DNA of 64,000 nucleotides from Arenicellales bacterium (GTDB lineage Bacteria; Pseudomonadota; Gammaproteobacteria; Arenicellales; Poriferihabitantaceae): the NCBI GenBank assembly GCA_963422685.1, contig OY730442.1, positions 2,695,847 to 2,759,846 of the forward strand. Direction: 5' to 3'. Positions 1 through 64,000 of this stretch are shown here, piece after piece. Under the pieces are notes generated by a model. That model made no database searches. It was not told the origin of the DNA and was given only the letters and a program-made list of their open reading frames with translations. The stretch's first letter is position 1. Every line of letters begins with the position of its first letter. Made by a program: the position numbers and the translations under genes.

Positions 1-294
1 TTTGTATCCAACCGAATTCTGGTGCCAATGATTAACGAGGCGATTTTTGCCCTGCATGAAGGCGTCTCCACCGCCGAGGCCATTGATGACATTCTAAAAT
101 TGGGTATGAACCACCCCATTGGGCCGCTGGCTCTGGCGGATTTGATTGGGCTGGATGTGTGCCTTGCGGTATTGGAAGTATTGCAGGACGGGATGGGTGA
201 CCCGAAATTTCGGCCATGTCCGTTGTTGAAAAAGATGGTGGATGCCAACTATCTCGGCCGCAAAACCGGAAAAGGATTTTATCAATATACCTGA
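1..294 (+). CDS. 3-hydroxyacyl-CoA / 3-hydroxybutyryl-CoA dehydrogenase, C-terminal part (5' end lies outside the window)
   Basis: The frame is open from nt 1 ([14 protein letters not shown]...). The tail ...[27 protein letters not shown]...[11 protein letters not shown] is the conserved 3HCDH C-terminal domain. Confidence 0.85.
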
Positions 295-313
295 ATACTG
301 TACGTAATCGCTA

Positions 314-1924
314 ATGCTGAAAGGTGGTTCGCTGGAAGAAATCCGCAATGGATTCAAATGGAATATTCCAGAGTTTTATAATATCGGTGTGGATGTCTGC
401 GACCGACTGGCGGCCACCTGTCCCGACCGGGTGGCGATCATTCATGACCATGGCGATTATCAGCAAACGTTCACTTACCAGCAGTTAAAGACCCGTTCCA
501 ATCAACTGACCAATCTACTCGCGGACTTGGGTATGAATCCGGGCGATCGGGTCGGGGTTTTACTCCCGCAAAACCCGTTTACAGCAATTTCCCACATCGC
601 CGTATACAAAATCGGCGGCATCGCGGTGCCATTGTTTACCTTGTTCGGCCGGGATGCGCTGCAATACCGTTTGCACGATTCTGCGGCCAGGATTGTGATT
701 ACCAATGCACAGGGCGCTGAAAAATTATCGGGCATTATTCACCAGTTACCGGCTCTGGCCCATATTCTATGTATCCAAAGTGATCAGTCGGGAACTATTG
801 ATCTGACCAGAGTAATGGACAACTACAGTGATGTTTGTCAGCCGTTAATGACCCGGGCGGATGATCCAGCGTTGATTATCTATACCTCAGGCACAACCGG
901 GAATCCCAAGGGTGCGCTGCATGCACATCGTACCCTGCCCGGGCATCTTCCCGGCGTGGAGATTAGCCATGATTTATTTCCCCGGCATGGCGACAAGATC
1001 TGGACGCCGGCGGACTGGGCCTGGATCGGCGGCCTGATGGACGTGTTAATGCCGGCACTGCATCATGGCATCCCCGTGGTATCCCGCCGTTTCGCTAAAT
1101 TCACCGGAGAGGCGGCCTTCGATTTGATAAATCGACATGGCATCCGCAATGCTTTTTTGCCGCCCACCGCGCTGAAGATGATGCGGGCCGTGAGTAAGGA
1201 AAAAAGCCGCATGGATAATCCCATGCGAACCATCGCCAGCGGCGGCGAAACGCTTGGTGCGGAGTTGCTGGTGTGGGGGCGAGAAACCTTCGGGCTGACA
1301 ATCAATGAATTCTATGGGCAAACCGAATGCAATATGATCGTGTCCTGCTGCGGGCGGCTGGTTCAACCCACTCCCGGCGTAATGGGGTTTGCTGTGCCAG
1401 GGCACGATGTTCAGATCATATCCGACGCCGGGGAAATTGTTCGAACCGGAGAAACCGGCAATATCGCGGTGCGGGCCCCGGACCCGGTGATGTTCCTGGG
1501 ATACTGGAATAATCCGCATAAAACCAACGAAAAATTTTCAGGTGACTGGATGCTGACCGGAGATAAAGGGGTCATGCAGGAAAATGGCGCGATAAAGTTT
1601 GTGGCGCGGGATGATGATGTGATTACTTCATCGGGATACCGCATCGGGCCGGGCGAAATCGAAGATTGCCTGCTCGGTCATGCGGCAGTGGAGATGGCCG
1701 CTGTGGTCGGCAAGCCGGATGCCATGCGCACGGAAATCGTAAAAGCGTTTATAAAATTGAGCCGGGGCTACGCGCCTTCCGAACAATTAATCGCGCAGAT
1801 TCAGCAACATATAAAGACCCGATTGTCTGCCCACGAATATCCCCGTGAAATTGAATTTGTTGATTCATTGCCGCAAACCACTACCGGAAAAATTATGCGT
1901 CGTTTGCTCAGAAATCGCGCTTGA
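314..1924 (+). CDS. AMP-forming acyl-CoA synthetase / ligase
   Basis: 536-aa ORF with the AMP-binding motif IIYTSGTTGNPKG, later YGQTE and GDxG...GR..D, and a C-terminal TTTGKIMRR. Substrate not assignable. Confidence 0.85.
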   Translation: MLKGGSLEEIRNGFKWNIPEFYNIGVDVCDRLAATCPDRVAIIHDHGDYQQTFTYQQLKTRSNQLTNLLADLGMNPGDRVGVLLPQNPFTAISHIAVYKIGGIAVPLFTLFGRDALQYRLHDSAARIVITNAQGAEKLSGIIHQLPALAHILCIQSDQSGTIDLTRVMDNYSDVCQPLMTRADDPALIIYTSGTTGNPKGALHAHRTLPGHLPGVEISHDLFPRHGDKIWTPADWAWIGGLMDVLMPALHHGIPVVSRRFAKFTGEAAFDLINRHGIRNAFLPPTALKMMRAVSKEKSRMDNPMRTIASGGETLGAELLVWGRETFGLTINEFYGQTECNMIVSCCGRLVQPTPGVMGFAVPGHDVQIISDAGEIVRTGETGNIAVRAPDPVMFLGYWNNPHKTNEKFSGDWMLTGDKGVMQENGAIKFVARDDDVITSSGYRIGPGEIEDCLLGHAAVEMAAVVGKPDAMRTEIVKAFIKLSRGYAPSEQLIAQIQQHIKTRLSAHEYPREIEFVDSLPQTTTGKIMRRLLRNRA

Positions 1925-2145
1925 TTATCTGCATTGCCCGTTCGCTTCCGGCCATTCTTTGCGTTGTAAATCTGCGCCCTGTTTCGGGGTTTGTAAATAT
2001 TGTTTGAGTTGACCCGGTCAAGTCGGTTTTTGTCTGGCAAGGCGAAGGGAGCGCGGTGTGGTCATTCCGTATAAGCGGGTGACATGGTTCTAATGTATTA
2101 GAGCAGTCTAGTTAAGAGATAATACTCAAACCTGGAGCAATTGAA

Positions 2146-2990
2146 ATGATTACAACAAAGAAGTACCTGAAAGAGAATTTAAGCTGGATGCCATTAGCTT
2201 GGTGCTGTACCAAAAGTACACCCGAGCCGAGGCGGCACGCAGTCTTCAAATCAACCCTGATTTGATTACCCGCTGGATACAAGAACACCAAGCCGACGAC
2301 TTAGGCCAAGCCTTTCGGGGTCAGGGTAAGCTGACCCCGCAGCAGAAGGAAGAGAATAAGCGCTTGAAACTGGAGAAAGAAGTGCTAAAAAAAGCGATGG
2401 TCTTCTTTGCCAGAGAAACGACGTGAAATACGCGTTTATCACCCAGCACAAGAAGACCTGACCACTTAGAGCTGATTGAAGCCGTCAAAGGCATTGCCAA
2501 AGCTTCCGATAATACTTAGGCCTTGAATGCGATGAGTTCCCCCGTTAGCCGCAATAAGGCCAGGAAATTGATGCAAGAAGCGGGCGTACAAGTCAAAAGC
2601 CGCAAGCAGTTCAAAGTCACGGCAAACAGTAACCATACCCAGCCTTTGTTTGACAATATATTGAACCGTGATTTTGCCCCTAAGGGCCTAAATCAGGCCG
2701 ATGTTCAGGATATGACTTACCTCTGGACACAACAAGGCTGGCTTTACCTGGCCACAGTGATTGACCTCTACCCAAGGCGTGTTGTTGGTTGGAGTATGAG
2801 TGCTGGAATGACGGCGCAGTTGGTTTGTGACGCATTAAAGATGGCAATCTGGCAGCGTCGTCCTGATGCGGGGCTCATCGTCCATTCTGACCGGGGTTCT
2901 CAATACGCGAACAAGGCTTACCACTTCGTTGGCAGCATGAATAGACCTGTAAGGATTGGTTTTCAAAGGGCTATTATCTCATAAGTTAAT
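2146..2990 (+). mobile_element. IS3-family insertion sequence remnant (orfA/orfB disrupted and 3'-truncated)
   Basis: orfA-like HTH (YTRAEAARSLQINPDLITRWIQEH...KRLKLEKEVLKKA) ends at an A7G slippery run (2387..2394). The orfB frame has stops, then an rve-core fragment (YLATVIDLYPRRVVGWSMS...HSDRGSQYANKAY) that stops short of the full domain. The 5' end is also frameshifted. Confidence 0.8.
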
Positions 2991-3074
2991 GGTTGGATTG
3001 AAGGGGAGTGTAAATGGCGGCTTATCCCAGTGAGGCCTACCGAACAAAATCATAAACTGACCCATAACTTGTTT

Positions 3075-3299
3075 CTAATCACCAATCGGCGGGGCCCATT
3101 TCTTCGCCATCTCATGCAGAGCCCGTTACAGTACCTTCATCACCGATTCGTCGTTGGGGAATGGCCGTCGGGTGTTGGTGAGTTTACGCAACGATGTATT
3201 CAACGATTCAATAGCATTCGGGGTGTCAATCACCTTGCGGACCGGCGGCGAGTAATCAAAGAACACGCTCAGTCGTTCCCGGTTATAAAGCTCAATATG
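3075..3299 (-). pseudogene. IS256-family (mutator-type) transposase, C-terminal fragment with an in-frame stop
   Basis: My reverse-strand translation reads HIELYNRERLSVFFDYSPPVRKVIDTPNAIESLNTSLRKLTNTRRPFPNDESVMKVL*RALHEMAKKWAPPIGD*. This matches the NAIESLN...R..FPN...K.LYLAL...KKW signature. In-frame stop at 3126..3128. Confidence 0.75.
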
Positions 3300-3871
3300 C
3301 TTTTGTTACGAGCATCAAGCCTGATGCCCAGGCCATGCGTACGGATACTAAATTGGGCTGGCTCTCAATTTCTTGCGTAAGAGCCAGGACTCCTGGTGCA
3401 TGACCCTCTGGCCAATTATCCTGGGGAAGTAAATCGTCGATGACGTAGATACCGCCGATTGGGAGCATATCAAGTACAAGCTCTAAATATGAAAACTTGC
3501 CTGGCCAGGCGTCCGCAAAAATGAAATCGTAGTACTGGCCTTCGTTCTTCTCAAGCCATGTGCCTCCATCTGCGCACACAAATTTAACCCGTGGGTCGTG
3601 ACCAAGATTTTAGTGCGATGCCTTGTGCTTCCGGATCGTTATCTACTGAGGTAAGCGTGGAGTTTCTATCCATCCCGCTGAGTATCCATGCGGCAGATAA
3701 GCCGATACCCGTACCAAGTTCCAGAAATTCCCCATTTGGTTTGGATGTGGATAGTGTTCTAAGTAATGATCCGGTCCTGGGATCAGATGCCATATCAAAG
3801 CCCATTGCCCGAGTATCGTTGATAATCGAATCAAGTGCTTCTGGATATTCGTAAATATAATGATCTTCCAT
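3292..3871 (-). pseudogene. Class I SAM-dependent O-methyltransferase split by a +1 frameshift in a homopolymer
   Basis: The two ORFs 3584..3871 (LELGTGIGLSAAW, SAM-binding motif I) and 3292..3579 (YDFIFADAWPGKF...GGIYVIDDLL) are halves of one gene. Removing one base from the T4 run at 3608..3611 gives a continuous ...GIALNLGHDPRVKFVCADGG... Confidence 0.75.
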
Positions 3872-3957
3872 GGTTCTCCTTGAGCTTTAACGCCCCGCAT
3901 TAGCGGCAAAGGGCGCGCGTAGCGGGCACTTTGTCCGACTGCATGCGCTTGTTATAT

Positions 3958-4116
3958 TTACCGCAACTCAATTTCAACAAAATGGAATTCGAAGTTATTT
4001 GCGTTAACCACATTATGCTCTATACCTTCTGGCCTGTAATACGAATGCCCAGCTTGCAGTTCAGCAATGCTATTACCTTTTGTGGTTTCAAGAAGCAAAT
4101 TGCCATTTATGGAGGA
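3958..4116 (-). pseudogene. Cupin-fold protein fragment (C-terminal half only)
   Basis: The reverse-strand frame reads ISSINGNLLLETTKGNSIAELQAGHSYYRPEGIEHNVVNANNFEFHFVEIELR*, which is cupin motif-2-like (G..........P.G..H...N). The upstream part is in other frames with stops, and there is no start codon. Confidence 0.35.
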
Positions 4117-4217
4117 AATTTACTATGGCATTTTAAGCATCACTGTCGCACTTCAAACTTGATACCAGGTGGCATATTCCTTTTTCCAGTGTGGCTGATT
4201 TTGGCCAATTCGTAAGT

Positions 4218-5078
4218 TCAGGATCGCGACCAAACCCGCGGGTATAGATCTGTTCCCGGGCGGTCACCCGGCTTGAGTCCGCGTTTTGTCATGATGGCGC
4301 TGTGATCCGGGTCCATCCCGCAGTTCCGGAACTTGATGCGTACGTCATCGCCCAGCCACTTGGTGGTAAAAACTCGCAAGTCGATGTCTTTATGCAGTCT
4401 GCCCGACCCGCCATGTATGATTCGGCTGTTGAAAACCACGCAGTCACCCGGTTGCATATCCCAGCTCACGACTCCAAAGCTTTCAGGATTGGCATCAATG
4501 TCAGGGAGTGCGGTTTCAGCCATGCCCGAGAAATCTACCTGATCAACCGCTGATTTGCCATCCGGATTCAGATCACCGAAGTTGTACTGGTAAAACACGG
4601 AGTCGAGTCGGTGAGAGCCCGGCACGTAGGCCAATGCGTTTTCTCGTTTGACCGGAACCAGCGGCATCCAAAACGTGCAAGTGTCATACCCCTCCACAGA
4701 CCAATAGGGCTCGTCCTGGTGCCAGGGCGTAGCAAACTGGCTACCCGGAGAGCGTACAAATACTGCATCGAAGTAGAAGTTGATATGTATCGACTTCATC
4801 AACTGGCCCGCAATTTGCGCGGCGGGCGAATCAAAAATAAATTGCCGGTACTCGTCAATACCCTGCCACGCCTGGCTATCCCAAAACATGGTACGTCCCT
4901 CGGTATCCCGATCCCACACACGAGAGCGGTCTGTTGGATTCTCGCAATTGGCGATCAACCCCTTATCCAGCAGATCAATCCATTTCAAGTCAAACAACTC
5001 CAGAAGCAGAACAACACCGTCTCGTTGATAGGTTGTAATCTCTTCTGATGTAATTGGACGGAGTGCATCACTGCTCAT
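4218..5078 (-). CDS. Phytanoyl-CoA dioxygenase (PhyH) family Fe(II)/2-oxoglutarate oxygenase
   Basis: 286-aa intact ORF with ATPWHQDEPYW (HxD iron ligands) and a distal IIHGGSG histidine, typical of the PhyH family. Confidence 0.75.
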   Translation of the reverse strand: MSSDALRPITSEEITTYQRDGVVLLLELFDLKWIDLLDKGLIANCENPTDRSRVWDRDTEGRTMFWDSQAWQGIDEYRQFIFDSPAAQIAGQLMKSIHINFYFDAVFVRSPGSQFATPWHQDEPYWSVEGYDTCTFWMPLVPVKRENALAYVPGSHRLDSVFYQYNFGDLNPDGKSAVDQVDFSGMAETALPDIDANPESFGVVSWDMQPGDCVVFNSRIIHGGSGRLHKDIDLRVFTTKWLGDDVRIKFRNCGMDPDHSAIMTKRGLKPGDRPGTDLYPRVWSRS

Positions 5079-5105
5079 AATAGTTTTATCTTAAAGATGA
5101 AATTT

Positions 5106-5411
5106 TTAAATACAAGATACCATCTCTCTACAATTGTCCACAAGGGGTATTATCCCATCTGCGGGCAATACGGTTGCTGGTGTTTCAAAACACCAATAAA
5201 TATGAATTGAGTTGCGTATCGCCGCTCCTAAAGCACTCATCTTGCTTTTTCCGCGCCGCGTCAAGCGCTGATACTGGGCTGCAATATCCGGGTTATACCG
5301 GGTGGCGACCAGCGCGGCCATGAACAGTTTCGCTCGTATGTGACTATTCCCGGCCTTCGAGATTCTCGCCCGACCGCTGACACTACTCCCCGACTCCATC
5401 TGTATCGGCAC
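5106..5411 (-). pseudogene. IS110-family transposase, C-terminal fragment
   Basis: ESGSSVSGRARISKAGNSHIRAKLFMAALVATRYNPDIAAQYQRLTRRGKSKMSALGAAIR matches the Transposase_20 (IS116/IS110/IS902) C-terminal domain. The N-terminal DEDD domain is absent. Confidence 0.75.
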
Positions 5412-5598
5412 CAGGCCTAAATACGCGGCACATTGCGAGACGTTTGTGAACCGACGAGCGACTTAATACACCGAGGGGACTTCTGAAAAGCGTCAAAAAC
5501 AATTGATATTGATAATTGCTGATTGATATTCGAGATTATCCTGTCTGCATTCGAGTTACTTTACGTTTCCAGTGCCCATTTCCATCCGTATTTCCCTA

Positions 5599-5730
5599 TT
5601 ACAGACGCACGCATTGTAGCGCCTGTAACTCTCTCCGGCACCAATACAGATTCGCCAGCGCAAATAGTGTAAAGAGCTGTGACGCATTTTTCTCGATTCC
5701 TCGGTAACGGGCTTTGGTATATCCCGAAAG
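5599..5730 (-). pseudogene. IS5-family transposase, extreme C-terminal fragment
   Basis: My reverse-strand translation reads SGYTKARYRGIEKNASQLFTLFALANLYWCRRELQALQCVRL*, the GY.K.RYRG..KN...LF.L.AL.NL tail of IS5-group transposases. The upstream part is degraded. Confidence 0.65.
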
Positions 5731-5879
5731 GCAGGCTCCCCCTTCGCCCAGGTGCGATTGCTTTTACCGTTGAATAAGTGAGCCGCTGGGCTGAGCTGCC
5801 TGCCGCGCCTCGCTTTACGATTGACCCGCCATGCTTAACTCTTTAACAGGCCTTTTGCTGATATTCCCTGACTGAATGA

Positions 5880-6160
5880 CTTCATCCGTTGGCGTCAATG
5901 CAGGTTCAGCCGCCAATTTCGTTCCAGCGGGTGCGCGAAATAACCCTGCTCAACCAGTTTTCGACAAACCGCACCGACTCAGTCCGGCAGGCCGCCCAGG
6001 CTGTGTTCGGCGGTCAGTTTCTTCGCGTTGTATCATAGCGGTAGCCGTAATGTTGAACCCGCCGTTTCAAGTCGTGAATCCAGCTTTCGGCATCCGCGTT
6101 TCCCAGTAAAGCCGTTTCTTCCGCTGGGTGAATAAAATCCGGGACATACCGCCCGCTGCC
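5880..6160 (-). pseudogene. AlkB-like 2OG-Fe(II) oxygenase, N-terminal fragment with in-frame stops
   Basis: RYVPDFIHPAEETALLGNADAESWIHDLKRRVQHYGYRYDTTRRN*LTAEHSLGGLPD*VGAVCRKLVEQGYFAHP follows the AlkB-family N-terminal pattern (...DLKRRVQHYGYRYDY...LP.W......L...G.F). It carries two stops and is truncated by the IS5 remnant. Confidence 0.6.
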
Positions 6161-6292
6161 CGCGAACGTCAGCCACCGCTCCTTGTGATGCAGACCCGAT
6201 AGCGGTGTGCTTGTCACCGTGTTGCAGGTTCTGCCGCATTCCTTGCATTGATACTGCCTGCCTGTTTGGGTGAATCGGCAATCTCTTTCCAA
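6161..6292 (-). pseudogene. IS1595-family transposase, N-terminal zinc-ribbon fragment
   Basis: CRFTQTGRQYQCKECGRTCNTVTSTPLSGLHHKERWLTFA resembles the IS1595/ISXO2 N-terminal Zn-ribbon region. It is fused in frame to the AlkB-like fragment inside ORF 6014..6292. Confidence 0.55.
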
Positions 6293-6359
6293 ATATCGAG
6301 CGCGTTTATGCTATTACCGCTTAGGCTATTACCTAGGGGATACGGTTACTGGCGGCCAG

Positions 6360-7208
6360 TTACGGTTTCTCGCCGCGCCGCAGGCGGGCTTCTATGTCAT
6401 CCAGGCACGGTATCAAATCGGCGATGCTGTCGATGACGTAGTGCGCGCCGCGTTGATACATGGTGGGGTAGATGCGATCACGGTGTTTTTGTTTGGCCGC
6501 TTCGGAATAGACATTCCACTGGTCCAGTTGGACCCCCACTTCATTACCGGAAATCGCCAGGCCGATCGCCCAGCACCCGGCATTCAGGCCTTCTTCAATC
6601 CCGGTCAGGGTGTCGTCGATTTTAACTACTGATTGCACGGGTGAAATATCCAGTTCCAGTAGGTTGCGCAATACCATATGCGGAAATGGGCGGCCGCGTT
6701 TTACATCGCCAGCGCCGAATGTGGCGTCGGGAATATAGCCCTGTCTGGCCGCATCCGCCTGGTTGATAGCGAGCATTCCTGGCAGATAGCCCGAAGTGGA
6801 GCCGATTTTATATCCACGTTTGCGGCATTCGACAATTACGTCCAGGGTGCCCGGGATCAATTGGGAATATTCCGACAGACAGGCCTCCTGCATGGGCACG
6901 AAGTCTGCAAACATTCGGTCCACGTCGGCATCGGTGGGCTCGACACCGTGTTTTTTCAGCCAGCGCCGACGCACGCCGGGAATTTCGCAAATCAAACCAA
7001 TATGAACTTTCTTGTGCGCACCCATGGGGATGCGCGCTTCCTCCAGACTGATGGGTACGCCCGCCTTCTCAAATACCTGGCAAAAAACCACCGCGGGCGC
7101 CATGCAGCCGAAATCCATGGTGGTTCCGGCCCAATCGAGGATAATGCATCGCAGTGGGCCGCGGTAAGCGCGGTTATAGGTAAATTCTCGTTCGTAGGTA
7201 AATTGCAT
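6360..7208 (-). CDS. phnX: Phosphonoacetaldehyde hydrolase (phosphonatase), HAD superfamily
   Basis: 282 aa. The N-terminus LRCIILDWAGTTMDFGCMAPAVVFCQVFEKAGVPISLEEARIPMG is the characteristic PhnX DxAGT nucleophile region with the cap lysine region. Length is typical. Confidence 0.85.
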   Translation of the reverse strand: MQFTYEREFTYNRAYRGPLRCIILDWAGTTMDFGCMAPAVVFCQVFEKAGVPISLEEARIPMGAHKKVHIGLICEIPGVRRRWLKKHGVEPTDADVDRMFADFVPMQEACLSEYSQLIPGTLDVIVECRKRGYKIGSTSGYLPGMLAINQADAARQGYIPDATFGAGDVKRGRPFPHMVLRNLLELDISPVQSVVKIDDTLTGIEEGLNAGCWAIGLAISGNEVGVQLDQWNVYSEAAKQKHRDRIYPTMYQRGAHYVIDSIADLIPCLDDIEARLRRGEKP

Positions 7209-7404
7209 TGTTGGGACGCTGCTGGTTAGGTGATAAAAGTGATCAGGCCATATAGCTTGTCACTGCAAATGACTGGCCCGGACCGGTGTAGGCGCACAGG
7301 TTATTGATAATATCATGCGCTAACAAATTGTTATTATTTATAGTTCGTATTGTCATGGTCAATAAAATGTCGTTTCTGTAAATTGTGCCCGAATAACCTC
7401 TTGT

Positions 7405-8412
7405 CTATTCAGACCAGCCAGAATAGTCATCCAGCTCGCTTTGCAGTTGCCGTTTGCGTTCGGGCCCAATAAATGCGGCATTGATCGCATTGTGTGAAAG
7501 TTGTATCAGGTCGGCTTTGCGCAAATTCAGGGAATCACTGACTGCGGCAAAATTTTCGTTCATGTAGCCGCCAAAATAAGCCGGGTCATCGGAATTAACC
7601 GTGACCATTAAGCCTTTGTCCAGCATCGTTTTCAAGGGATGTTTGCGCATATTTTCCACCACGCACAATCGCGTATTCGACAACGGGCACAGGGTCAAAG
7701 GCATTTTTTCCCGCACCAGTCTGTCCACCAGGGCCGGGTTCTGTAAACAGCTATTGCCATGATCAATGCGATTAACCTGCAACAAATCGAGTGCGCCGAT
7801 AATGTATTCGGGCGGCCCTTCCTCGCCCGCATGGGCGACACGGACATAGCCCTGGTTTCGCGCTTCGCGAAATACCTGTGCAAATTTTTCCGGCGGGTTG
7901 CCAAGCTCGCTGGAATCCAGCCCGATGCCGATAATTTTTTCCTTGTACGGTCGCGCCATTTCCAGCGTATCGAAGGCATCCTCCTGGTGCAGATGACGCA
8001 GCATACACATAATCACATTTGAACTCATTCCAAACGCCTGCTGTGCGGCTTGCAGCGCATTGCAGATGCCTTCAATGGCAGTTGCAAATGCGATGCCACG
8101 GCTGGTATGCCCCTGGGGATCGAAAAAGATTTCGGTGTGCCGAACATTTTGCCCATGAATGCGGCATAGATAGGCCCAAGTTAAATCGTAAAAATCCTGC
8201 TCGGTTTGCAGGACATTCATACCCTGATAATAAATATCAAGAAAATCCTGTAATTTTTTGAAAGAATAGGCTTTTTTGAGATCTTCAACCTCGCGATAGG
8301 GCAGGGTAATACCGTTGCGCCCGGCCAGTTTGAGCATCAATGCCGGTTCAAGCGTTCCCTCTATATGGCAATGCAGTTCGACTTTCGGCAGGTTTTGTAT
8401 AAAATTTTTCAT
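7405..8412 (-). CDS. Adenosine/adenine deaminase family metallohydrolase
   Basis: MKNFIQNLPKVELHCHIEGTL (HxH zinc motif), ...HAGE..., ...SDDP... The start was moved to the internal ATG at 8412, because the longer ORF start at 8484 adds a non-homologous 24-aa leader. Confidence 0.85.
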   Translation of the reverse strand: MKNFIQNLPKVELHCHIEGTLEPALMLKLAGRNGITLPYREVEDLKKAYSFKKLQDFLDIYYQGMNVLQTEQDFYDLTWAYLCRIHGQNVRHTEIFFDPQGHTSRGIAFATAIEGICNALQAAQQAFGMSSNVIMCMLRHLHQEDAFDTLEMARPYKEKIIGIGLDSSELGNPPEKFAQVFREARNQGYVRVAHAGEEGPPEYIIGALDLLQVNRIDHGNSCLQNPALVDRLVREKMPLTLCPLSNTRLCVVENMRKHPLKTMLDKGLMVTVNSDDPAYFGGYMNENFAAVSDSLNLRKADLIQLSHNAINAAFIGPERKRQLQSELDDYSGWSE

Positions 8413-8489
8413 GATCGGGTGTTCTAGCTTCCACCGCACTTTAGCTGTTTTTCCATCTGTTGGATAAACTGGCAACCGCAGCACGCCCG

Positions 8490-9371
8490 CTAACCAATTC
8501 GTTTTCCTTGTGTTCGTTCAGCATCCGGCTTCCAGTCAGGCGGTCTAAATATAAAACTCAGCGCGTCGCTGATGTTACGGGCCTGCCACACATCCTTGGT
8601 TATCTGCCAAAACTCGTGAATATTGATGATCACCGGATTCGACGTCCGAATCGGTGTGGTGATGCCATAAACAACCTTTCCATCCTCACTTTTATAGGTG
8701 CCAAACAAACGGTCCCATACCATCAGTATGCCGCCATAATTCTTGTCGTGATATTGTTTGTTGGAACCATGATGTACCCGATGAGCCGATGGGGTGTTAA
8801 AAAACCGGTCAGCCCAAGCGAGTTTGCCGATTTTCTCTGTGTGAATCCAGGTTTGATACAGCACCACAATGGATAAAGCGATGATGGTTTGAATGGCGCT
8901 GAATCCAACCAGCACCATCGGTACAAAAAACAGCCATTCTATGGCGCCTTCAATCCAGGCCAGTCGCAAGCCGGTGGTCAGATTAAATTCTGGCGAAGAA
9001 TGATGAACGCTGTGGTAGGCCCAAAGAATACGAACCCGATGTTCGCACCGGTGCATCCAGTAGTACGTCAAATCCGCCGCCAACAAAGCCATAATCCAGC
9101 TCCACCACGTTTCCTGAATTGTAGTAAAGGCAAAGGACTGGGTGATAAACAAGCCGAGCACGAATACCAGTCCATAAAGGGTTCGTTCAAGCAGATGATT
9201 TCCTGTGGCGATGGCGAAGTTAGCGGCTGATTCCTTAATGTCAGTGCGTTTTTTTATATAGAAGTCCCAGGCCGTTTCGCCAAGTATAACCACAAGAAAG
9301 GCCAACCCGATTATCTCCATCACCCGAAAGGAAGCGGAGAATGCGGCAAATTGCTGATCAATATAGTCCAT
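8490..9371 (-). CDS. Fatty acid hydroxylase / sterol desaturase family membrane di-iron oxygenase
   Basis: 293 aa with multiple TM segments and histidine boxes HRCEH, HSVHH and HRVHH. Confidence 0.75.
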   Translation of the reverse strand: MDYIDQQFAAFSASFRVMEIIGLAFLVVILGETAWDFYIKKRTDIKESAANFAIATGNHLLERTLYGLVFVLGLFITQSFAFTTIQETWWSWIMALLAADLTYYWMHRCEHRVRILWAYHSVHHSSPEFNLTTGLRLAWIEGAIEWLFFVPMVLVGFSAIQTIIALSIVVLYQTWIHTEKIGKLAWADRFFNTPSAHRVHHGSNKQYHDKNYGGILMVWDRLFGTYKSEDGKVVYGITTPIRTSNPVIINIHEFWQITKDVWQARNISDALSFIFRPPDWKPDAERTQGKRIG

Positions 9372-9519
9372 ATCGAATTTATCTTACTGTTTTCTGGAAT
9401 GAAATAAAGGCATCAGATGAAACTGGCGATATAAGTCAAATTAATCCAGCCCCATCAGCATCTTACAATCATTTCCGCGTTCCCGGCAGCGCATCGCCGA
9501 GCCGCAGTTTTCTCACCCA

Positions 9520-10221
9520 TCAGTCCATTATCAGCCTGCGTTTCGTACTGCGGTGCTCAATCCAGCGGAAAAATCCGATAATAATCCCGGCCAGACAGAG
9601 GTATATCCCGGCAACCAGCAGCAATGGTTCATAAATCCGATAAGTTTCCTGGCGCACCATACTGCCCACGCCATAAACATCGAAAACCGTTATGGTTGCG
9701 GCCAAAGGTATGGATTTGAGCGTTAATATGAATTCCCCGGCCAGCGTCGGCAAAACATTTTGCACTGCCCGGGGAAACCAGATTCGCCATAACAGGGTAA
9801 ATGGATTCATACCAAATGCGCGAGCGGCCTCAAGCTCACCCTTGTTGACACTCTTAAATGCCCCGCGCATGACTTCCCCGGAATAACCGGCCACACTGAT
9901 GGTAAATGCAAACACCGCATAAGGAAATGCATCCCGCAGTGCCGGCCAGATAAAACTCTCGCGTATGCCCGGAATAAACGGAAATATTGAACCTAGCCCA
10001 TAATAGATCAACCAGAGTTGGATCAGTAGTGGAGTGCCCCGGACCACGGTGCAAAACCCTTGCGCGCATAACGCCAGCGCTTTTGGGCCAGTGACCTGCA
10101 CCAGACCTACCGGGGTGGCCAGAATCATGCCGAAGGTGATGGACAAAATCAATAATTTGATCGTAATCCACAGGCCCTCGACAAATTTCGGCGTATATTC
10201 GGCGACCCAATACCATTCCAT
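9520..10221 (-). CDS. Polar amino-acid ABC transporter permease (HisM-like)
   Basis: 233 aa, BPD_transp_1-type with the EAA loop region ...GELEAARAFGMNPFTLLWRIWFPRA... Confidence 0.85.
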   Translation of the reverse strand: MEWYWVAEYTPKFVEGLWITIKLLILSITFGMILATPVGLVQVTGPKALALCAQGFCTVVRGTPLLIQLWLIYYGLGSIFPFIPGIRESFIWPALRDAFPYAVFAFTISVAGYSGEVMRGAFKSVNKGELEAARAFGMNPFTLLWRIWFPRAVQNVLPTLAGEFILTLKSIPLAATITVFDVYGVGSMVRQETYRIYEPLLLVAGIYLCLAGIIIGFFRWIEHRSTKRRLIMD

Positions 10222-10245
10222 AGCGAACAGACCTGCCGGAAAGTG

Positions 10246-10983
10246 CTATACAAGATCGGGCTGGCCACGTCGATATCGACGTTCCAGCAATCGGAACAAC
10301 GCATTGGAAATCAGGCTGACGCATAGATAAATACATCCAGCCGCCAGATAAAACATCAGATATTCTTTGGTCGCACCGGCCGCCTGCCGGGTGGTCAGGG
10401 CCAGCTCGCTCAGGCCGACCACGGCCAGCAGCGCAGTATCTTTGGTGACGATCAACCACAGATTGGCAAGGCCAGGTAACGCCAGTGGAATCATGGCGGG
10501 GATGATGATGCGGCGGTGTCTGGTCAGCCAAGACATGCCGCAGGCTTTGGCTGCTTCAATTTGCCCCACAGGCACCGCCAGCATTGCCCCGCGTATGACT
10601 TCTATGGAATACGCGCCTTGCACGAAACCCAGTACGTAGATTCCGGCCACCAGGGCATTGATATCCACCCGCGCATACCCTAGGGATTCCAATACCCCAT
10701 TCAACAAATCCGGTCCGGCATAAAACAGCAATAGAATCAGCACCAGTTCGGGTATGGCACGGCCGAGCGTGGTATAGATTTCAAATGACCAGCGCAGGAT
10801 TGGCCCGCCGTAAATTTTACCGAGTGCGCCACTCAGTCCAATCAACAGGCCAAGTGCATACGCACCGAACGCAATTTGCAGACTCAAACCCAGTCCTTGC
10901 AATAAATTGCCGCCCCACCCCGGCGGCGAAAAGGCGAGTAAATCCAGTCCTGAAGGCGTCACGGTAAAACCGGCCCAAGACAA
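10246..10983 (-). CDS. Polar amino-acid ABC transporter permease (HisQ-like)
   Basis: 245 aa with ...GQIEAAKACGMSWLTRHRRIIIPAM... (EAA motif). Adjacent to its sister permease. Confidence 0.85.
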   Translation of the reverse strand: MSWAGFTVTPSGLDLLAFSPPGWGGNLLQGLGLSLQIAFGAYALGLLIGLSGALGKIYGGPILRWSFEIYTTLGRAIPELVLILLLFYAGPDLLNGVLESLGYARVDINALVAGIYVLGFVQGAYSIEVIRGAMLAVPVGQIEAAKACGMSWLTRHRRIIIPAMIPLALPGLANLWLIVTKDTALLAVVGLSELALTTRQAAGATKEYLMFYLAAGCIYLCVSLISNALFRLLERRYRRGQPDLV

Positions 10984-11091
10984 AACCCAGCCTGTGAGCT
11001 ATTCAAGGCAGGCAGGATTTGCAGGGTTGAACCGGAACGATCATGCGCATTAACAATGACCGCTCCGGCCCAATCAATATAAGTTAATAAA

Positions 11092-11877
11092 TTATTCTCC
11101 GCCGTAAATGTCGAAGTTAAAATATCTCTCCGAAATGGCGTTGAAGGTACCGTCAGCGCGAATCTGCGCGATAGCCGCATTAAATCGCGCTTTCAGCTCG
11201 GTATCTTCCTTACGCATCCCGCCGCCAACACCCGGGCCAAACACCGCAACGTCGTTGAGTTCTCCGGCGATTTCACAACAGGCGCCGCTTTCACTATTGA
11301 GGAACGGCTGCATGGCCAGCGAATCACCCACCACCGCGTCCACCCGGCCGGCCACCAAATCCTGGTTATGCTCATCAAAAGTTGCATAGGTTTTCAGGCT
11401 CGCCGCCGTATCGGCATAATGCTTGGAAACATAGTTTTCATGGGTAGTAGAGACCTGTACACCGACAATCTTTCCGCTCACACTGGCGGGTGAACCATCA
11501 ATGCCGGCGCCTTTTGGCGCCACGATTACCGCAGGGGTGTTGTAGTATTTGTCCGAAAAATCGATGGTTTTCATGCGCTCCTCAGTGATCGACATGGACG
11601 ACACGATCACATCGAATTTTTTCGCCATCAGCGCCGGAATGATGCCATCCCACGCCACTTCGACCCACTCACACTGCTCGCCCATTGCGGCGCAGATTGC
11701 GTCAGCGATTTCAATCTCCCAGCCTTCCCATACACCGGACGCATTCTTTTCCGCAAACGGAGGATAGGGTTCAGCCGCAACACCCAGCTTAAGCGCGTAG
11801 GCATTCGAACCGAGCAAGCAGACCGCAAGCACGGCCCCGATCATTAACCGGGTAAAATTTTTCATAGTCGTTCTCAT
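11092..11877 (-). CDS. Periplasmic amino-acid-binding protein (SBP family 3)
   Basis: 261 aa with a signal peptide (MKNFTRLMIGAVLAVCLLGSNAYA) and a PBP2-type body (...DVIVSSMSITEERMKTIDFSDKYY...). The start may be the second ATG. Confidence 0.85.
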   Translation of the reverse strand: MRTTMKNFTRLMIGAVLAVCLLGSNAYALKLGVAAEPYPPFAEKNASGVWEGWEIEIADAICAAMGEQCEWVEVAWDGIIPALMAKKFDVIVSSMSITEERMKTIDFSDKYYNTPAVIVAPKGAGIDGSPASVSGKIVGVQVSTTHENYVSKHYADTAASLKTYATFDEHNQDLVAGRVDAVVGDSLAMQPFLNSESGACCEIAGELNDVAVFGPGVGGGMRKEDTELKARFNAAIAQIRADGTFNAISERYFNFDIYGGE

Positions 11878-11942
11878 GTTGAATAGTTTTAAATTAAAGT
11901 GTTAAAAAATCCGCGTTGATTAAATTTGATCAAAACCGGAAT

Positions 11943-12761
11943 CTAACCAACCGAGCGTACAAAATTGCGGCAGCGCTCGCTTTCCGCTTCCTTGAATACC
12001 CGCTGCGGCGATCCTTCTTCTTCCACTCGACCATTATGCAGGAATATCACATGGGATGAAACATTGCCGGCAAAATTCATCTCATGGGTTACCATAATCA
12101 TGGTTCGACCTTCTTCCGCCAGGTCGCGAATCACCTTGAGCACCTCGCCCACAAGCTCGGGGTCCAGCGCCGAAGTCGGCTCATCAAACAACAATGCGCT
12201 CGGTTCAATGGCCAGCGCCCGGGCGATGGCCACCCGTTGCTGCTGCCCGCCGGAAAGCACTGCCGGATACTGATTGCGTTTTTCCCATAACCCGACTTTT
12301 TGCAAAAGCGCATCGGCGCGTTCGATGGCTTCGCTTTTTTTAAGTTTTAAAACATGCACCGGCGCTTCGATTACATTCTGCAAAACAGTCATGTGCTCCC
12401 ACAGATTGAAACCCTGAAACACCATGCCAAGCTGGGTACGAATACGTTCGATCTGACGCATATTTACCGGCACCAGATCGCCGGTTTTGCTTTTCCTGAA
12501 TTCCAGTAATTCGCCATTGATCGAGATATTGCCCGAGGTTGGATTCTCCAAAAGATTAAGACATCGCAAAAAAGTGCTTTTCCCGGAACCGCTTGCGCCA
12601 ATGATAGACACCACATCACCCTCCCGGGCTCGCAGCGATACCCCTTTAATCACCTCAAGCGAACCAAATGATTTGTAGAGATCATTCACTTCAATCGTAG
12701 CAGTGGCTTCAATAGTAGCAGTGGATGCCGCAGCATCTTTGGTATCGTTCACAGCGCTCAT
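11943..12761 (-). CDS. Polar amino-acid ABC transporter ATP-binding protein (HisP-like)
   Basis: Walker A GASGSGKST, signature LSGGQQQRVAIARAL, Walker B LLFDEPTSALD, H-loop MVTHEM. Confidence 0.9.
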   Translation of the reverse strand: MSAVNDTKDAAASTATIEATATIEVNDLYKSFGSLEVIKGVSLRAREGDVVSIIGASGSGKSTFLRCLNLLENPTSGNISINGELLEFRKSKTGDLVPVNMRQIERIRTQLGMVFQGFNLWEHMTVLQNVIEAPVHVLKLKKSEAIERADALLQKVGLWEKRNQYPAVLSGGQQQRVAIARALAIEPSALLFDEPTSALDPELVGEVLKVIRDLAEEGRTMIMVTHEMNFAGNVSSHVIFLHNGRVEEEGSPQRVFKEAESERCRNFVRSVG

Positions 12762-12985
12762 TGGTCTTTATGGTCGGGCCTTGACGGTTGGCATTATACG
12801 GCTGGTTTAATGCAATACCGAAACATTTTTCACCCACCGCATTCCCCAGGGGCGCGATGCGTCGGGTTGCTGCACGATTTTGCAATATCAAACAGGAATT
12901 GTGGTGGCCTGAATGCACGGCGGGTTACAATCACCTGATTGATACGCTGTATTTCCGATTCACGTTTTGCCGGGAAGAACCTGAG

Positions 12986-14935
<1,950 letters not shown>

Positions 14936-14960
14936 ATATGAACCGTATACAGACAGAGAA

Positions 14961-16151
14961 ATGATCATGCAGAAAAAACAGGTTGTGGTGGCGAGTGGTG
15001 TGCGCACAGCGGTTGGCAGTTTTGGCGGTAGTTTAAAAAATCACAGTCCGGCCCAACTCGGCGCGGCGGTGGTTGCCGAAGCGGTTAGGCGCGTCGGCAT
15101 CAATGGGCAAGCCGTAGGCCACTGCGTCATCGGCCAAGTCATTCATACCGAAGCGCAGGATATGTACCTGTCCCGGGTGGTCGCGCTGCGCGGCGGGCTG
15201 CACCATAAAACGCCGGCGGTAACGGTTAATCGATTGTGCGGCAGCGGGATGCAGGCCATCGTTACCGCGGCCCAGCAAATACAACTGGGGATGTGTCATA
15301 CCGCAGTAGCGGGCGGCGTTGAAGTGATGAGCAGGGGCGGGTATGTGGCCACTGGCGCACGTTTCGGCAATCGTCTGGGCGATGGGAAATTGATCGACAT
15401 GATGCTGTCTGCGCTGCATTGCCCCATTGAACATTGCCATATGGGAATTACCGCAGAAAATATCGCGGAAAAGTGGGATATCAGTCGTGCGCAGCAGGAT
15501 GAACTTGCCCTGGTCAGTCATCAGCGCGCCCAGAATGCAATCGAACAGGGTTATTTCAAGTCGCAAATTTTGCCCATCGAAGTCAAATCCGGCAGGGACA
15601 GCATAATGTTTGCCCGGGACGAACACGTTCGCTTCGACGCCAGACTGGAAGATATGGCAAAACTGAAACCGGTATTCAAGCAGGACGGCACGGTTACCGC
15701 AGGCAATGCTTCCGGTATTAACGATGGCGCGGCGGCGGTGGTATTGATGGATAGTGAACACTGTGAATCTTTGCAGATAAAAGCCCGGGCGAAATTGATC
15801 AAATACGCTTATGCCGGGGTTGAACCCGGATACATGGGTATCGGGCCGGTGCCGGCGGTTGAAAACCTGTTTGCAGAAACTGAATTTTCGGTCAGGGATA
15901 TTGATGTCTGGGAAGTCAACGAGGCATTCGCCGCCCAGGCAATTGCGGTAGCGCGGGAGCTTGACATTCCTGCGGATAAACTGAATCCCAATGGCAGCGG
16001 CATCTCGCTGGGGCATCCGATAGGCGCAACCGGCGTGGTGATAACAGAAAAAGCCCTTTCCGAACTTGAGCGCACCGGCGGAAAATATGCGGTGGTCACC
16101 ATGTGTATCGGCGGCGGTCAGGGCATCGCGGCACTGTTTGAAAAAATCTGA
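14961..16151 (+). CDS. Acetyl-CoA C-acetyltransferase (thiolase II)
   Basis: 396 aa: VVVASGVRTAVGSFGGSLK, active-site NRLCGSGMQA, C-terminal ...NGSGISLGHPIGATG...CIGGGQGIA. Confidence 0.92.
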   Translation: MIMQKKQVVVASGVRTAVGSFGGSLKNHSPAQLGAAVVAEAVRRVGINGQAVGHCVIGQVIHTEAQDMYLSRVVALRGGLHHKTPAVTVNRLCGSGMQAIVTAAQQIQLGMCHTAVAGGVEVMSRGGYVATGARFGNRLGDGKLIDMMLSALHCPIEHCHMGITAENIAEKWDISRAQQDELALVSHQRAQNAIEQGYFKSQILPIEVKSGRDSIMFARDEHVRFDARLEDMAKLKPVFKQDGTVTAGNASGINDGAAAVVLMDSEHCESLQIKARAKLIKYAYAGVEPGYMGIGPVPAVENLFAETEFSVRDIDVWEVNEAFAAQAIAVARELDIPADKLNPNGSGISLGHPIGATGVVITEKALSELERTGGKYAVVTMCIGGGQGIAALFEKI

Positions 16152-16393
16152 AAATCTTCTGAAAATTCAGCCCGGGCACTCAATGGATTGCGGGCGCCTG
16201 AGCTTGCCCGGGTGATCGTAGGGGCCAATCCATTGAATCTTCCCCGCACGCAATTGAATATAATAAGGCGCCGTCCATTCATGGCGCGGATAACCAGGAG
16301 GTGCCCGGAAACATTCCCGGCTATAGTGCGGGTGAACGGGATGCACTGCCACAACAGGATATTATTTAGACAGCAGAAAAAGGCCTGACCATT

Positions 16394-17380
16394 ATGATTT
16401 TTGGAAAGAAACCCAAACCACAGACGACTTGCAGCCAAACCAGTACAACGACATCGGCGACGGACCGGCAAAGTATGGAAAACACGCGCATACTGTCCAG
16501 TCTGGCCCGGGATTACCTCAAAGAGAAAAAATCTCGGCGACGCTGGGGGCTATTCATAAAATTACTCGTACTGGGTTATATCATCGCCACAACCGTAGCC
16601 TACTTTGTCACCACCGACGAAATTATTTCCAGAGAACACACCGCAGTTGTGGAATTAACGGGCATTATTGGCGCGGACGCGGTATCGGCCAGCTCGATAA
16701 ACCGAAGTTTGACGAATGCTTTTGCCGCCGAATCTTCGGTTGCCGTGATTCTCAAAATCAACAGCCCGGGCGGGACGCCGGTACAAGCCGCGCAAATTAA
16801 TGCAGAAATTGGCCGCCTGAAGCGCCTCTATCCAGACAAACCGGTGTATGCCGCCATCACCGACATCTGCGCATCGGGCGGGTATTATATTGCGGTGGCT
16901 GCTGACCAGATTTTTGCCCATCCTGCGAGTATTATCGGTTCGATTGGCGTGCTGATGAATGGTTTTGGATTCGTTGAGGCAATGGACAAACTGGGAGTTG
17001 AGCGCAGACTGATTACGGCGGGAGAGAATAAAGGGATTCTCGACCCGTTCAGTCCGGTTTCACTGGCCCACGAATTACACGTAAAATCGGTACTGAATGA
17101 TGTTCATCAACAATTTATCGATGCGGTCAAGCAGGGAAGAGGGGCGCGTTTAAAAGATGATCCTGAATTATTCAGCGGATTATTCTGGAGCGGTGAAAAA
17201 GCCAGGAAATTAGGTTTGATTGACCAGTTCGGCAGCGCAAAACAAATTGCGCACGAGATCATCGGTGCAGAAAAGCTGGTTGATTACAGCTATCACCCAT
17301 CATTTATCGATTTATTTGCGCAAGGAATCGGGGCGTCCATCTCGAATACCATTATGGGCCGTGCTTTGCAGATACAGTGA
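16394..17380 (+). CDS. sppA: Signal peptide peptidase SppA, 36K type (S49 family)
   Basis: N-terminal TM (WGLFIKLLVLGYIIATTVAYFV), INSPGG, and ASGGYYIA carrying the catalytic Ser. The exact start is uncertain. Confidence 0.8.
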   Translation: MIFGKKPKPQTTCSQTSTTTSATDRQSMENTRILSSLARDYLKEKKSRRRWGLFIKLLVLGYIIATTVAYFVTTDEIISREHTAVVELTGIIGADAVSASSINRSLTNAFAAESSVAVILKINSPGGTPVQAAQINAEIGRLKRLYPDKPVYAAITDICASGGYYIAVAADQIFAHPASIIGSIGVLMNGFGFVEAMDKLGVERRLITAGENKGILDPFSPVSLAHELHVKSVLNDVHQQFIDAVKQGRGARLKDDPELFSGLFWSGEKARKLGLIDQFGSAKQIAHEIIGAEKLVDYSYHPSFIDLFAQGIGASISNTIMGRALQIQ

Positions 17381-17451
17381 TAGTTATATTCAAGTCATAC
17401 TTTTAAATTAGATTTTAACTATTTGATTTTCATTTTTCTTTTCTTAAATAT

Positions 17452-18612
17452 ATGACCGAAACAGAAAAAATCCTGGGCAAATTAATCGCTTATCCCACCG
17501 TCAGCCGGGACAGCAATCTGGAATTGATCCAATATATTGCGTCATATTTATATGGATTTGGCATCCAATCCGAGCTGACCTATAACGATGAAAAAACCAA
17601 GGCGAATTTATACGCCGTGTTTGGGCCCGGCAAGACCGGCGGGGTGATGTTATCCGGGCATTCTGATGTAGTGCCGACGGATGGACAGGATTGGACAGTG
17701 GAGCCATTTGCATTGCTGCACAGGGAAGACCGGTTATATGGGCGAGGTACAACAGACATGAAGGGGTTTATCGCGTCGGTTTTAGCCATGGTGCCCGCAG
17801 CCCTGGCACGTAATTTGACTCATCCTGTCCACCTGGCGTTTTCCTACGATGAAGAAATCGGTTGTGTTGGGGTTGGTCGGATGATTGAACTGCTTGCATC
17901 TGCACAGCAGCGGCCGGGTTTTTGTATCATTGGCGAACCAACGTCGTTACAGGTGGCCATCGCGCACAAAGGGAAAACCGGTGCTGTTTGTAGATGCCAC
18001 GGCGTTGAAGCGCATTCTGCTCTAGCAGCCAGTGGGTTAAATGCCATTTATCTGGCCACAGAAATGATAAACGCAATCCGCGATATTCAGCAGGGCCTCA
18101 TCGTCAACGGTATGCACGATGAGGACTTTGGTGTGCCGTATTCGACCCTCCATGTGGGCATTATTGAGGGTGGTACGGCATTGAACATTATTCCCAATGC
18201 GTGTGAATTTAAATTTGAAATCAGAAATTTGAAATCAGATGATCCGATGGCGATCATGGCGCGCGTGCGCACAGCGGGTAAGCGCATTGCAGACCGCTAC
18301 AAGGCTGATTTTCCCCGGGCAGGCATCGATATTGAAATATTCAATCAATACCCGGCGTTAGATACCGCAGCGGACGCGGAGGTTGTCGGTTTTGTCCAGG
18401 GACTGGTGGAAAACAAACCGCCGGTCAAACTGGATTTCGGAACAGAGGGAGGGTTGTTCCAGACGCGGTTGAATGTGCCCACAGTGGTATGCGGCCCAGG
18501 GTCAATGCGGCAGGGCCATAAGCCAGACGAGTTTATTTTGCAATCCGAGCTTGAACGCTGTGACAGGTTTTTGGCGGCTTTATTGGACCGGCTTTCTGAT
18601 CAGGGCCGGTAA
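17452..18612 (+). CDS. argE: Acetylornithine deacetylase-type M20 peptidase
   Basis: 386 aa: LIAYPTVSRDSNLELIQYI..., SGHSDVVP, RGTTDMKG, and the ...GEPT... metal ligand pattern of the ArgE/DapE family. Confidence 0.75.
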   Translation: MTETEKILGKLIAYPTVSRDSNLELIQYIASYLYGFGIQSELTYNDEKTKANLYAVFGPGKTGGVMLSGHSDVVPTDGQDWTVEPFALLHREDRLYGRGTTDMKGFIASVLAMVPAALARNLTHPVHLAFSYDEEIGCVGVGRMIELLASAQQRPGFCIIGEPTSLQVAIAHKGKTGAVCRCHGVEAHSALAASGLNAIYLATEMINAIRDIQQGLIVNGMHDEDFGVPYSTLHVGIIEGGTALNIIPNACEFKFEIRNLKSDDPMAIMARVRTAGKRIADRYKADFPRAGIDIEIFNQYPALDTAADAEVVGFVQGLVENKPPVKLDFGTEGGLFQTRLNVPTVVCGPGSMRQGHKPDEFILQSELERCDRFLAALLDRLSDQGR

Positions 18613-19301
18613 CCGAAAATAAAAGAATCCCCGATATAGACGAGATTATTGACGCGCTATTGTTGGCGCATCATCTGGTTGAGGTGAGCCGCCAGTTTAA
18701 TGCTGTGGTCAGTCAATCCGAAGTTGATGCCATTGCATTGAGTACGTATTGTGGTGCTGCGTTGACTTGATTTAGGGCCAACTGAAAGATGATCTGGTCG
18801 AAAATTGTCTATTCCAGTGATGACTGGTGGGCGGCTTAACCAGATTTCTAAAGGTTCTGAGTCCTCATTACCATTGGATGTTACCCCAGGGCTGGAAAAT
18901 CCGGACGCCATCGGCCCGCACTTTGCGACCACCGCCATCCTTATCCACGCTGCCGACGCAGTTGGATTGGGTCAGTAAATGGCTGGGTTAAAGAGTCGGA
19001 TAACAGGCTTGATGCTGAAATATATGCCACGTCGTGAGTGATGGGTTATCTGAATGCGATGGAGAAAGATCGCGATCAGCACTTCGGCGATGCGATGCAG
19101 GATTTATCAACCCCGGGAATTGAATCGCCAATGGCTGAATCACCATAAGGGCGCCGGTATGCCGGATATCTTGGCGCAGGGATTGGGCGATAGCGCGAAG
19201 ACTGGAAAATTCTGGTTGGCTGTCAAAGATTGCAGGGCAGAACGGGAGATTGGCAGGCGGTTAAATCCTGCAATGCGCAGAGGTTGTTGAATATGGATCG
19301 C

Positions 19302-19979
19302 TCACAGGTCGCCGGGCACGCCATAAGAAGGCGCACCAATCGGGTTAATCGCACGGGTCAGATAATCCTGCATCTGCGGTTGGTAGCGTGTCCAGATTTC
19401 CCGCAAACCAACCACCGCACAGGTATCGTGCCAGTCCACCCGCAAGTCCACCAACGGGAAAGGCTGTTTATCTACCACCAGCAGCGCCGCAGAATGTACC
19501 TCGCCCTGTTCACCACCGGCGTCCAGACCGGCTTGCAGTGCATTCAGTAATCGCTCGGCAAGATGGCAGTGGGTATGGGCTGTGAATGCCGCCGTCATGG
19601 CATCCGGCACGCCCTGATGCGATAACAGATTGCCCGCTGCGAGGCAATTTTTTTGCGTTGACTGAGAATGGATACCGAGAATATTGTCACCCGTGTGGCA
19701 GGCGATGTTGCCGGCATTATCTATCACCGCAAGTTGTCGAAATTCACCATGCTGCAAGCCATCCAACACCGCTGCCAGAGCCTGATTTGCGGATTTGCCC
19801 AGGGCCAGTTGATCCAGCAATGCCGGGCCCAGTGCGGGGTCGGTTATATTCTGGGTCGCCGCCGCACCCACCCCCGCTCTGGCATGGGGGCAGCGAGCAC
19901 CAACGCAAATACTTGAGGTGGTGATGGCTACTCCGAACATTCCTGTTTGTTCGCACCGACCAATGATTGAAAATGTCAC
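19302..19979 (-). CDS. DUF1028-family (Ntn-hydrolase-like) protein
   Basis: The N-terminus MTFSIIGRCEQTGMFGVAITTSS...ATQNITDPALGP is typical of DUF1028 (N-terminal MTFSI...). 225 aa. Confidence 0.65.
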   Translation of the reverse strand: MTFSIIGRCEQTGMFGVAITTSSICVGARCPHARAGVGAAATQNITDPALGPALLDQLALGKSANQALAAVLDGLQHGEFRQLAVIDNAGNIACHTGDNILGIHSQSTQKNCLAAGNLLSHQGVPDAMTAAFTAHTHCHLAERLLNALQAGLDAGGEQGEVHSAALLVVDKQPFPLVDLRVDWHDTCAVVGLREIWTRYQPQMQDYLTRAINPIGAPSYGVPGDL

Positions 19980-19983
19980 AGGA

Positions 19984-20403
19984 TCAGCTTGCAGGAATGA
20001 CTGCGGTGACTTCGATTTCCATCAGCCATTCCGGCCGGGCCAGTCCACTGACGATTAACCCAGTAGAAACCGGGTAGACGCCTTTCAACCATTTGCCGAT
20101 GGCCTGATAGACGTCATCGCGATAACGGCGGTCGGTAATATAAACCTGTATCCGGCAAATATGGCTGAGCTCTGAACCTGCTTCCAGCAGCAATTGTTCC
20201 ACATTTTTCATGGCTTGATCGGCCTGGCTGTAAGCATCCGCATCGACCAGGCTTGCAAACCTGTCAATTTCCTGACCGACTTGACCGCGCACAAAAACCA
20301 GGGTGCCGCTGGCTTTAACCAACTGGCACAAATCGTTATCCAGGTTTTGATCCGGGTAGGTCTGTTTGGTATTGAATTTACGGTAACGCTGATGTGTCGT
20401 CAT
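19984..20403 (-). CDS. RidA/YjgF/UK114 family (reactive enamine/imine deaminase-like)
   Basis: 139 aa with ...VFVRGQVG... and ...ARPEWLMEIEVTAV... at the C-terminus, typical of the RidA fold. Confidence 0.7.
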   Translation of the reverse strand: MTTHQRYRKFNTKQTYPDQNLDNDLCQLVKASGTLVFVRGQVGQEIDRFASLVDADAYSQADQAMKNVEQLLLEAGSELSHICRIQVYITDRRYRDDVYQAIGKWLKGVYPVSTGLIVSGLARPEWLMEIEVTAVIPAS

Positions 20404-20470
20404 ATTAATTACCCGAATAATTACCAGGATATCGGAGCGAAAAAATCGGTAATCGAATCAGCATAGGGCA

Positions 20471-21628
20471 TCACAGCGCCTTGCCATAAAGGTTTCGCGC
20501 CAGATACTGGGTGAACTCATGATTCTGCTGTTCAAGCCAGCACAACGGGCCAGGGCCGGACAAGGGGGAATGAACGCCTTTATACAGGCCCTCAATAACG
20601 AACCGATCTTCCTCATTGACCTGATCGAGGATGTCGCTGACCTCATTGATTAAAGTCTGCTTGTCTGCCGTGGCCGCCAGTACTTCCGGTGCTATCGCCG
20701 CGCCATACCGGATGTAAATCTGCCCGGTACCTTTCGGCTGTATCGAGATATACCACAGGTGGTCGGGCGCAAGAATATAAAAATGGTTTGGGAAAACGCC
20801 GATTAGAAAGGAAGTATTTCGCTGCTCCCCGGCCAGGTGCCGGTTATCTTCATGCGCCCGCCCGATGCGTGCGCCATAGGACTTGGTGAAAGTCTGGTAG
20901 GTAAAAGCCCGGTTCGGCGGATTTTCCGAAAATCGTGTTTCATCCACCGTCAAATGTTTGCCTACCGTGGTGCTGTGGGTAACGGGTAAATGATAGCCTT
21001 CAATAAAATTTTCTACCAATTGCTTCCAGTTCCCGGTCCAGACATAATCCTGTTGCACCACATTGACGTAGTCGGACATTCTATATTCGTGAACAATGTC
21101 ATACAGTTCTTGCAACTGGTCCTGCACCGGCGCGATATCCTGGTCCAAGGTGACATAAACCCAACCTTCCCAGACTTCACAACGAATTTCAGGCAAGACA
21201 AAATCTTTGACATTAAAACGGGGATTGTCGTGCATATGCGGTGCGCCGATCAGACGGCCCTGTATATCGTAGGTCCAGCCGTGATAGGGGCAGATGATTT
21301 TTTCACAGCTCCCCGAGTTTTCAAGCAGCCGCATCATACGGTGCAGGCAGACATTCGAAAATGCAGAAATCTCCCCGGATTTCTGGCGCATCACCGTAAC
21401 GGGCTGATACGCAAGGTGATGAGTCAGATAGTCACCCGGATTCGGGATTGAATCGGCCCGCCCGGCGCAGACCCATTGTTTGTAAAATATTTCCTTTTCT
21501 TCCAGGCGCAGGAATGCTTCCGAGGTATAGACTTCTTTTGGCAATCCGCTGGCCTGATTCAGCGGTTTTTCAGATAAATCCTTCAATTTATCCAGCAAAT
21601 CATCAAGTTGTGGTGACTTGTCCGACAT
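20471..21628 (-). CDS. Rieske [2Fe-2S] non-haem iron oxygenase, alpha subunit (GbcA/CntA/Stc2-like class)
   Basis: Rieske motif CLHRMMRL...CPYHGWTYD, and a catalytic domain with EGYHLPVTH. No reductase or beta subunit is adjacent. Confidence 0.8.
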   Translation of the reverse strand: MSDKSPQLDDLLDKLKDLSEKPLNQASGLPKEVYTSEAFLRLEEKEIFYKQWVCAGRADSIPNPGDYLTHHLAYQPVTVMRQKSGEISAFSNVCLHRMMRLLENSGSCEKIICPYHGWTYDIQGRLIGAPHMHDNPRFNVKDFVLPEIRCEVWEGWVYVTLDQDIAPVQDQLQELYDIVHEYRMSDYVNVVQQDYVWTGNWKQLVENFIEGYHLPVTHSTTVGKHLTVDETRFSENPPNRAFTYQTFTKSYGARIGRAHEDNRHLAGEQRNTSFLIGVFPNHFYILAPDHLWYISIQPKGTGQIYIRYGAAIAPEVLAATADKQTLINEVSDILDQVNEEDRFVIEGLYKGVHSPLSGPGPLCWLEQQNHEFTQYLARNLYGKAL

Positions 21629-22112
21629 GGCAATCCGACTGATTTATGGCAAAAGTATTGATAAATGAATGGTAACCATGCTATCGGTTTTTTAATTTTA
21701 TTGTCAATTGAACTGAACGGAACATGGTTAAAAACCGGAGCTTTTTATGACTGATTCTGTGGTCGAAAATAACCAGGCACCACACCATAATAGCAGTCTC
21801 CATGCGGTTTTAACAGATTATTAATGGCGGTTGTGTCGGCAGCAAGCAGAACTGCCCGCTTTTAGTTTCCGTATTGGTTCTGAAAACCGCAGGCCGCCCT
21901 TATGCTCCCCATGGCAGGCCTGTTTGAATTTCATCGACCTGCTTTTCTGTGGGTATTCTGTCCGCTTGATCATACTGAAATCTCCAGATAAACAAGGGGT
22001 ATAAACCGGATATATACGTACTGCCAACACCGCCGGTTCCCATGCGACCGGGTTTGCACGAACCCGAACACCATGATTTAAGCTATAACTTTATGGTGTA
22101 TATTTTGATGCA

Positions 22113-22153
22113 AATATAGTCTATTGACTAGGGTATGTACTTTATGGTATATA
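22113..22153 (+). promoter_or_regulatory. Putative sigma70-type promoter with an overlapping palindromic box (box 1) upstream of the tagged ABC/hydantoinase operon
   Basis: AATATAGTCTATTGACTAGG (22113..22132) contains the palindrome ATAGtCTAT and -35 TTGACT (22124..22129). An 18-nt spacer follows, then TATATA (22148..22153). A near-identical copy lies at 44306..44346 on the minus strand. Confidence 0.5.
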
Positions 22154-22270
22154 AACTCCTTCCTGTGAGAGGGGTATCCGTTGCAGTTCATTTCAATTTG
22201 GCCGGACGGAGTACTTTTCATACCACATTAGGATTACTACTAATTGAACATCCTACGTAAGGAGAATATT

Positions 22271-23446
22271 ATGACGACGAGAGAAACGTTTCGGCTGATT
22301 TTGTTTTTTACATTCTCGCTTGGTTTGTCCACTACGGCCTTTTCAGAGGGTCTCGATGAAATTCCTGCTGACACCCGCGCCAGGGTCTACAATCCTGACT
22401 TGATGGACCCGGCCCAGCCACTCGAAGCCAGCATCTACCGAAACTGGAAAACCGACCGCAAGCCGCCCTGGACCATTGGTTATGCAAGTACCTATGCGGG
22501 TAATACCTGGCGCAAGGGGGCGATGGCCAGGCTGCTGAGCGAAGTATTGCCCAAGTGGCAGGCGCTTGGCCTGGTTGATGACATTATCGTTACCCAGTCT
22601 AATCTGAAAGACTCGCTACAAATCCAGCAAATGAGACAATTGGTTGATCAGGGTGTGGACGCCATTATCATCTGCTGTTCAAACCCGACTGCGTTGAACC
22701 AGACAATCAAATACGCTTACGAAAAAGGGGTTCCAACATTTTCATTTACCGGTTACGTCACCTCGCCATACGCGATTAATTCGTCGGTGAATTACCACCA
22801 GGCCGGTTATGAAATCGGTCGATGGATGGCTGAAGAAATTGGCGAAAAAGGCAATGTGCTGGTTATCGAAGGCATCCCCGGGGCATCTGCATCGGATTCC
22901 CAGAATGCTGGCGTGCTGGATGGTCTGGCGCAGTCTCCTGATATAAAACTGGTCGGAAATATCGCACATATGTGGACATCACAAGTCGGTCAGGCTGAGG
23001 TTCAGAAGTGGCTGGCGACTCACCCGCAGCAGTTGGATGGCATCGCGGTACAATCATCTGGTGAGACGGGTGTGTTGCAGGCATTATTACAATCGGGCCG
23101 GGATATTCCGCCCATCTCCATTGGCGGCGAACTGGGCGCTTTGTGTTACTGGCGTAACAATCCGGATTACATCAGTGCCGCGATTCAGACCTGGCCTCCG
23201 GGGGATGATATTGAACTTGGCTGGAACATCATGATGCGCACCATGCAGGGCCAGGGGCCGAAGATTCAATCTATTCTGGTTCCCACTGTCAAGTCCAGTT
23301 TCGACGACATCAAGGCATTGCTTGATGAGAACTGTGACCGCAATTCAACCGATTGGCTGCATGTTGGCATTGATGTCTGGGGCGGAACGAATTACCTGGA
23401 TCAATTTTTTATGAATCCTGCGGACCCGGCAGATTACAAACCTTAA
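22271..23446 (+). CDS. CUT2-type (sugar-like) ABC transporter periplasmic binding protein, PBP1 fold
   Basis: AAGGAG RBS at 22259..22264, and signal peptide MTTRETFRLILFFTFSLGLSTTAFSEG. The body shows the Peripla_BP pattern (...VDAIIICCSNPTAL..., ...GNVLVIEGIPGASASD...). The ORF-track start at 22244 is less likely. Confidence 0.8.
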   Translation: MTTRETFRLILFFTFSLGLSTTAFSEGLDEIPADTRARVYNPDLMDPAQPLEASIYRNWKTDRKPPWTIGYASTYAGNTWRKGAMARLLSEVLPKWQALGLVDDIIVTQSNLKDSLQIQQMRQLVDQGVDAIIICCSNPTALNQTIKYAYEKGVPTFSFTGYVTSPYAINSSVNYHQAGYEIGRWMAEEIGEKGNVLVIEGIPGASASDSQNAGVLDGLAQSPDIKLVGNIAHMWTSQVGQAEVQKWLATHPQQLDGIAVQSSGETGVLQALLQSGRDIPPISIGGELGALCYWRNNPDYISAAIQTWPPGDDIELGWNIMMRTMQGQGPKIQSILVPTVKSSFDDIKALLDENCDRNSTDWLHVGIDVWGGTNYLDQFFMNPADPADYKP

Positions 23447-23481
23447 GATTTAGATAGCGTGAATAAATCAGTGCTGGAGTA

Positions 23482-25314
23482 ATGAATAGCGGAAACGGTG
23501 TAGTATTAAAGGGGCACGATGAAAGCATCTTCGGCGAACCGCCGGCGGTGCTTTCTTCGTTTGCGGGGGAGCTCTATGTCAAGGACGTACACAAGACGTT
23601 TGGCGTGACCAAAGCGCTGAATGGTTGTTCGTTCAGTGCAAATTTTGGAGAAATTCACGCCATTGTCGGCGGCAACGGCTGCGGCAAGAGTACGCTGGCC
23701 AAAGTGCTTTCCGGTGTCCTGCCGATGGACTCAGGCAAACTTTCAATTTTGGGTCATCATCCCACTTCACCCTCCGAAGCCCGCAATACAGGCATTGCAA
23801 CGGTATTTCAGGAAATCATGATTGCTGATCAAGCCACTATCGTGGATAACCTGTTTATCGGCGCTGACGGCTTCTGGACCAGGGCCCTATCGGCCAGAGA
23901 AAAGCGGGACAAAGCGCAGGTATTGATGAAGGAATTGACAGGCGGGGAGATGGACTTGCTCAGGCCAGCGGGCGATTTACCGCTGAGCATCAAAGCATGG
24001 ATTACCATTGGCCGCGCATTGTTGTGCGAGCCGAAGGTTTTAATCCTGGATGAATCATCAGCCGCGCTTGATTTCGATTCCACCGAACGTTTATTTACCA
24101 AAATGCGTGCACTGCGCGGTCAGGGCGTTGCAATCATCATTGTCACCCACCGCATAGCGGAATTAATCAGAATCAGCGACCGGGCCACCGTCATGCGTGA
24201 CGGGCGCGATGTCGGCGTTCTGGAAAAAAGTGAGATCACCGAACCAAACCTGTTGAGTCTGATGACTGGCAGGAATGACGCTACCGAAACCTCTGCGGAG
24301 CACGCGCACAGGACAGCGAGTCGAGAAGTGGTGCTGAAAACCAGCCGCTTAAAAGTGTGGCCCGAAAGCGACCCGATTGATTTTGCGATACTGAAAGGCG
24401 AAATCGTCGGCATTACCGGTCTAGATGGTCATGGTCAGGACGATTTTGTGCGCATTCTGGCCGGGATTGCACAGGCAAGCGAAGGATACCCCGAGATTAG
24501 GGCGGATGGCTCCAATGACTACGTTGCAATAAGAAATCTTGAACAGGCAAAAGACCACGGCATTGCATTCGTGTCCGGTGATCGAAAGCGTGAAGGCATT
24601 CTGCCCAACCTGAGCATATTCGAGAATTTATTGATTCCGTTGTACCGCAGCAATTCACGGCTGCCTGGGGTCAGGTTTATCGACTGGCAAGGGCTGTCAG
24701 ACGTGTTCGATTGGGAAGTGGGGCGGCTGTCGATTAAAACCGGCGCCCAATCCAATCTCATCACATCATTAAGCGGCGGCAATCAACAAAAAGTAATCAT
24801 CGGCCGTTCCTTTGCGTTACATCCGAAAATACTGATATTAAACGACCCGGCCCGTGGCATTGATGTGGACACCAAGCGCGACCTGTACAGGCACTTGCGC
24901 GAGTTTGCCAGCGAAGGGAATTCCGTGGTTTACATGTCCAGCGAACTGGAAGAATTTATCGGCTTTTGCTCCCGGGTTGTGGTGTTTCGCCACGGCAGTA
25001 TTTTTAAAACCTTTGTGGATGCGGATGTAGAGCCGGTTGGTATTTTAGAAGGCATGTTCGGCAGGGCCGGCGGTACGCAGCCATACACTGGCAGCAATCC
25101 GTCTGCCACCCGCAAAGACAGCGATAAGGGCAATAGCGCACAGCCGGCCACATTCCACTCTCCTTGCCGACAGAACGCGAATACCATCGATTCGCCTAAA
25201 CCACAACCTCTGACCGGCGATGACGTCTCCCATATCAGGATAGTGGATTTCGACCATGCTCCCGAACCGCTGACAACTGACCGCGGCAAGATGAAAATCT
25301 CTTACTTTGATTAA
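23482..25314 (+). CDS. CUT2-type ABC ATPase (two fused NBDs) with an 83-aa C-terminal linker plus conserved tail
   Basis: NBD1: GGNGCGKST, LILDESSAALD, IVTHR. NBD2: LSGGNQQKV, LILNDPARGIDV. The canonical fold ends near ...ILEGMFG (about nt 25062). A low-complexity linker follows, then LTGDDVSHIRIVDFDHAPEPLTTDRGKMKISYFD. Confidence 0.85.
   Translation: MNSGNGVVLKGHDESIFGEPPAVLSSFAGELYVKDVHKTFGVTKALNGCSFSANFGEIHAIVGGNGCGKSTLAKVLSGVLPMDSGKLSILGHHPTSPSEARNTGIATVFQEIMIADQATIVDNLFIGADGFWTRALSAREKRDKAQVLMKELTGGEMDLLRPAGDLPLSIKAWITIGRALLCEPKVLILDESSAALDFDSTERLFTKMRALRGQGVAIIIVTHRIAELIRISDRATVMRDGRDVGVLEKSEITEPNLLSLMTGRNDATETSAEHAHRTASREVVLKTSRLKVWPESDPIDFAILKGEIVGITGLDGHGQDDFVRILAGIAQASEGYPEIRADGSNDYVAIRNLEQAKDHGIAFVSGDRKREGILPNLSIFENLLIPLYRSNSRLPGVRFIDWQGLSDVFDWEVGRLSIKTGAQSNLITSLSGGNQQKVIIGRSFALHPKILILNDPARGIDVDTKRDLYRHLREFASEGNSVVYMSSELEEFIGFCSRVVVFRHGSIFKTFVDADVEPVGILEGMFGRAGGTQPYTGSNPSATRKDSDKGNSAQPATFHSPCRQNANTIDSPKPQPLTGDDVSHIRIVDFDHAPEPLTTDRGKMKISYFD
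25210..25311 (+). other. Shared C-terminal tail, copy 1 (on the ABC ATPase)
   Basis: LTGDDVSHIRIVDFDHAPEPLTTDRGKMKISYFD* aligns with the tails at 25842..25958 and 29989..30087. Confidence 0.8.
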
Positions 25315-25331
25315 CAGGCATTGAATAACAA

Positions 25332-25961
25332 ATGGCATCGAAAACAAATCAAAAAGCACCGGCGGATGGTCAGAACTTCACCGACCGCGATACAGTGCAT
25401 TTTGAAACGCTCATGAATTCGTTTGATGTCAATACCGGTGTGCATGCTGAACGCCAGGATGAAAACAAGGAATCACCACGAATGGCTGTCCCGGACGAAT
25501 TTCCGTATACCGGGAGCGATATCCTTGAGTTTCAAAAGTTGATGGCTTCCAGTAACGCACCGGGGAATATGCGCAATACCGGTCCACTGTCTAGTGGTAA
25601 AGTTTCAAATAACACCAGTTATACCGAGGATGACAACCATTTTTTCGATGCGTTAGGGTCATTCGACTGGAGAGCGGGCCCAAACGCCGGGACAACGAGC
25701 TCCGCCAATCCGCCAAAACGGCAGGCGCCAACACCCGACACCGTCAAGTATTCCCGGCAAGACCTGGAAATATTTGCCAGGTTAATGCCCGGCGCGGCAG
25801 GCAGCAGGGAGTACGCCACCAGTAAGCCCGATGCGGCGCCGATACATATTGATAGAGACGTTGGCCATATCAGAATTGTTGATTATGACAAGCAGCGGCT
25901 GGCCGATTCGAAGCGCAAAAATCGTCCGCATATCGACATGAAAATTCATTATTTCGACTAA
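25332..25961 (+). CDS. Low-complexity repeat protein with the shared C-terminal tail (candidate scaffold)
   Basis: 209 aa with no recognisable enzymatic domain. It has four in-register [FY][TS]xxDxxxFxxL[MG] motifs and ends in the same tail as its neighbours. In-frame conservation of the tail argues that it is a real CDS despite a weak RBS. Confidence 0.7.
   Translation: MASKTNQKAPADGQNFTDRDTVHFETLMNSFDVNTGVHAERQDENKESPRMAVPDEFPYTGSDILEFQKLMASSNAPGNMRNTGPLSSGKVSNNTSYTEDDNHFFDALGSFDWRAGPNAGTTSSANPPKRQAPTPDTVKYSRQDLEIFARLMPGAAGSREYATSKPDAAPIHIDRDVGHIRIVDYDKQRLADSKRKNRPHIDMKIHYFD
25377..25787 (+). repeat. Four protein-level short-motif repeats inside ORF 25332..25961
   Basis: FTDRDTVHFETLM (25377..25415), YTGSDILEFQKLM (25506..25544), YTEDDNHFFDALG (25620..25658) and YSRQDLEIFARLM (25749..25787). 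Spacing is 43, 38 and 43 aa. Confidence 0.8.
25842..25958 (+). other. Shared C-terminal tail, copy 2 (on the repeat protein)
   Basis: IHIDRDVGHIRIVDYDKQRLADSKRKNRPHIDMKIHYFD*. Confidence 0.8.
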
Positions 25962-25966
25962 CTCCC

Positions 25967-28063
25967 ATGCAGAAATCAACCCTGGGCACACAATACCGAC
26001 TAGGCATTGATGCGGGAGGCACCTTTACCGACTTTGTGCTTGCCGACCAGATGGCTGGCACGGTTAACATTTACAAAGCGTTGTCCACACCCGGCAATCC
26101 GACCGAAGCGATCCGGGACGGGTTGCAACTTATCTCGGAAGATTTGGGTGTCACAGCAAAAGATGTCATTTCACAATGCGATTTATGTATCAACGGCACC
26201 ACAGTTGGGCTCAACGCATTAATTCAGCACAAAGGGGCAAAGGTCGGCCTGATTACCACCGCAGGCCATGAGGATTCCATCGAAATACGGCTGGGTCACA
26301 AAGAGGACGGCTATCGATACGACCCTGAGTATCCCCCGGCGGTGATGTTGGTGCCGCGATACTTGCGGTGCGGTGTGCGCGAACGGGTTGTTTCCAACGG
26401 CAGGATCAAAACCGGGATGCAGGAGGAGGACGTCCGCGACGCTTGCCGAATGTTTCAGGAGGAGGGCGTTGAGGCGGTGGCGATTTCATTCATCTGGTCT
26501 GTGCTGAACCCGGCCCATGAAATCCGCGCGGCAGAAATCGTGCGTGAAATGCTGCCGGATGTGATCCTCACCGTGGGTAGCGAGCTCTACCCGCAAATAC
26601 GCGAATACACGCGAACCTCCACTGCCATCACCAATGCTTATCTTGCGCCGATTATTAAAACCTATGTCAATTCAATAGACAACTATTTCAATGAGCTCGG
26701 CGCGATCAATCCGGTTCGTTATTTTCAGTCCAACGGCGGCCTGGCCATTGGCCAGGCAATGACCGACCGGTCCGTATACGCAATCAATTCCGGGCCGGCC
26801 TCTGCCCCTCAGGCGGCCCTTGCGATATGTGCGCCTTTTGGTCACCGGAATGCCATCACCGTAGACATGGGTGGAACATCGTTTGATATTACCCTGGCCC
26901 GGGACGGTGTTACCAACCTCAACAAGAATATCGATTTTCTGCGTTACCGCATCGGCGTGCCGATGATTCAGGTAGAAACCCTGGGGGCAGGCGGCGGTTC
27001 AATCGGTTGGATCGATGAAATGGGGTTGTTACAAATGGGGCCGCAAAGCGCGGGATCAGATCCCGGTCCGGCCTGCTATGACCGCGGCGGCACCGAGCCC
27101 ACGGTGTCAGATGCAAACCTGGTTCTGGGTTATTTGAATCCGGCTGGTCTGGTCGGCGGCCGTCTGCCATTGAACTACGACAAATCCTGTCAGGTGATTG
27201 AAGAAAAAATTGCCCGTCCATTGAATATTTCAGTGGAAAAGGCCGCTTACGGTATGTTTACCATCGTCAATAACAACATGGTCAATGGCATTCGCCGGGT
27301 TTCCGTGGAGCGTGGATATGATCCGCGGGATTTCGTGCTGGTTGCGGCGGGCGGCGCCACCGGCGCGCATATAACCGCATTGGCAACGGAAATGGGTATC
27401 GATACTGTGATCGCGTCCAAACTGAGTTCTGGCCTTTGTGCATACGGACAGATTATTGCGGACGTCAAGTATAATTATATGGCGACCATTCCAGTGCGAC
27501 TGGAAGGCAATGAGACCTATGTCCGCATTAATGCGCTGTATGATGATATAGAAACCAGAGGCATCGATCATTTAAAGTCCGACGGTTTTGCCGAATCGGA
27601 CATCGATATCAAACGCAGCATGGAAATGCGTTATGTCGGGCAGATTCACGAATGTACCGTAGACATCGAATCCTTCGAGATCAACGCGCAGACAATTGAG
27701 CAGATTAAAAATGCGTTTCATGATCGCCACGAACAGTTATTCACCTATTCCGAGCGGCATAACCCGGTCGAACTGGTGAATATCGAAAGCACGCTCTATG
27801 GGCGGGTGGCGCGACCCAATCCGGCGGAACTTGACAGCGGCCCGGCAGTGGAGAATGCGCTAAGCGGACAGCGTGATTTGATTTTTTCCGATGATGCCAG
27901 ACCCGTCCGCGTGCCGGTTTATGACGGCGCAAAAATTGGCGCCGGCAGTCAGCTTACCGGCCCTGCGGTGGTTGAAGAAGAAACCGCGACCTACGTTATT
28001 CAGCCGGACTGGCAAATTGCGCTGCACAAAAGCGCATCATACGTGATTACCCGGGTGCGTTAA
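25967..28063 (+). CDS. Hydantoinase A / oxoprolinase family, ATP-binding subunit (HyuA-like)
   Basis: 698 aa: YRLGIDAGGTFTDFVL (ASKHA-fold phosphate-1), ...TVDMGGTSFDI..., ...LGAGGGSIGW... Typical of the Hydant_A_N and Hydantoinase_A domains. Confidence 0.88.
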   Translation: MQKSTLGTQYRLGIDAGGTFTDFVLADQMAGTVNIYKALSTPGNPTEAIRDGLQLISEDLGVTAKDVISQCDLCINGTTVGLNALIQHKGAKVGLITTAGHEDSIEIRLGHKEDGYRYDPEYPPAVMLVPRYLRCGVRERVVSNGRIKTGMQEEDVRDACRMFQEEGVEAVAISFIWSVLNPAHEIRAAEIVREMLPDVILTVGSELYPQIREYTRTSTAITNAYLAPIIKTYVNSIDNYFNELGAINPVRYFQSNGGLAIGQAMTDRSVYAINSGPASAPQAALAICAPFGHRNAITVDMGGTSFDITLARDGVTNLNKNIDFLRYRIGVPMIQVETLGAGGGSIGWIDEMGLLQMGPQSAGSDPGPACYDRGGTEPTVSDANLVLGYLNPAGLVGGRLPLNYDKSCQVIEEKIARPLNISVEKAAYGMFTIVNNNMVNGIRRVSVERGYDPRDFVLVAAGGATGAHITALATEMGIDTVIASKLSSGLCAYGQIIADVKYNYMATIPVRLEGNETYVRINALYDDIETRGIDHLKSDGFAESDIDIKRSMEMRYVGQIHECTVDIESFEINAQTIEQIKNAFHDRHEQLFTYSERHNPVELVNIESTLYGRVARPNPAELDSGPAVENALSGQRDLIFSDDARPVRVPVYDGAKIGAGSQLTGPAVVEEETATYVIQPDWQIALHKSASYVITRVR

Positions 28064-28065
28064 CC

Positions 28066-30090
28066 ATGCCGGAAGTCGATCCAATCACACTATCCGTGGT
28101 TCGCGGGATTCTGGAAACCACCCAGCGGGAAATGACCCTGGCGCTTGAAAAAACCGGGCGATCCAGCGTATTTAACCTGGCCCATGACTATTCCACGGCC
28201 ATGTTCAACGCCACTCCTGAAATGATCATGCAGGGCCAGGACATACCCATTCACCTGGGTTCGTTGATGCCTGCGATGAAAGCGGTGGCCGGTTATTTTG
28301 GCGACGACCTTCATCCAGGTGATTTGCTGCTGCACAACGACCCGGAATACAAGGGCAGCCATATTCTCGATATGTGCATGTACAAGCCGGTTTTTTATAA
28401 AGGCGAACACATATTCTGGACGGTATGTAAAGGACACCTGACCGATATTGGCGGGCCGGTACCGGCCGGTTACAACCCGGATGCCAGAGAGATTTACGCC
28501 GAAGGGCTGCGTGTGCCCCCCATCAAACTATGGGACAAGGGTAAGCCCCGGGAAGACATACTGAATATGCTGCTGACCAATATGCGGGCGCGGCGCGACC
28601 AGGAGGGCGATTTCAATGCCCTGATTGGCGCTTGTCAGGTTGGCGAACGCAATCTGCTTAATATGCTGGATAAATACGGTATTGAGCAAGTCCGGCTGTG
28701 CATTGATGAATTGCTGTCCATGGCGGACCGTCACATGCGCTCACTGATCAGGCAGGTGCCCGACGGCAGTTTCTCGGGCACCGCGATTCTGGAAGATGCC
28801 GGCCATGGTTTCGGCGACATAGAAATCACCGCGAATCTGACCATTACCGGCGACACCTGCCGGATTGATATCACCAGTCCACCCCAGGTGCCCTATTTCA
28901 TCAACTCCTATGAAGGCAATTCCTATTCCGGTGTGTATCTGGGAGTGATGATGTTTGCCCAGCTTCCGCCGCCATATAATGAAGGTCTGTACCGGTGCGT
29001 CACCGTAAACATGGGGGAAAAGGGGACATTGTGCAATGCGGCCGAACCGGCGCCCCACGTTAATTGTACAACTACCCCGATGGAAACCCTGACCGATGCA
29101 GTGCGTCTGGCCTTTGAGCAGGCCGCGCCAGACAAAGTGAGTGCATCATGGGGGCATACCAATGGCTGCAACATTGCCGGATGGGATTCACGAACCAATG
29201 AAGAATATGTCACTATGGTGCTGGCAACACTTATTTCTGGTGCCGGGGCGACTCCGCAACAGGACGGCTGGCATGCCTGTGGGCCGCAGTCCTGTTTCGG
29301 CGCGCTGACTTCGGGTGATGTTGAATTGCTTGAGCATTCTTATCCGATCATTATTCATCGTTACAATCTGATGACCGATTCCGGCGGTGCGGGAAAATTT
29401 CGCGGAGGGTCGGGAACCTGTTGGGAGGTTGAGCCGATGGATGAACCGATGACCTTCGTGATGTTTGGCGAAGGCCGTCGTTTACCGGCAATGGGTGCGG
29501 CGAACGCGCGCTCAACCATGATCGAGCCCAAAGTCGGTCGGGTCGAATTTACCCGGAACGGTAATGTCGAAATCGTTCGCAAAAACGTCATTGCCACCAT
29601 TCAGCCAGGCGAAACCGCAACCAATAAAAATCCGGGCGGCGGCGGCTATGGCGACCCGTTTGACAGGCCCATCGACAAAGTCATCCAGGATGTAAAAAAC
29701 CGGCTGGTTTCAATCGAAGGCGCTCGGGAAGATTATGGGGTTGTGATCAAGAATGCCGAAACCCTTGAGGCGGATAACCCGGCCACCACCGCGCTGCGCA
29801 GCAATCAATTGCGTCACAAAATGACTGCGCCTGCTGCCATTTCTGGCGCTGACCAGGCCGTTAAATTAGCTCCCGCACCGGTTTCATCGGTGAATATTGA
29901 TCGCCCTGGCGCGGGCGATGTGGCAACAAACCGCAAACCCGGTGACAGGGAGTCGTACAAACAGGGGGGCAACGCCGCTCCAAAACCGTTGACTGGCGCG
30001 GACGTGGGCTTTATTCGAATTGTTGATTTTGATAAACAGGAATCATCCGGCAGGAAAAATAAAAAGAATATGAAAATCCGCTATTTCTGA
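28066..30090 (+). CDS. Hydantoinase B / oxoprolinase family subunit (HyuB-like) with an approximately 88-aa C-terminal linker plus conserved tail
   Basis: DPITLSVVRGILETTQREM..., ...SGGAGKFRGGSG..., ...GGGGYGDPFDRP...REDYGVV is a complete Hydantoinase_B domain. It is followed by a Pro/Ala/Gly-rich linker and LTGADVGFIRIVDFDKQESSGRKNKKNMKIRYF. Confidence 0.88.
   Translation: MPEVDPITLSVVRGILETTQREMTLALEKTGRSSVFNLAHDYSTAMFNATPEMIMQGQDIPIHLGSLMPAMKAVAGYFGDDLHPGDLLLHNDPEYKGSHILDMCMYKPVFYKGEHIFWTVCKGHLTDIGGPVPAGYNPDAREIYAEGLRVPPIKLWDKGKPREDILNMLLTNMRARRDQEGDFNALIGACQVGERNLLNMLDKYGIEQVRLCIDELLSMADRHMRSLIRQVPDGSFSGTAILEDAGHGFGDIEITANLTITGDTCRIDITSPPQVPYFINSYEGNSYSGVYLGVMMFAQLPPPYNEGLYRCVTVNMGEKGTLCNAAEPAPHVNCTTTPMETLTDAVRLAFEQAAPDKVSASWGHTNGCNIAGWDSRTNEEYVTMVLATLISGAGATPQQDGWHACGPQSCFGALTSGDVELLEHSYPIIIHRYNLMTDSGGAGKFRGGSGTCWEVEPMDEPMTFVMFGEGRRLPAMGAANARSTMIEPKVGRVEFTRNGNVEIVRKNVIATIQPGETATNKNPGGGGYGDPFDRPIDKVIQDVKNRLVSIEGAREDYGVVIKNAETLEADNPATTALRSNQLRHKMTAPAAISGADQAVKLAPAPVSSVNIDRPGAGDVATNRKPGDRESYKQGGNAAPKPLTGADVGFIRIVDFDKQESSGRKNKKNMKIRYF
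29989..30087 (+). other. Shared C-terminal tail, copy 3 (on hydantoinase B)
   Basis: LTGADVGFIRIVDFDKQESSGRKNKKNMKIRYF*. Confidence 0.8.
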
Positions 30091-30099
30091 TTTGCAGAC

Positions 30100-32364
30100 A
30101 TGAGTGCGACCAATAGCCATCAATCAGCCACGGCGATCAGTATGACGGGTTCCAAAGAATCCGGCTCTGGCGCCAATACGTATCTAATGGTGCCGATGTT
30201 TATCTTTTTCGCATTACTGATTTTTGCTGTGATTCGAGGCCCTAACCTGATCTCTGGTTCGGGTATTGGCAGCGCAGTGATCGTGGTGGCGCCATTAATA
30301 CTGGCGACCTACGCTTTGACCATCATTGTTATGGCGGGCCGAGCGGGAGTGGATCTTTCAATCGGTCCGCTCATTGGCTTTATCAATGTGGGCATGATTC
30401 AGTTGTTTGCGGTCGGATTCATGGAATCGCCCATCGCCTTTTTCCTGTATGCCATGGGTGTGGGTATCGCCTATCAGGTATTACAGGGGTTGATTATTAT
30501 TTTTGTACGGGTACAGCCGATAATCGTTTCGTTGAGCGGCTATCTTACCCTAGTGGGTCTGAACCTCATTATCATGCCCCGGCCCGGCGGTGTGGCGCCG
30601 GACTGGATGTTCCCCTGGGGCAGTGGCACCACGATTTTTTCAGCGATGCTGGTAATACTGGTACTGGCCACCATCGCCTGGTACATCATCGCCCGATCGG
30701 CATTTTTCGGCCACTTGCGCTTGATGGGTTCGGATGAACGCGCAGCCTATACCAGCGGTGTGCGCATTAATCTGGTGCGTCTGGGGGCGCATGCAATCGG
30801 CGGTGTCTATGCCGGACTTGCGGCGATTGCGTTTACTTCCCTGATCAGTTCCGGTGACCCGACCCAGGGCACGACCTATACCCTGATGGCCGTAACCGCG
30901 CTGGTGCTGGGTGGTGCCAACCTCGCTGGCGGGCGCGGCAGCGCGTTTGGCTCCTTGCTGGGCGCGTTGAATATCTATTTGATCACTTATGTCCTGTCAA
31001 CCTTCAACTTCGGCATGGTGCAGAGCTTTGTCACCGATATGGCCTATGGAGTAATGCTGGTTGTCTCATTATTGATCAGCGTGGTCGTGCCGCACATGCA
31101 AAAGCATATACGCAACCTGTCACCCTTTATGTTCTTTGTGATACTGCTAACCATTACGCTTGGTGTGATTATTCATACCGCTATGGACCAGGTCATGCAA
31201 CCACTGGCCGGGGCATCGTCTTCATCCTTTGTCATACTGGCCGATGGTGGTGTCGCACAGGCAAGCGGCGCAGCGGCCGGGGCGTCCTATTCTCCGGGAA
31301 CCTATATTCTTTTTATCATCATCGGCATCGTTGCTGTGGCCTACGCATTGCGCGTGTTATTCAAATATCCTAAAACACCGATGATCGCTTTTATGGCCGT
31401 CATGGCCATCGCCGCGCTCGGTTTGATTTTCAATCCCGACTCCCCGGTCGAACCCAATGCAGCGACGATGGAGCAGACGGCGCCCAGTGAACTGGATGCG
31501 TATACGCCGACGTTCTTCGCTATGGAAACCGTGGATGCAGTTACCAATACGCGGGATGCCGCCAATCTGGTTGTTCATACCACCTACGCCATGCTCACCA
31601 TGATCGGCGTAGTATTACTGGCTTCATTGATCATTCTCGTTATGCTGCCCCAGGTCAGGGTTCGCATCAAGCGCATGGCCCTGGTTCTGTTTGCCGCAGC
31701 AGTCGCGGTGATTGCGGTGGGGGCGTTATTCTTTGAGGACTTCGAAAAGGGTTATTTGGCCAGCAATCTTTCCGGGGAAATATATGCGGTGATTTTAGTG
31801 GGCGTCGGTTTGTTCACGCTGACGGCGCCTTTGGTGCACAACAGGCTCAGTAATATTTCCAGTATATTTATCGTGCTGATCGGTGTGCTGGCGATAATTT
31901 CCGTATACTTTTTTACTGAACCTGCCGGCAATATGGATGACATCAGCGCCTCCGGCTCAGCAAGCGCTTCGCCTGTATTCGCATCGGCCGCAGAGTCGGC
32001 GCACCCTCCTGTGGCCGAATATGCCGGCCCGGTGCGAGTAAATGTGGATGCTCCCGGGATGGCGGTGCACACACAATTAGCATATTGCGCATTCATTATC
32101 GTGCTGCTGCATATATTTCTGAGCATCGCCATGGGTGAAAACAGCTTTCGCAGCTTCTGGCGCATCTGGTATATCCCCGTTCTGGCCGCATTGGTGTGGG
32201 GTGGTTTGTTTTATGCTATTGGGGTTGCGCTGTGGCAGATTGTCGCGGTGGCCGCTGTGGCCATACTTTCCGCCCCCAACGTTATGCATATTATCAGCAC
32301 CTACAGAAGCAAACAGGGCCGCGATATTTCGCTCAGCCGGATGGGCCATCATGACAGAGCCTAG
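30100..32364 (+). CDS. CUT2-type ABC permease (BPD_transp_2) fused to an approximately 415-aa extra polytopic C-terminal region
   Basis: Residues 30-335 resemble RbsC/AraH-type permeases (...MAGRAGVDLSIGPLIGF..., ...LGGANLAGGRGSAFGSLLGAL...). Residues 340-754 (nt 31117..32364) add many hydrophobic segments and Ala/Ser/Gly-rich loops with no family I recognise. Confidence 0.8.
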   Translation: MSATNSHQSATAISMTGSKESGSGANTYLMVPMFIFFALLIFAVIRGPNLISGSGIGSAVIVVAPLILATYALTIIVMAGRAGVDLSIGPLIGFINVGMIQLFAVGFMESPIAFFLYAMGVGIAYQVLQGLIIIFVRVQPIIVSLSGYLTLVGLNLIIMPRPGGVAPDWMFPWGSGTTIFSAMLVILVLATIAWYIIARSAFFGHLRLMGSDERAAYTSGVRINLVRLGAHAIGGVYAGLAAIAFTSLISSGDPTQGTTYTLMAVTALVLGGANLAGGRGSAFGSLLGALNIYLITYVLSTFNFGMVQSFVTDMAYGVMLVVSLLISVVVPHMQKHIRNLSPFMFFVILLTITLGVIIHTAMDQVMQPLAGASSSSFVILADGGVAQASGAAAGASYSPGTYILFIIIGIVAVAYALRVLFKYPKTPMIAFMAVMAIAALGLIFNPDSPVEPNAATMEQTAPSELDAYTPTFFAMETVDAVTNTRDAANLVVHTTYAMLTMIGVVLLASLIILVMLPQVRVRIKRMALVLFAAAVAVIAVGALFFEDFEKGYLASNLSGEIYAVILVGVGLFTLTAPLVHNRLSNISSIFIVLIGVLAIISVYFFTEPAGNMDDISASGSASASPVFASAAESAHPPVAEYAGPVRVNVDAPGMAVHTQLAYCAFIIVLLHIFLSIAMGENSFRSFWRIWYIPVLAALVWGGLFYAIGVALWQIVAVAAVAILSAPNVMHIISTYRSKQGRDISLSRMGHHDRA

Positions 32365-32376
32365 GCAAAAAATTAA

Positions 32377-33786
32377 ATGAAAAGAGCGACCTATTCATTT
32401 TACAAGTGGCTTGGTTGCATAATCGCCGCAATGGTTGCCGGGGTCAGCGCGATTCTAGGCTGGATAGATGGGGCACCCATGCAGCACATCGTGTTTTACG
32501 CTATGGCCATCTTCGCATTAATTCTTTGGGGATGGCATCACTGCTCGGTACGCTGGATATATCGATCAGACGAAATTGCGGTCAGCACCACGCAACACCA
32601 GCCGGATGCGGCCACCGGCCAGGCCGATGAAGAATATCAGCCAAGCTTTGTGCGTACACTGATTGCCGGAAACAAGAGCGGCGCATGGGGTTTGTTGGCG
32701 CTGGTTATCGCATTCATTGCCAGCGCATTCGTCGTGGATGATTTTTTTCAATGGCGCAATATCATCTCGGTACTGGTATTTATTGCCTTTATTATTATGG
32801 CCTTTATTCTCAATAAACGAATCAAGACCAACAAAAGCGCATTCATCGGCATCGTTGTATTGATCGGGCTGTTCGTGATTGGATCGCTGGTAGTTGAAGG
32901 TTTTCTGTCCATCCTGAACATCAAATCCATGCTGGTGTTTGCCTCGTTTCTGGGTTTGGCCTGTATCGGACAAACCCTGGTTGCGTTGCTGGGCGGGCTG
33001 GATTTGTCCATACCTTTTGTCATCGGTTCATCCAATATTGGCCTGATGTATTTGCTCACCCTGGGCACGCCGCCATGGATCGCATTTATCGCAATCCTGC
33101 TGGTCGGCGCGGGGATTGGTTTTATAAACGGCATGTTGAGTTTTCGTTTGCAGGGCCAGGCGCTGATCCTGACCTTGGGAGTCGGTTTTGCGGTTTCCGG
33201 CGGCACCCAGATTCTCACCAGCATCGGCACTGCATTCGGCGGTAATGTATTCGGAGTGGTGCCCAAATGGTTGTCTAATATCGCTGCCATGAATGGCGTG
33301 TTTTTCGGATTAGAGTTTCCGCCAGTGGTTATTATCTGGGTTCTCGCCGCAATTATCCTGATTATCGGATTGCGCAATACCATCTGGGGAAGGCATCTGT
33401 ACGCCCTTGGCGGCAGTCGTATTTCAGCAAAGCGTCTGTCCATATCGGAACGCGGTTACTGGGTCGGTATGTACAGCATCAGCGGCTGTGTATCGGCGTT
33501 CACTGGTGCCCTGCTGCTGGGATGGAGCGGCGGCGGATTTATCGGCGTAGGCGATCAATATCTATTCATGACCCTGGCGGCCGTAGTGGTGGGCGGCACT
33601 TCCCTGCTGGGCGGCTGGGGCGGTTATGGCTTCACCGTGATTGGTGTACTGGTTTTGCAAGTGCTGACATCATTTCTGGTCGGTATAGGGCTGGATTATG
33701 AAAGTCAGCAATTCGTATTCGGGTTGCTCATTCTACCCATGGTGGCATTGTATGCGCGCTCGCCGCATATACGCACACAGATCTAG
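32377..33786 (+). CDS. CUT2-type ABC permease with an approximately 150-aa extra N-terminal membrane region
   Basis: The C-terminal 320 aa are BPD_transp_2-like (...LLGGLDLSIPFVIG..., ...VVGGTSLLGGWGGYGFTVIG...). The N-terminal 150 aa (nt 32377..32826) hold about 4 hydrophobic segments and an acidic loop not seen in the control permease 44378..45421. Confidence 0.8.
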   Translation: MKRATYSFYKWLGCIIAAMVAGVSAILGWIDGAPMQHIVFYAMAIFALILWGWHHCSVRWIYRSDEIAVSTTQHQPDAATGQADEEYQPSFVRTLIAGNKSGAWGLLALVIAFIASAFVVDDFFQWRNIISVLVFIAFIIMAFILNKRIKTNKSAFIGIVVLIGLFVIGSLVVEGFLSILNIKSMLVFASFLGLACIGQTLVALLGGLDLSIPFVIGSSNIGLMYLLTLGTPPWIAFIAILLVGAGIGFINGMLSFRLQGQALILTLGVGFAVSGGTQILTSIGTAFGGNVFGVVPKWLSNIAAMNGVFFGLEFPPVVIIWVLAAIILIIGLRNTIWGRHLYALGGSRISAKRLSISERGYWVGMYSISGCVSAFTGALLLGWSGGGFIGVGDQYLFMTLAAVVVGGTSLLGGWGGYGFTVIGVLVLQVLTSFLVGIGLDYESQQFVFGLLILPMVALYARSPHIRTQI

Positions 33787-33876
33787 CCCCAGTACAAATC
33801 AGAATTTTTTCATGGATGTGGGGAAGTGCGCAGAGCCGCAACAATACAATAATAGTGAAGCTCTTAAATATGTGGA

Positions 33877-34284
33877 TCAACGGTATTCTGCCAGTAAATC
33901 GGCGATGCGCTTTAAAAATATTGCATGTTCGCTCGCTTCTTCAGAAGAAAAGGATTCCTTGAGGATTTTCACGGGTTGTCCGCGTACTCCCGGGCAGATG
34001 CCGATACGGTAGTCTTCATGCCGGCGTTTGCATACGGTTATGTACTTGCCTGCCATCGGTTGACGACGGAATTTATCCAGTACCGTGATTAAATCCTTAC
34101 TGTGTTCAATCGGCGGTCTGCCGTTTCCCGGAGGCCCGGCCACAGGATTCGCTTTATGTTCAGCGATCAGCCGGTTACGGGTTGCCGCGTCAGTCAGCAG
34201 GGGCAATACATGGGTCCGGGTGATGTAGTCGTCGGTGCTGGTGCGCCCCTGGTCAGTTTGCACGCCGGTTGGTTTATTTAGCAT
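33877..34284 (-). CDS. N,N-dimethylformamidase small (alpha) subunit-like protein
   Basis: 135 aa. ...AEHKANPVAG...LDKFRRQPMAGKYITVCKRRHEDYRIGICPG...FSSEEASEHAIFLKRIADL follows the pattern I recall for the DMFase small subunit (...F.MQP.FG.YYI...W..YRI...F.TEEEAMHAVFLRRI.D). It lies downstream of the large-subunit homologue. Confidence 0.55.
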   Translation of the reverse strand: MLNKPTGVQTDQGRTSTDDYITRTHVLPLLTDAATRNRLIAEHKANPVAGPPGNGRPPIEHSKDLITVLDKFRRQPMAGKYITVCKRRHEDYRIGICPGVRGQPVKILKESFSSEEASEHAIFLKRIADLLAEYR

Positions 34285-34323
34285 TGTTTCGCCTCATTTG
34301 TTCAAATATCTGCGCGGATCGGT

Positions 34324-34692
34324 TCAAGTACATCGACACGGCGCTGATTCGCCGCGCACTTGTTTGATGCGGCGCGCTTCACGCTGCGCCAGTTCCGGTG
34401 TGGGAAAGCGCTTGTCTGCAAATAATATGATTGGCTTTATCCGGTCCGCATTGAGTTGGCCCACACACCATTCTTTATCCGGTTTGGTGCATACCACCAT
34501 GTAGGCGCCTGGAATGGGGCCATAGCGCCGATTGTTCAGTACAAACAGGCATTCAGCCAAATTGTTAAGTTTATCCACGTCCAGTTGACTCAATGCGGCC
34601 ATTTCCAGCTCATTGGGCGACACCAATGCCGCTCCCATCACTTCTTTACCCTGGGGTCGTTGCATCATCGGCGGTGATTGATTGTCTGGCAT
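34324..34692 (-). CDS. Divergent paralogue of the DMFase small-subunit-like protein
   Basis: 122 aa. GAYMVVCTKPDKEWCVGQLNADRIKPIILFADKRFPTPELAQREARRIKQV aligns with GKYITVCKRRHEDYRIGICPGVRGQPVKILKESFSSEEASEHAIFLKRI of the neighbour. Confidence 0.5.
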   Translation of the reverse strand: MPDNQSPPMMQRPQGKEVMGAALVSPNELEMAALSQLDVDKLNNLAECLFVLNNRRYGPIPGAYMVVCTKPDKEWCVGQLNADRIKPIILFADKRFPTPELAQREARRIKQVRGESAPCRCT

Positions 34693-34731
34693 ATTTACTA
34701 TCGCCTGATCATTATAATTGCGGCTGGGTGA

Positions 34732-37089
34732 CTAGGGCAGGGGGCCGTCTTTGAGAAACCCTTTGATGGTATTTTCGAGAATACGGGAGACGTTATTGTT
34801 GTAGTTGTTATGGGAAAGACTGCCGCACCAGGAAAGTGAACCGGGTGCGAACAGCGCACCGTCGTTCGGAGTTTTATAATAAATCATGTCAGCGCGAACC
34901 TGTGGGTTTTCAGTGCCGCCGCCATAATAACCGCGGACGGAGAAATGTATCTCCTCGTTCACTTGCAGCATGAGATTGGTGTGGCCTTCGGAACGCGCCA
35001 GCAAATAGGCATTGTGCGGCGTACCGAATTCCAGATCATAACGATCAAGTTCAAGGCCTGCGGCGCCGCCGCCGACCAGACCAAAGTCTCCGATTATTTC
35101 ATCTTCGCCGACACCTTCGAAAATCCAGGCGCATTCTGGTCTCTTGCTGTCCGCTTCACGGCGGTAATACGAGGACACATCAAAGCCGTAAGCGGTAAAC
35201 GTCAATCCGCATACCTTGCTTGGTATGCGCCCGCGTGCCCGCCACATTCCACCGAACTTTCCATCAAAGGCATTATTATATTCGCCTGGATTTGCCGTCC
35301 ATGCCCGAGTGCCTGCCTCACCTTTGCGCACTTCGATAATATTGTCATTGTCCGGGTGGTATTCGCTGACCCAGTAAAATCCGTCCGCACCCAGATATAT
35401 CCAGCGTCCGCCTCCGAGTTGATAGGACTCGTAGGCGGCATACATTTTTTCCGACGTGTATTCAGGATGGCTGCCGGTCAACACCGTTCTATACCGATTA
35501 AGCATTCCCACCCCTTCGCGATGCAGATCTTCATCGGTATGCACATCAAAATCGAAGCCTGTTTGTTCCAGCCAGTCGGTGAGATGCAAATCGCCGTTAA
35601 GCTGCCATAACGATGGCGACAGCCAGTGACGATACTTGGGTCGCATATTCAATATCGGGCGCAGGCGCGATGAGTAGCATACGCCACTGCCGTCTGAGTG
35701 CAGCGAGTAGGTAGACAAGCCGTATTCCCTATGTTCATTCAAATACAGGTCTGAAGGGGACAACACCGGGACTTTGCCCGCCAGCAATTGCGCGACCACC
35801 GAATTGGTGCCCAGGTTGTCGTTGGAATACGCCATGTAACTGTTGGTCGGTAAAATCAACGCCAGTCTGGATGTGGTCGTGCCTTGGGGCGGGCGAACAA
35901 CAAACGGAATAAAATCTTCGGTATCAGCAGAATCATCGCCGCCGATACGTAACCGGGCGGCATAAACCCCGCTTTTCAAACCTTCCGGCACGGTAAATTC
36001 AAAATCCATGTCCCAGCGAGCATCGTCGATATCGTCGTCATGGAAATGAATCGCGCCGTATTCATCGGGCCGGTGATGGTAGACAATCTCATCCCCGGTC
36101 CAGTTGAAACCGGTCATCGCTCTGGCCGGCAGGTTGATCGCATGACCATTGAGTATGTTCGGCGAGGTGTCGATAATATAAGTGGATGCGATGTTTGTAG
36201 TGATATTGGCGTGGAAATCCCACGCGCCGACAACATCATTCCGCAGCTCCGCCGCACAGCCCTCAAAGCCCCGTGCCAGCGCCTCAATCTCGGATTTGGA
36301 CAGCGCTCGACGGCAGAGTCTGGGGCGGTCGATTTTGCCGTTATAGACATGGGTTTGCTCCGGCAGCTCGACGGGCTGAGTCGCTTCCCTGTAATGTGCG
36401 CCGAAAATTGCTCTACCCGATCTTTCCTGCAAAGTTGAGGCGGCCATCAGCAAAGGCGCATCATTTATGCCGGGGAGCATACTGTTAGTTGCTTCCACCA
36501 CAGCAGTGGTTTCATCTCCGGGATGCAACAGCGACATACCCAGGCCGCCATTGGTAGCGGTGACCACGGGTTCCTGATACAACGTGACTCGACCACTTTG
36601 TTCATCAAAAGTCGCCGCTGCCAAATACCAGACTTTGCGCATCAGTTTCTTGTCGCTGGACAGGTTCATTACCAGTCCCCTACCGTCGCCAATCTCCAGG
36701 CTCAGGCAACCGCTATGGTCTATAAATAATCCATACCCGCATTTATTCTGCTCTGTCCATTTGGTGAGAATACCCTGCCTGCCCTTATCCGGTGTGGTTG
36801 GAAAAATGTAGGCTTGCAGGGTAAAACTCTGGACATTCAGGCGCTCGTCCTGAGGAATGATGATATAGGAACCGCCGTGAATTCTCTGGTTTCTGCCCGC
36901 ATAGGTTGTGTTGCAGGACGCGGTGATTTCCTCTTCCTTGTAGCCCGGTCCTTGCGGGTTGGTGTCGCCGTGGATTAAACGAACAATATGCGCATCATAG
37001 GATTCCTGCTCCTCGGAATTCACATAGAACTTGATGTTATCTCCAGGACAAACAGAATACTTGTCACTGTATCCGGTAATTCGTAACAT
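34732..37089 (-). CDS. N,N-dimethylformamidase large (beta) subunit family amidohydrolase
   Basis: Blocks match my recollection of DMFase: MLRITGY...VRLIHGDTNPQGPGYKEEE, DARWDMDFEFTVPEGLKSGVYAA, GLSTYSLHSDGSGVCYSSRLRPILNMRPKYR, VLTGSHPEY, GLVGGGAAGLELDRYDLEFGTP and NNVSRILENTIKGFLKD. The start was set at the ATG at 37089, because the ORF-track start overlaps the upstream SSS gene. Confidence 0.8.
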   Translation of the reverse strand: MLRITGYSDKYSVCPGDNIKFYVNSEEQESYDAHIVRLIHGDTNPQGPGYKEEEITASCNTTYAGRNQRIHGGSYIIIPQDERLNVQSFTLQAYIFPTTPDKGRQGILTKWTEQNKCGYGLFIDHSGCLSLEIGDGRGLVMNLSSDKKLMRKVWYLAAATFDEQSGRVTLYQEPVVTATNGGLGMSLLHPGDETTAVVEATNSMLPGINDAPLLMAASTLQERSGRAIFGAHYREATQPVELPEQTHVYNGKIDRPRLCRRALSKSEIEALARGFEGCAAELRNDVVGAWDFHANITTNIASTYIIDTSPNILNGHAINLPARAMTGFNWTGDEIVYHHRPDEYGAIHFHDDDIDDARWDMDFEFTVPEGLKSGVYAARLRIGGDDSADTEDFIPFVVRPPQGTTTSRLALILPTNSYMAYSNDNLGTNSVVAQLLAGKVPVLSPSDLYLNEHREYGLSTYSLHSDGSGVCYSSRLRPILNMRPKYRHWLSPSLWQLNGDLHLTDWLEQTGFDFDVHTDEDLHREGVGMLNRYRTVLTGSHPEYTSEKMYAAYESYQLGGGRWIYLGADGFYWVSEYHPDNDNIIEVRKGEAGTRAWTANPGEYNNAFDGKFGGMWRARGRIPSKVCGLTFTAYGFDVSSYYRREADSKRPECAWIFEGVGEDEIIGDFGLVGGGAAGLELDRYDLEFGTPHNAYLLARSEGHTNLMLQVNEEIHFSVRGYYGGGTENPQVRADMIYYKTPNDGALFAPGSLSWCGSLSHNNYNNNVSRILENTIKGFLKDGPLP

Positions 37090-37117
37090 GGTTTTTTCCC
37101 CGAATAATCGCCTTGAA

Positions 37118-39058
37118 TTAATATTTTGAGCCACTGGCAACTCTTTCGATTTCCCGTTCTGGAACAGTGGACATCTCCATTTTGCAGGCCAGATACCAAA
37201 TCATGCCTACGCCCAGCGCCCACCAGATAATCTGCCATGCCCAGATCGATGGCATACCCAGATTCCAGGCCGGATATCCTGCATCGGGCTCACCGAAAAG
37301 TACATTGCCAAGCACCGCACCGGGACCGATCGCAAAAAACATCCACACCAGTACGATGACTGCGGCGACGGATTTTGACCAGCGTCTGTGTCTCGTCAAT
37401 GAACCGTATTCTTTAAGAAAATCGTGCACCTGGCTGCGTCGCGGCCGGTGCACATCGTTGCGCCCCATAGCCGAAACGATGAGGCAGACCAGGATATTCA
37501 AAAACATACCCCATGCGGCAGAATGTATGGTCCAGGGCCAACGCCCCCAGGGCAGCGAATCCGCTGCGAGCTTCTGCCCCAGAGGTTCGGTCATGACCAC
37601 AGCAATCAGACCGGCAATCAAACCCAGGGTGGCAGCCTGTCGCGTGATCCAGGGAAACCATGTCACAGCAAGCAGCGACGGCCACAGTTGAAACCCAAAG
37701 GCAATGGCAAGACTGCCAAGCAGTATGGTAGCTTCCATTGAATAGGTGGCGATCAGCATGGCGGCCAGAAATACCAGCCCGGTACACAGCCGACCCACCC
37801 GCTTTTGTTTTTCATGATTCGCGTCAGGCTGGATATAGCGTTTATAAATATCCCGGGTCAAAATACTGCCAGTGGCGGCCATAAATGCACCGGCCGTTGC
37901 CTGTAACGCCGCAATGGCACAGACTGCAAACACCCCTATTAGCCAGGGCTGTTTGTCACCGATCAGTTTTATGTAGTGCACTGCCAGGGAGTTTCTTTCA
38001 TGGCCAGCCAGTACGGGTAGTATCTGCGCGGTGGCGATGTCGGCTTCATTGACTTGGGCATTGGCGCCCAGCAAATGTGCGCTAACACCCATCAAGGTGG
38101 AAAATACAAGCATGATGATCCCGGCGCAAAACGCGGCCCCCCAAACTTGATGGATGACGAATCCGCGTGGCGACTGGCTTGCAAAGCCCCACATGGAAAT
38201 AGCGGGCGAAGCCTGAATTCCCATTATCGACATCATAAAAGTCAGGCACATGATGGCTGTCCAGGGGCCGCCAGAAGGCGATTCGACACCGATTCCGGCG
38301 GTCCATTGAATTACCCCCGGGATGGCAAAGTATCCCGGGAAATTTCCACCGCCTGAACCATTCGTATTGCCCCACAAGCCCGGCAAGTTCTGTGCGATGC
38401 GTGCCAGACCTCTGTTCAGAGAGTCGAATCCCCCGGCCGTTTCCAGGGCAAATGTGCCGAGTACAACCACGCCAAAGGCAAACAATACGCACTGTACCAC
38501 AGCGATTTTCGCCACAGCCTGCATACCCCCAGTGGTACAGTACAGCAATACGAAGCCCGATAATACCCACATGGCAGCGTCACGGGATATGGTTTGATCG
38601 GTCAACTCACCGATCAAAAACCCGGATGCACCGAATAGCATGGCGGCAAATGGCACACCGAACAACAGCGCGATACCGACGGATACGATACGCAGCGCAT
38701 TGCCGCCAAAATAGTCTGCAAACATTTCGCCGCACGTCATATATCCAAATCGTCGCCCCAGCATCCACTGGCGTTTGAGGAGTACCACACCCGCTAACGC
38801 CACGGCTATGCCGTAAAAGGATGTATTAACGAATTGAAAGCCATCACGAAATACTAAACCGGGGTGCCCCATAAACGCCCAGCCTGCCAAGGTCACCGCA
38901 GTGATGGCAAGAGAAAATACCCAGGGCGAAAGCTGTCGGCCGGCAAGAAAAAAATCGCTGGCGGTGTGTGCCCGACGCAGCGCACGGATACCCCAGAAGA
39001 AACAATATGCCCAGTAAAGCAGCAAAAACAGCAGCAGCCAGATGGTGCTGTGGGTCAT
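37118..39058 (-). CDS. Sodium:solute symporter (SSS) family transporter
   Basis: 646 aa, about 13-14 hydrophobic segments, with an SSF-type N-terminus (LLLYWAYCFFWGIRALRRAHTASDFFLAGRQLSPW). It ends 28 nt before the amidase start. Confidence 0.8.
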   Translation of the reverse strand: MTHSTIWLLLFLLLYWAYCFFWGIRALRRAHTASDFFLAGRQLSPWVFSLAITAVTLAGWAFMGHPGLVFRDGFQFVNTSFYGIAVALAGVVLLKRQWMLGRRFGYMTCGEMFADYFGGNALRIVSVGIALLFGVPFAAMLFGASGFLIGELTDQTISRDAAMWVLSGFVLLYCTTGGMQAVAKIAVVQCVLFAFGVVVLGTFALETAGGFDSLNRGLARIAQNLPGLWGNTNGSGGGNFPGYFAIPGVIQWTAGIGVESPSGGPWTAIMCLTFMMSIMGIQASPAISMWGFASQSPRGFVIHQVWGAAFCAGIIMLVFSTLMGVSAHLLGANAQVNEADIATAQILPVLAGHERNSLAVHYIKLIGDKQPWLIGVFAVCAIAALQATAGAFMAATGSILTRDIYKRYIQPDANHEKQKRVGRLCTGLVFLAAMLIATYSMEATILLGSLAIAFGFQLWPSLLAVTWFPWITRQAATLGLIAGLIAVVMTEPLGQKLAADSLPWGRWPWTIHSAAWGMFLNILVCLIVSAMGRNDVHRPRRSQVHDFLKEYGSLTRHRRWSKSVAAVIVLVWMFFAIGPGAVLGNVLFGEPDAGYPAWNLGMPSIWAWQIIWWALGVGMIWYLACKMEMSTVPEREIERVASGSKY

Positions 39059-39121
39059 ACTGGACTCCCATTGATCGAGTTGGCCATGTGATCAATACGC
39101 TTTGTGCACCGCGACAGCCCG

Positions 39122-39883
39122 CTAGACAATTTGTTTTGGGGCCTGGGGGACCCGGGCCCAGAATTTCGGGTCATGCCCATAGAATATTCGCGCCCCGGCT
39201 TTTTCCAGCTTGCGCAGCAGCAACAGCGAATCAAGCATTTGGCTGCGATTATGAACCAGATGCGGCAGGTGCAGATTGGTCAGAGTTTCTTTTAAGTAAC
39301 AGGCATCAGCGGATAATATGATGTCACCAGAATCCAGGCGAACCTTCAGTGACTGGTGACCCGGAGTGTGGCCGAAGGTCGGTAGAGTGACTATGCGCCC
39401 ATCTCCGAACAAATCGTGTTCGCCGTTGACTTTCTGCACCAGATGACCATGATCATAATCCGCAGGAGCGTAGCCATTGGCTTTAATACATTCCGGGGTC
39501 TGCCCTGCTTCCCATTCGCGTTGTTGAATAATTATTTTGGCGTTTGGAATCAATTCATTACCGCCCGTATGATCAAAGTGCAGGTGTGAGTTAACCAGGT
39601 ATTCGATTTTATTCGCTTCGATATCCAGTTGTTGCAGACGTGACTTTATGTCCTCGCCCTGACGAAATTCAACACTAAAAAGATCCGCCAGAAATCCTAT
39701 CCTGCTGCGTGGATCATGCTGGCAGTGGGGATGCAGCCCGGTATCGAACAACACCTGACCGCGCGGGTGATCAACCAGATAAGCCGGCACCGGGAACCGA
39801 ATTCTGCCGGCTTTGCCGGCAAGCATCATGTTCAGCCCGGAGGTCAGCCAGCCGCAGGTCATGGCGTATACTTTTATGGACAC
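39122..39883 (-). CDS. Metallo-beta-lactamase fold hydrolase (AHL-lactonase-like subgroup)
   Basis: 253 aa with NSHLHFDHTGGN (HxHxDH), followed by the ...GHTPGH... and ...GHD... metal ligands. Confidence 0.75.
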   Translation of the reverse strand: MSIKVYAMTCGWLTSGLNMMLAGKAGRIRFPVPAYLVDHPRGQVLFDTGLHPHCQHDPRSRIGFLADLFSVEFRQGEDIKSRLQQLDIEANKIEYLVNSHLHFDHTGGNELIPNAKIIIQQREWEAGQTPECIKANGYAPADYDHGHLVQKVNGEHDLFGDGRIVTLPTFGHTPGHQSLKVRLDSGDIILSADACYLKETLTNLHLPHLVHNRSQMLDSLLLLRKLEKAGARIFYGHDPKFWARVPQAPKQIV

Positions 39884-39938
39884 GCAACGCCCTGATTCTT
39901 GCTGTTACTATCGGTCTGCAAACGCAGTAACACCGTGG

Positions 39939-40793
39939 TTATCCGTCGGTGCGTTCACGAATGATACGCAGCGCCTCTTTAAGATAGACCCGAAACACAT
40001 CGTAGTTTTCGCTCATCGGAAAATGGCCAATATCGTCCATCTCGATATAGACTCCGCCCCGTATCCGGCGTGCGGTATTTTCGGTGGCCTCAGGGGGAGT
40101 GAGGTAATCGTAGGTGCCGGTCATCATGATTACCGGGCATTTTCGACCCTGGATGTTTTGCAGTTCATCGCGCAGGTCGTGGTCAACGGAATAAAAGTAC
40201 AGATCTCCTTTGAACGCTTCTGACCCTTGGGTGTAATAGTGCCAGGTCAGCCAGCGATCCATTTCCGGCGATTGCGGTGCCATTAAATCCCACACACCGC
40301 TGCCACAAACCTGGGCCGCATTGGCGTGCGGATGGCGCCACCAATCCAGATAAAATCCTGGCGCATAGTCAGCCGCTTCTACCGGGATCACTGCCTTGAA
40401 TCGATCTGGCCGCCGCAGTGCAAGTTGTAATGCGACATTTCCGCCAAATGATGAGCCCATAAAAATCGGCTCCTTCAGCTCCAGCGCGTCACATAATCTG
40501 AGTATGAAATTACAATAGTGATCGGCGGTAAGTTTATATTCCTGTTTCCACCACTCGGTGTTATGGGGCGGGTCTGATTTTCCATGTCTGGGCAAGTCGT
40601 AGGCAATGACGTTGTAATGTTTTGTGATTTCTGCGTCTTCAAGCAGACCACGCCACTGGTGATTATGGCATCCGGCAGTGTGTTGACAGATGAGCGGCTG
40701 TCCCCGGCCATTATGTAGATAGAACACTTTGTACTCCTGACCATCAACATCAATTGTTACGTAGCGGCCGGTAACGGGGGAATGTTTTACCAT
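39939..40793 (-). CDS. Alpha/beta-fold hydrolase
   Basis: 284 aa with the nucleophile elbow MGSSFGG and a C-terminal ...DDIGHFP... histidine. Confidence 0.75.
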   Translation of the reverse strand: MVKHSPVTGRYVTIDVDGQEYKVFYLHNGRGQPLICQHTAGCHNHQWRGLLEDAEITKHYNVIAYDLPRHGKSDPPHNTEWWKQEYKLTADHYCNFILRLCDALELKEPIFMGSSFGGNVALQLALRRPDRFKAVIPVEAADYAPGFYLDWWRHPHANAAQVCGSGVWDLMAPQSPEMDRWLTWHYYTQGSEAFKGDLYFYSVDHDLRDELQNIQGRKCPVIMMTGTYDYLTPPEATENTARRIRGGVYIEMDDIGHFPMSENYDVFRVYLKEALRIIRERTDG

Positions 40794-40845
40794 TTTTTTG
40801 TTCCTGGAAACGCTGTTTCAGTAGGGTTGTCTGGCGAGGTCTGCA

Positions 40846-41235
40846 TCACACGGGAACGCCGCTTTTGCGCAATAGTTCAAATTGCACGGTAAAATTACGG
40901 AGATTCTGCATAAGTACCAGATGATTACCCTCAATCTTCAGGTCCTTGCGAAAACTTGCCGACCAGATACCGTGATACATTGGTTTCGGCACAGGTTGGG
41001 AAAACTCCCGCCAGGTTGCCGCTGAGGCCCGCAGTGCGAAATCATACGCATCCAGCGGCCCGGGGTCCGTGTTAATATTTTTTATCTTGCCGTCGTGCAT
41101 TTCTATAATGAACCTGCAATCGGTCATGTCAAACATAAACGAGCAGGTGTAGTACTTCGCCATTGCGCCGATGGTTTCATCGCTATTTGTCAGGTTTGCG
41201 TACTTATCTGCCCAGGTTTTAGGGTCTTGCTTCAT
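40846..41235 (-). CDS. SCP2 sterol-carrier-like small protein (tentative)
   Basis: 129 aa. The pattern ...FMFDMTDCRFIIEMHDGKI...ALRASAATWREF...LKIEGNHLVLMQNL resembles SCP2 domains. Assigned from pattern only. Confidence 0.4.
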   Translation of the reverse strand: MKQDPKTWADKYANLTNSDETIGAMAKYYTCSFMFDMTDCRFIIEMHDGKIKNINTDPGPLDAYDFALRASAATWREFSQPVPKPMYHGIWSASFRKDLKIEGNHLVLMQNLRNFTVQFELLRKSGVPV

Positions 41236-41353
41236 AATTCAATATTCTTCAATAACGTGACTGACCGCTGGCTTGTGTGCGATCTGGCACCATTGGCAAG
41301 CCCTGGCCATCCCGGGAACATGTGTCAGCCTGAAAATCATTATTAACTGTTGT

Positions 41354-43399
41354 TTAACTATTCTGCGGCTTCCCGGCGGACTTTGTCGTATTCGACCGGG
41401 TTGATGTACTCTGATCGGTGATTTCCTTGTCATAGCCACCCAGAATATTGCTGATGTTACTGATCTCTCCTGGTGACATGCCGATTTCCTGCAACAGATT
41501 ATCAACAAATGGCATTTGTGCACGGTAACGCAGCGCCGAGTTCACAACGTTATCTGCCAGACTGCTGCCCGGCGTATCATCGCCTTTTCTTGGTCTATCC
41601 CCGCTGCCGCCAGCGCCCTGGGGATGTCCATCGCTGAATCCGGGCATCCCGTTGACTTCCAGAATCTTGATAGCGTCAATGTTCTGCATTGGTTTCACCG
41701 CTTCCCGGATGATGGATTCAAGATTGCTCGCCAGTTGCATACGCAATGCACTGCGGCGACTGGCGTCGCTGCGCATATTCTCTGCCTCATTAAGCTGTCG
41801 CTTGCCAGCCGCCTCTACTTCATAACGCAGCCTGGTCGCCAACGAAGCAAACTTTTCGGCCTGCTCCCGGTCTGCGGACGCTGTTTTTTCGGCTTTGGCC
41901 AGCGTAGTCAGTTGAATCGCTTCGCGCTCCACCTGCTGGGCGGCATGAATCAGCTCGACGGCTTTTTTACGTTCTGCAATTTCCAGTTCACGCACTGAAG
42001 CAACTTTCTCCTCAGCGTCTGCGACTTGAGCGTGCGCCTGTTGTTCTTCGGTATTTGCCTGCAACACTTCCAGCGATTTTTTGGTAACCGCCAGATTGCG
42101 ATCCTGCTCTTCTATCTGCAATATCTTGAGTTTTTCGATTTCCTGGGCTTTGGTCTTTCGCTCATTTTCGATTCGAATCGCGTCAAGATTCCGCTGTTGC
42201 ACTATTTGCGCTTTTTTCACTTCTTCCCGGGCGCGGATCTGTGCTTGTTCGCCTTCCTGAAAACGCACTGCTTCCTGGGTCACCACATCCGCTTTCTGCT
42301 TTGCTCTGCGCACCGCAATTTCTTCCTGCTGCTGTAAGTGTACAAATTCATTTTCTTTTGCGATTTCGAGCGATCGGATGTCCGCTTCCAGGTTCTTCTG
42401 TTGAATCTGGATTTCGGTTTCTTTTTCGATCTGGTTGCGTAATCTGCGCCGTTCTTCGATTTCCAGGGTTAGTTTGTGATCGCGCAATGAACGTTCAACA
42501 TCAACAGCCTGTTCATAGCAGATGCGTGCTTTTTCAATTTCTTCATCGGCTTTTATCTGCGCTTCTTCGGCCTTGCGCTCCTGGTTGGCGCGCTCCACAG
42601 ACATTTCGGTGCGTTCTTTGGCGCGCTGTTTTTCTATATCTCTTTGTTGGGCAAGACGAGAAAATTCACTTTCTTTTTCAATGCCCAGCGCTCTTTTTTC
42701 TGCTTCCAGGTTTTTGTTGCGAATCTGAATCCGGGTGTCCTGTTCAATGTCGTTGCGTTTTTTCTTGCGCAGTTCAATTTGCTCGGTCAATTGGGTGAGA
42801 CCTTCTGCATCAAACGCATTGGATGGGTTGAATACTTCCAGGGCGGCCTGATCCAGGCCGGTCAGAGAAACCGCTTCAAGCTCAAGCCCGGTTTGACCTA
42901 ATGAATCTTCTACCAGCGCTTTGACCGACTTGACATAGTCGCCCCGATGTTCCTGCATTTCGTCCATGCTCATCTGCGCCGCAACAATCCCCAGGGCATC
43001 GACAAACCGGCCTTCCACCAATTCACGCAGGCTTTCCGGTTCCAGCGTACGTTTTCCAAGCGATCGCGCCGCTGTGGATACTGCTTCCCGGGTCGGCGTA
43101 ACGCGCACATAAAACTCCGCCACCAGTTCAACGCGCATTCGGTTTCTGGTGATCAGGGATTTGTCGCCGCCGCGCCGGACTTCAATGCGTAATGTGCGCA
43201 TGCCCACGGTGGTTATATTATGGATAATCGGCAATACGAAGGCGCCACCGCTAATTACAACCTTTTCACCACCGAGGCCACTGCGCACAAACGAGACTTC
43301 TTTGGAAGAGCGACGGTATAACCAGTGTAATAGATAAACTACGATAGCAATCGCAAGCCCAATCAGGATGATTACCGCAATAATGTCTGCACCGGTCAT
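41354..43399 (-). CDS. Flotillin / SPFH (band 7) family membrane-scaffold protein, YqiK-like
   Basis: N-terminal TM (IIAVIILIGLAIAIVVYLL), an SPFH domain (...VVISGGAFVLPIIHNITTVGMRTLRIEV...), and a long E/K/Q/R coiled coil with a tandem ~100-aa duplication. AGGAG RBS. Confidence 0.85.
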   Translation of the reverse strand: MTGADIIAVIILIGLAIAIVVYLLHWLYRRSSKEVSFVRSGLGGEKVVISGGAFVLPIIHNITTVGMRTLRIEVRRGGDKSLITRNRMRVELVAEFYVRVTPTREAVSTAARSLGKRTLEPESLRELVEGRFVDALGIVAAQMSMDEMQEHRGDYVKSVKALVEDSLGQTGLELEAVSLTGLDQAALEVFNPSNAFDAEGLTQLTEQIELRKKKRNDIEQDTRIQIRNKNLEAEKRALGIEKESEFSRLAQQRDIEKQRAKERTEMSVERANQERKAEEAQIKADEEIEKARICYEQAVDVERSLRDHKLTLEIEERRRLRNQIEKETEIQIQQKNLEADIRSLEIAKENEFVHLQQQEEIAVRRAKQKADVVTQEAVRFQEGEQAQIRAREEVKKAQIVQQRNLDAIRIENERKTKAQEIEKLKILQIEEQDRNLAVTKKSLEVLQANTEEQQAHAQVADAEEKVASVRELEIAERKKAVELIHAAQQVEREAIQLTTLAKAEKTASADREQAEKFASLATRLRYEVEAAGKRQLNEAENMRSDASRRSALRMQLASNLESIIREAVKPMQNIDAIKILEVNGMPGFSDGHPQGAGGSGDRPRKGDDTPGSSLADNVVNSALRYRAQMPFVDNLLQEIGMSPGEISNISNILGGYDKEITDQSTSTRSNTTKSAGKPQNS

Positions 43400-43460
43400 A
43401 ATTTCATGCTCCTAACTTGTTCTGTCGGCGACCATTTTTCACTGAAAATAAATAATAATG

Positions 43461-44159
43461 TCATGAATTCACTCGCGAATCGTTTATTGCAGCCCGATAG
43501 ATCACGAAACCGAAGATAATTTTGTTCAAAAAATCCGCGAGGTTGTAGATGATATTCAAACTATTGGTATCCACACCACCGCCCAGGTGTTCGATAAAAT
43601 AGCCGAGCGGATAAATTGCCCAGCCGATGGTGACAATCAGCCGTAAGCCGTTAAACGCCAGATGGGTGGCGTCGTTTCCGCTGTGCGCATTAACCCGGCC
43701 AGCTTCGCCCATATACAACTCACCCAGAATATACAGCCAGCCAACCAGCCCAATCAGAAAACCAAGGGTGGCGCTCATATAACCCGCCGCGCCGAGAAAT
43801 TCGCCAATGACCATCACCAGTGAACCTATCAGCAGTCGCCAGAATAACGCTGTGGAAGCCCTGGTTACCGCAGTGAGCACCACATAAAACAGAACCACCT
43901 GCATTGGATGGGTAAGCACCCAGTCAATGTATCGCAAAATTATCGGGGCGGAACCTGTGTCCATCCACATCTCTTTGGTGTAGTGATAATGGATCGCGGA
44001 GACCAGCATGACTACACCCAGCAGTGTCATTGTTGTATGCCATCTACCGGTCACCTTATTTCTTTCCAACAGGAAAAAAATGGTCGCGCCGATCAGGGCT
44101 ATGGACAACAGCCAGAATGAACCGCCGACAACATCAGTGGGTAACAGCGTCTCGTTCAT
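43461..44159 (-). CDS. Microbial (type I) rhodopsin, proteorhodopsin-like, with Leu at the proton-donor position
   Basis: 232 aa, colinear with proteorhodopsin as I recall it: SFWLL..., IHYHY (His75 equivalent), RYIDWVLTHPMQVVLFY (Asp97 and Thr101 equivalents present, Gln at tuning site 105, Leu at 108), and IYNLADFLNKIIFG (Asp227 and retinal Lys231 equivalents). Confidence 0.88.
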   Translation of the reverse strand: MNETLLPTDVVGGSFWLLSIALIGATIFFLLERNKVTGRWHTTMTLLGVVMLVSAIHYHYTKEMWMDTGSAPIILRYIDWVLTHPMQVVLFYVVLTAVTRASTALFWRLLIGSLVMVIGEFLGAAGYMSATLGFLIGLVGWLYILGELYMGEAGRVNAHSGNDATHLAFNGLRLIVTIGWAIYPLGYFIEHLGGGVDTNSLNIIYNLADFLNKIIFGFVIYRAAINDSRVNS

Positions 44160-44305
44160 GAAATATCAAATGTCTTGTTTTATTTTTATAACTGATTTCA
44201 TCGGGATAGCCGGTGGATAAACGATTGATCCCTTTCCGCCGGGGCGGAATTTGCCAGATCTGCAATCAGGTTAATGCCACCCGCATCTGGCTTAATGACT
44301 GGCAA

Positions 44306-44346
44306 TATATATCATTAGTTATAGATCCTGGTCAATAGTCTATATT
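44306..44346 (-). promoter_or_regulatory. Putative sigma70-type promoter with a palindromic box (box 2) upstream of the rhodopsin-led block
   Basis: The minus strand reads AATATAGACTATTGACCAGG-15 nt-TATATA. This is identical at 18 of 20 positions to box 1, with the same spacing, and sits about 145 nt upstream of the rhodopsin ATG. Confidence 0.5.
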
Positions 44347-44377
44347 CTTAATACAAGCATATCCTAAAGTTATAATT

Positions 44378-45421
44378 CTAGGGCTGTTCGCTCATCGTCA
44401 GAATCAGTTGCTGGCGAAAATTGTCAGCAATAATTGCCACAATCAAAAGCATGCCGATGGCCACCATTTGCAGATAAGAGTTGATACGCAGAAGATTCAT
44501 GCCGTTTTGGACCAGGATGATGAATACTGCTCCCAGCACGACGTTTGAAAGACGCCCCACACCGCCGAACAGACTCACCCCGCCGATGGCACATGCGGCG
44601 ATGGAAAGCAGAGGATAATTTGCGCCGATATTGGATTCCCCGCTTTCGAGCCGCGCGGTCAGCAGCAAGGCCGCGATGCCGGTAATCACTGAAGAAATAA
44701 TGTAGGCGCCAAGCAGATAGAAGCGCGTATTGATTCCAGAAAGGCCGGCGGCCCGTATGTTGCCGCCGATGGCGTATAAATATCGCCCCATGGGTGTCCA
44801 GTTAATGAATATATACATCACAGCGATGCACAGTACGGTAATCCATACCGGCACGGCTATGCCGCCTATTTGACCGTAACCAAATACATTGGCGAATGAT
44901 TCCGGTACGCCATAGATCGGTGTTCCTCCGGTAATCGTCAGCGACAACCCAAATACGATGGACGACATGGCCAGCGTCATCACAAATGGTGGAACACGGA
45001 AAATTGCAACGCCGATGCCATTGATTGTACCGATACCTACACTGGCGCCAAGCCCGGCCAGACAACCAATAAACACGGATTCCCAGCCGGTGCCATAGCC
45101 GGACCACAGCGACACCATGGTCATTGATGATACGACAGATGTCATGGCCAGCATGACGCCAACCGAAAGATCCAGACCTGCTGTGAGCATGACCACCATC
45201 TGCGCCATCGCCACCAGAACCAGATAGGTGGACTGCCGGGAAATCCCGAACAGATTTCTCTCCGTCAGGAAATTTTCGTTAGTGAGTCCAAATCCGATTA
45301 CGGCGAGACCCAGAAACCAGGGCAACACTCCACCTTTTATAAATAATATGGATGCGGTTCGTTTTATTTTTACTACCGCACGTATTGATTTTTTATTCAT
45401 TAATGCACGCCTTTTGTTCAA
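44378..45421 (-). CDS. CUT2-type ABC permease (RbsC-like), ordinary size
   Basis: 347 aa of BPD_transp_2 (...LTAGLDLSVGVMLAM..., ...IGGVSLFGGVGRLSNVVLGA...). It has a 4-nt overlap with the upstream ATPase gene. Confidence 0.88.
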   Translation of the reverse strand: MNKRRALMNKKSIRAVVKIKRTASILFIKGGVLPWFLGLAVIGFGLTNENFLTERNLFGISRQSTYLVLVAMAQMVVMLTAGLDLSVGVMLAMTSVVSSMTMVSLWSGYGTGWESVFIGCLAGLGASVGIGTINGIGVAIFRVPPFVMTLAMSSIVFGLSLTITGGTPIYGVPESFANVFGYGQIGGIAVPVWITVLCIAVMYIFINWTPMGRYLYAIGGNIRAAGLSGINTRFYLLGAYIISSVITGIAALLLTARLESGESNIGANYPLLSIAACAIGGVSLFGGVGRLSNVVLGAVFIILVQNGMNLLRINSYLQMVAIGMLLIVAIIADNFRQQLILTMSEQP

Positions 45422-47034
45422 AAAAAATAATTCAGCAATGCCTGCTCTGTAAGGTTGTCCCGGGCCAGTTCAGTACACAGTTCACCACGGTGCATGACGT
45501 AGGCGCGGTGGGTTAAATTCACGATTTCCGACAAGTCGGATGAGATCAGCAAGACCCCGGCGCCGGCTTCGCACACATCCCGAATAAGGCGATATATCGA
45601 TGCCCGGGTACCGACATCAACCCCGACCGTGGGTTCATCGAGAATAAATAGCTTGACGTCTCGCACTAGACTCTTTGCCACCAGTACTTTTTGTTGATTG
45701 CCGCCCGAAAGATGTTCAAGCGATCTTTCAATACCAATCGGGTTCAGGCCCAATCGTCGCGCAACCTCGCCCACAATATCTCTCTCACTCCGCCGGTTTA
45801 ACAGCAGGCCGCTGGAAAATTTCGGCAATCCGAGCGAAGGCAGCGAAACATTTTCCCGAACGTTTTGTATCATTACCAGGCCTTCAACCCGTCTGTCGGA
45901 AGGTAGATACAACATCCCGCGATCCAGCATCGCACGGGGACTGAGATCGTTGATGCGCCGCGCACTGTCATAAACCGGATCATCCAGATACGCAATACGC
46001 CCGGTTCGTATTTTGTGCAGCCCAAAACACGCCCGACCAATTTCCGACTTTCCCGAACCTACGAGACCAGCAATACCAACCACCTCACCTGCGTGCACGT
46101 TAATCGACACATCACGGGCAACCTGATTGCTCAGGTTCAGCCATTTTATATCTAACAACAATCTGCCGGACTGCGTATTAATTTCTGGAAATATCTGTTC
46201 AATGCGGCGGCCGACGGTTAATTCCACCAGCTTTTCTTCGCTGGTGTCCGCAACGGACACCGTTGCAACCTGCCTACCATCACGCAAAATCGTAATTCGG
46301 TCGCTGATGCGGTAAATCTCATTGGTGCGATGGGTTATGTAGATGACGCCAATGCCTTCGTCCTTTAGCACTTCAATCATCGCATACAGACGATTCGCTT
46401 CATGCGCGGTCAATGAAGCAGTGGGCTCATCCAGAATCATGATAGATGGTTTGGTGCGAAAAGCCTTGGCAATCTCGACCATCTGCTGCTCTGCCCGGGA
46501 AAGGTGCATGACCTTTCTCTCGGGTATCAGCGCAAATCCCAGGCTGTTCAGTGTCTCACAGGCTCGCCGATGCAAACTGGCCTTGTCGAGAAACGGCCCG
46601 ACCAGTTGTTCGGAACCCAAAAATAAATTTTCCTCAACGGTGAGCTGGGGAATTAACGAAAACTCTTGAAATACTGCACTGATACCCAGCTCACGAGCGT
46701 GTTGAACCGAGCCAATTATCACTTCTTCGTCGTTCAGGAAAACCGTCCCTGAAGTCGGCCGAATAACTCCGGCAATAATTTGGATGAGTGTCGATTTGCC
46801 CGCGCCGTTTTCTCCAAACAAAGCATGCACCTCACCCGAACACACATCGAAATTCACGCGATCCAGCGCCAGAGTGTCGGGGAAATATTTGGAAATATTT
46901 TCAAGTCGCAGCAACGGTCTGGTGCGGGCTTTGTTCGGCTTCGATACCAAACCCTCCTGGTGGCGGATTTTCACACTTTGCTGCCTCTTGTCGGTTTGCG
47001 GGTGCTGTATAGTTGTTGATGCCAGCGCATTCAA
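45418..47034 (-). CDS. CUT2-type ABC ATPase (two canonical NBDs), no tail
   Basis: GENGAGKST / LSRAEQQMVEIAKAF / MILDEPTASL, and GLVGSGKSE / LSGGNQQKV / FILDEPTVGVD. It ends ...LLNYFF. Confidence 0.9.
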   Translation of the reverse strand: MNALASTTIQHPQTDKRQQSVKIRHQEGLVSKPNKARTRPLLRLENISKYFPDTLALDRVNFDVCSGEVHALFGENGAGKSTLIQIIAGVIRPTSGTVFLNDEEVIIGSVQHARELGISAVFQEFSLIPQLTVEENLFLGSEQLVGPFLDKASLHRRACETLNSLGFALIPERKVMHLSRAEQQMVEIAKAFRTKPSIMILDEPTASLTAHEANRLYAMIEVLKDEGIGVIYITHRTNEIYRISDRITILRDGRQVATVSVADTSEEKLVELTVGRRIEQIFPEINTQSGRLLLDIKWLNLSNQVARDVSINVHAGEVVGIAGLVGSGKSEIGRACFGLHKIRTGRIAYLDDPVYDSARRINDLSPRAMLDRGMLYLPSDRRVEGLVMIQNVRENVSLPSLGLPKFSSGLLLNRRSERDIVGEVARRLGLNPIGIERSLEHLSGGNQQKVLVAKSLVRDVKLFILDEPTVGVDVGTRASIYRLIRDVCEAGAGVLLISSDLSEIVNLTHRAYVMHRGELCTELARDNLTEQALLNYFF

Positions 47035-48264
47035 TCAGTCCACGGAAAATTTCGGTATCCACCCCGTCGGCGCCAGGGTTGTGGCGGTATTGAATTCTGC
47101 AACCGTCTCCGGCGTCACAATAATAAACGGAGGCTGGACGTGCTCAATCAAACGGCCGGTATGGTTAAATTCCGGCCGACCACCAGTGGCCATACCTTTA
47201 TTTTCCAGCAGCCTCACGGCCTGATCAATCGCGACCCGCGCCTGGGTGATCATTTGATCGGATGGCGCCATTGCAACGGCACCACGCTTCAGGAATATGT
47301 GCATACCCGGGGTGTAATAATACGCCACCAATTTGATTTGCTTTTCCAGATTGCGCTCCCTGATTGCGCCAACAGCACCTTCAATGGTGGTCGCCGTGCC
47401 AACGATAAAGTCGAGTTCGACATTTTCCCCGGAGGTCATCGTTTGCAAAATATTTTCGACTAATTCCAACTGTATGGCTTTACCGGTATCGCCCCACCTG
47501 GTCTCCAGTATCTCCACATCTGTACCCTCTACTGCTGCGTGGCAGCCCTTGTCGCCGGCAACCGACCAACCAGCGCCGGGCGGCCCGGGAAACCATACAA
47601 CCTTGACCCTGCCGGTTCTGGTTTGAGGCTGATCGACGACCCACTTGCATGAAACGTAGCCCATGCTATAGAAGCTCTGCAACGAATTGGCGTCCACCGC
47701 CGTGTTGATTCCCGTAATAATAACCACTACCGGAACGCCTTTTGCGCGAATCACATCGATTTGTTTGGCATTGCCGTCGCTGGAAATGGGCGCAATAACC
47801 AACGCTTCTGCGCCGTTGGCGATGCAGTCTTCAACCTGGTTTAGCTGCCTTTCCAGATTGGTATAACCGCCTGCCTCGACCAGTGTTATTTTTTGCCCGA
47901 GGCGTTTTCCTTCGGAAATAATGCCATAGGCAACACCGGCAAAGTAGGAGTCTTTCATGTGGGGGAAAGACACGCATATATGGTGTTTTTCTGCTACTTC
48001 GGCCAGCATCAACGGCACATAATCCACCAGGTCCAGCTTCGCTAACTGGTTTCGTGGATCTGTCCAACAGGTCACATCCCCATCCGTGCACGCAGGATTG
48101 TATACATGAATCCTGGTCGGCCACCACTGCGCATCCTGCGCCGATGCGGACAAAGTCAACATCATTCCTGCCAACAATATACCAGCCGGCATCGTTGTCA
48201 GAATCAATGGTAACTTTTTCACACTCTTGCTCTCCCGATATACATTTGATTTTATACTGAACAA
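47035..48264 (-). CDS. Periplasmic binding protein, PBP1 (sugar/TorT-like) family
   Basis: Signal peptide ...KKLPLILTTMPAGILLAGMMLTLSASAQD and a Peripla_BP-like body. The true start may be the GTG at 48222, preceded by GGGAG. Confidence 0.75.
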   Translation of the reverse strand: MFSIKSNVYRESKSVKKLPLILTTMPAGILLAGMMLTLSASAQDAQWWPTRIHVYNPACTDGDVTCWTDPRNQLAKLDLVDYVPLMLAEVAEKHHICVSFPHMKDSYFAGVAYGIISEGKRLGQKITLVEAGGYTNLERQLNQVEDCIANGAEALVIAPISSDGNAKQIDVIRAKGVPVVVIITGINTAVDANSLQSFYSMGYVSCKWVVDQPQTRTGRVKVVWFPGPPGAGWSVAGDKGCHAAVEGTDVEILETRWGDTGKAIQLELVENILQTMTSGENVELDFIVGTATTIEGAVGAIRERNLEKQIKLVAYYYTPGMHIFLKRGAVAMAPSDQMITQARVAIDQAVRLLENKGMATGGRPEFNHTGRLIEHVQPPFIIVTPETVAEFNTATTLAPTGWIPKFSVD

Positions 48265-48427
48265 CTCTCATTGCCGTATAGATTGGTTTGTCGGGTTTGC
48301 GAACGGATACACAGAGTCGGTAAACTATGCGGTGTCCGCCCGAGACATAATAACGGCATACAGGAATCAGTATCAGGCTATTGTCTGCACATAAATTCTT
48401 CTTCAACGCAATGATACTTTTAAAAAC

Positions 48428-49120
48428 ATGACAGGCACGGCTGGCGAAAAGGCAAAGGAACAATCCGGTTTACGAATTGTGATTGCCGATGATCACGCAT
48501 TGGTGCGGGGCGGGTTGGCATTATTGATCGATATGGCCTCCCCTGGCGCGGAAGTTTTGCACGCCAACAGCCTCGGGCAGGTAACCGATATTCTTTCGCA
48601 AAAAGGCGCAATTAACCTTTTGCTGCTGGATCTCATGATGCCGGGCATGGAGGGGGAGGCGGGTTTAAAAACCATTTGCAGCTCCTGGCCGGATGTGCCC
48701 GTGATCATTGTCTCGGTCAAAGAAGACATCCACTCCATTCGACAATGCCTCGCAGCCGGCGCGATGGGCTATCTCCCCAAGACCTCCAGATCCAATATTA
48801 TAGTCAGCGCCATTCGATTGGTACTGGAGGGCGGCATATACATTCCGCCGCATGTTTTGCAACTGGACAAAAGTCAATCAGATCATAATCTGAACCCCCC
48901 GGGGTCGGTGTCGGAAAACGCTTTGACCCGTCGGCAGCTACAGGTGCTTGAGCTTATCGAATCCGGCAAATCCAACAAAGCAATTGCCGGCGAGTTAGGG
49001 TTGTCCACGGGCACTGTGAAAATGCACGTTTCCGGGATTTTCAAAAAACTGAACATAGCAAGTCGTACCGAAGCAGTGGCCGTTTACTCCAGGTTAAAGA
49101 AAAGTATCGGGCAACCGTGA
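48428..49120 (+). CDS. Response regulator, NarL/FixJ (LuxR HTH) family
   Basis: REC domain (RIVIADDH...LLLLDLMMPGM...) plus a C-terminal LuxR HTH (LTRRQLQVLELIESGKSNKAIAGELGLSTGTVKMHVSGIFKKL). Confidence 0.88.
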   Translation: MTGTAGEKAKEQSGLRIVIADDHALVRGGLALLIDMASPGAEVLHANSLGQVTDILSQKGAINLLLLDLMMPGMEGEAGLKTICSSWPDVPVIIVSVKEDIHSIRQCLAAGAMGYLPKTSRSNIIVSAIRLVLEGGIYIPPHVLQLDKSQSDHNLNPPGSVSENALTRRQLQVLELIESGKSNKAIAGELGLSTGTVKMHVSGIFKKLNIASRTEAVAVYSRLKKSIGQP

Positions 49121-49142
49121 ATCTGGTCCTGTCTTGTGATGT

Positions 49143-51209
49143 TTATGACATGCCTGTGGAGTCGGCCTGAGAGCCGGGCCCGGGGGCTGTCATATGAGAA
49201 ATCAGTGCGCGCAGTCTGGCGGGTTGCACTGGTTTACACATCACCTGATAGCCCTGATTAGCGATGTCTCTTATGTGGCTTTCCTGTACATCTCCGGTAA
49301 CAATCACAGTGGGAATCGCATGTCCAATCATCAGTTGAACCCGACTGGCGACCTCAACTCCCTGGGTTCCGCCGGGTAATCGATTATCGGCAACAATGAT
49401 GTCAGGTGGTTTTGTACTTTGCTCTCCAACAATATCAATCACTTCATCCATGTTTCGACCTGTGACCACATGGCAGCCCCAGGATTCCAGGAGCTGCCGG
49501 GTCGCTTTCAAAACCTCCATATCATCTTCTATGAGCAGAACCCGTCTGCCCGATAAGCCATGAATCAGGTTTTCCAGGATGCCGGTTTCCGCCGCCTGAC
49601 CAGGCAGATTTTTACCGCCTGCAACCAATACGGCGAATCGCGACCCACTTCCAACCATAGAATCGCACTCGATTTCATGCGATAAGCACGCGGCCAGGCG
49701 TTTGGCGATGGCCAGCCCTAGCCCCAGACCCTTGCTTCGGTCTCGCTCCTCGTTATGGATTTGATGAAAATCTTCGAAAATGGCCAGGGTCTGGTCATCA
49801 GGGATTCCCCAGCCAGTATCCCAGACTTCAATTGAAATACTGCTGCCTCGCCGACGCACGCCAATCAATATCCGCCCTTGCCGGGTATAGCGTATGGCGT
49901 TTGACATGAAGTTGCCGAGAATTCGTTCCAGTAAAACCGGATCACTGCGTACCGATGCACTCGAAGGTATCAGTCGAAAATCCAGTTTCTTTTGTTTCGC
50001 GGCGGGTGCAAATTCCCGAAAAACCCGGCCCAGCAATTCCATAACGGGGAAGTCTTTATAACTGGGCTCTATCGCCCCGGCTTCGAGTTGCGAGACATCC
50101 AGCAGCGCACTCAGCAGTCGCGCCGTAGAGATGGAAACTGCATCGATGTCATCGACAATCGCCAGCGACTCTTGATCCACGGTTTTCTGGCGCAGCGCTG
50201 TTATGTACATCTGCATGGCATGCAGTGGCTGGCGCAGGTCGTGGCTGGCGGCTGCCAGAAACATGGATTTGGCCCGGTTCGCCTGCTCGGCTTCTTCTTT
50301 CGCGTCACGAAGGTCCTGGCCCTGGCGCCATAAATCGTGCTTTAACCGGTTGAAACTGCGGCCCATGCGCCCCAGTTCGTCCCGCCGCGCCATAAGCCCT
50401 TTTTCAAATTCAGATTCTTCGACCTGGAACATCGCGGTGAAAGCATTGATGGTGTCGGTGAGTAATTGCAAAGGCCTGGAGATGTTTTTTCTGATAATCA
50501 GCAGCAGCATCGCAATAAAAAAAATAACCGCGGCTAACAAGGTTAAAATGATAAAACCAGTCGCAATTCGCTTAACATAGACCGCATGTCTGATTGACTC
50601 TTGCCGTATTATTTCGAGCCGGGCGGTTAAATCTGCGAGTTTGTCCATCAATGTCATTTCGCTGCTTCGAATGTGCTCCAGAATTTCCAGTTCCATTGAA
50701 AATGAACGATCTTCAATTTGTTGCAGCAGATTGCGTACCAGCCGGTCATAAATTTGCGTCGCACGCCGCAGGCTAAAAAGCGCCTGCAATAGATCTTCGC
50801 TGTTCAAGGACAAGATATTTTCGTTCGCATCCTGCTGCACCACTGATTTTCGAATGAACTTTTCCGTGGACTCAATGCTTTTCTGTATTTCCTTCCCGCT
50901 ATCCAGATAACCCGAGCGCACACCGGGATTGATCGTGTCAATATGGTTGCCGTCGGCCGTTTGCGTAGCGCCAATGATAATTTCTTTGGTACTCAGGCGC
51001 TGATTCAATATCTGTGACCGGATATTTTCGATGGACAGGTGCAACGGCAAGGTAACTTCTGCGATCCGATCGACCTGGTCGCCAACATGGCGCAATTGTG
51101 AAATGGCAACAAGCGCCACGAAGCAAAACCCAACCACTTCAATCACAATCAAAGTAAATACTTTCTGATCCAGAGAAAATCGATTGAACGTTTTCTTTAT
51201 GCCCTGCAC
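49143..51209 (-). CDS. Hybrid sensor histidine kinase (TM-sensor-TM, HisKA, HATPase_c, REC)
   Basis: H-box FLAAASHDLRQPL, the N and G boxes (...GNFMSNAIRYT..., ...DTGWGIP..., ...GLGLGLAI...), and a C-terminal receiver (VLLIEDD...IIVADNRLPG). Confidence 0.88.
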   Translation of the reverse strand: MQGIKKTFNRFSLDQKVFTLIVIEVVGFCFVALVAISQLRHVGDQVDRIAEVTLPLHLSIENIRSQILNQRLSTKEIIIGATQTADGNHIDTINPGVRSGYLDSGKEIQKSIESTEKFIRKSVVQQDANENILSLNSEDLLQALFSLRRATQIYDRLVRNLLQQIEDRSFSMELEILEHIRSSEMTLMDKLADLTARLEIIRQESIRHAVYVKRIATGFIILTLLAAVIFFIAMLLLIIRKNISRPLQLLTDTINAFTAMFQVEESEFEKGLMARRDELGRMGRSFNRLKHDLWRQGQDLRDAKEEAEQANRAKSMFLAAASHDLRQPLHAMQMYITALRQKTVDQESLAIVDDIDAVSISTARLLSALLDVSQLEAGAIEPSYKDFPVMELLGRVFREFAPAAKQKKLDFRLIPSSASVRSDPVLLERILGNFMSNAIRYTRQGRILIGVRRRGSSISIEVWDTGWGIPDDQTLAIFEDFHQIHNEERDRSKGLGLGLAIAKRLAACLSHEIECDSMVGSGSRFAVLVAGGKNLPGQAAETGILENLIHGLSGRRVLLIEDDMEVLKATRQLLESWGCHVVTGRNMDEVIDIVGEQSTKPPDIIVADNRLPGGTQGVEVASRVQLMIGHAIPTVIVTGDVQESHIRDIANQGYQVMCKPVQPARLRALISHMTAPGPGSQADSTGMS

Positions 51210-51221
51210 CGTGTTTTTGCT

Positions 51222-54101
51222 TTATTCGGTTTTATCCTGTGTGGCATGATTTCTGCGATTGGCAGAGGCCGCTGGTAACAAAGCCCGCAAATATGCCCCG
51301 GTATAGGATTGCCTGACCCTGGCGACTTGTTCCGGTGTTCCGCTGGCGACGATTTCACCGCCGCCATCGCCGCCTTCCGGGCCCATATCCAGTATCCAGT
51401 CGGCGGTTTTAATCACATCCAGATTGTGCTCAATGACCAGAACCGTGTTGCCGTGATCGCGCAGACGGTGGAGTACGGTCAGCAATTGCCGGATGTCATA
51501 AAAATGGAGGCCGGTGGTGGGCTCATCCAGCACATACAGCGTTCGGCCGGTATCACGTTTTGACAGCTCTCTGGAGAGTTTTACCCGTTGGGCCTCGCCT
51601 CCGGACAGTGTGGTGGCGCTTTGTCCGAGCGTGATATATCCGAGCCCGACATCAAGCAGGGTGTCCAGTTTGCGCTTTATGACCGGTATGGCTGAAAAGA
51701 ATTCTGCGGACTCTTCCACCGTCATTTGCAATACTTCGCTGATATTTCTTCCCTTGTATCGAATATCCAGCGTTTCCCGGTTATACCGTTCGCCTTTGCA
51801 GACATCGCAGGGAACATAAATATCCGGTAAAAAGTGCATCTCCACCCGAATCAGTCCATCCCCATGGCAGGCTTCGCAGCGCCCTCCCTTTACGTTAAAA
51901 GAGAATCGCCCGGGTTTATATCCTCTGGCCCTGGATTCCTGGGTGTTGGAAAACATATCGCGAATGTGGGTGAATAATCCGGTGTAGGTTGCCGGGTTTG
52001 ATCTGGGTGTGCGGCCGATCGGGCTTTGATTGATCGAAATAATTTTGTCGAAGTGGTCAAGTCCGAAAATGGACGTATAGGGCTGTGGTTTTGCCCGTAC
52101 CAGATTTAACTGACCAGCGACGGCTGGATACAATGTTCCGTTGACCAGGGTGGATTTGCCAGACCCGGAAACCCCGGTTATACACGTGAGCAGGCCGACC
52201 GGAATTTTTGCATGGAGATTTTTCAGATTGTTGCCGGTGGCGTTTATTACTTCCAGAATGCGCTCCGGGTGTGGTGCAGTGCGGGTGGCGGGAACCGGAA
52301 TTTTTTCTTTTCCGCTCAGGAATGAACCGGTTATGGAGTCGGCATTGTTGATCACGGCGCCCGGCCCGCCCTGCGCCACAATCGAACCGCCGTGCTTGCC
52401 GGCGCCCGGGCCGATATCCACCACGTAATCGGCGCTGCGAATGGCCTCTTCATCGTGTTCCACCACGATAACAGTGTTACCCAGATCGCGCAGATGAAAC
52501 AAGGTTTTCAGGAGCCGGGCATTATCCCGTTGATGCAGTCCGATGGATGGTTCGTCCAGCACATACATAACGCCGACCAGACCAGAGCCGATTTGCGATG
52601 CCAGCCGTATGCGTTGGGCTTCTCCGCCAGACAATGTTTCCGCCGCGCGGGATAACGATAAATAATTCAATCCGACGTTGATCAAAAATCCGAGGCGGCC
52701 CTTGATTTCCAGGGCGATTTTTTGTGCGATTTCGGCCCGCCGACCGGTTAAATCGAGTTTTTCAAAAAAATCCAGGGTTTTGCCTACGGGCAGTTTTGTT
52801 AATCCGTGTATGGTTTGACCCTGGATAAATACATGCCGCGCGGCGCTTCGCAATCGGCTGCCGTTGCAGCTTCCACATACTTTTGTACTCATATATCGTG
52901 ATAAATCTTCCCGCGCGGCGGAAGATTCTGTCTCATGGTATCGTCGATTGTAATTGTTGATCACGCCTTCAAAGGCGTGTTTCTTTTCAAATTTACGCCC
53001 GGGACGGGTGTATACAAAATTGATTTGCTCGGCTCCACTACCGTAAAAAATAATCCGTTTGTGCTCGGCGCACAGCGATTGGAACGGCGCATCGATATCA
53101 AATCCATAATGCCGGGCCAGGCAGCAGAGCTGGGTGTAGTAATACGCGCCGCGGCGATCCCAACCGGGTATTGCGCCGGCGGATAACGACAGTCCGGCGT
53201 CGGTCAGAATGCGCTCCGGGTCAAAGAATTGTCGTATCCCGAGTCCGTCGCAATCCTCGCACGCCCCGACCGGGTTATTAAAAGAAAACAATCTGGGTTC
53301 CAGTTCATCCAGGCTGTAACCACAGTACGGGCAGGCAAATTTACTGGAAAACAGCAGGGTATGTTGAACCTTGTTGTCGGCGTCCAGCAGGGTTACTTTT
53401 GCGGTGCCATCGGTCATACTTAATGCAGTTTCAAAAGATTCTGACATACGCTGTTGATTTTCTTGTCGAACTGCCAGGCGATCAACAATGACGGCTATGT
53501 CGTGCTTATAGCGTTTATCCAGCCTGGGCGGATTGTCCAGTTCGCAGGTCCTGCCATTGATTATGGCCCGTATATAGCCCTGGGAATGCAGTTCCCCGAG
53601 CAACTGGTGAAATTCGCCCTTGCGGTTTTTAACCACCGGCGCGAGCAGCATCAGACGGGTTCCTTCGGGCTGCTCCATAATCTGATCAACCATCTGGCTG
53701 ATGGTTTGTGCTTGCAGCGTAACATCATGATCCGGGCATTTTGGATCGCCTATGCGTGCGAATAACAACCGCAGGTAATCGTATATTTCCGTTACCGTAC
53801 CCACCGTAGACCGCGGATTATGCGAGGAAGACTTTTGCTCGATACTGATGGCCGGCGACAGTCCTTCGATCATATCCACATCCGGTTTTTCCATCATCGA
53901 CAGAAACTGTCGGGCATAGGTGGACAGCGATTCCACATATCTTCTTTGCCCTTCGGCGTAAATGGTATCGAATGCCAAAGAAGATTTTCCAGAGCCGGAT
54001 AATCCGGTGATGACGATGAGTTTATCTCGGGGGAGGTCTAAATCCACGGACTTTAAATTGTGGGTTCTGGCCCCGCGAATTTGAATTTTATCGATAGTCA
54101 C
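51222..54101 (-). CDS. uvrA: Excinuclease ABC subunit A
   Basis: 959 aa: [48 protein letters not shown]..., two ABC modules and zinc-finger cysteines. Confidence 0.97.
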
Positions 54102-54219
54102 AGCAATCCGGTTTCAAAAAGCAAACCTGATACTATACGCGCCCATTGACTGTACAGAAATAATTAATTGCCGGTACGTCTGATGTATTGGAGCCAGGCT
54201 GCACGCACAGTTTAAAAAC

Positions 54220-55482
54220 ATGGATATGAAGCAAAGTACCCTGAACAGCCCCATGCTGCCCGCCGAGAGAAGGGCGGTATTTTCCCTGGCCGGCATTTTT
54301 TCCCTGCGTATGTTCGGTTTGTTCATGCTGCTGCCGGTGCTGGCAATCCATGCTGATGAGTTGCCGGACTCCACGCCATTACTGCTTGGACTGGCACTGG
54401 GTATCTATGGATTGACCCAGGCGCTGTTTCAAATACCGCTGGGGTTGTTATCGGACCGCATTGACCGCAAGCGCGTCATCGCTGGCGGATTAGTGGTATT
54501 TGCCCTGGGCAGCGTGATAGCGGCGTTGTCCGATTCCATTCATGGTTTGATTATCGGCCGGGCGGTGCAGGGAGTGGGTGCCGTTTCAGCGGCGGCTCTG
54601 GCGCTGAATGCGGATTTGACCCGGAATGAGCAGCGCACCAAGGCCATGGCCATCATCGGGATCAGCATCGGCTTTACTTTTTTGATGTCTTTAATCCTGG
54701 CGCCCGTGTTGCAAAGTCATATCCGGGTGAGTGGTTTGTTCTGGGTTGTCGCGGTGCTGGCGCTGGTGGCGATTGTGGTGCTGTATACCGTGGTTCCAGA
54801 CGCCAGGCCGGGCATGGATGATGATGAATCTGCCATCCGGCAGCGCTTGACCACCGCAGTAACAACCCCACAGCTAATGCAGCTTAATCTTGGCATCATG
54901 GTTTTGCATCTGGTTCTGACGGCCTTTTTTTTAGTCCTGCCAACGGTTCTGGTGACTAAAAGCGGGCTGGCGCTGCCCCAGCACTGGAAGTTGTATACGC
55001 CAATATTGTTGCTATCCGTGGTCGGAATGGCGCCGTTTGTTATGGCCGGAGCAAAACAGCAGAGCATAACCGGCGCTTATCGAACAGCCATTTTTTTACT
55101 CTTCATTTCATTCGCTGCACTGGTCATCCGTCCGTGGGGCCGGTGGATTGGAATTGATTCTGACTGGCCAGGGATGATGCTGTCGCTGGTTTTATTTTTT
55201 AGCGCCTTTAATGCGCTGGAATCCATTCTTCCGTCTTTGGTATCACAAATTGCGCCGGCTGCCTGCAAGGGTACGGCGATGGGGGTGTACAACACCTTTC
55301 AGTTCAGCGGGATATTTTTCGGCGGGTTGCTGGGCGGATTCATAGCGGGTGGTTATGGCAGTGCCGGGGTTTTTGTATTTTGTGGTGCGGCTGCGCTGGC
55401 CTGGTTAATCATGAGTTGTATTGCCGATAAATTTAAACTACCGGACTCCAGGGTTATCGAACAGGGCTGCAGCCCGGATTAA
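54220..55482 (+). CDS. MFS transporter
   Basis: 420 aa, 12 hydrophobic segments, and the MFS loop motif GLLSDRIDRKRV. Confidence 0.85.
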   Translation: MDMKQSTLNSPMLPAERRAVFSLAGIFSLRMFGLFMLLPVLAIHADELPDSTPLLLGLALGIYGLTQALFQIPLGLLSDRIDRKRVIAGGLVVFALGSVIAALSDSIHGLIIGRAVQGVGAVSAAALALNADLTRNEQRTKAMAIIGISIGFTFLMSLILAPVLQSHIRVSGLFWVVAVLALVAIVVLYTVVPDARPGMDDDESAIRQRLTTAVTTPQLMQLNLGIMVLHLVLTAFFLVLPTVLVTKSGLALPQHWKLYTPILLLSVVGMAPFVMAGAKQQSITGAYRTAIFLLFISFAALVIRPWGRWIGIDSDWPGMMLSLVLFFSAFNALESILPSLVSQIAPAACKGTAMGVYNTFQFSGIFFGGLLGGFIAGGYGSAGVFVFCGAAALAWLIMSCIADKFKLPDSRVIEQGCSPD

Positions 55483-55627
55483 ACTGGCTTGCCTGTCTGA
55501 TTGGCCGGTTGATAGAATGGAGCCGTTCAAGGGAATTGAGGAAGTGGGTATTTCCCACGGCAAAATGATGCTTTTCCCGAATAACGTCTAATTTTTTAAA
55601 CATACTCAGTCCTTAAGGAGATCAACA

Positions 55628-56107
55628 ATGTCAAGAGGTATTAACAAAGTTATACTAATTGGAAATCTCGGCCGCGACCCGGAAATCCGTTATACCGCCG
55701 CTGGCGCGGCCGTGGCGAATGTGACCATAGCCACCAGCGAATCCTGGAAAGACAAAACCACCGGCGAGCCACAGGAGCGAACCGAGTGGCATCGGGTGGT
55801 GTTCTTCCGCCGCTTGGCAGAAGTTGTCGGTGAGTATCTGAAAAAAGGCTCGCAAGTTTACGTCGAAGGCCGCCTGCAAACCCGCAAATGGCAGGACCAA
55901 AGCGGGGCAGACCGATACAGTACCGAAATTGTTGCCGACCAAATGCAAATGCTTGGCAGCCGGGGCGGCGGGAACGTGACTTCTAGCGATACCGGTTTTG
56001 CCTCGTCCGCACCGGCTGACAATCCATCTGACGCGGCGAACAGGGCCGCGCCCGCAGGCAAACCCGCTAGTGTCGCCGATGATTTTGACGACGATATCCC
56101 GTTTTGA
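55628..56107 (+). CDS. ssb: Single-stranded DNA-binding protein
   Basis: [23 protein letters not shown]...TEWHRVVFF..., a Gly/Pro-rich tail and the C-terminal DDDIPF. Confidence 0.97.
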
Positions 56108-56265
56108 TTGATCAGGACACCGTCCTGGCGGGAGTGAACGGCAGGTGAAAACATCAACTGTTGAGTTTTTTATAATTTCTGATTCGAGTTTATTTAGGCC
56201 GTGTGTTGTCATTGCCTTGATCAGGCTTATTCCGATACTGGTTTCCGACAGGCCGCAAATAGTCA

Positions 56266-56904
56266 ATGATTGATTTTAAACAACTCAGGCAACAATATTC
56301 TGACGCCGGAATCAGCAAGGATTCTGTTAGTAAAAACCCCTTTGACCAGTTCAGGCTGTGGTTTGATCAAGCGTTGGACTGCGGCATTGCAGAGCCGAAT
56401 GGGTTTAGCCTGTGCACGGTCTCCAATGACGCGAAGCCCAGCCAGAGAACAGTGCTGATGAAGTCCTATGATAAACACGGTTTTATTTTTTACACGAACT
56501 ACAACAGCCGAAAAGGCCGGCAATTAGCGGAAAATAACGCGGTATCCATGCTGTTTCCCTGGTATGAGCTACATCGCCAGATAAACATTGAAGGCACCGC
56601 TGTTCGAGTTGGCGCAAAACAATCAGCCGCGTATTTTCACTCCAGGCCCCGCGGCAGCCAGGTCGGCGCCTGGGCTTCGCGTCAAAGTGCGGTAATCGCG
56701 TCACGGCAGGCGCTGGTGAGGCAAAAGCAGGAAATAGAACATCGGTTCGGCGATGGTGAACTGCCTTGGCCTGATTTTTGGGGAGGCTATCGGGTGGAGC
56801 CTAGTCGATTCGAGTTTTGGCAGGGTCGAACTCACCGGCTGCATGACAGAATTATTTACAATCGATTAGATGACGACTGGGAAATCCAGCGTCTTTCGCC
56901 CTGA
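56266..56904 (+). CDS. pdxH: Pyridoxamine 5'-phosphate oxidase
   Basis: 212 aa: ...RTVLMKSYDKHGFIFYTNYNSRKG..., ...FEFWQGRTHRLHDRIIY... and the C-terminal ...RLSP. Confidence 0.93.
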   Translation: MIDFKQLRQQYSDAGISKDSVSKNPFDQFRLWFDQALDCGIAEPNGFSLCTVSNDAKPSQRTVLMKSYDKHGFIFYTNYNSRKGRQLAENNAVSMLFPWYELHRQINIEGTAVRVGAKQSAAYFHSRPRGSQVGAWASRQSAVIASRQALVRQKQEIEHRFGDGELPWPDFWGGYRVEPSRFEFWQGRTHRLHDRIIYNRLDDDWEIQRLSP

Positions 56905-57543
56905 CAGCGGAAAAAGAAATGGCTGAAAAAGTGCAGGAATTGCGCGTTTTCGCCGGCAGTGTTTTAGTCTGTAACTGTGGGATTGTGCGCTGTTGCAATG
57001 TTTCGACTGTAATTTCAAGGCTTTCCTGTGAAACCAGATCATCCCGGAGGCGTTGTTTTCTGGTTTGACCTCGACGTTATTCAAAATCCGTTCAGACCAT
57101 TCCGGTTTGTTGCTTGCCAACTCTTGTCGGCCTTATCCAGTAATGTTTCTGTCTGTTTCCCCAGCCCGGCTATCGTTCTGATATTTGTTATACTTATATA
57201 AAGTAACATATTATATAAATACTATATCCAATTGTAATTATTATAATTATTTTTCTTGTTCAATATTATCTCCAACCAGGACCGCGAGCATCTGAAAATT
57301 CAAAACAACTACGTTTTCTTATCCAAAGTGGGCAAAGGAAATGTGGAATAGTCATAGTGCAAGCAAACGGCCGGCTCGGAAGCTCCTGTTTGGTTGGTAA
57401 ATTATCTCTGTATGCCAATGACCGGAAAATCGATTAACGGGCGATTAATATTGCCGGTAACCGCAACTTGTTATCTATAAAGTCTTGTTATACCCTTCGC
57501 CGCGTTTGGGGGTCAGTGAGTGAGACAGCCGCAAAATTTCTGT

Positions 57544-57634
57544 GGAGAGGTGTCTGAGTGGTTGAAAGAGCACGCCTGGAAAGTGTGTATACGTGAATAG
57601 CGTATCGAGGGTTCGAATCCCTCCCTCTCCGCCA
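57544..57634 (+). tRNA. tRNA-Ser (anticodon GGA)
   Basis: Acceptor stem GGAGAGG/CCTCTCC, anticodon loop CTGGAAA, a long variable arm TATACG...CGTAT, T-arm GAGGG-TTCGAAT-CCCTC, discriminator G, and encoded CCA. Confidence 0.95.
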
Positions 57635-58230
57635 TGCAACCCGCATTCAATATTGCTGGAAAGTGGATTGATAAAAAACTCGCTCCCCTGCGCATTCCCC
57701 TCATTTTCAGTTAGAGCAAACGGAAATGCTCTGACACGGCGGGGACAGTTCCGCGCCTGCCGCCCGACATTTGCTTTCACTGACTCTCTCCATGATCGAA
57801 ATTCTCCGCGACTGATCTTGGGAAGCATACCCATCAAGCGCTGTTGCTGCGCTTATTTAATACATTTAAAACAATATATTATAGAATAGTTTTAATTTTT
57901 TAGATTACCATACTCATCGCCGCAAAATGTCACTGAAAAACTCTGGTTCAGATTGCCTTCATGATTCAATTTAATGGCTGGTTTCATGCGCTCATCTTTG
58001 TCTGGCATCGCATGAACCGCCTTACCCCGTCTGAAGATGAAAGATTAAGGATACGACCAGAAAAAGAACATATCAATTACATTGGGATAAAGTTCAAGAA
58101 GAAAGATAAAAACTTTATTCTGATTTACTTGCAGCGAGATTAATAAAAAATCCCGCATACTGGAGGTTTACCTGGCACTGATGAAGGCTGTACAAATCCG
58201 CCTTTTGGTGTGGATGGACTGGATGTCTGA

Positions 58231-58989
58231 CTATACAGCGCAGCCTAATATCAAAACCGCCATGCCGTCCAGCCGCGCCTTGGTCTTTTCCCAGCCGGGC
58301 ATTACCTGCTGCATCAGCCGGTAAAATCGCTTGCTGTGGTTGTGTTCGGCGATATGGCAAAGCTCGTGCAGAATCACGTAGTCGATACATTCGCGCGGCG
58401 CTTTCACCAGATGCGGGTTCAGCGTCAGCCGGCCATTGGGTGAGCAGCTTCCCCATCGGGTCTGCATGGTGAGGATGTGCAGCGGTGGTTTGTCGTCAAC
58501 CCACAGGGCCTGTTCCAGCATGGCGTCCAGGCGCCCGGTAAACATGTCTTTGGCACGGGTTTTGTACCAGTCGGTGAGCAGTTGTTGGACCCTGCCCGCC
58601 GATTTGTGGCGAACCCTTACCTCCAGCCGGCCGCGCAGCAGCTTGACGCCCTGAACCTCATCCGGCGCTTCGATCACCTTTAGCAGATATTGCTTCCCAA
58701 GGTAGTAGTGGCTTTCACCGCTGATATACTTGCGGGGTGTAATGTGCTCCAGTTGCTTGCGGAAGTCTCGCAGTTGCGCATAGATCCAGCGACCACGCTT
58801 TTTTACGGCGCTCAGTACCGCATCGTCGTTTACCTGTTCCGGGGCGGATACTGTAATCCGGCAGTCGGGATGCACCTTGATCAATACCCGATTCGTTCCC
58901 TGAATACGGGGCCAGCACTCAAAGGCGATGCGCTCATCGCCATAGGTAAAACTCATCATCCGTGCTGCCGGCTTAATGGGCGCATTCAT
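58231..58989 (-). CDS. DUF45 / YgjP-like zinc metallopeptidase (M48 family)
   Basis: HELCHIAEHNHSKRFY (HExxH). The start ATG at 58989 overlaps the hsdR stop in an ATGA. The ORF-track start at 59076 would lie inside hsdR. Confidence 0.8.
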   Translation of the reverse strand: MNAPIKPAARMMSFTYGDERIAFECWPRIQGTNRVLIKVHPDCRITVSAPEQVNDDAVLSAVKKRGRWIYAQLRDFRKQLEHITPRKYISGESHYYLGKQYLLKVIEAPDEVQGVKLLRGRLEVRVRHKSAGRVQQLLTDWYKTRAKDMFTGRLDAMLEQALWVDDKPPLHILTMQTRWGSCSPNGRLTLNPHLVKAPRECIDYVILHELCHIAEHNHSKRFYRLMQQVMPGWEKTKARLDGMAVLILGCAV

Positions 58990-61900
58990 GATGCACTCAG
59001 CCCCACACGGGTGATTTGTACAATCATCTCCACAACCTTCTTGGCCTGAGTGATGCCGCCGCCGATGGCTTTGCATTCCCTGAACATCATCGGCAGCAGT
59101 TTCTTGCGGATATCGGCTTCAATGTTTTGCGGATTGATGGAGTTTTCCGCCACGGCGGTTGCCACTGCGGCATCGACGGCAAAGGCGGCGGCTACCCATT
59201 TATCCTGTATCTGTGGGTCATTGATGGCAAACACTTGCGGCAGATTTTTCTTAAACACGCCAAAGTAAGCCTGGGCCTGGCGGTTGTCTGCAAAGGTATC
59301 GGGAATATCGTTCAGGCGGCGCGCCTGCACCTGGTCTTCAAACTCGCGGAACAGCAGGTATTGTTTCAGCGGGTGGTGAAATAATTTCTCTGCTTCTGCA
59401 ATGGCCTGACGCAGCAGTTTGGAGAAGGCTTCCCGGGCGTAAGGGTCAGCGCGCAGGTCTTGCTCAATTGTTCGGGTGATGCGGGTTTTGATGATGTCGG
59501 TTTCGTTGCGGGTTTTCTCCTCGCTCCAGTCTTCCGGTGCTGGCTGCTGACCCATCCCGATCAGGTCGTACACGCCATCGGGTTCTTTCACCTCAACCCC
59601 CACCACGTGCCTGTCCAGCAGTTTCTTCACCTGCTCGGCGTATTCGTCGTAGTTGATGCGCTCACCAGCATCCTGCTGTACCAACTGGCGCAGACCGGAG
59701 AACTGTTTAATCGTTTCTTTATAGTGGTTGCGGTCGCCGTCAGTAAAGCTCTTGTCTGCAAAGAAGGCTGCCGATTGCAGGGCCACTTTCAGGCAACTGG
59801 CGAATGTGGTCAGTGCTTCGTAGAAGTCTTCGCGCACCTTGAGGTGTACGTCCACCAGTTCACCGTTTTCCTCTTTAATACGGGGTACCAGCACCCGACG
59901 CAGTTGCTCGATGTCGTTCCTGTTCTTCACACCATCGAAAATCGCCCACAGATTCTTACAGAGCTGCGGCAGGCGTTTGTACTCGGTGCGCATCTGCTTG
60001 TAGAGGCCGGTAATATCATTGATGTCGTAACCGCCCTGGGTGCGGGAGGCGAGATCCTGATATTGCCGGATGGTGGTATCCAGCTCGGCCAGAATGCCGC
60101 GATAGTCGATCAGCAAGCCGAACTTCTTCTTGGGATGCAGGCGGTTGACCCGCGCAATCGCCTGGATCAGGCTGTGCTCCTTTAGCGGTTTGTCGATATA
60201 GAGTACGGTGTTCTTTGGTTCATCAAAGCCGGTCAGCAGCTTGTCCACCACAATCAGCAGTTTCAGGGCATCGTCTTGGTCGAAGCGCTCGATCAGGCGC
60301 CTGGTATAAGTCGGTTCGTCTTGTGAGCCGACGTTCTCCTGCCACCACCGAGTAACTGCCGGCACAGCCGCTTCATCCACGGCGGTATTACCTTCGCGAG
60401 TATCCGGCGGGCTCATCACCACAGCCGACTCAAACAACCCGGCCTCGTCCAGATACTGTTTGTACTTGACGGCAGAAGCCTTGCTGTCGCAGGCCAACTG
60501 GCCTTTTAAGCCGGCGTCGACGTTGTGCGCGAAGTGGTTGACAATATCCAGCGCAATCAGGCGAATGCGGTCGTCAGCACGGTATACCTGGCCTGTTCCG
60601 GCGAACTTGTGTTTCAGGTCGGCTTTTTGCTCGTCGCTCAGGCCTTCGGTAATACGCTCGAACCAGCGATCAATGGCCCGCTCATTCACGTCCAGGTCGG
60701 GAATGCGTTCCTCATACAGCAGCGGCGTTACTGCCCGGTCTTCCGCCGCACGCTGCATGGTGTAAGCGTGCACAATAGGACCGAACTTGTTAGTGGTTTT
60801 GTCATTCTTCAGCAACGGGGTGCCGGTAAAGGCCACAAACGCCGCATTGGGCAGCGCCTGCTTCATGCGGACGTGGTTTTCACCGCCCTGGCTGCGGTGG
60901 CCTTCATCAATCAGCACAATGATGTCAGAACCGGTATTCACGCACTCCGGCAATTTGGTAGCAGTATTGAATTTTTGAATCAGCGAAAAGATGATGCGCT
61001 CAGTGCCCTGGCCTATCTGTTCGGCCAGGCGTTTGCCGGACGTGGCCATCGCTGCCTGTTTGTCTTTTTTGTTGGACAACTCACCGCCGGAGGTAAAGGT
61101 CTTGCTGATCTGGTTTTCCAGGTCTACCCGGTCGGTAACCACCACAATACGGCACTGCCTGAGGGATTCGTGCAGAATCAGCGCCTTGCTCAGAAACACC
61201 ATGGTAAACGACTTGCCCGAACCCGTGGTGTGCCAGATCACACCACCTTCGCGACCCCCGTCCGGGCGTTTGGCATGGATGCGCTCAATCAGGCGTTTTA
61301 TGCCGAACACCTGCGGATAACGGGCCACAATCCTGCCGGCCTTCTTGTCGAACAGAGTGAAGTAGCGGGTCATCTCCAGCAGGCGGGCGGGTGACAGCAG
61401 ACTGATTAATATCTGATCCTGTCCGGTTACGGCCAGTTCACCTTCAGCGATTAGATTCTGGTACCAGTCCAGGTCCGCTGCTGGGCGGTGGCTGAACAGG
61501 TTATTGCTCTGATTTTCTGAAAGCTTTTGATTCTTTATAGCGTACATCTCGGCATCTAAAATGTCTTCTTCCCGCCAGGTTGCCCAGAACCTGGCCGGGG
61601 TGCCACAAGTGCCATAGCGACCTTCGTTGCCATTGATGGACAGCAGCAACTGGCTGTAGGCAAACAGCAGCGGGATTTCATCAGGGCGCTGATTACGCAG
61701 GCTTTGTGAAATACCTTCGTCAATCGTCGGGCCTTTTTTCGCATTGCCATCGGGCCGCTTGGCCTCAATCACCGCCAGCGGAATGCCATTGACAAAGCAA
61801 ACGATATCCGGCCTGCGCGTGCCCTGATATGAAGAGCCGGCACCACCAGAACGAGTAACGCGGAACTCTTCGGTAAACACAAAGCGGTTATTGCCCGGGC

Positions 61901-62282
61901 TCTGCCAGTCAATTACGGCAACGGTAGGGCTGGCTTTTTTGCCATCCACAAACTCCGTGACGGAAATGCCGTAGAGCAAATGGTTGTAGAGCTTCTCATT
62001 GGCCATCAGCAAACCTTCGTTCAGGGCCGGGCTGCATACCTCGGCGATCAGATTATCAATAGCTCTTGCGGATAGCGGGTACGCCCGTCCGCCAAAGGTG
62101 AAGGTGCGTTTTTCAAGCTCGGTACGCAGAATCTGACGCAGAACCACTTCGTCCTGCCTGCCGCCACGGGCGGCCAGAGCCTGTTCAGGAGAAAGGAATG
62201 ACCAGCCCAGATTGGTTAATAACGCCAGCGCCGGGAGCTTGGCGCTGTATTCTTCCTGGAATTTGGGTGTGTGTTGAGCCAT
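58986..62282 (-). CDS. hsdR: Type I restriction enzyme, R (endonuclease/helicase) subunit
   Basis: 1098 aa: the N-terminal HsdR_N nuclease region (...RPDIVCFVNGIPLAVIEAKR...), an SF2 helicase with TGSGKS and a DEGHRS (DEAH-like) box, and ...QAIARVNR... Confidence 0.92.
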   Translation of the reverse strand: MAQHTPKFQEEYSAKLPALALLTNLGWSFLSPEQALAARGGRQDEVVLRQILRTELEKRTFTFGGRAYPLSARAIDNLIAEVCSPALNEGLLMANEKLYNHLLYGISVTEFVDGKKASPTVAVIDWQSPGNNRFVFTEEFRVTRSGGAGSSYQGTRRPDIVCFVNGIPLAVIEAKRPDGNAKKGPTIDEGISQSLRNQRPDEIPLLFAYSQLLLSINGNEGRYGTCGTPARFWATWREEDILDAEMYAIKNQKLSENQSNNLFSHRPAADLDWYQNLIAEGELAVTGQDQILISLLSPARLLEMTRYFTLFDKKAGRIVARYPQVFGIKRLIERIHAKRPDGGREGGVIWHTTGSGKSFTMVFLSKALILHESLRQCRIVVVTDRVDLENQISKTFTSGGELSNKKDKQAAMATSGKRLAEQIGQGTERIIFSLIQKFNTATKLPECVNTGSDIIVLIDEGHRSQGGENHVRMKQALPNAAFVAFTGTPLLKNDKTTNKFGPIVHAYTMQRAAEDRAVTPLLYEERIPDLDVNERAIDRWFERITEGLSDEQKADLKHKFAGTGQVYRADDRIRLIALDIVNHFAHNVDAGLKGQLACDSKASAVKYKQYLDEAGLFESAVVMSPPDTREGNTAVDEAAVPAVTRWWQENVGSQDEPTYTRRLIERFDQDDALKLLIVVDKLLTGFDEPKNTVLYIDKPLKEHSLIQAIARVNRLHPKKKFGLLIDYRGILAELDTTIRQYQDLASRTQGGYDINDITGLYKQMRTEYKRLPQLCKNLWAIFDGVKNRNDIEQLRRVLVPRIKEENGELVDVHLKVREDFYEALTTFASCLKVALQSAAFFADKSFTDGDRNHYKETIKQFSGLRQLVQQDAGERINYDEYAEQVKKLLDRHVVGVEVKEPDGVYDLIGMGQQPAPEDWSEEKTRNETDIIKTRITRTIEQDLRADPYAREAFSKLLRQAIAEAEKLFHHPLKQYLLFREFEDQVQARRLNDIPDTFADNRQAQAYFGVFKKNLPQVFAINDPQIQDKWVAAAFAVDAAVATAVAENSINPQNIEADIRKKLLPMMFRECKAIGGGITQAKKVVEMIVQITRVGLSAS

Positions 62283-62325
62283 GGTAATTTTTCTTTAACC
62301 TTTGTTACCTGAGGTGCAGCATGAG

Positions 62326-63996
62326 TTATCGTTTAAGAACCGAGTTATTGTCAAAACCGGGCGGCAAGTGTTTGAAAATGTCTTTTTCTCCTGGCTTGGT
62401 CCTGAACTGGAATTCTCTCAAGGCAGCAATATCTACTTTCGTTGTCAGAACACTGGGGTTTTCACCACCTTTGACATAAAGCATGGTTTTGCTATCCGTT
62501 TTGGTGGGTCTCAAAACGCAAGAACCACCATACTGAGAGGTGTTTACCTGTACGGTATAGCAATGCAGATCCCTCACTATTGATTCAAGTATATGCTGGT
62601 AGTAATTGGTATCCTTATTCCAAACACAAGCAAAGAGCAGGTCGATTTCAGATCTGAAAAGCACTCTGTGGGTAATGTCGGACAATTCAAAACAGTTGTA
62701 GGTGGAAAAACTCACGCCCCGCCAGCTAACCTTATGATAGTAGGCTTTGGGCTTAATCGACTCGTGACCCGCTTCAAGCCTTAGCGAGTTAATCAGGTCT
62801 AGCTCGTCCGGTGCATAGTGGTTTTTAATACGAGCAAGAGCTGTACAAGACTTGTATTTGTTGGACACCTTAAACGGGAGCGCCTCAATCATCAGATTGT
62901 ATGCCACTTTGTTATCTACAACCCAATGCTCAAGCCCGAATACGATTGCGATTTGGTGCCTTCTTGCGAAAGCCAGCATAAATGGCAGCCAGCTAACAGG
63001 TATCGCGACTTCCGGCATAACCAAAATATCCACCTTTTCTTTGATGGTAGAGTTTAGGAGTTGATAAAGATTCTTTTGTCTCGTAAAGCTGACATTTGGT
63101 TTTTGGTCCGTGCGCAATGCTGCTTTGATATCATTTTCGCTTACAACCAGGTTGGCAATTGCCAGCTTAATCTTGTTTGTGTTTTCTTTTTTTCCTATAG
63201 AGTATTTTGCTTTAATTATCTCTTTTTTGGGGCCAGAAATCTTATTAAATTTGACGGGAAAGTCTTCGTAAAAATTTCGTTTTTTGTAATTTATAAGAGA
63301 ACATTTAAACCATCTATTAAGACTCTTATTCGATGTCAGATTGTGAGAAATATCGAACAACTGCCATTCGTCGTAGTGGATAAAACGTGGAGACAAATTA
63401 ACTTTATTATCATCCAGGCTAATATCTGACTCTGATATAAACGTAGCCTCGTCAGTCAAATCTCCCGTATAGTTAGAGTAGTTCGCCAGTGGCCAGGCAA
63501 CCAGGTGATGTCGGATTAGATTTGAAGCTCTAAAGTTCCAGGCAAAATTGTGAATGTCCGAGTTCCATTTCGTGATAAAACCCAATTTCGATTTTTTAGA
63601 ATGAAACGCCTTTCGAAAATTATCTCCATTGGAATCTGAATTATCCTGAGTAGGATCAGTAATATCAAGAAGACCAACTGATATAGCCAGAGACAAACGG
63701 TTGTAATGACTCAAATTACGTCGAAGCTCTCCTGTAAGAACGTCGAGCACGATGTTGCCTTCCAGCGTCATGCCACAGATTTTTTCTATCTCACCATCAA
63801 GGTATCGGAAAAAATCGTCAATAAAAGATCCCTCACTGGTGATCAAGGCGTACTGATAGACCTTTTCCCAAAGTCGACTATACTGGAGCGCATTTTGCCC
63901 TTTGAAAAAGCAAGCTAGTTGGGGAAGAACGGTATTTTTTTTGTTTAGCTTACATAGCCTGTGGGCGGTTATGTGGTTTGAAAGATACTTGACCAA
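62326..63996 (-). CDS. Hypothetical protein with a C-terminal carbon-nitrogen hydrolase (nitrilase-superfamily)-like domain. The 5' end may extend past the window.
   Basis: The C-terminal ~250 aa follow the CN-hydrolase order: KLAIANLVV, ILVMPEVAIP (Glu), ARIKNHYAP (Lys), TYNCFELSD (Cys), and YTVQVNTSQYGGSCVLRP. The N-terminal ~300 aa are unassignable. The gene is markedly AT-rich. Confidence 0.55.
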   Translation of the reverse strand: MVKYLSNHITAHRLCKLNKKNTVLPQLACFFKGQNALQYSRLWEKVYQYALITSEGSFIDDFFRYLDGEIEKICGMTLEGNIVLDVLTGELRRNLSHYNRLSLAISVGLLDITDPTQDNSDSNGDNFRKAFHSKKSKLGFITKWNSDIHNFAWNFRASNLIRHHLVAWPLANYSNYTGDLTDEATFISESDISLDDNKVNLSPRFIHYDEWQLFDISHNLTSNKSLNRWFKCSLINYKKRNFYEDFPVKFNKISGPKKEIIKAKYSIGKKENTNKIKLAIANLVVSENDIKAALRTDQKPNVSFTRQKNLYQLLNSTIKEKVDILVMPEVAIPVSWLPFMLAFARRHQIAIVFGLEHWVVDNKVAYNLMIEALPFKVSNKYKSCTALARIKNHYAPDELDLINSLRLEAGHESIKPKAYYHKVSWRGVSFSTYNCFELSDITHRVLFRSEIDLLFACVWNKDTNYYQHILESIVRDLHCYTVQVNTSQYGGSCVLRPTKTDSKTMLYVKGGENPSVLTTKVDIAALREFQFRTKPGEKDIFKHLPPGFDNNSVLKR

Positions 63997-64000
63997 CTCC

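What the first reader, a model, noticed from the sequence alone, without database searches (positions are those of the whole stretch)
62326..64000. An AT-rich gene with a nitrilase-superfamily-like domain sits inside a type I restriction locus: a candidate defence gene
- Immediately upstream of hsdR, on the same strand with a 43-nt gap, lies an ORF of at least 556 aa.
- Its C-terminal ~250 aa follow the order of the carbon-nitrogen hydrolase catalytic elements. These are ILVMPEVAIP (Glu), ARIKNHYAP (Lys), TYNCFELSD (Cys), and ...YTVQVNTSQYGGSCVLRP.
- The N-terminal ~300 aa are unassignable.
- Hand counts of individual 60-nt lines give roughly 25-40% G+C here, against about 55% in hsdR. This indicates a separate, foreign origin.
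- Type I R-M operons are well-known landing sites for other anti-phage genes.
- I do not know of a described defence system built on a CN-hydrolase effector of this architecture.
- The gene may continue beyond the window, and hsdM/hsdS are not in view.
Basis: partly seen in the sequence, partly recalled or inferred. Interest (0 to 1): 0.65.

Follow-up and report, generated by a model that had tools for sequence, protein, structure and literature searches.

The report
Reverse transcriptase-nitrilase defence gene, cut off
The AT-rich ORF is the last 57% of a known kind of anti-phage gene, a UG5-large reverse transcriptase fused to a nitrilase, sitting inside a type I restriction locus; it is a new, fairly divergent member of a described family, not a new kind of defence system.

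Summary
An open frame of 557 codons runs on the minus strand from the window edge (64000) to a stop at 62326-62328. It lies 43 nt upstream of hsdR and has 41% G+C against 55% in hsdR.

The nitrilase call is right:
- E330, K392, E399 and C436 are invariant in 62 homologues.
- The AlphaFold model matches nitrilase-superfamily amidases.
- C436 aligns with the catalytic C1116 of DRT1.

The claim that no such defence system is described is wrong. The whole fragment matches PADLOC's RT_UG5-nitrilase profile (E=3.7e-165, profile positions 426-955 of 958). Full-length homologues are 955-975 aa and carry a YVDD reverse-transcriptase domain, so about 410 N-terminal residues lie beyond the window. The "unassignable" half is the helical domain that follows the RT in UG5 proteins.

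UG5-large systems have published anti-phage activity (E. coli RT-nitrilase+TM, 2022; S. meliloti DRT11, 2026). The related DRT1 works by protein-primed, template-free DNA synthesis that controls a nitrilase effector.

This copy has no transmembrane partner. It sits in the hsdS-hsdR slot, as in 8 of 80 related loci; embedding of defence genes in type I R-M loci is itself already described.

Verdict: new member of a known kind, low-to-moderate interest.

The parts
62326..64000 (-). 3' part (557 codons plus stop) of a UG5-large reverse transcriptase-nitrilase gene. It is open at the window edge; about 410 N-terminal codons, including the RT palm with YVDD, lie beyond 64000.
   Evidence: translation. 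PDLC02995 RT_UG5-nitrilase, E=3.7e-165, protein 1-557 matched to profile 426-955/958; full-length homologues of 955-975 aa with PF00078 and YGRYVDD.
63265..63999 (-). All-helical domain (fragment residues 1-245): the RT-associated extension between the RT and the nitrilase.
   Evidence: RT_UG5_small profile 419-602/631, E=2e-31. AlphaFold models with pLDDT 87-90, almost entirely helices; no significant PDB fold match (best E=3.4, HAT/HEAT-like repeats).
62329..63129 (-). Nitrilase-superfamily (CN-hydrolase) effector domain with C-terminal tail (fragment residues ~291-557).
   Evidence: RTasNitrilase E=2.2e-37 and Drt1a nitrilase region E=1.4e-12. Foldseek hits to amidases 6ypa, 4lf0, 2plq, 1j31 (E~3e-10, prob 1.0, TMt up to 0.69). 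Pfam CN_hydrolase only E=0.039, below the gathering score.
63010..63012 (-). Codon of Glu330 (PE motif), the catalytic glutamate candidate.
   Evidence: Invariant in 62 sequences. Lies in the stretch matched by Pfam CN_hydrolase and TIGR00546 Lnt.
62824..62826 (-). Codon of Lys392 (RIKN motif), the catalytic lysine candidate. Invariant Glu399 (62803-62805) follows 7 residues later, as the second Glu does in amidases.
   Evidence: Invariant. The K-to-C spacing of 44 residues compares with 43 in DRT11 (Lys833/Cys876, PMC13436386).
62692..62694 (-). Codon of Cys436 (NCFE motif), the catalytic cysteine candidate. Glu438 is at 62686-62688.
   Evidence: Invariant. Aligns with C1116 of DRT1 chain 9yfd_A; C1116A abolishes DRT1 immunity (PMC13275509).
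62283..62325 (-). 43-nt spacer between the RT-nitrilase stop and the hsdR start; it is the leader of hsdR.
   Evidence: No terminator-like site on the minus strand here. The leader sequence is conserved with a relic hsdR 5' end in L003.
58986..62282 (-). hsdR, the type I restriction enzyme R subunit (1098 aa).
   Evidence: It is 72-80% identical to the hsdR downstream of the RT-nitrilase in L002, L003 and L008.
58231..59076 (-). YgjP-like (M48/WLM-type) metallopeptidase gene that follows hsdR.
   Evidence: PF01863, E=6e-60. The same gene follows hsdR in L002, L003, L008, L025, L035, L045 and L056.
57544..57634 (+). tRNA-Ser(GGA), at the edge of the R-M/defence island.

Best explanation
The ORF is the 3' 57% of a single-gene anti-phage system of the UG5-large type (class 3 UG/Abi reverse transcriptases, also called DRT5L or DRT11-like). 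The full protein would be about 970 aa and have three parts:
- an N-terminal reverse transcriptase, which lies outside the window;
- a family-specific helical domain;
- a C-terminal nitrilase-superfamily effector with an E-K-E-C active site.

It was acquired as a separate cassette into the hsdS-hsdR slot of a type I R-M operon. It is probably co-transcribed with hsdR and has no transmembrane partner.

Proposed mechanism, inferred from relatives and not shown for this gene:
1. The RT domain makes short, template-free, protein-primed ssDNA that stays covalently attached to the protein.
2. The adduct drives oligomerisation of the nitrilase domains and holds them in a dormant assembly.
3. A phage replication factor releases the block.
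4. The nitrilase then hydrolyses a still unknown essential amide or amine substrate. This gives abortive infection.

The confidence of 0.85 refers to the identity of the gene. I put the mechanism at about 0.55.
For: Shown here:
- The family profile matches over the entire fragment.
- There are 148 homologues; the full-length ones are 955-975 aa and carry RVT_1/YVDD upstream of the point where the window ends.
- E330, K392, E399, C436 and E438 are invariant in 62 sequences.
- The model is high-confidence (pLDDT 90.5) and has a nitrilase fold.
- C436 aligns with DRT1 C1116.
- G+C is 14 points below the flanking hsdR, and the switch falls at the gene boundary.
- The same hsdM-hsdS-[RT-nitrilase]-hsdR-ygjP order occurs in L002 and L008. 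L003 has extra cargo in the same slot.
- A type I R-M lies within 10 kb in 15 of 80 related loci.

From the literature:
- UG5-large is enriched in defence islands (PMC9226505).
- An E. coli UG5 RT-nitrilase+TM system is anti-phage (PMC9122126).
- S. meliloti DRT11 needs both RT (DD296-297AA) and nitrilase (C876A) residues, needs no TM protein or ncRNA, and behaves as abortive infection (PMC13436386).
[quoted passage not shown] The DNA adduct, filament and nitrilase model was worked out for DRT1 (PMC13275509, PDB 9YFD).
Against: - The RT domain, the start codon and the promoter are outside the window, so the intactness of the gene is unproven.
- No database held the source contig.
- The closest relative is only 60-62% identical.
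- The nearest experimentally tested relatives are distant: 29% identity to DRT11 over the nitrilase domain only, and 46-48% to enterobacterial UG5-large proteins.
- The E. coli system is reported to need its TM partner (PMC9226505, citing PMC9122126). No TM partner is present here.
- Pfam CN_hydrolase on its own is below threshold.
- The DRT1 priming serine is not conserved in other class 3 RTs (PMC13275509).
- The filament and lid mechanism has been shown only for DRT1.
- The nitrilase substrate is unknown for the whole class.
Confidence: 0.85

Rival explanations
1. Functionally coupled guard of the type I R-M system, working like PrrC. The embedded RT-nitrilase would be kept silent by, or would sense the inactivation of, the HsdMSR complex, and would fire when a phage anti-restriction protein disables restriction.
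For: - The gene is embedded between hsdS and hsdR, in the same orientation, with a 43-nt gap and no terminator.
- The same embedded position occurs in 8 of 80 related loci from Gammaproteobacteria, Bacteroidota, Ignavibacteriota and Verrucomicrobiota, in at least 3 clades of the RT-nitrilase tree.
- No TM partner is present in the embedded copies examined (the window; L002).
- There are precedents of embedded partners: PrrC, and TgvAB with enhanced protection in the full cluster (PMC11411939; bioRxiv 10.1101/2024.01.29.577857).
Against: - Closely related copies (L001, L004, L005, L006) are not embedded and are interleaved with embedded ones in the tree.
- The slot also holds unrelated cargo: SIR2-HerA and McrBC in L003.
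- DRT11 and DRT1 protect on their own in hosts lacking the native neighbours (PMC13436386, PMC13275509).
- Type I R-M loci commonly carry embedded, co-oriented defence genes without known coupling (bioRxiv 10.1101/2024.01.29.577857).
Confidence: 0.1
2. An inactive remnant: a 5'-truncated or decaying RT-nitrilase gene left in the R-M locus.
For: The 5' 43% cannot be seen. The source contig could not be recovered. Truncated relatives exist in databases, for example P0021, P0049 and P0079.
Against: There are 557 uninterrupted codons. Every residue that is invariant in the 62-sequence family is retained. The fragment scores 549 bits against its family profile, end to end, over the part in view.
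Confidence: 0.04
3. A housekeeping or metabolic nitrilase or amidase that merely happens to sit next to hsdR.
For: It has a nitrilase-superfamily fold and catalytic residues.
Against: - Canonical family models barely detect it (Pfam E=0.039; Lnt E=0.006).
- The defence-RT-associated nitrilase profiles match at E=1e-37 to 1e-165.
- The same polypeptide carries the UG5 RT-associated helical domain.
- Almost all full-length homologues carry an RT domain.
Confidence: 0.01

Closest known systems
UG5-large RT-nitrilase of Enterobacteria (the 'RT-nitrilase + 1TM' system of E. coli P4-like satellites, PMC9122126; PADLOC RT_UG5-nitrilase PDLC02995 plus RTasTM)
   Same: Same family profile is the best match. 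Enterobacterial homologues (E. coli, Enterobacter, Cronobacter, Serratia, Dickeya) are 44-48% identical over the full 557 aa. They have the same length class (~958-970 aa), the same helical domain and the same nitrilase motifs.
   Different: Those loci carry an RTasTM transmembrane gene right after the RT-nitrilase (L082), and it is reported to be required. Here hsdR follows after 43 nt and no TM partner exists anywhere in the window. The genomic site also differs: an integrase or satellite hotspot there, the hsdS-hsdR slot here. I did not verify that any listed E. coli protein is the exact tested one.
DRT11, the UG5-large system of Sinorhizobium meliloti RMO17 (PMC13436386)
   Same: A single-gene RT-nitrilase without a TM partner or ncRNA. 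It has a YVDD RT (seen only in homologues here) and a K-C-E nitrilase centre with the same spacing. Both activities are needed, and the phenotype resembles abortive infection.
   Different: Only 29% identity, and only over the nitrilase domain. DRT11 belongs to the other UG5 profile (PDLC03780 at 1016 bits against 136 bits for PDLC02995). It is encoded on a megaplasmid, not inside an R-M operon.
DRT1 (UG1) of Klebsiella pneumoniae, PDB 9YFD (PMC13275509)
   Same: [quoted passage not shown] The catalytic Cys aligns (C436 with C1116). There is a conserved C-terminal tail with an invariant Lys (K543 here; K1219 in DRT1), but this equivalence is inferred, not aligned.
   Different: DRT1 is 1200-1300 aa and is a different RT clade. 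Only the nitrilase region is detectably similar (Drt1a profile E=1e-12 over residues 315-548). The priming Ser402 is not conserved outside DRT1.
Defence genes embedded in type I R-M operons (PrrC in EcoprrI; TgvAB in V. cholerae VPI-2, PMC11411939; 'guilt by embedding', bioRxiv 10.1101/2024.01.29.577857)
   Same: Position between hsdS and hsdR, the same orientation, and a likely shared transcript.
   Different: The proteins are unrelated. No functional coupling has been shown for RT-nitrilases.

Membership tests
UG5-large RT-nitrilase (class 3 UG/Abi; DRT5L / DRT11-like) | Significant end-to-end match to the family profile | tested here: met
   PDLC02995 E=3.7e-165, 549 bits, fragment 1-557 matched to profile 426-955/958. 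Also PDLC03780, E=4e-139.
UG5-large RT-nitrilase (class 3 UG/Abi; DRT5L / DRT11-like) | N-terminal reverse transcriptase domain with a YxDD active site in the same polypeptide | not testable with these tools
   This part lies beyond window position 64000. Full-length homologues (955-975 aa) have PF00078 and YGRYVDD. The source contig was not found.
UG5-large RT-nitrilase (class 3 UG/Abi; DRT5L / DRT11-like) | CN-hydrolase domain fused at the C-terminus (not a separate ORF as in UG5-small), with conserved catalytic residues | tested here: met
   One uninterrupted ORF spans the helical domain and the nitrilase. E330, K392, E399 and C436 are invariant. Nitrilase fold, E~3e-10. C436 aligns with DRT1 C1116.
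UG5-large RT-nitrilase (class 3 UG/Abi; DRT5L / DRT11-like) | Extension of unknown function between the RT and the hydrolase domain | tested here: met
   Residues 1-245 are helical and match the C-terminal part of the RT_UG5_small profile. No PDB fold match.
UG5-large RT-nitrilase (class 3 UG/Abi; DRT5L / DRT11-like) | Downstream TM partner (clusters 85/1858). This is optional: 31 of 299 members (PMC9226505). | tested here: not met
   hsdR follows after 43 nt. tblastn with three TM partners finds nothing in the window. The feature is not defining, since most members and DRT11 lack it.
UG5-large RT-nitrilase (class 3 UG/Abi; DRT5L / DRT11-like) | Anti-phage activity that depends on the RT and nitrilase residues | not testable with these tools
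   An experiment is needed. It has been shown for relatives only (PMC13436386, PMC9122126).
Nitrilase superfamily (Pfam CN_hydrolase PF00795) | Score above the Pfam gathering threshold | tested here: not met
   13.7 bits against a cut-off of 23.2 (E=0.039). Some homologues do carry a precomputed PF00795 hit.
Nitrilase superfamily (Pfam CN_hydrolase PF00795) | Alpha-beta-beta-alpha fold with a Glu-Lys-Cys (plus second Glu) centre | tested here: met
   (61 PDB matches at E<=0.001; all 50 chains listed are nitrilase-superfamily enzymes). (invariant residues in canonical order). The 3-D geometry of the triad in the model was not measured.
DRT1 (UG1) | UG1 RT clade, 1200-1300 aa, conserved priming Ser402 | tested here: not met
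   Only the nitrilase region matches the Drt1a profiles (E=1e-12). Homologues are ~970 aa. It works like DRT1 but is not a member.
Type I restriction-modification locus | hsdR, hsdM and hsdS all present | tested here: inconclusive
   hsdR is confirmed. hsdM and hsdS are not in the window. In the syntenic loci L002, L003 and L008 they lie directly upstream of the RT-nitrilase or cargo.

The most novel reading that the evidence does not exclude
UG5-type RT-nitrilases that sit in the hsdS-hsdR slot without a TM partner could be a functionally coupled second line of the type I R-M system. They would work like PrrC: armed by, or sensing the inhibition of, HsdMSR, rather than being independent cargo. 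The recurrent embedded position in at least 3 clades and several phyla (8 of 80 loci) does not exclude this.
Probability: 0.1. Interest if true: 0.6.

Novelty: new member of a known kind. Interest (0 to 1): 0.25.

Why it matters
As it stands, this adds one divergent member (at most 62% identity to anything found) to a family whose defence role is already published, so the gain is mostly in annotation.

Two points have some value:
- It is another natural example of a TM-less, single-gene UG5-large system, like DRT11. That fits a self-sufficient RT-nitrilase core.
- The repeated placement of UG5 RT-nitrilases directly upstream of hsdR in distant phyla, with a relic hsdR 5' end flanking the cargo in one relative, suggests how cassettes may be swapped in type I R-M operons. 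It also gives a concrete set of loci for testing whether embedded systems cooperate with restriction.

The big open question for the class, the substrate of the nitrilase, is not advanced by this window.

Tried and rejected
**Extending the contig (all failed)**
- Megablast against 5,426 E. coli genomes found no hit.
- The GTDB species-representative scan found relatives only, at most 62% identical.
- Exact-protein look-ups of hsdR, ygjP and ssb found nothing on record.
- An exact 41-mer scan of the metagenome contigs found nothing.
- The RT domain, hsdS and hsdM of this particular locus therefore remain unseen.

**Searches that added little**
- Pfam and NCBIfam alone would have left the gene nearly unannotated (CN_hydrolase E=0.039, Lnt E=0.006). 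Only the defence-specific library identified it.
- A fold search of the helical half gave no significant PDB match. That PDB copy ends in April 2026, and DRT1 (9YFD) did not appear among its matches.
- A TM partner was looked for and is absent.
- An ncRNA was looked for with Rfam; only the tRNA was found. This fits class 3 RTs, which need no template RNA.
- The supplements of the 'guilt by embedding' paper held no UG5, nitrilase or DRT entries. I therefore could not obtain a published embedding frequency for UG5.

**Readings rejected**
- A metabolic nitrilase.
- A UG5-small arrangement: here the helical domain and the nitrilase are in one ORF.
- DRT1 membership.
Full report
**1. Observation**

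On the minus strand an open frame runs from the window edge to a TAA stop at 62326-62328. It has 557 sense codons and no stop upstream, so the 5' end is cut by the window. The listed TTG start at 63996 is an artefact of the edge.

The next gene on the same strand starts 43 nt downstream, at 62282. It is a typical type I R subunit of 1098 aa (HSDR_N, SWI2_SNF2, T1R_D3, TIGR00348; PADLOC REase_I E=0). A YgjP-like metallopeptidase gene follows it (58231-59076).

G+C is 41.1% in the ORF, 55.3% in hsdR, 56.7% in ygjP and 51.3% in the whole window. GC3 is 45% in the ORF against 67% in hsdR.

**2. What the gene is**

General libraries barely see it: Pfam CN_hydrolase gives E=0.039, below the gathering score, and NCBIfam Lnt gives E=0.006.

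The defence library identifies it at once:
- PADLOC RT_UG5-nitrilase PDLC02995 matches at E=3.7e-165. Fragment residues 1-557 align to profile positions 426-955 of 958.
- Residues 1-226 match the C-terminal part of the RT_UG5_small profile (positions 419-602 of 631, E=2e-31).
- Residues 301-550 match the RT-associated nitrilase profile (E=2e-37).
- Residues 315-548 match the nitrilase end of Drt1a (E=1e-12).

A search of 5.8 billion proteins gave 148 hits. The full-length ones are 955-975 aa and carry PF00078. The best is only 60% identical.

In the alignment the window fragment starts about 410 residues into these proteins. That is downstream of their YGRYVDD motif. The window therefore holds the last 57% of a UG5-large reverse transcriptase-nitrilase fusion, and the RT domain lies beyond position 64000.

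**3. The nitrilase call**

- E330 (PE), K392 (RIKN), E399, C436 and E438 (NCFE) are invariant in 62 sequences that go down to ~28% identity. So are the residues of the QVNTSQYGGS motif.
- An AlphaFold2 model of the fragment is confident (pLDDT 90.5, pTM 0.90).
- Foldseek against the PDB returns nitrilase-superfamily amidases, carbamoylases, formamidases and nitrilases (E down to 3e-10, probability 1.0, TM-score up to 0.69 on the target).
- By sequence, the only PDB match of the C-terminal 284 aa is DRT1 (9yfd). There C436 aligns with C1116. This is the residue whose C1116A change abolishes DRT1 immunity (PMC13275509).
- The K-to-C spacing of 44 residues matches DRT11 (Lys833/Cys876; PMC13436386).
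- I did not measure the triad geometry in the model.

**4. The 'unassignable' half**

Residues 1-245 are predicted to be almost entirely helical. They have no significant structural neighbour in the PDB copy available (best E=3.4, HAT/HEAT-type repeats).

By profile, this region is the extension that follows the RT in both UG5-small and UG5-large proteins. It corresponds to the 'extension of unknown function' noted for class 3 RTs (PMC9226505) and to the helical repeat domain of the DRT1 structure (PMC13275509). The S. meliloti paper describes a small connector, labelled DUF4136, in the equivalent place (PMC13436386).

**5. What is known about the family**

- UG5 is a class 3 UG/Abi RT group. 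UG5-large has the fused nitrilase, and a TM protein is encoded downstream in 31 of 299 members. The group is enriched in defence islands (PMC9226505).
- An E. coli P4-satellite UG5 'RT-nitrilase + 1TM' system protects against phage (PMC9122126). The TM protein is reported to be required (PMC9226505).
- S. meliloti DRT11 is a TM-less UG5-large. It protects in an MOI-dependent way, needs both DD296-297 and C876, and needs no upstream ncRNA (PMC13436386).
- For DRT1, the covalent DNA adduct drives tetramer and filament assembly. A domain-swapped C-terminal lid keeps the nitrilase dormant, and phage factors including the T4 Dda helicase are required for activation. The substrate is unknown (PMC13275509).

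**6. This copy compared with tested relatives**

- Identity to enterobacterial UG5-large proteins is 44-48% over the whole fragment.
- One such locus has the RTasTM partner directly downstream (L082).
- Identity to DRT11 is 29%, over the nitrilase domain only. DRT11 fits the other UG5 profile best.
- The window has no TM partner. hsdR follows at once, and tblastn with three partner types finds nothing.
- A conserved C-terminal tail (FK543xxPPGF, with K543 invariant) may be the counterpart of the DRT1 lid Lys1219. This is an inference only.

**7. Context**

The GTDB scan did not recover the source genome; the best locus was Sodalis sp. RH21 at 62% identity.

Three of the closest loci share the window's backbone:
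- Marinomonas L002 and Alteromonadales L008 read hsdM-hsdS-[RT-nitrilase]-hsdR-ygjP.
- Bermanella L003 reads hsdM-hsdS-SIR2-HerA-[RT-nitrilase]-McrB-McrC-hsdR-ygjP.
- Their hsdR proteins are 72-80% identical to the window's.

In all, 8 of 80 loci have the RT-nitrilase directly between hsdS and hsdR; in L058 it is a separate nitrilase ORF of the UG5-small type. Fifteen of 80 loci have a type I R-M within 10 kb.

In a neighbour-joining tree, the seven embedded copies included (L058 was too short) fall in three clades and are interleaved with non-embedded ones. With L058, embedded copies are in at least three clades. This pattern, the foreign composition and the other cargo in the same slot all fit a cassette hotspot rather than an obligate partnership.

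Embedding of co-oriented defence genes in type I R-M operons is documented (bioRxiv 10.1101/2024.01.29.577857; PMC11411939).

No terminator-like site lies between the gene and hsdR, so co-transcription is likely. This is an inference.

**8. Mechanism proposed**

- Shown here: domain identity, conservation of the catalytic residues, and embedding.
- Inferred from relatives:
  1. The RT domain primes on itself and makes short untemplated ssDNA.
  2. The adduct promotes assembly of the nitrilase domains and keeps them quiescent.
  3. A phage replication protein relieves the block.
  4. The nitrilase hydrolyses an essential metabolite, which gives abortive infection.
- I put the identity of the gene at about 0.9 and this mechanism at about 0.55.

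**9. Rivals**

- A PrrC-like coupling with the R-M complex is not excluded (about 0.1).
- A decayed remnant is unlikely, given the intact frame and the retained invariant residues (about 0.04).
- A metabolic nitrilase is essentially excluded.

**10. Verdict**

This is a real feature and a correct domain call, but it belongs to a known family. It is a new member of a known kind, and interest is low to moderate.

Noticed in passing
L003:8490-8680, compared with window 62150-62340 (minus strand): In Bermanella L003 a relic of an hsdR leader plus the first ~32 codons sits between herA and the RT-nitrilase gene. The intact hsdR lies 7 kb further on. The relic's leader resembles the 43-nt leader in the window. 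This looks like a footprint of cargo exchange by recombination at the conserved 5' end of hsdR.
   Followed up: partly
window 57544-58230: A tRNA-Ser(GGA) gene (57544-57634, plus strand) is followed by a 42% G+C spacer. It borders the ygjP-hsdR-RT-nitrilase block. On the other side lie core genes: pdxH, ssb, an MFS transporter and uvrA. hsdR and ygjP have GC3 of 67%, against 57% for uvrA, so the R-M backbone also looks acquired. This is a probable tRNA-flanked island whose far end is outside the window.
   Followed up: partly
L005:6439-7062: In Acinetobacter rudis the gene right after the UG5-large RT-nitrilase is a CBASS-type 2TM effector (PADLOC Effector 2TM, E=3e-62). It takes the place of the usual RTasTM/Drt1b partner seen in L004 and L082. 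This is a possible swap of membrane effectors between defence families.
   Followed up: no
L003:5674-8500 and L003:11952-15877: The same hsdS-hsdR slot also holds a SIR2-HerA pair and a McrB/McrC pair. That makes three extra systems inside one type I R-M operon.
   Followed up: no
L058 and L057-L079 (several): In many weaker loci the ORF holding the match is only about 290-450 aa, in most about 310-350 aa. That fits a stand-alone nitrilase ORF of the UG5-small type. In L058 this ORF also sits directly upstream of an hsdR. The position next to hsdR is therefore not restricted to the fused form.
   Followed up: no
window 58986-59076: The longest ygjP ORF overlaps the 3' end of hsdR by 91 nt. Homologues align only from about residue 10-40 onward, so the real start is probably further downstream and the overlap is smaller.
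   Followed up: no
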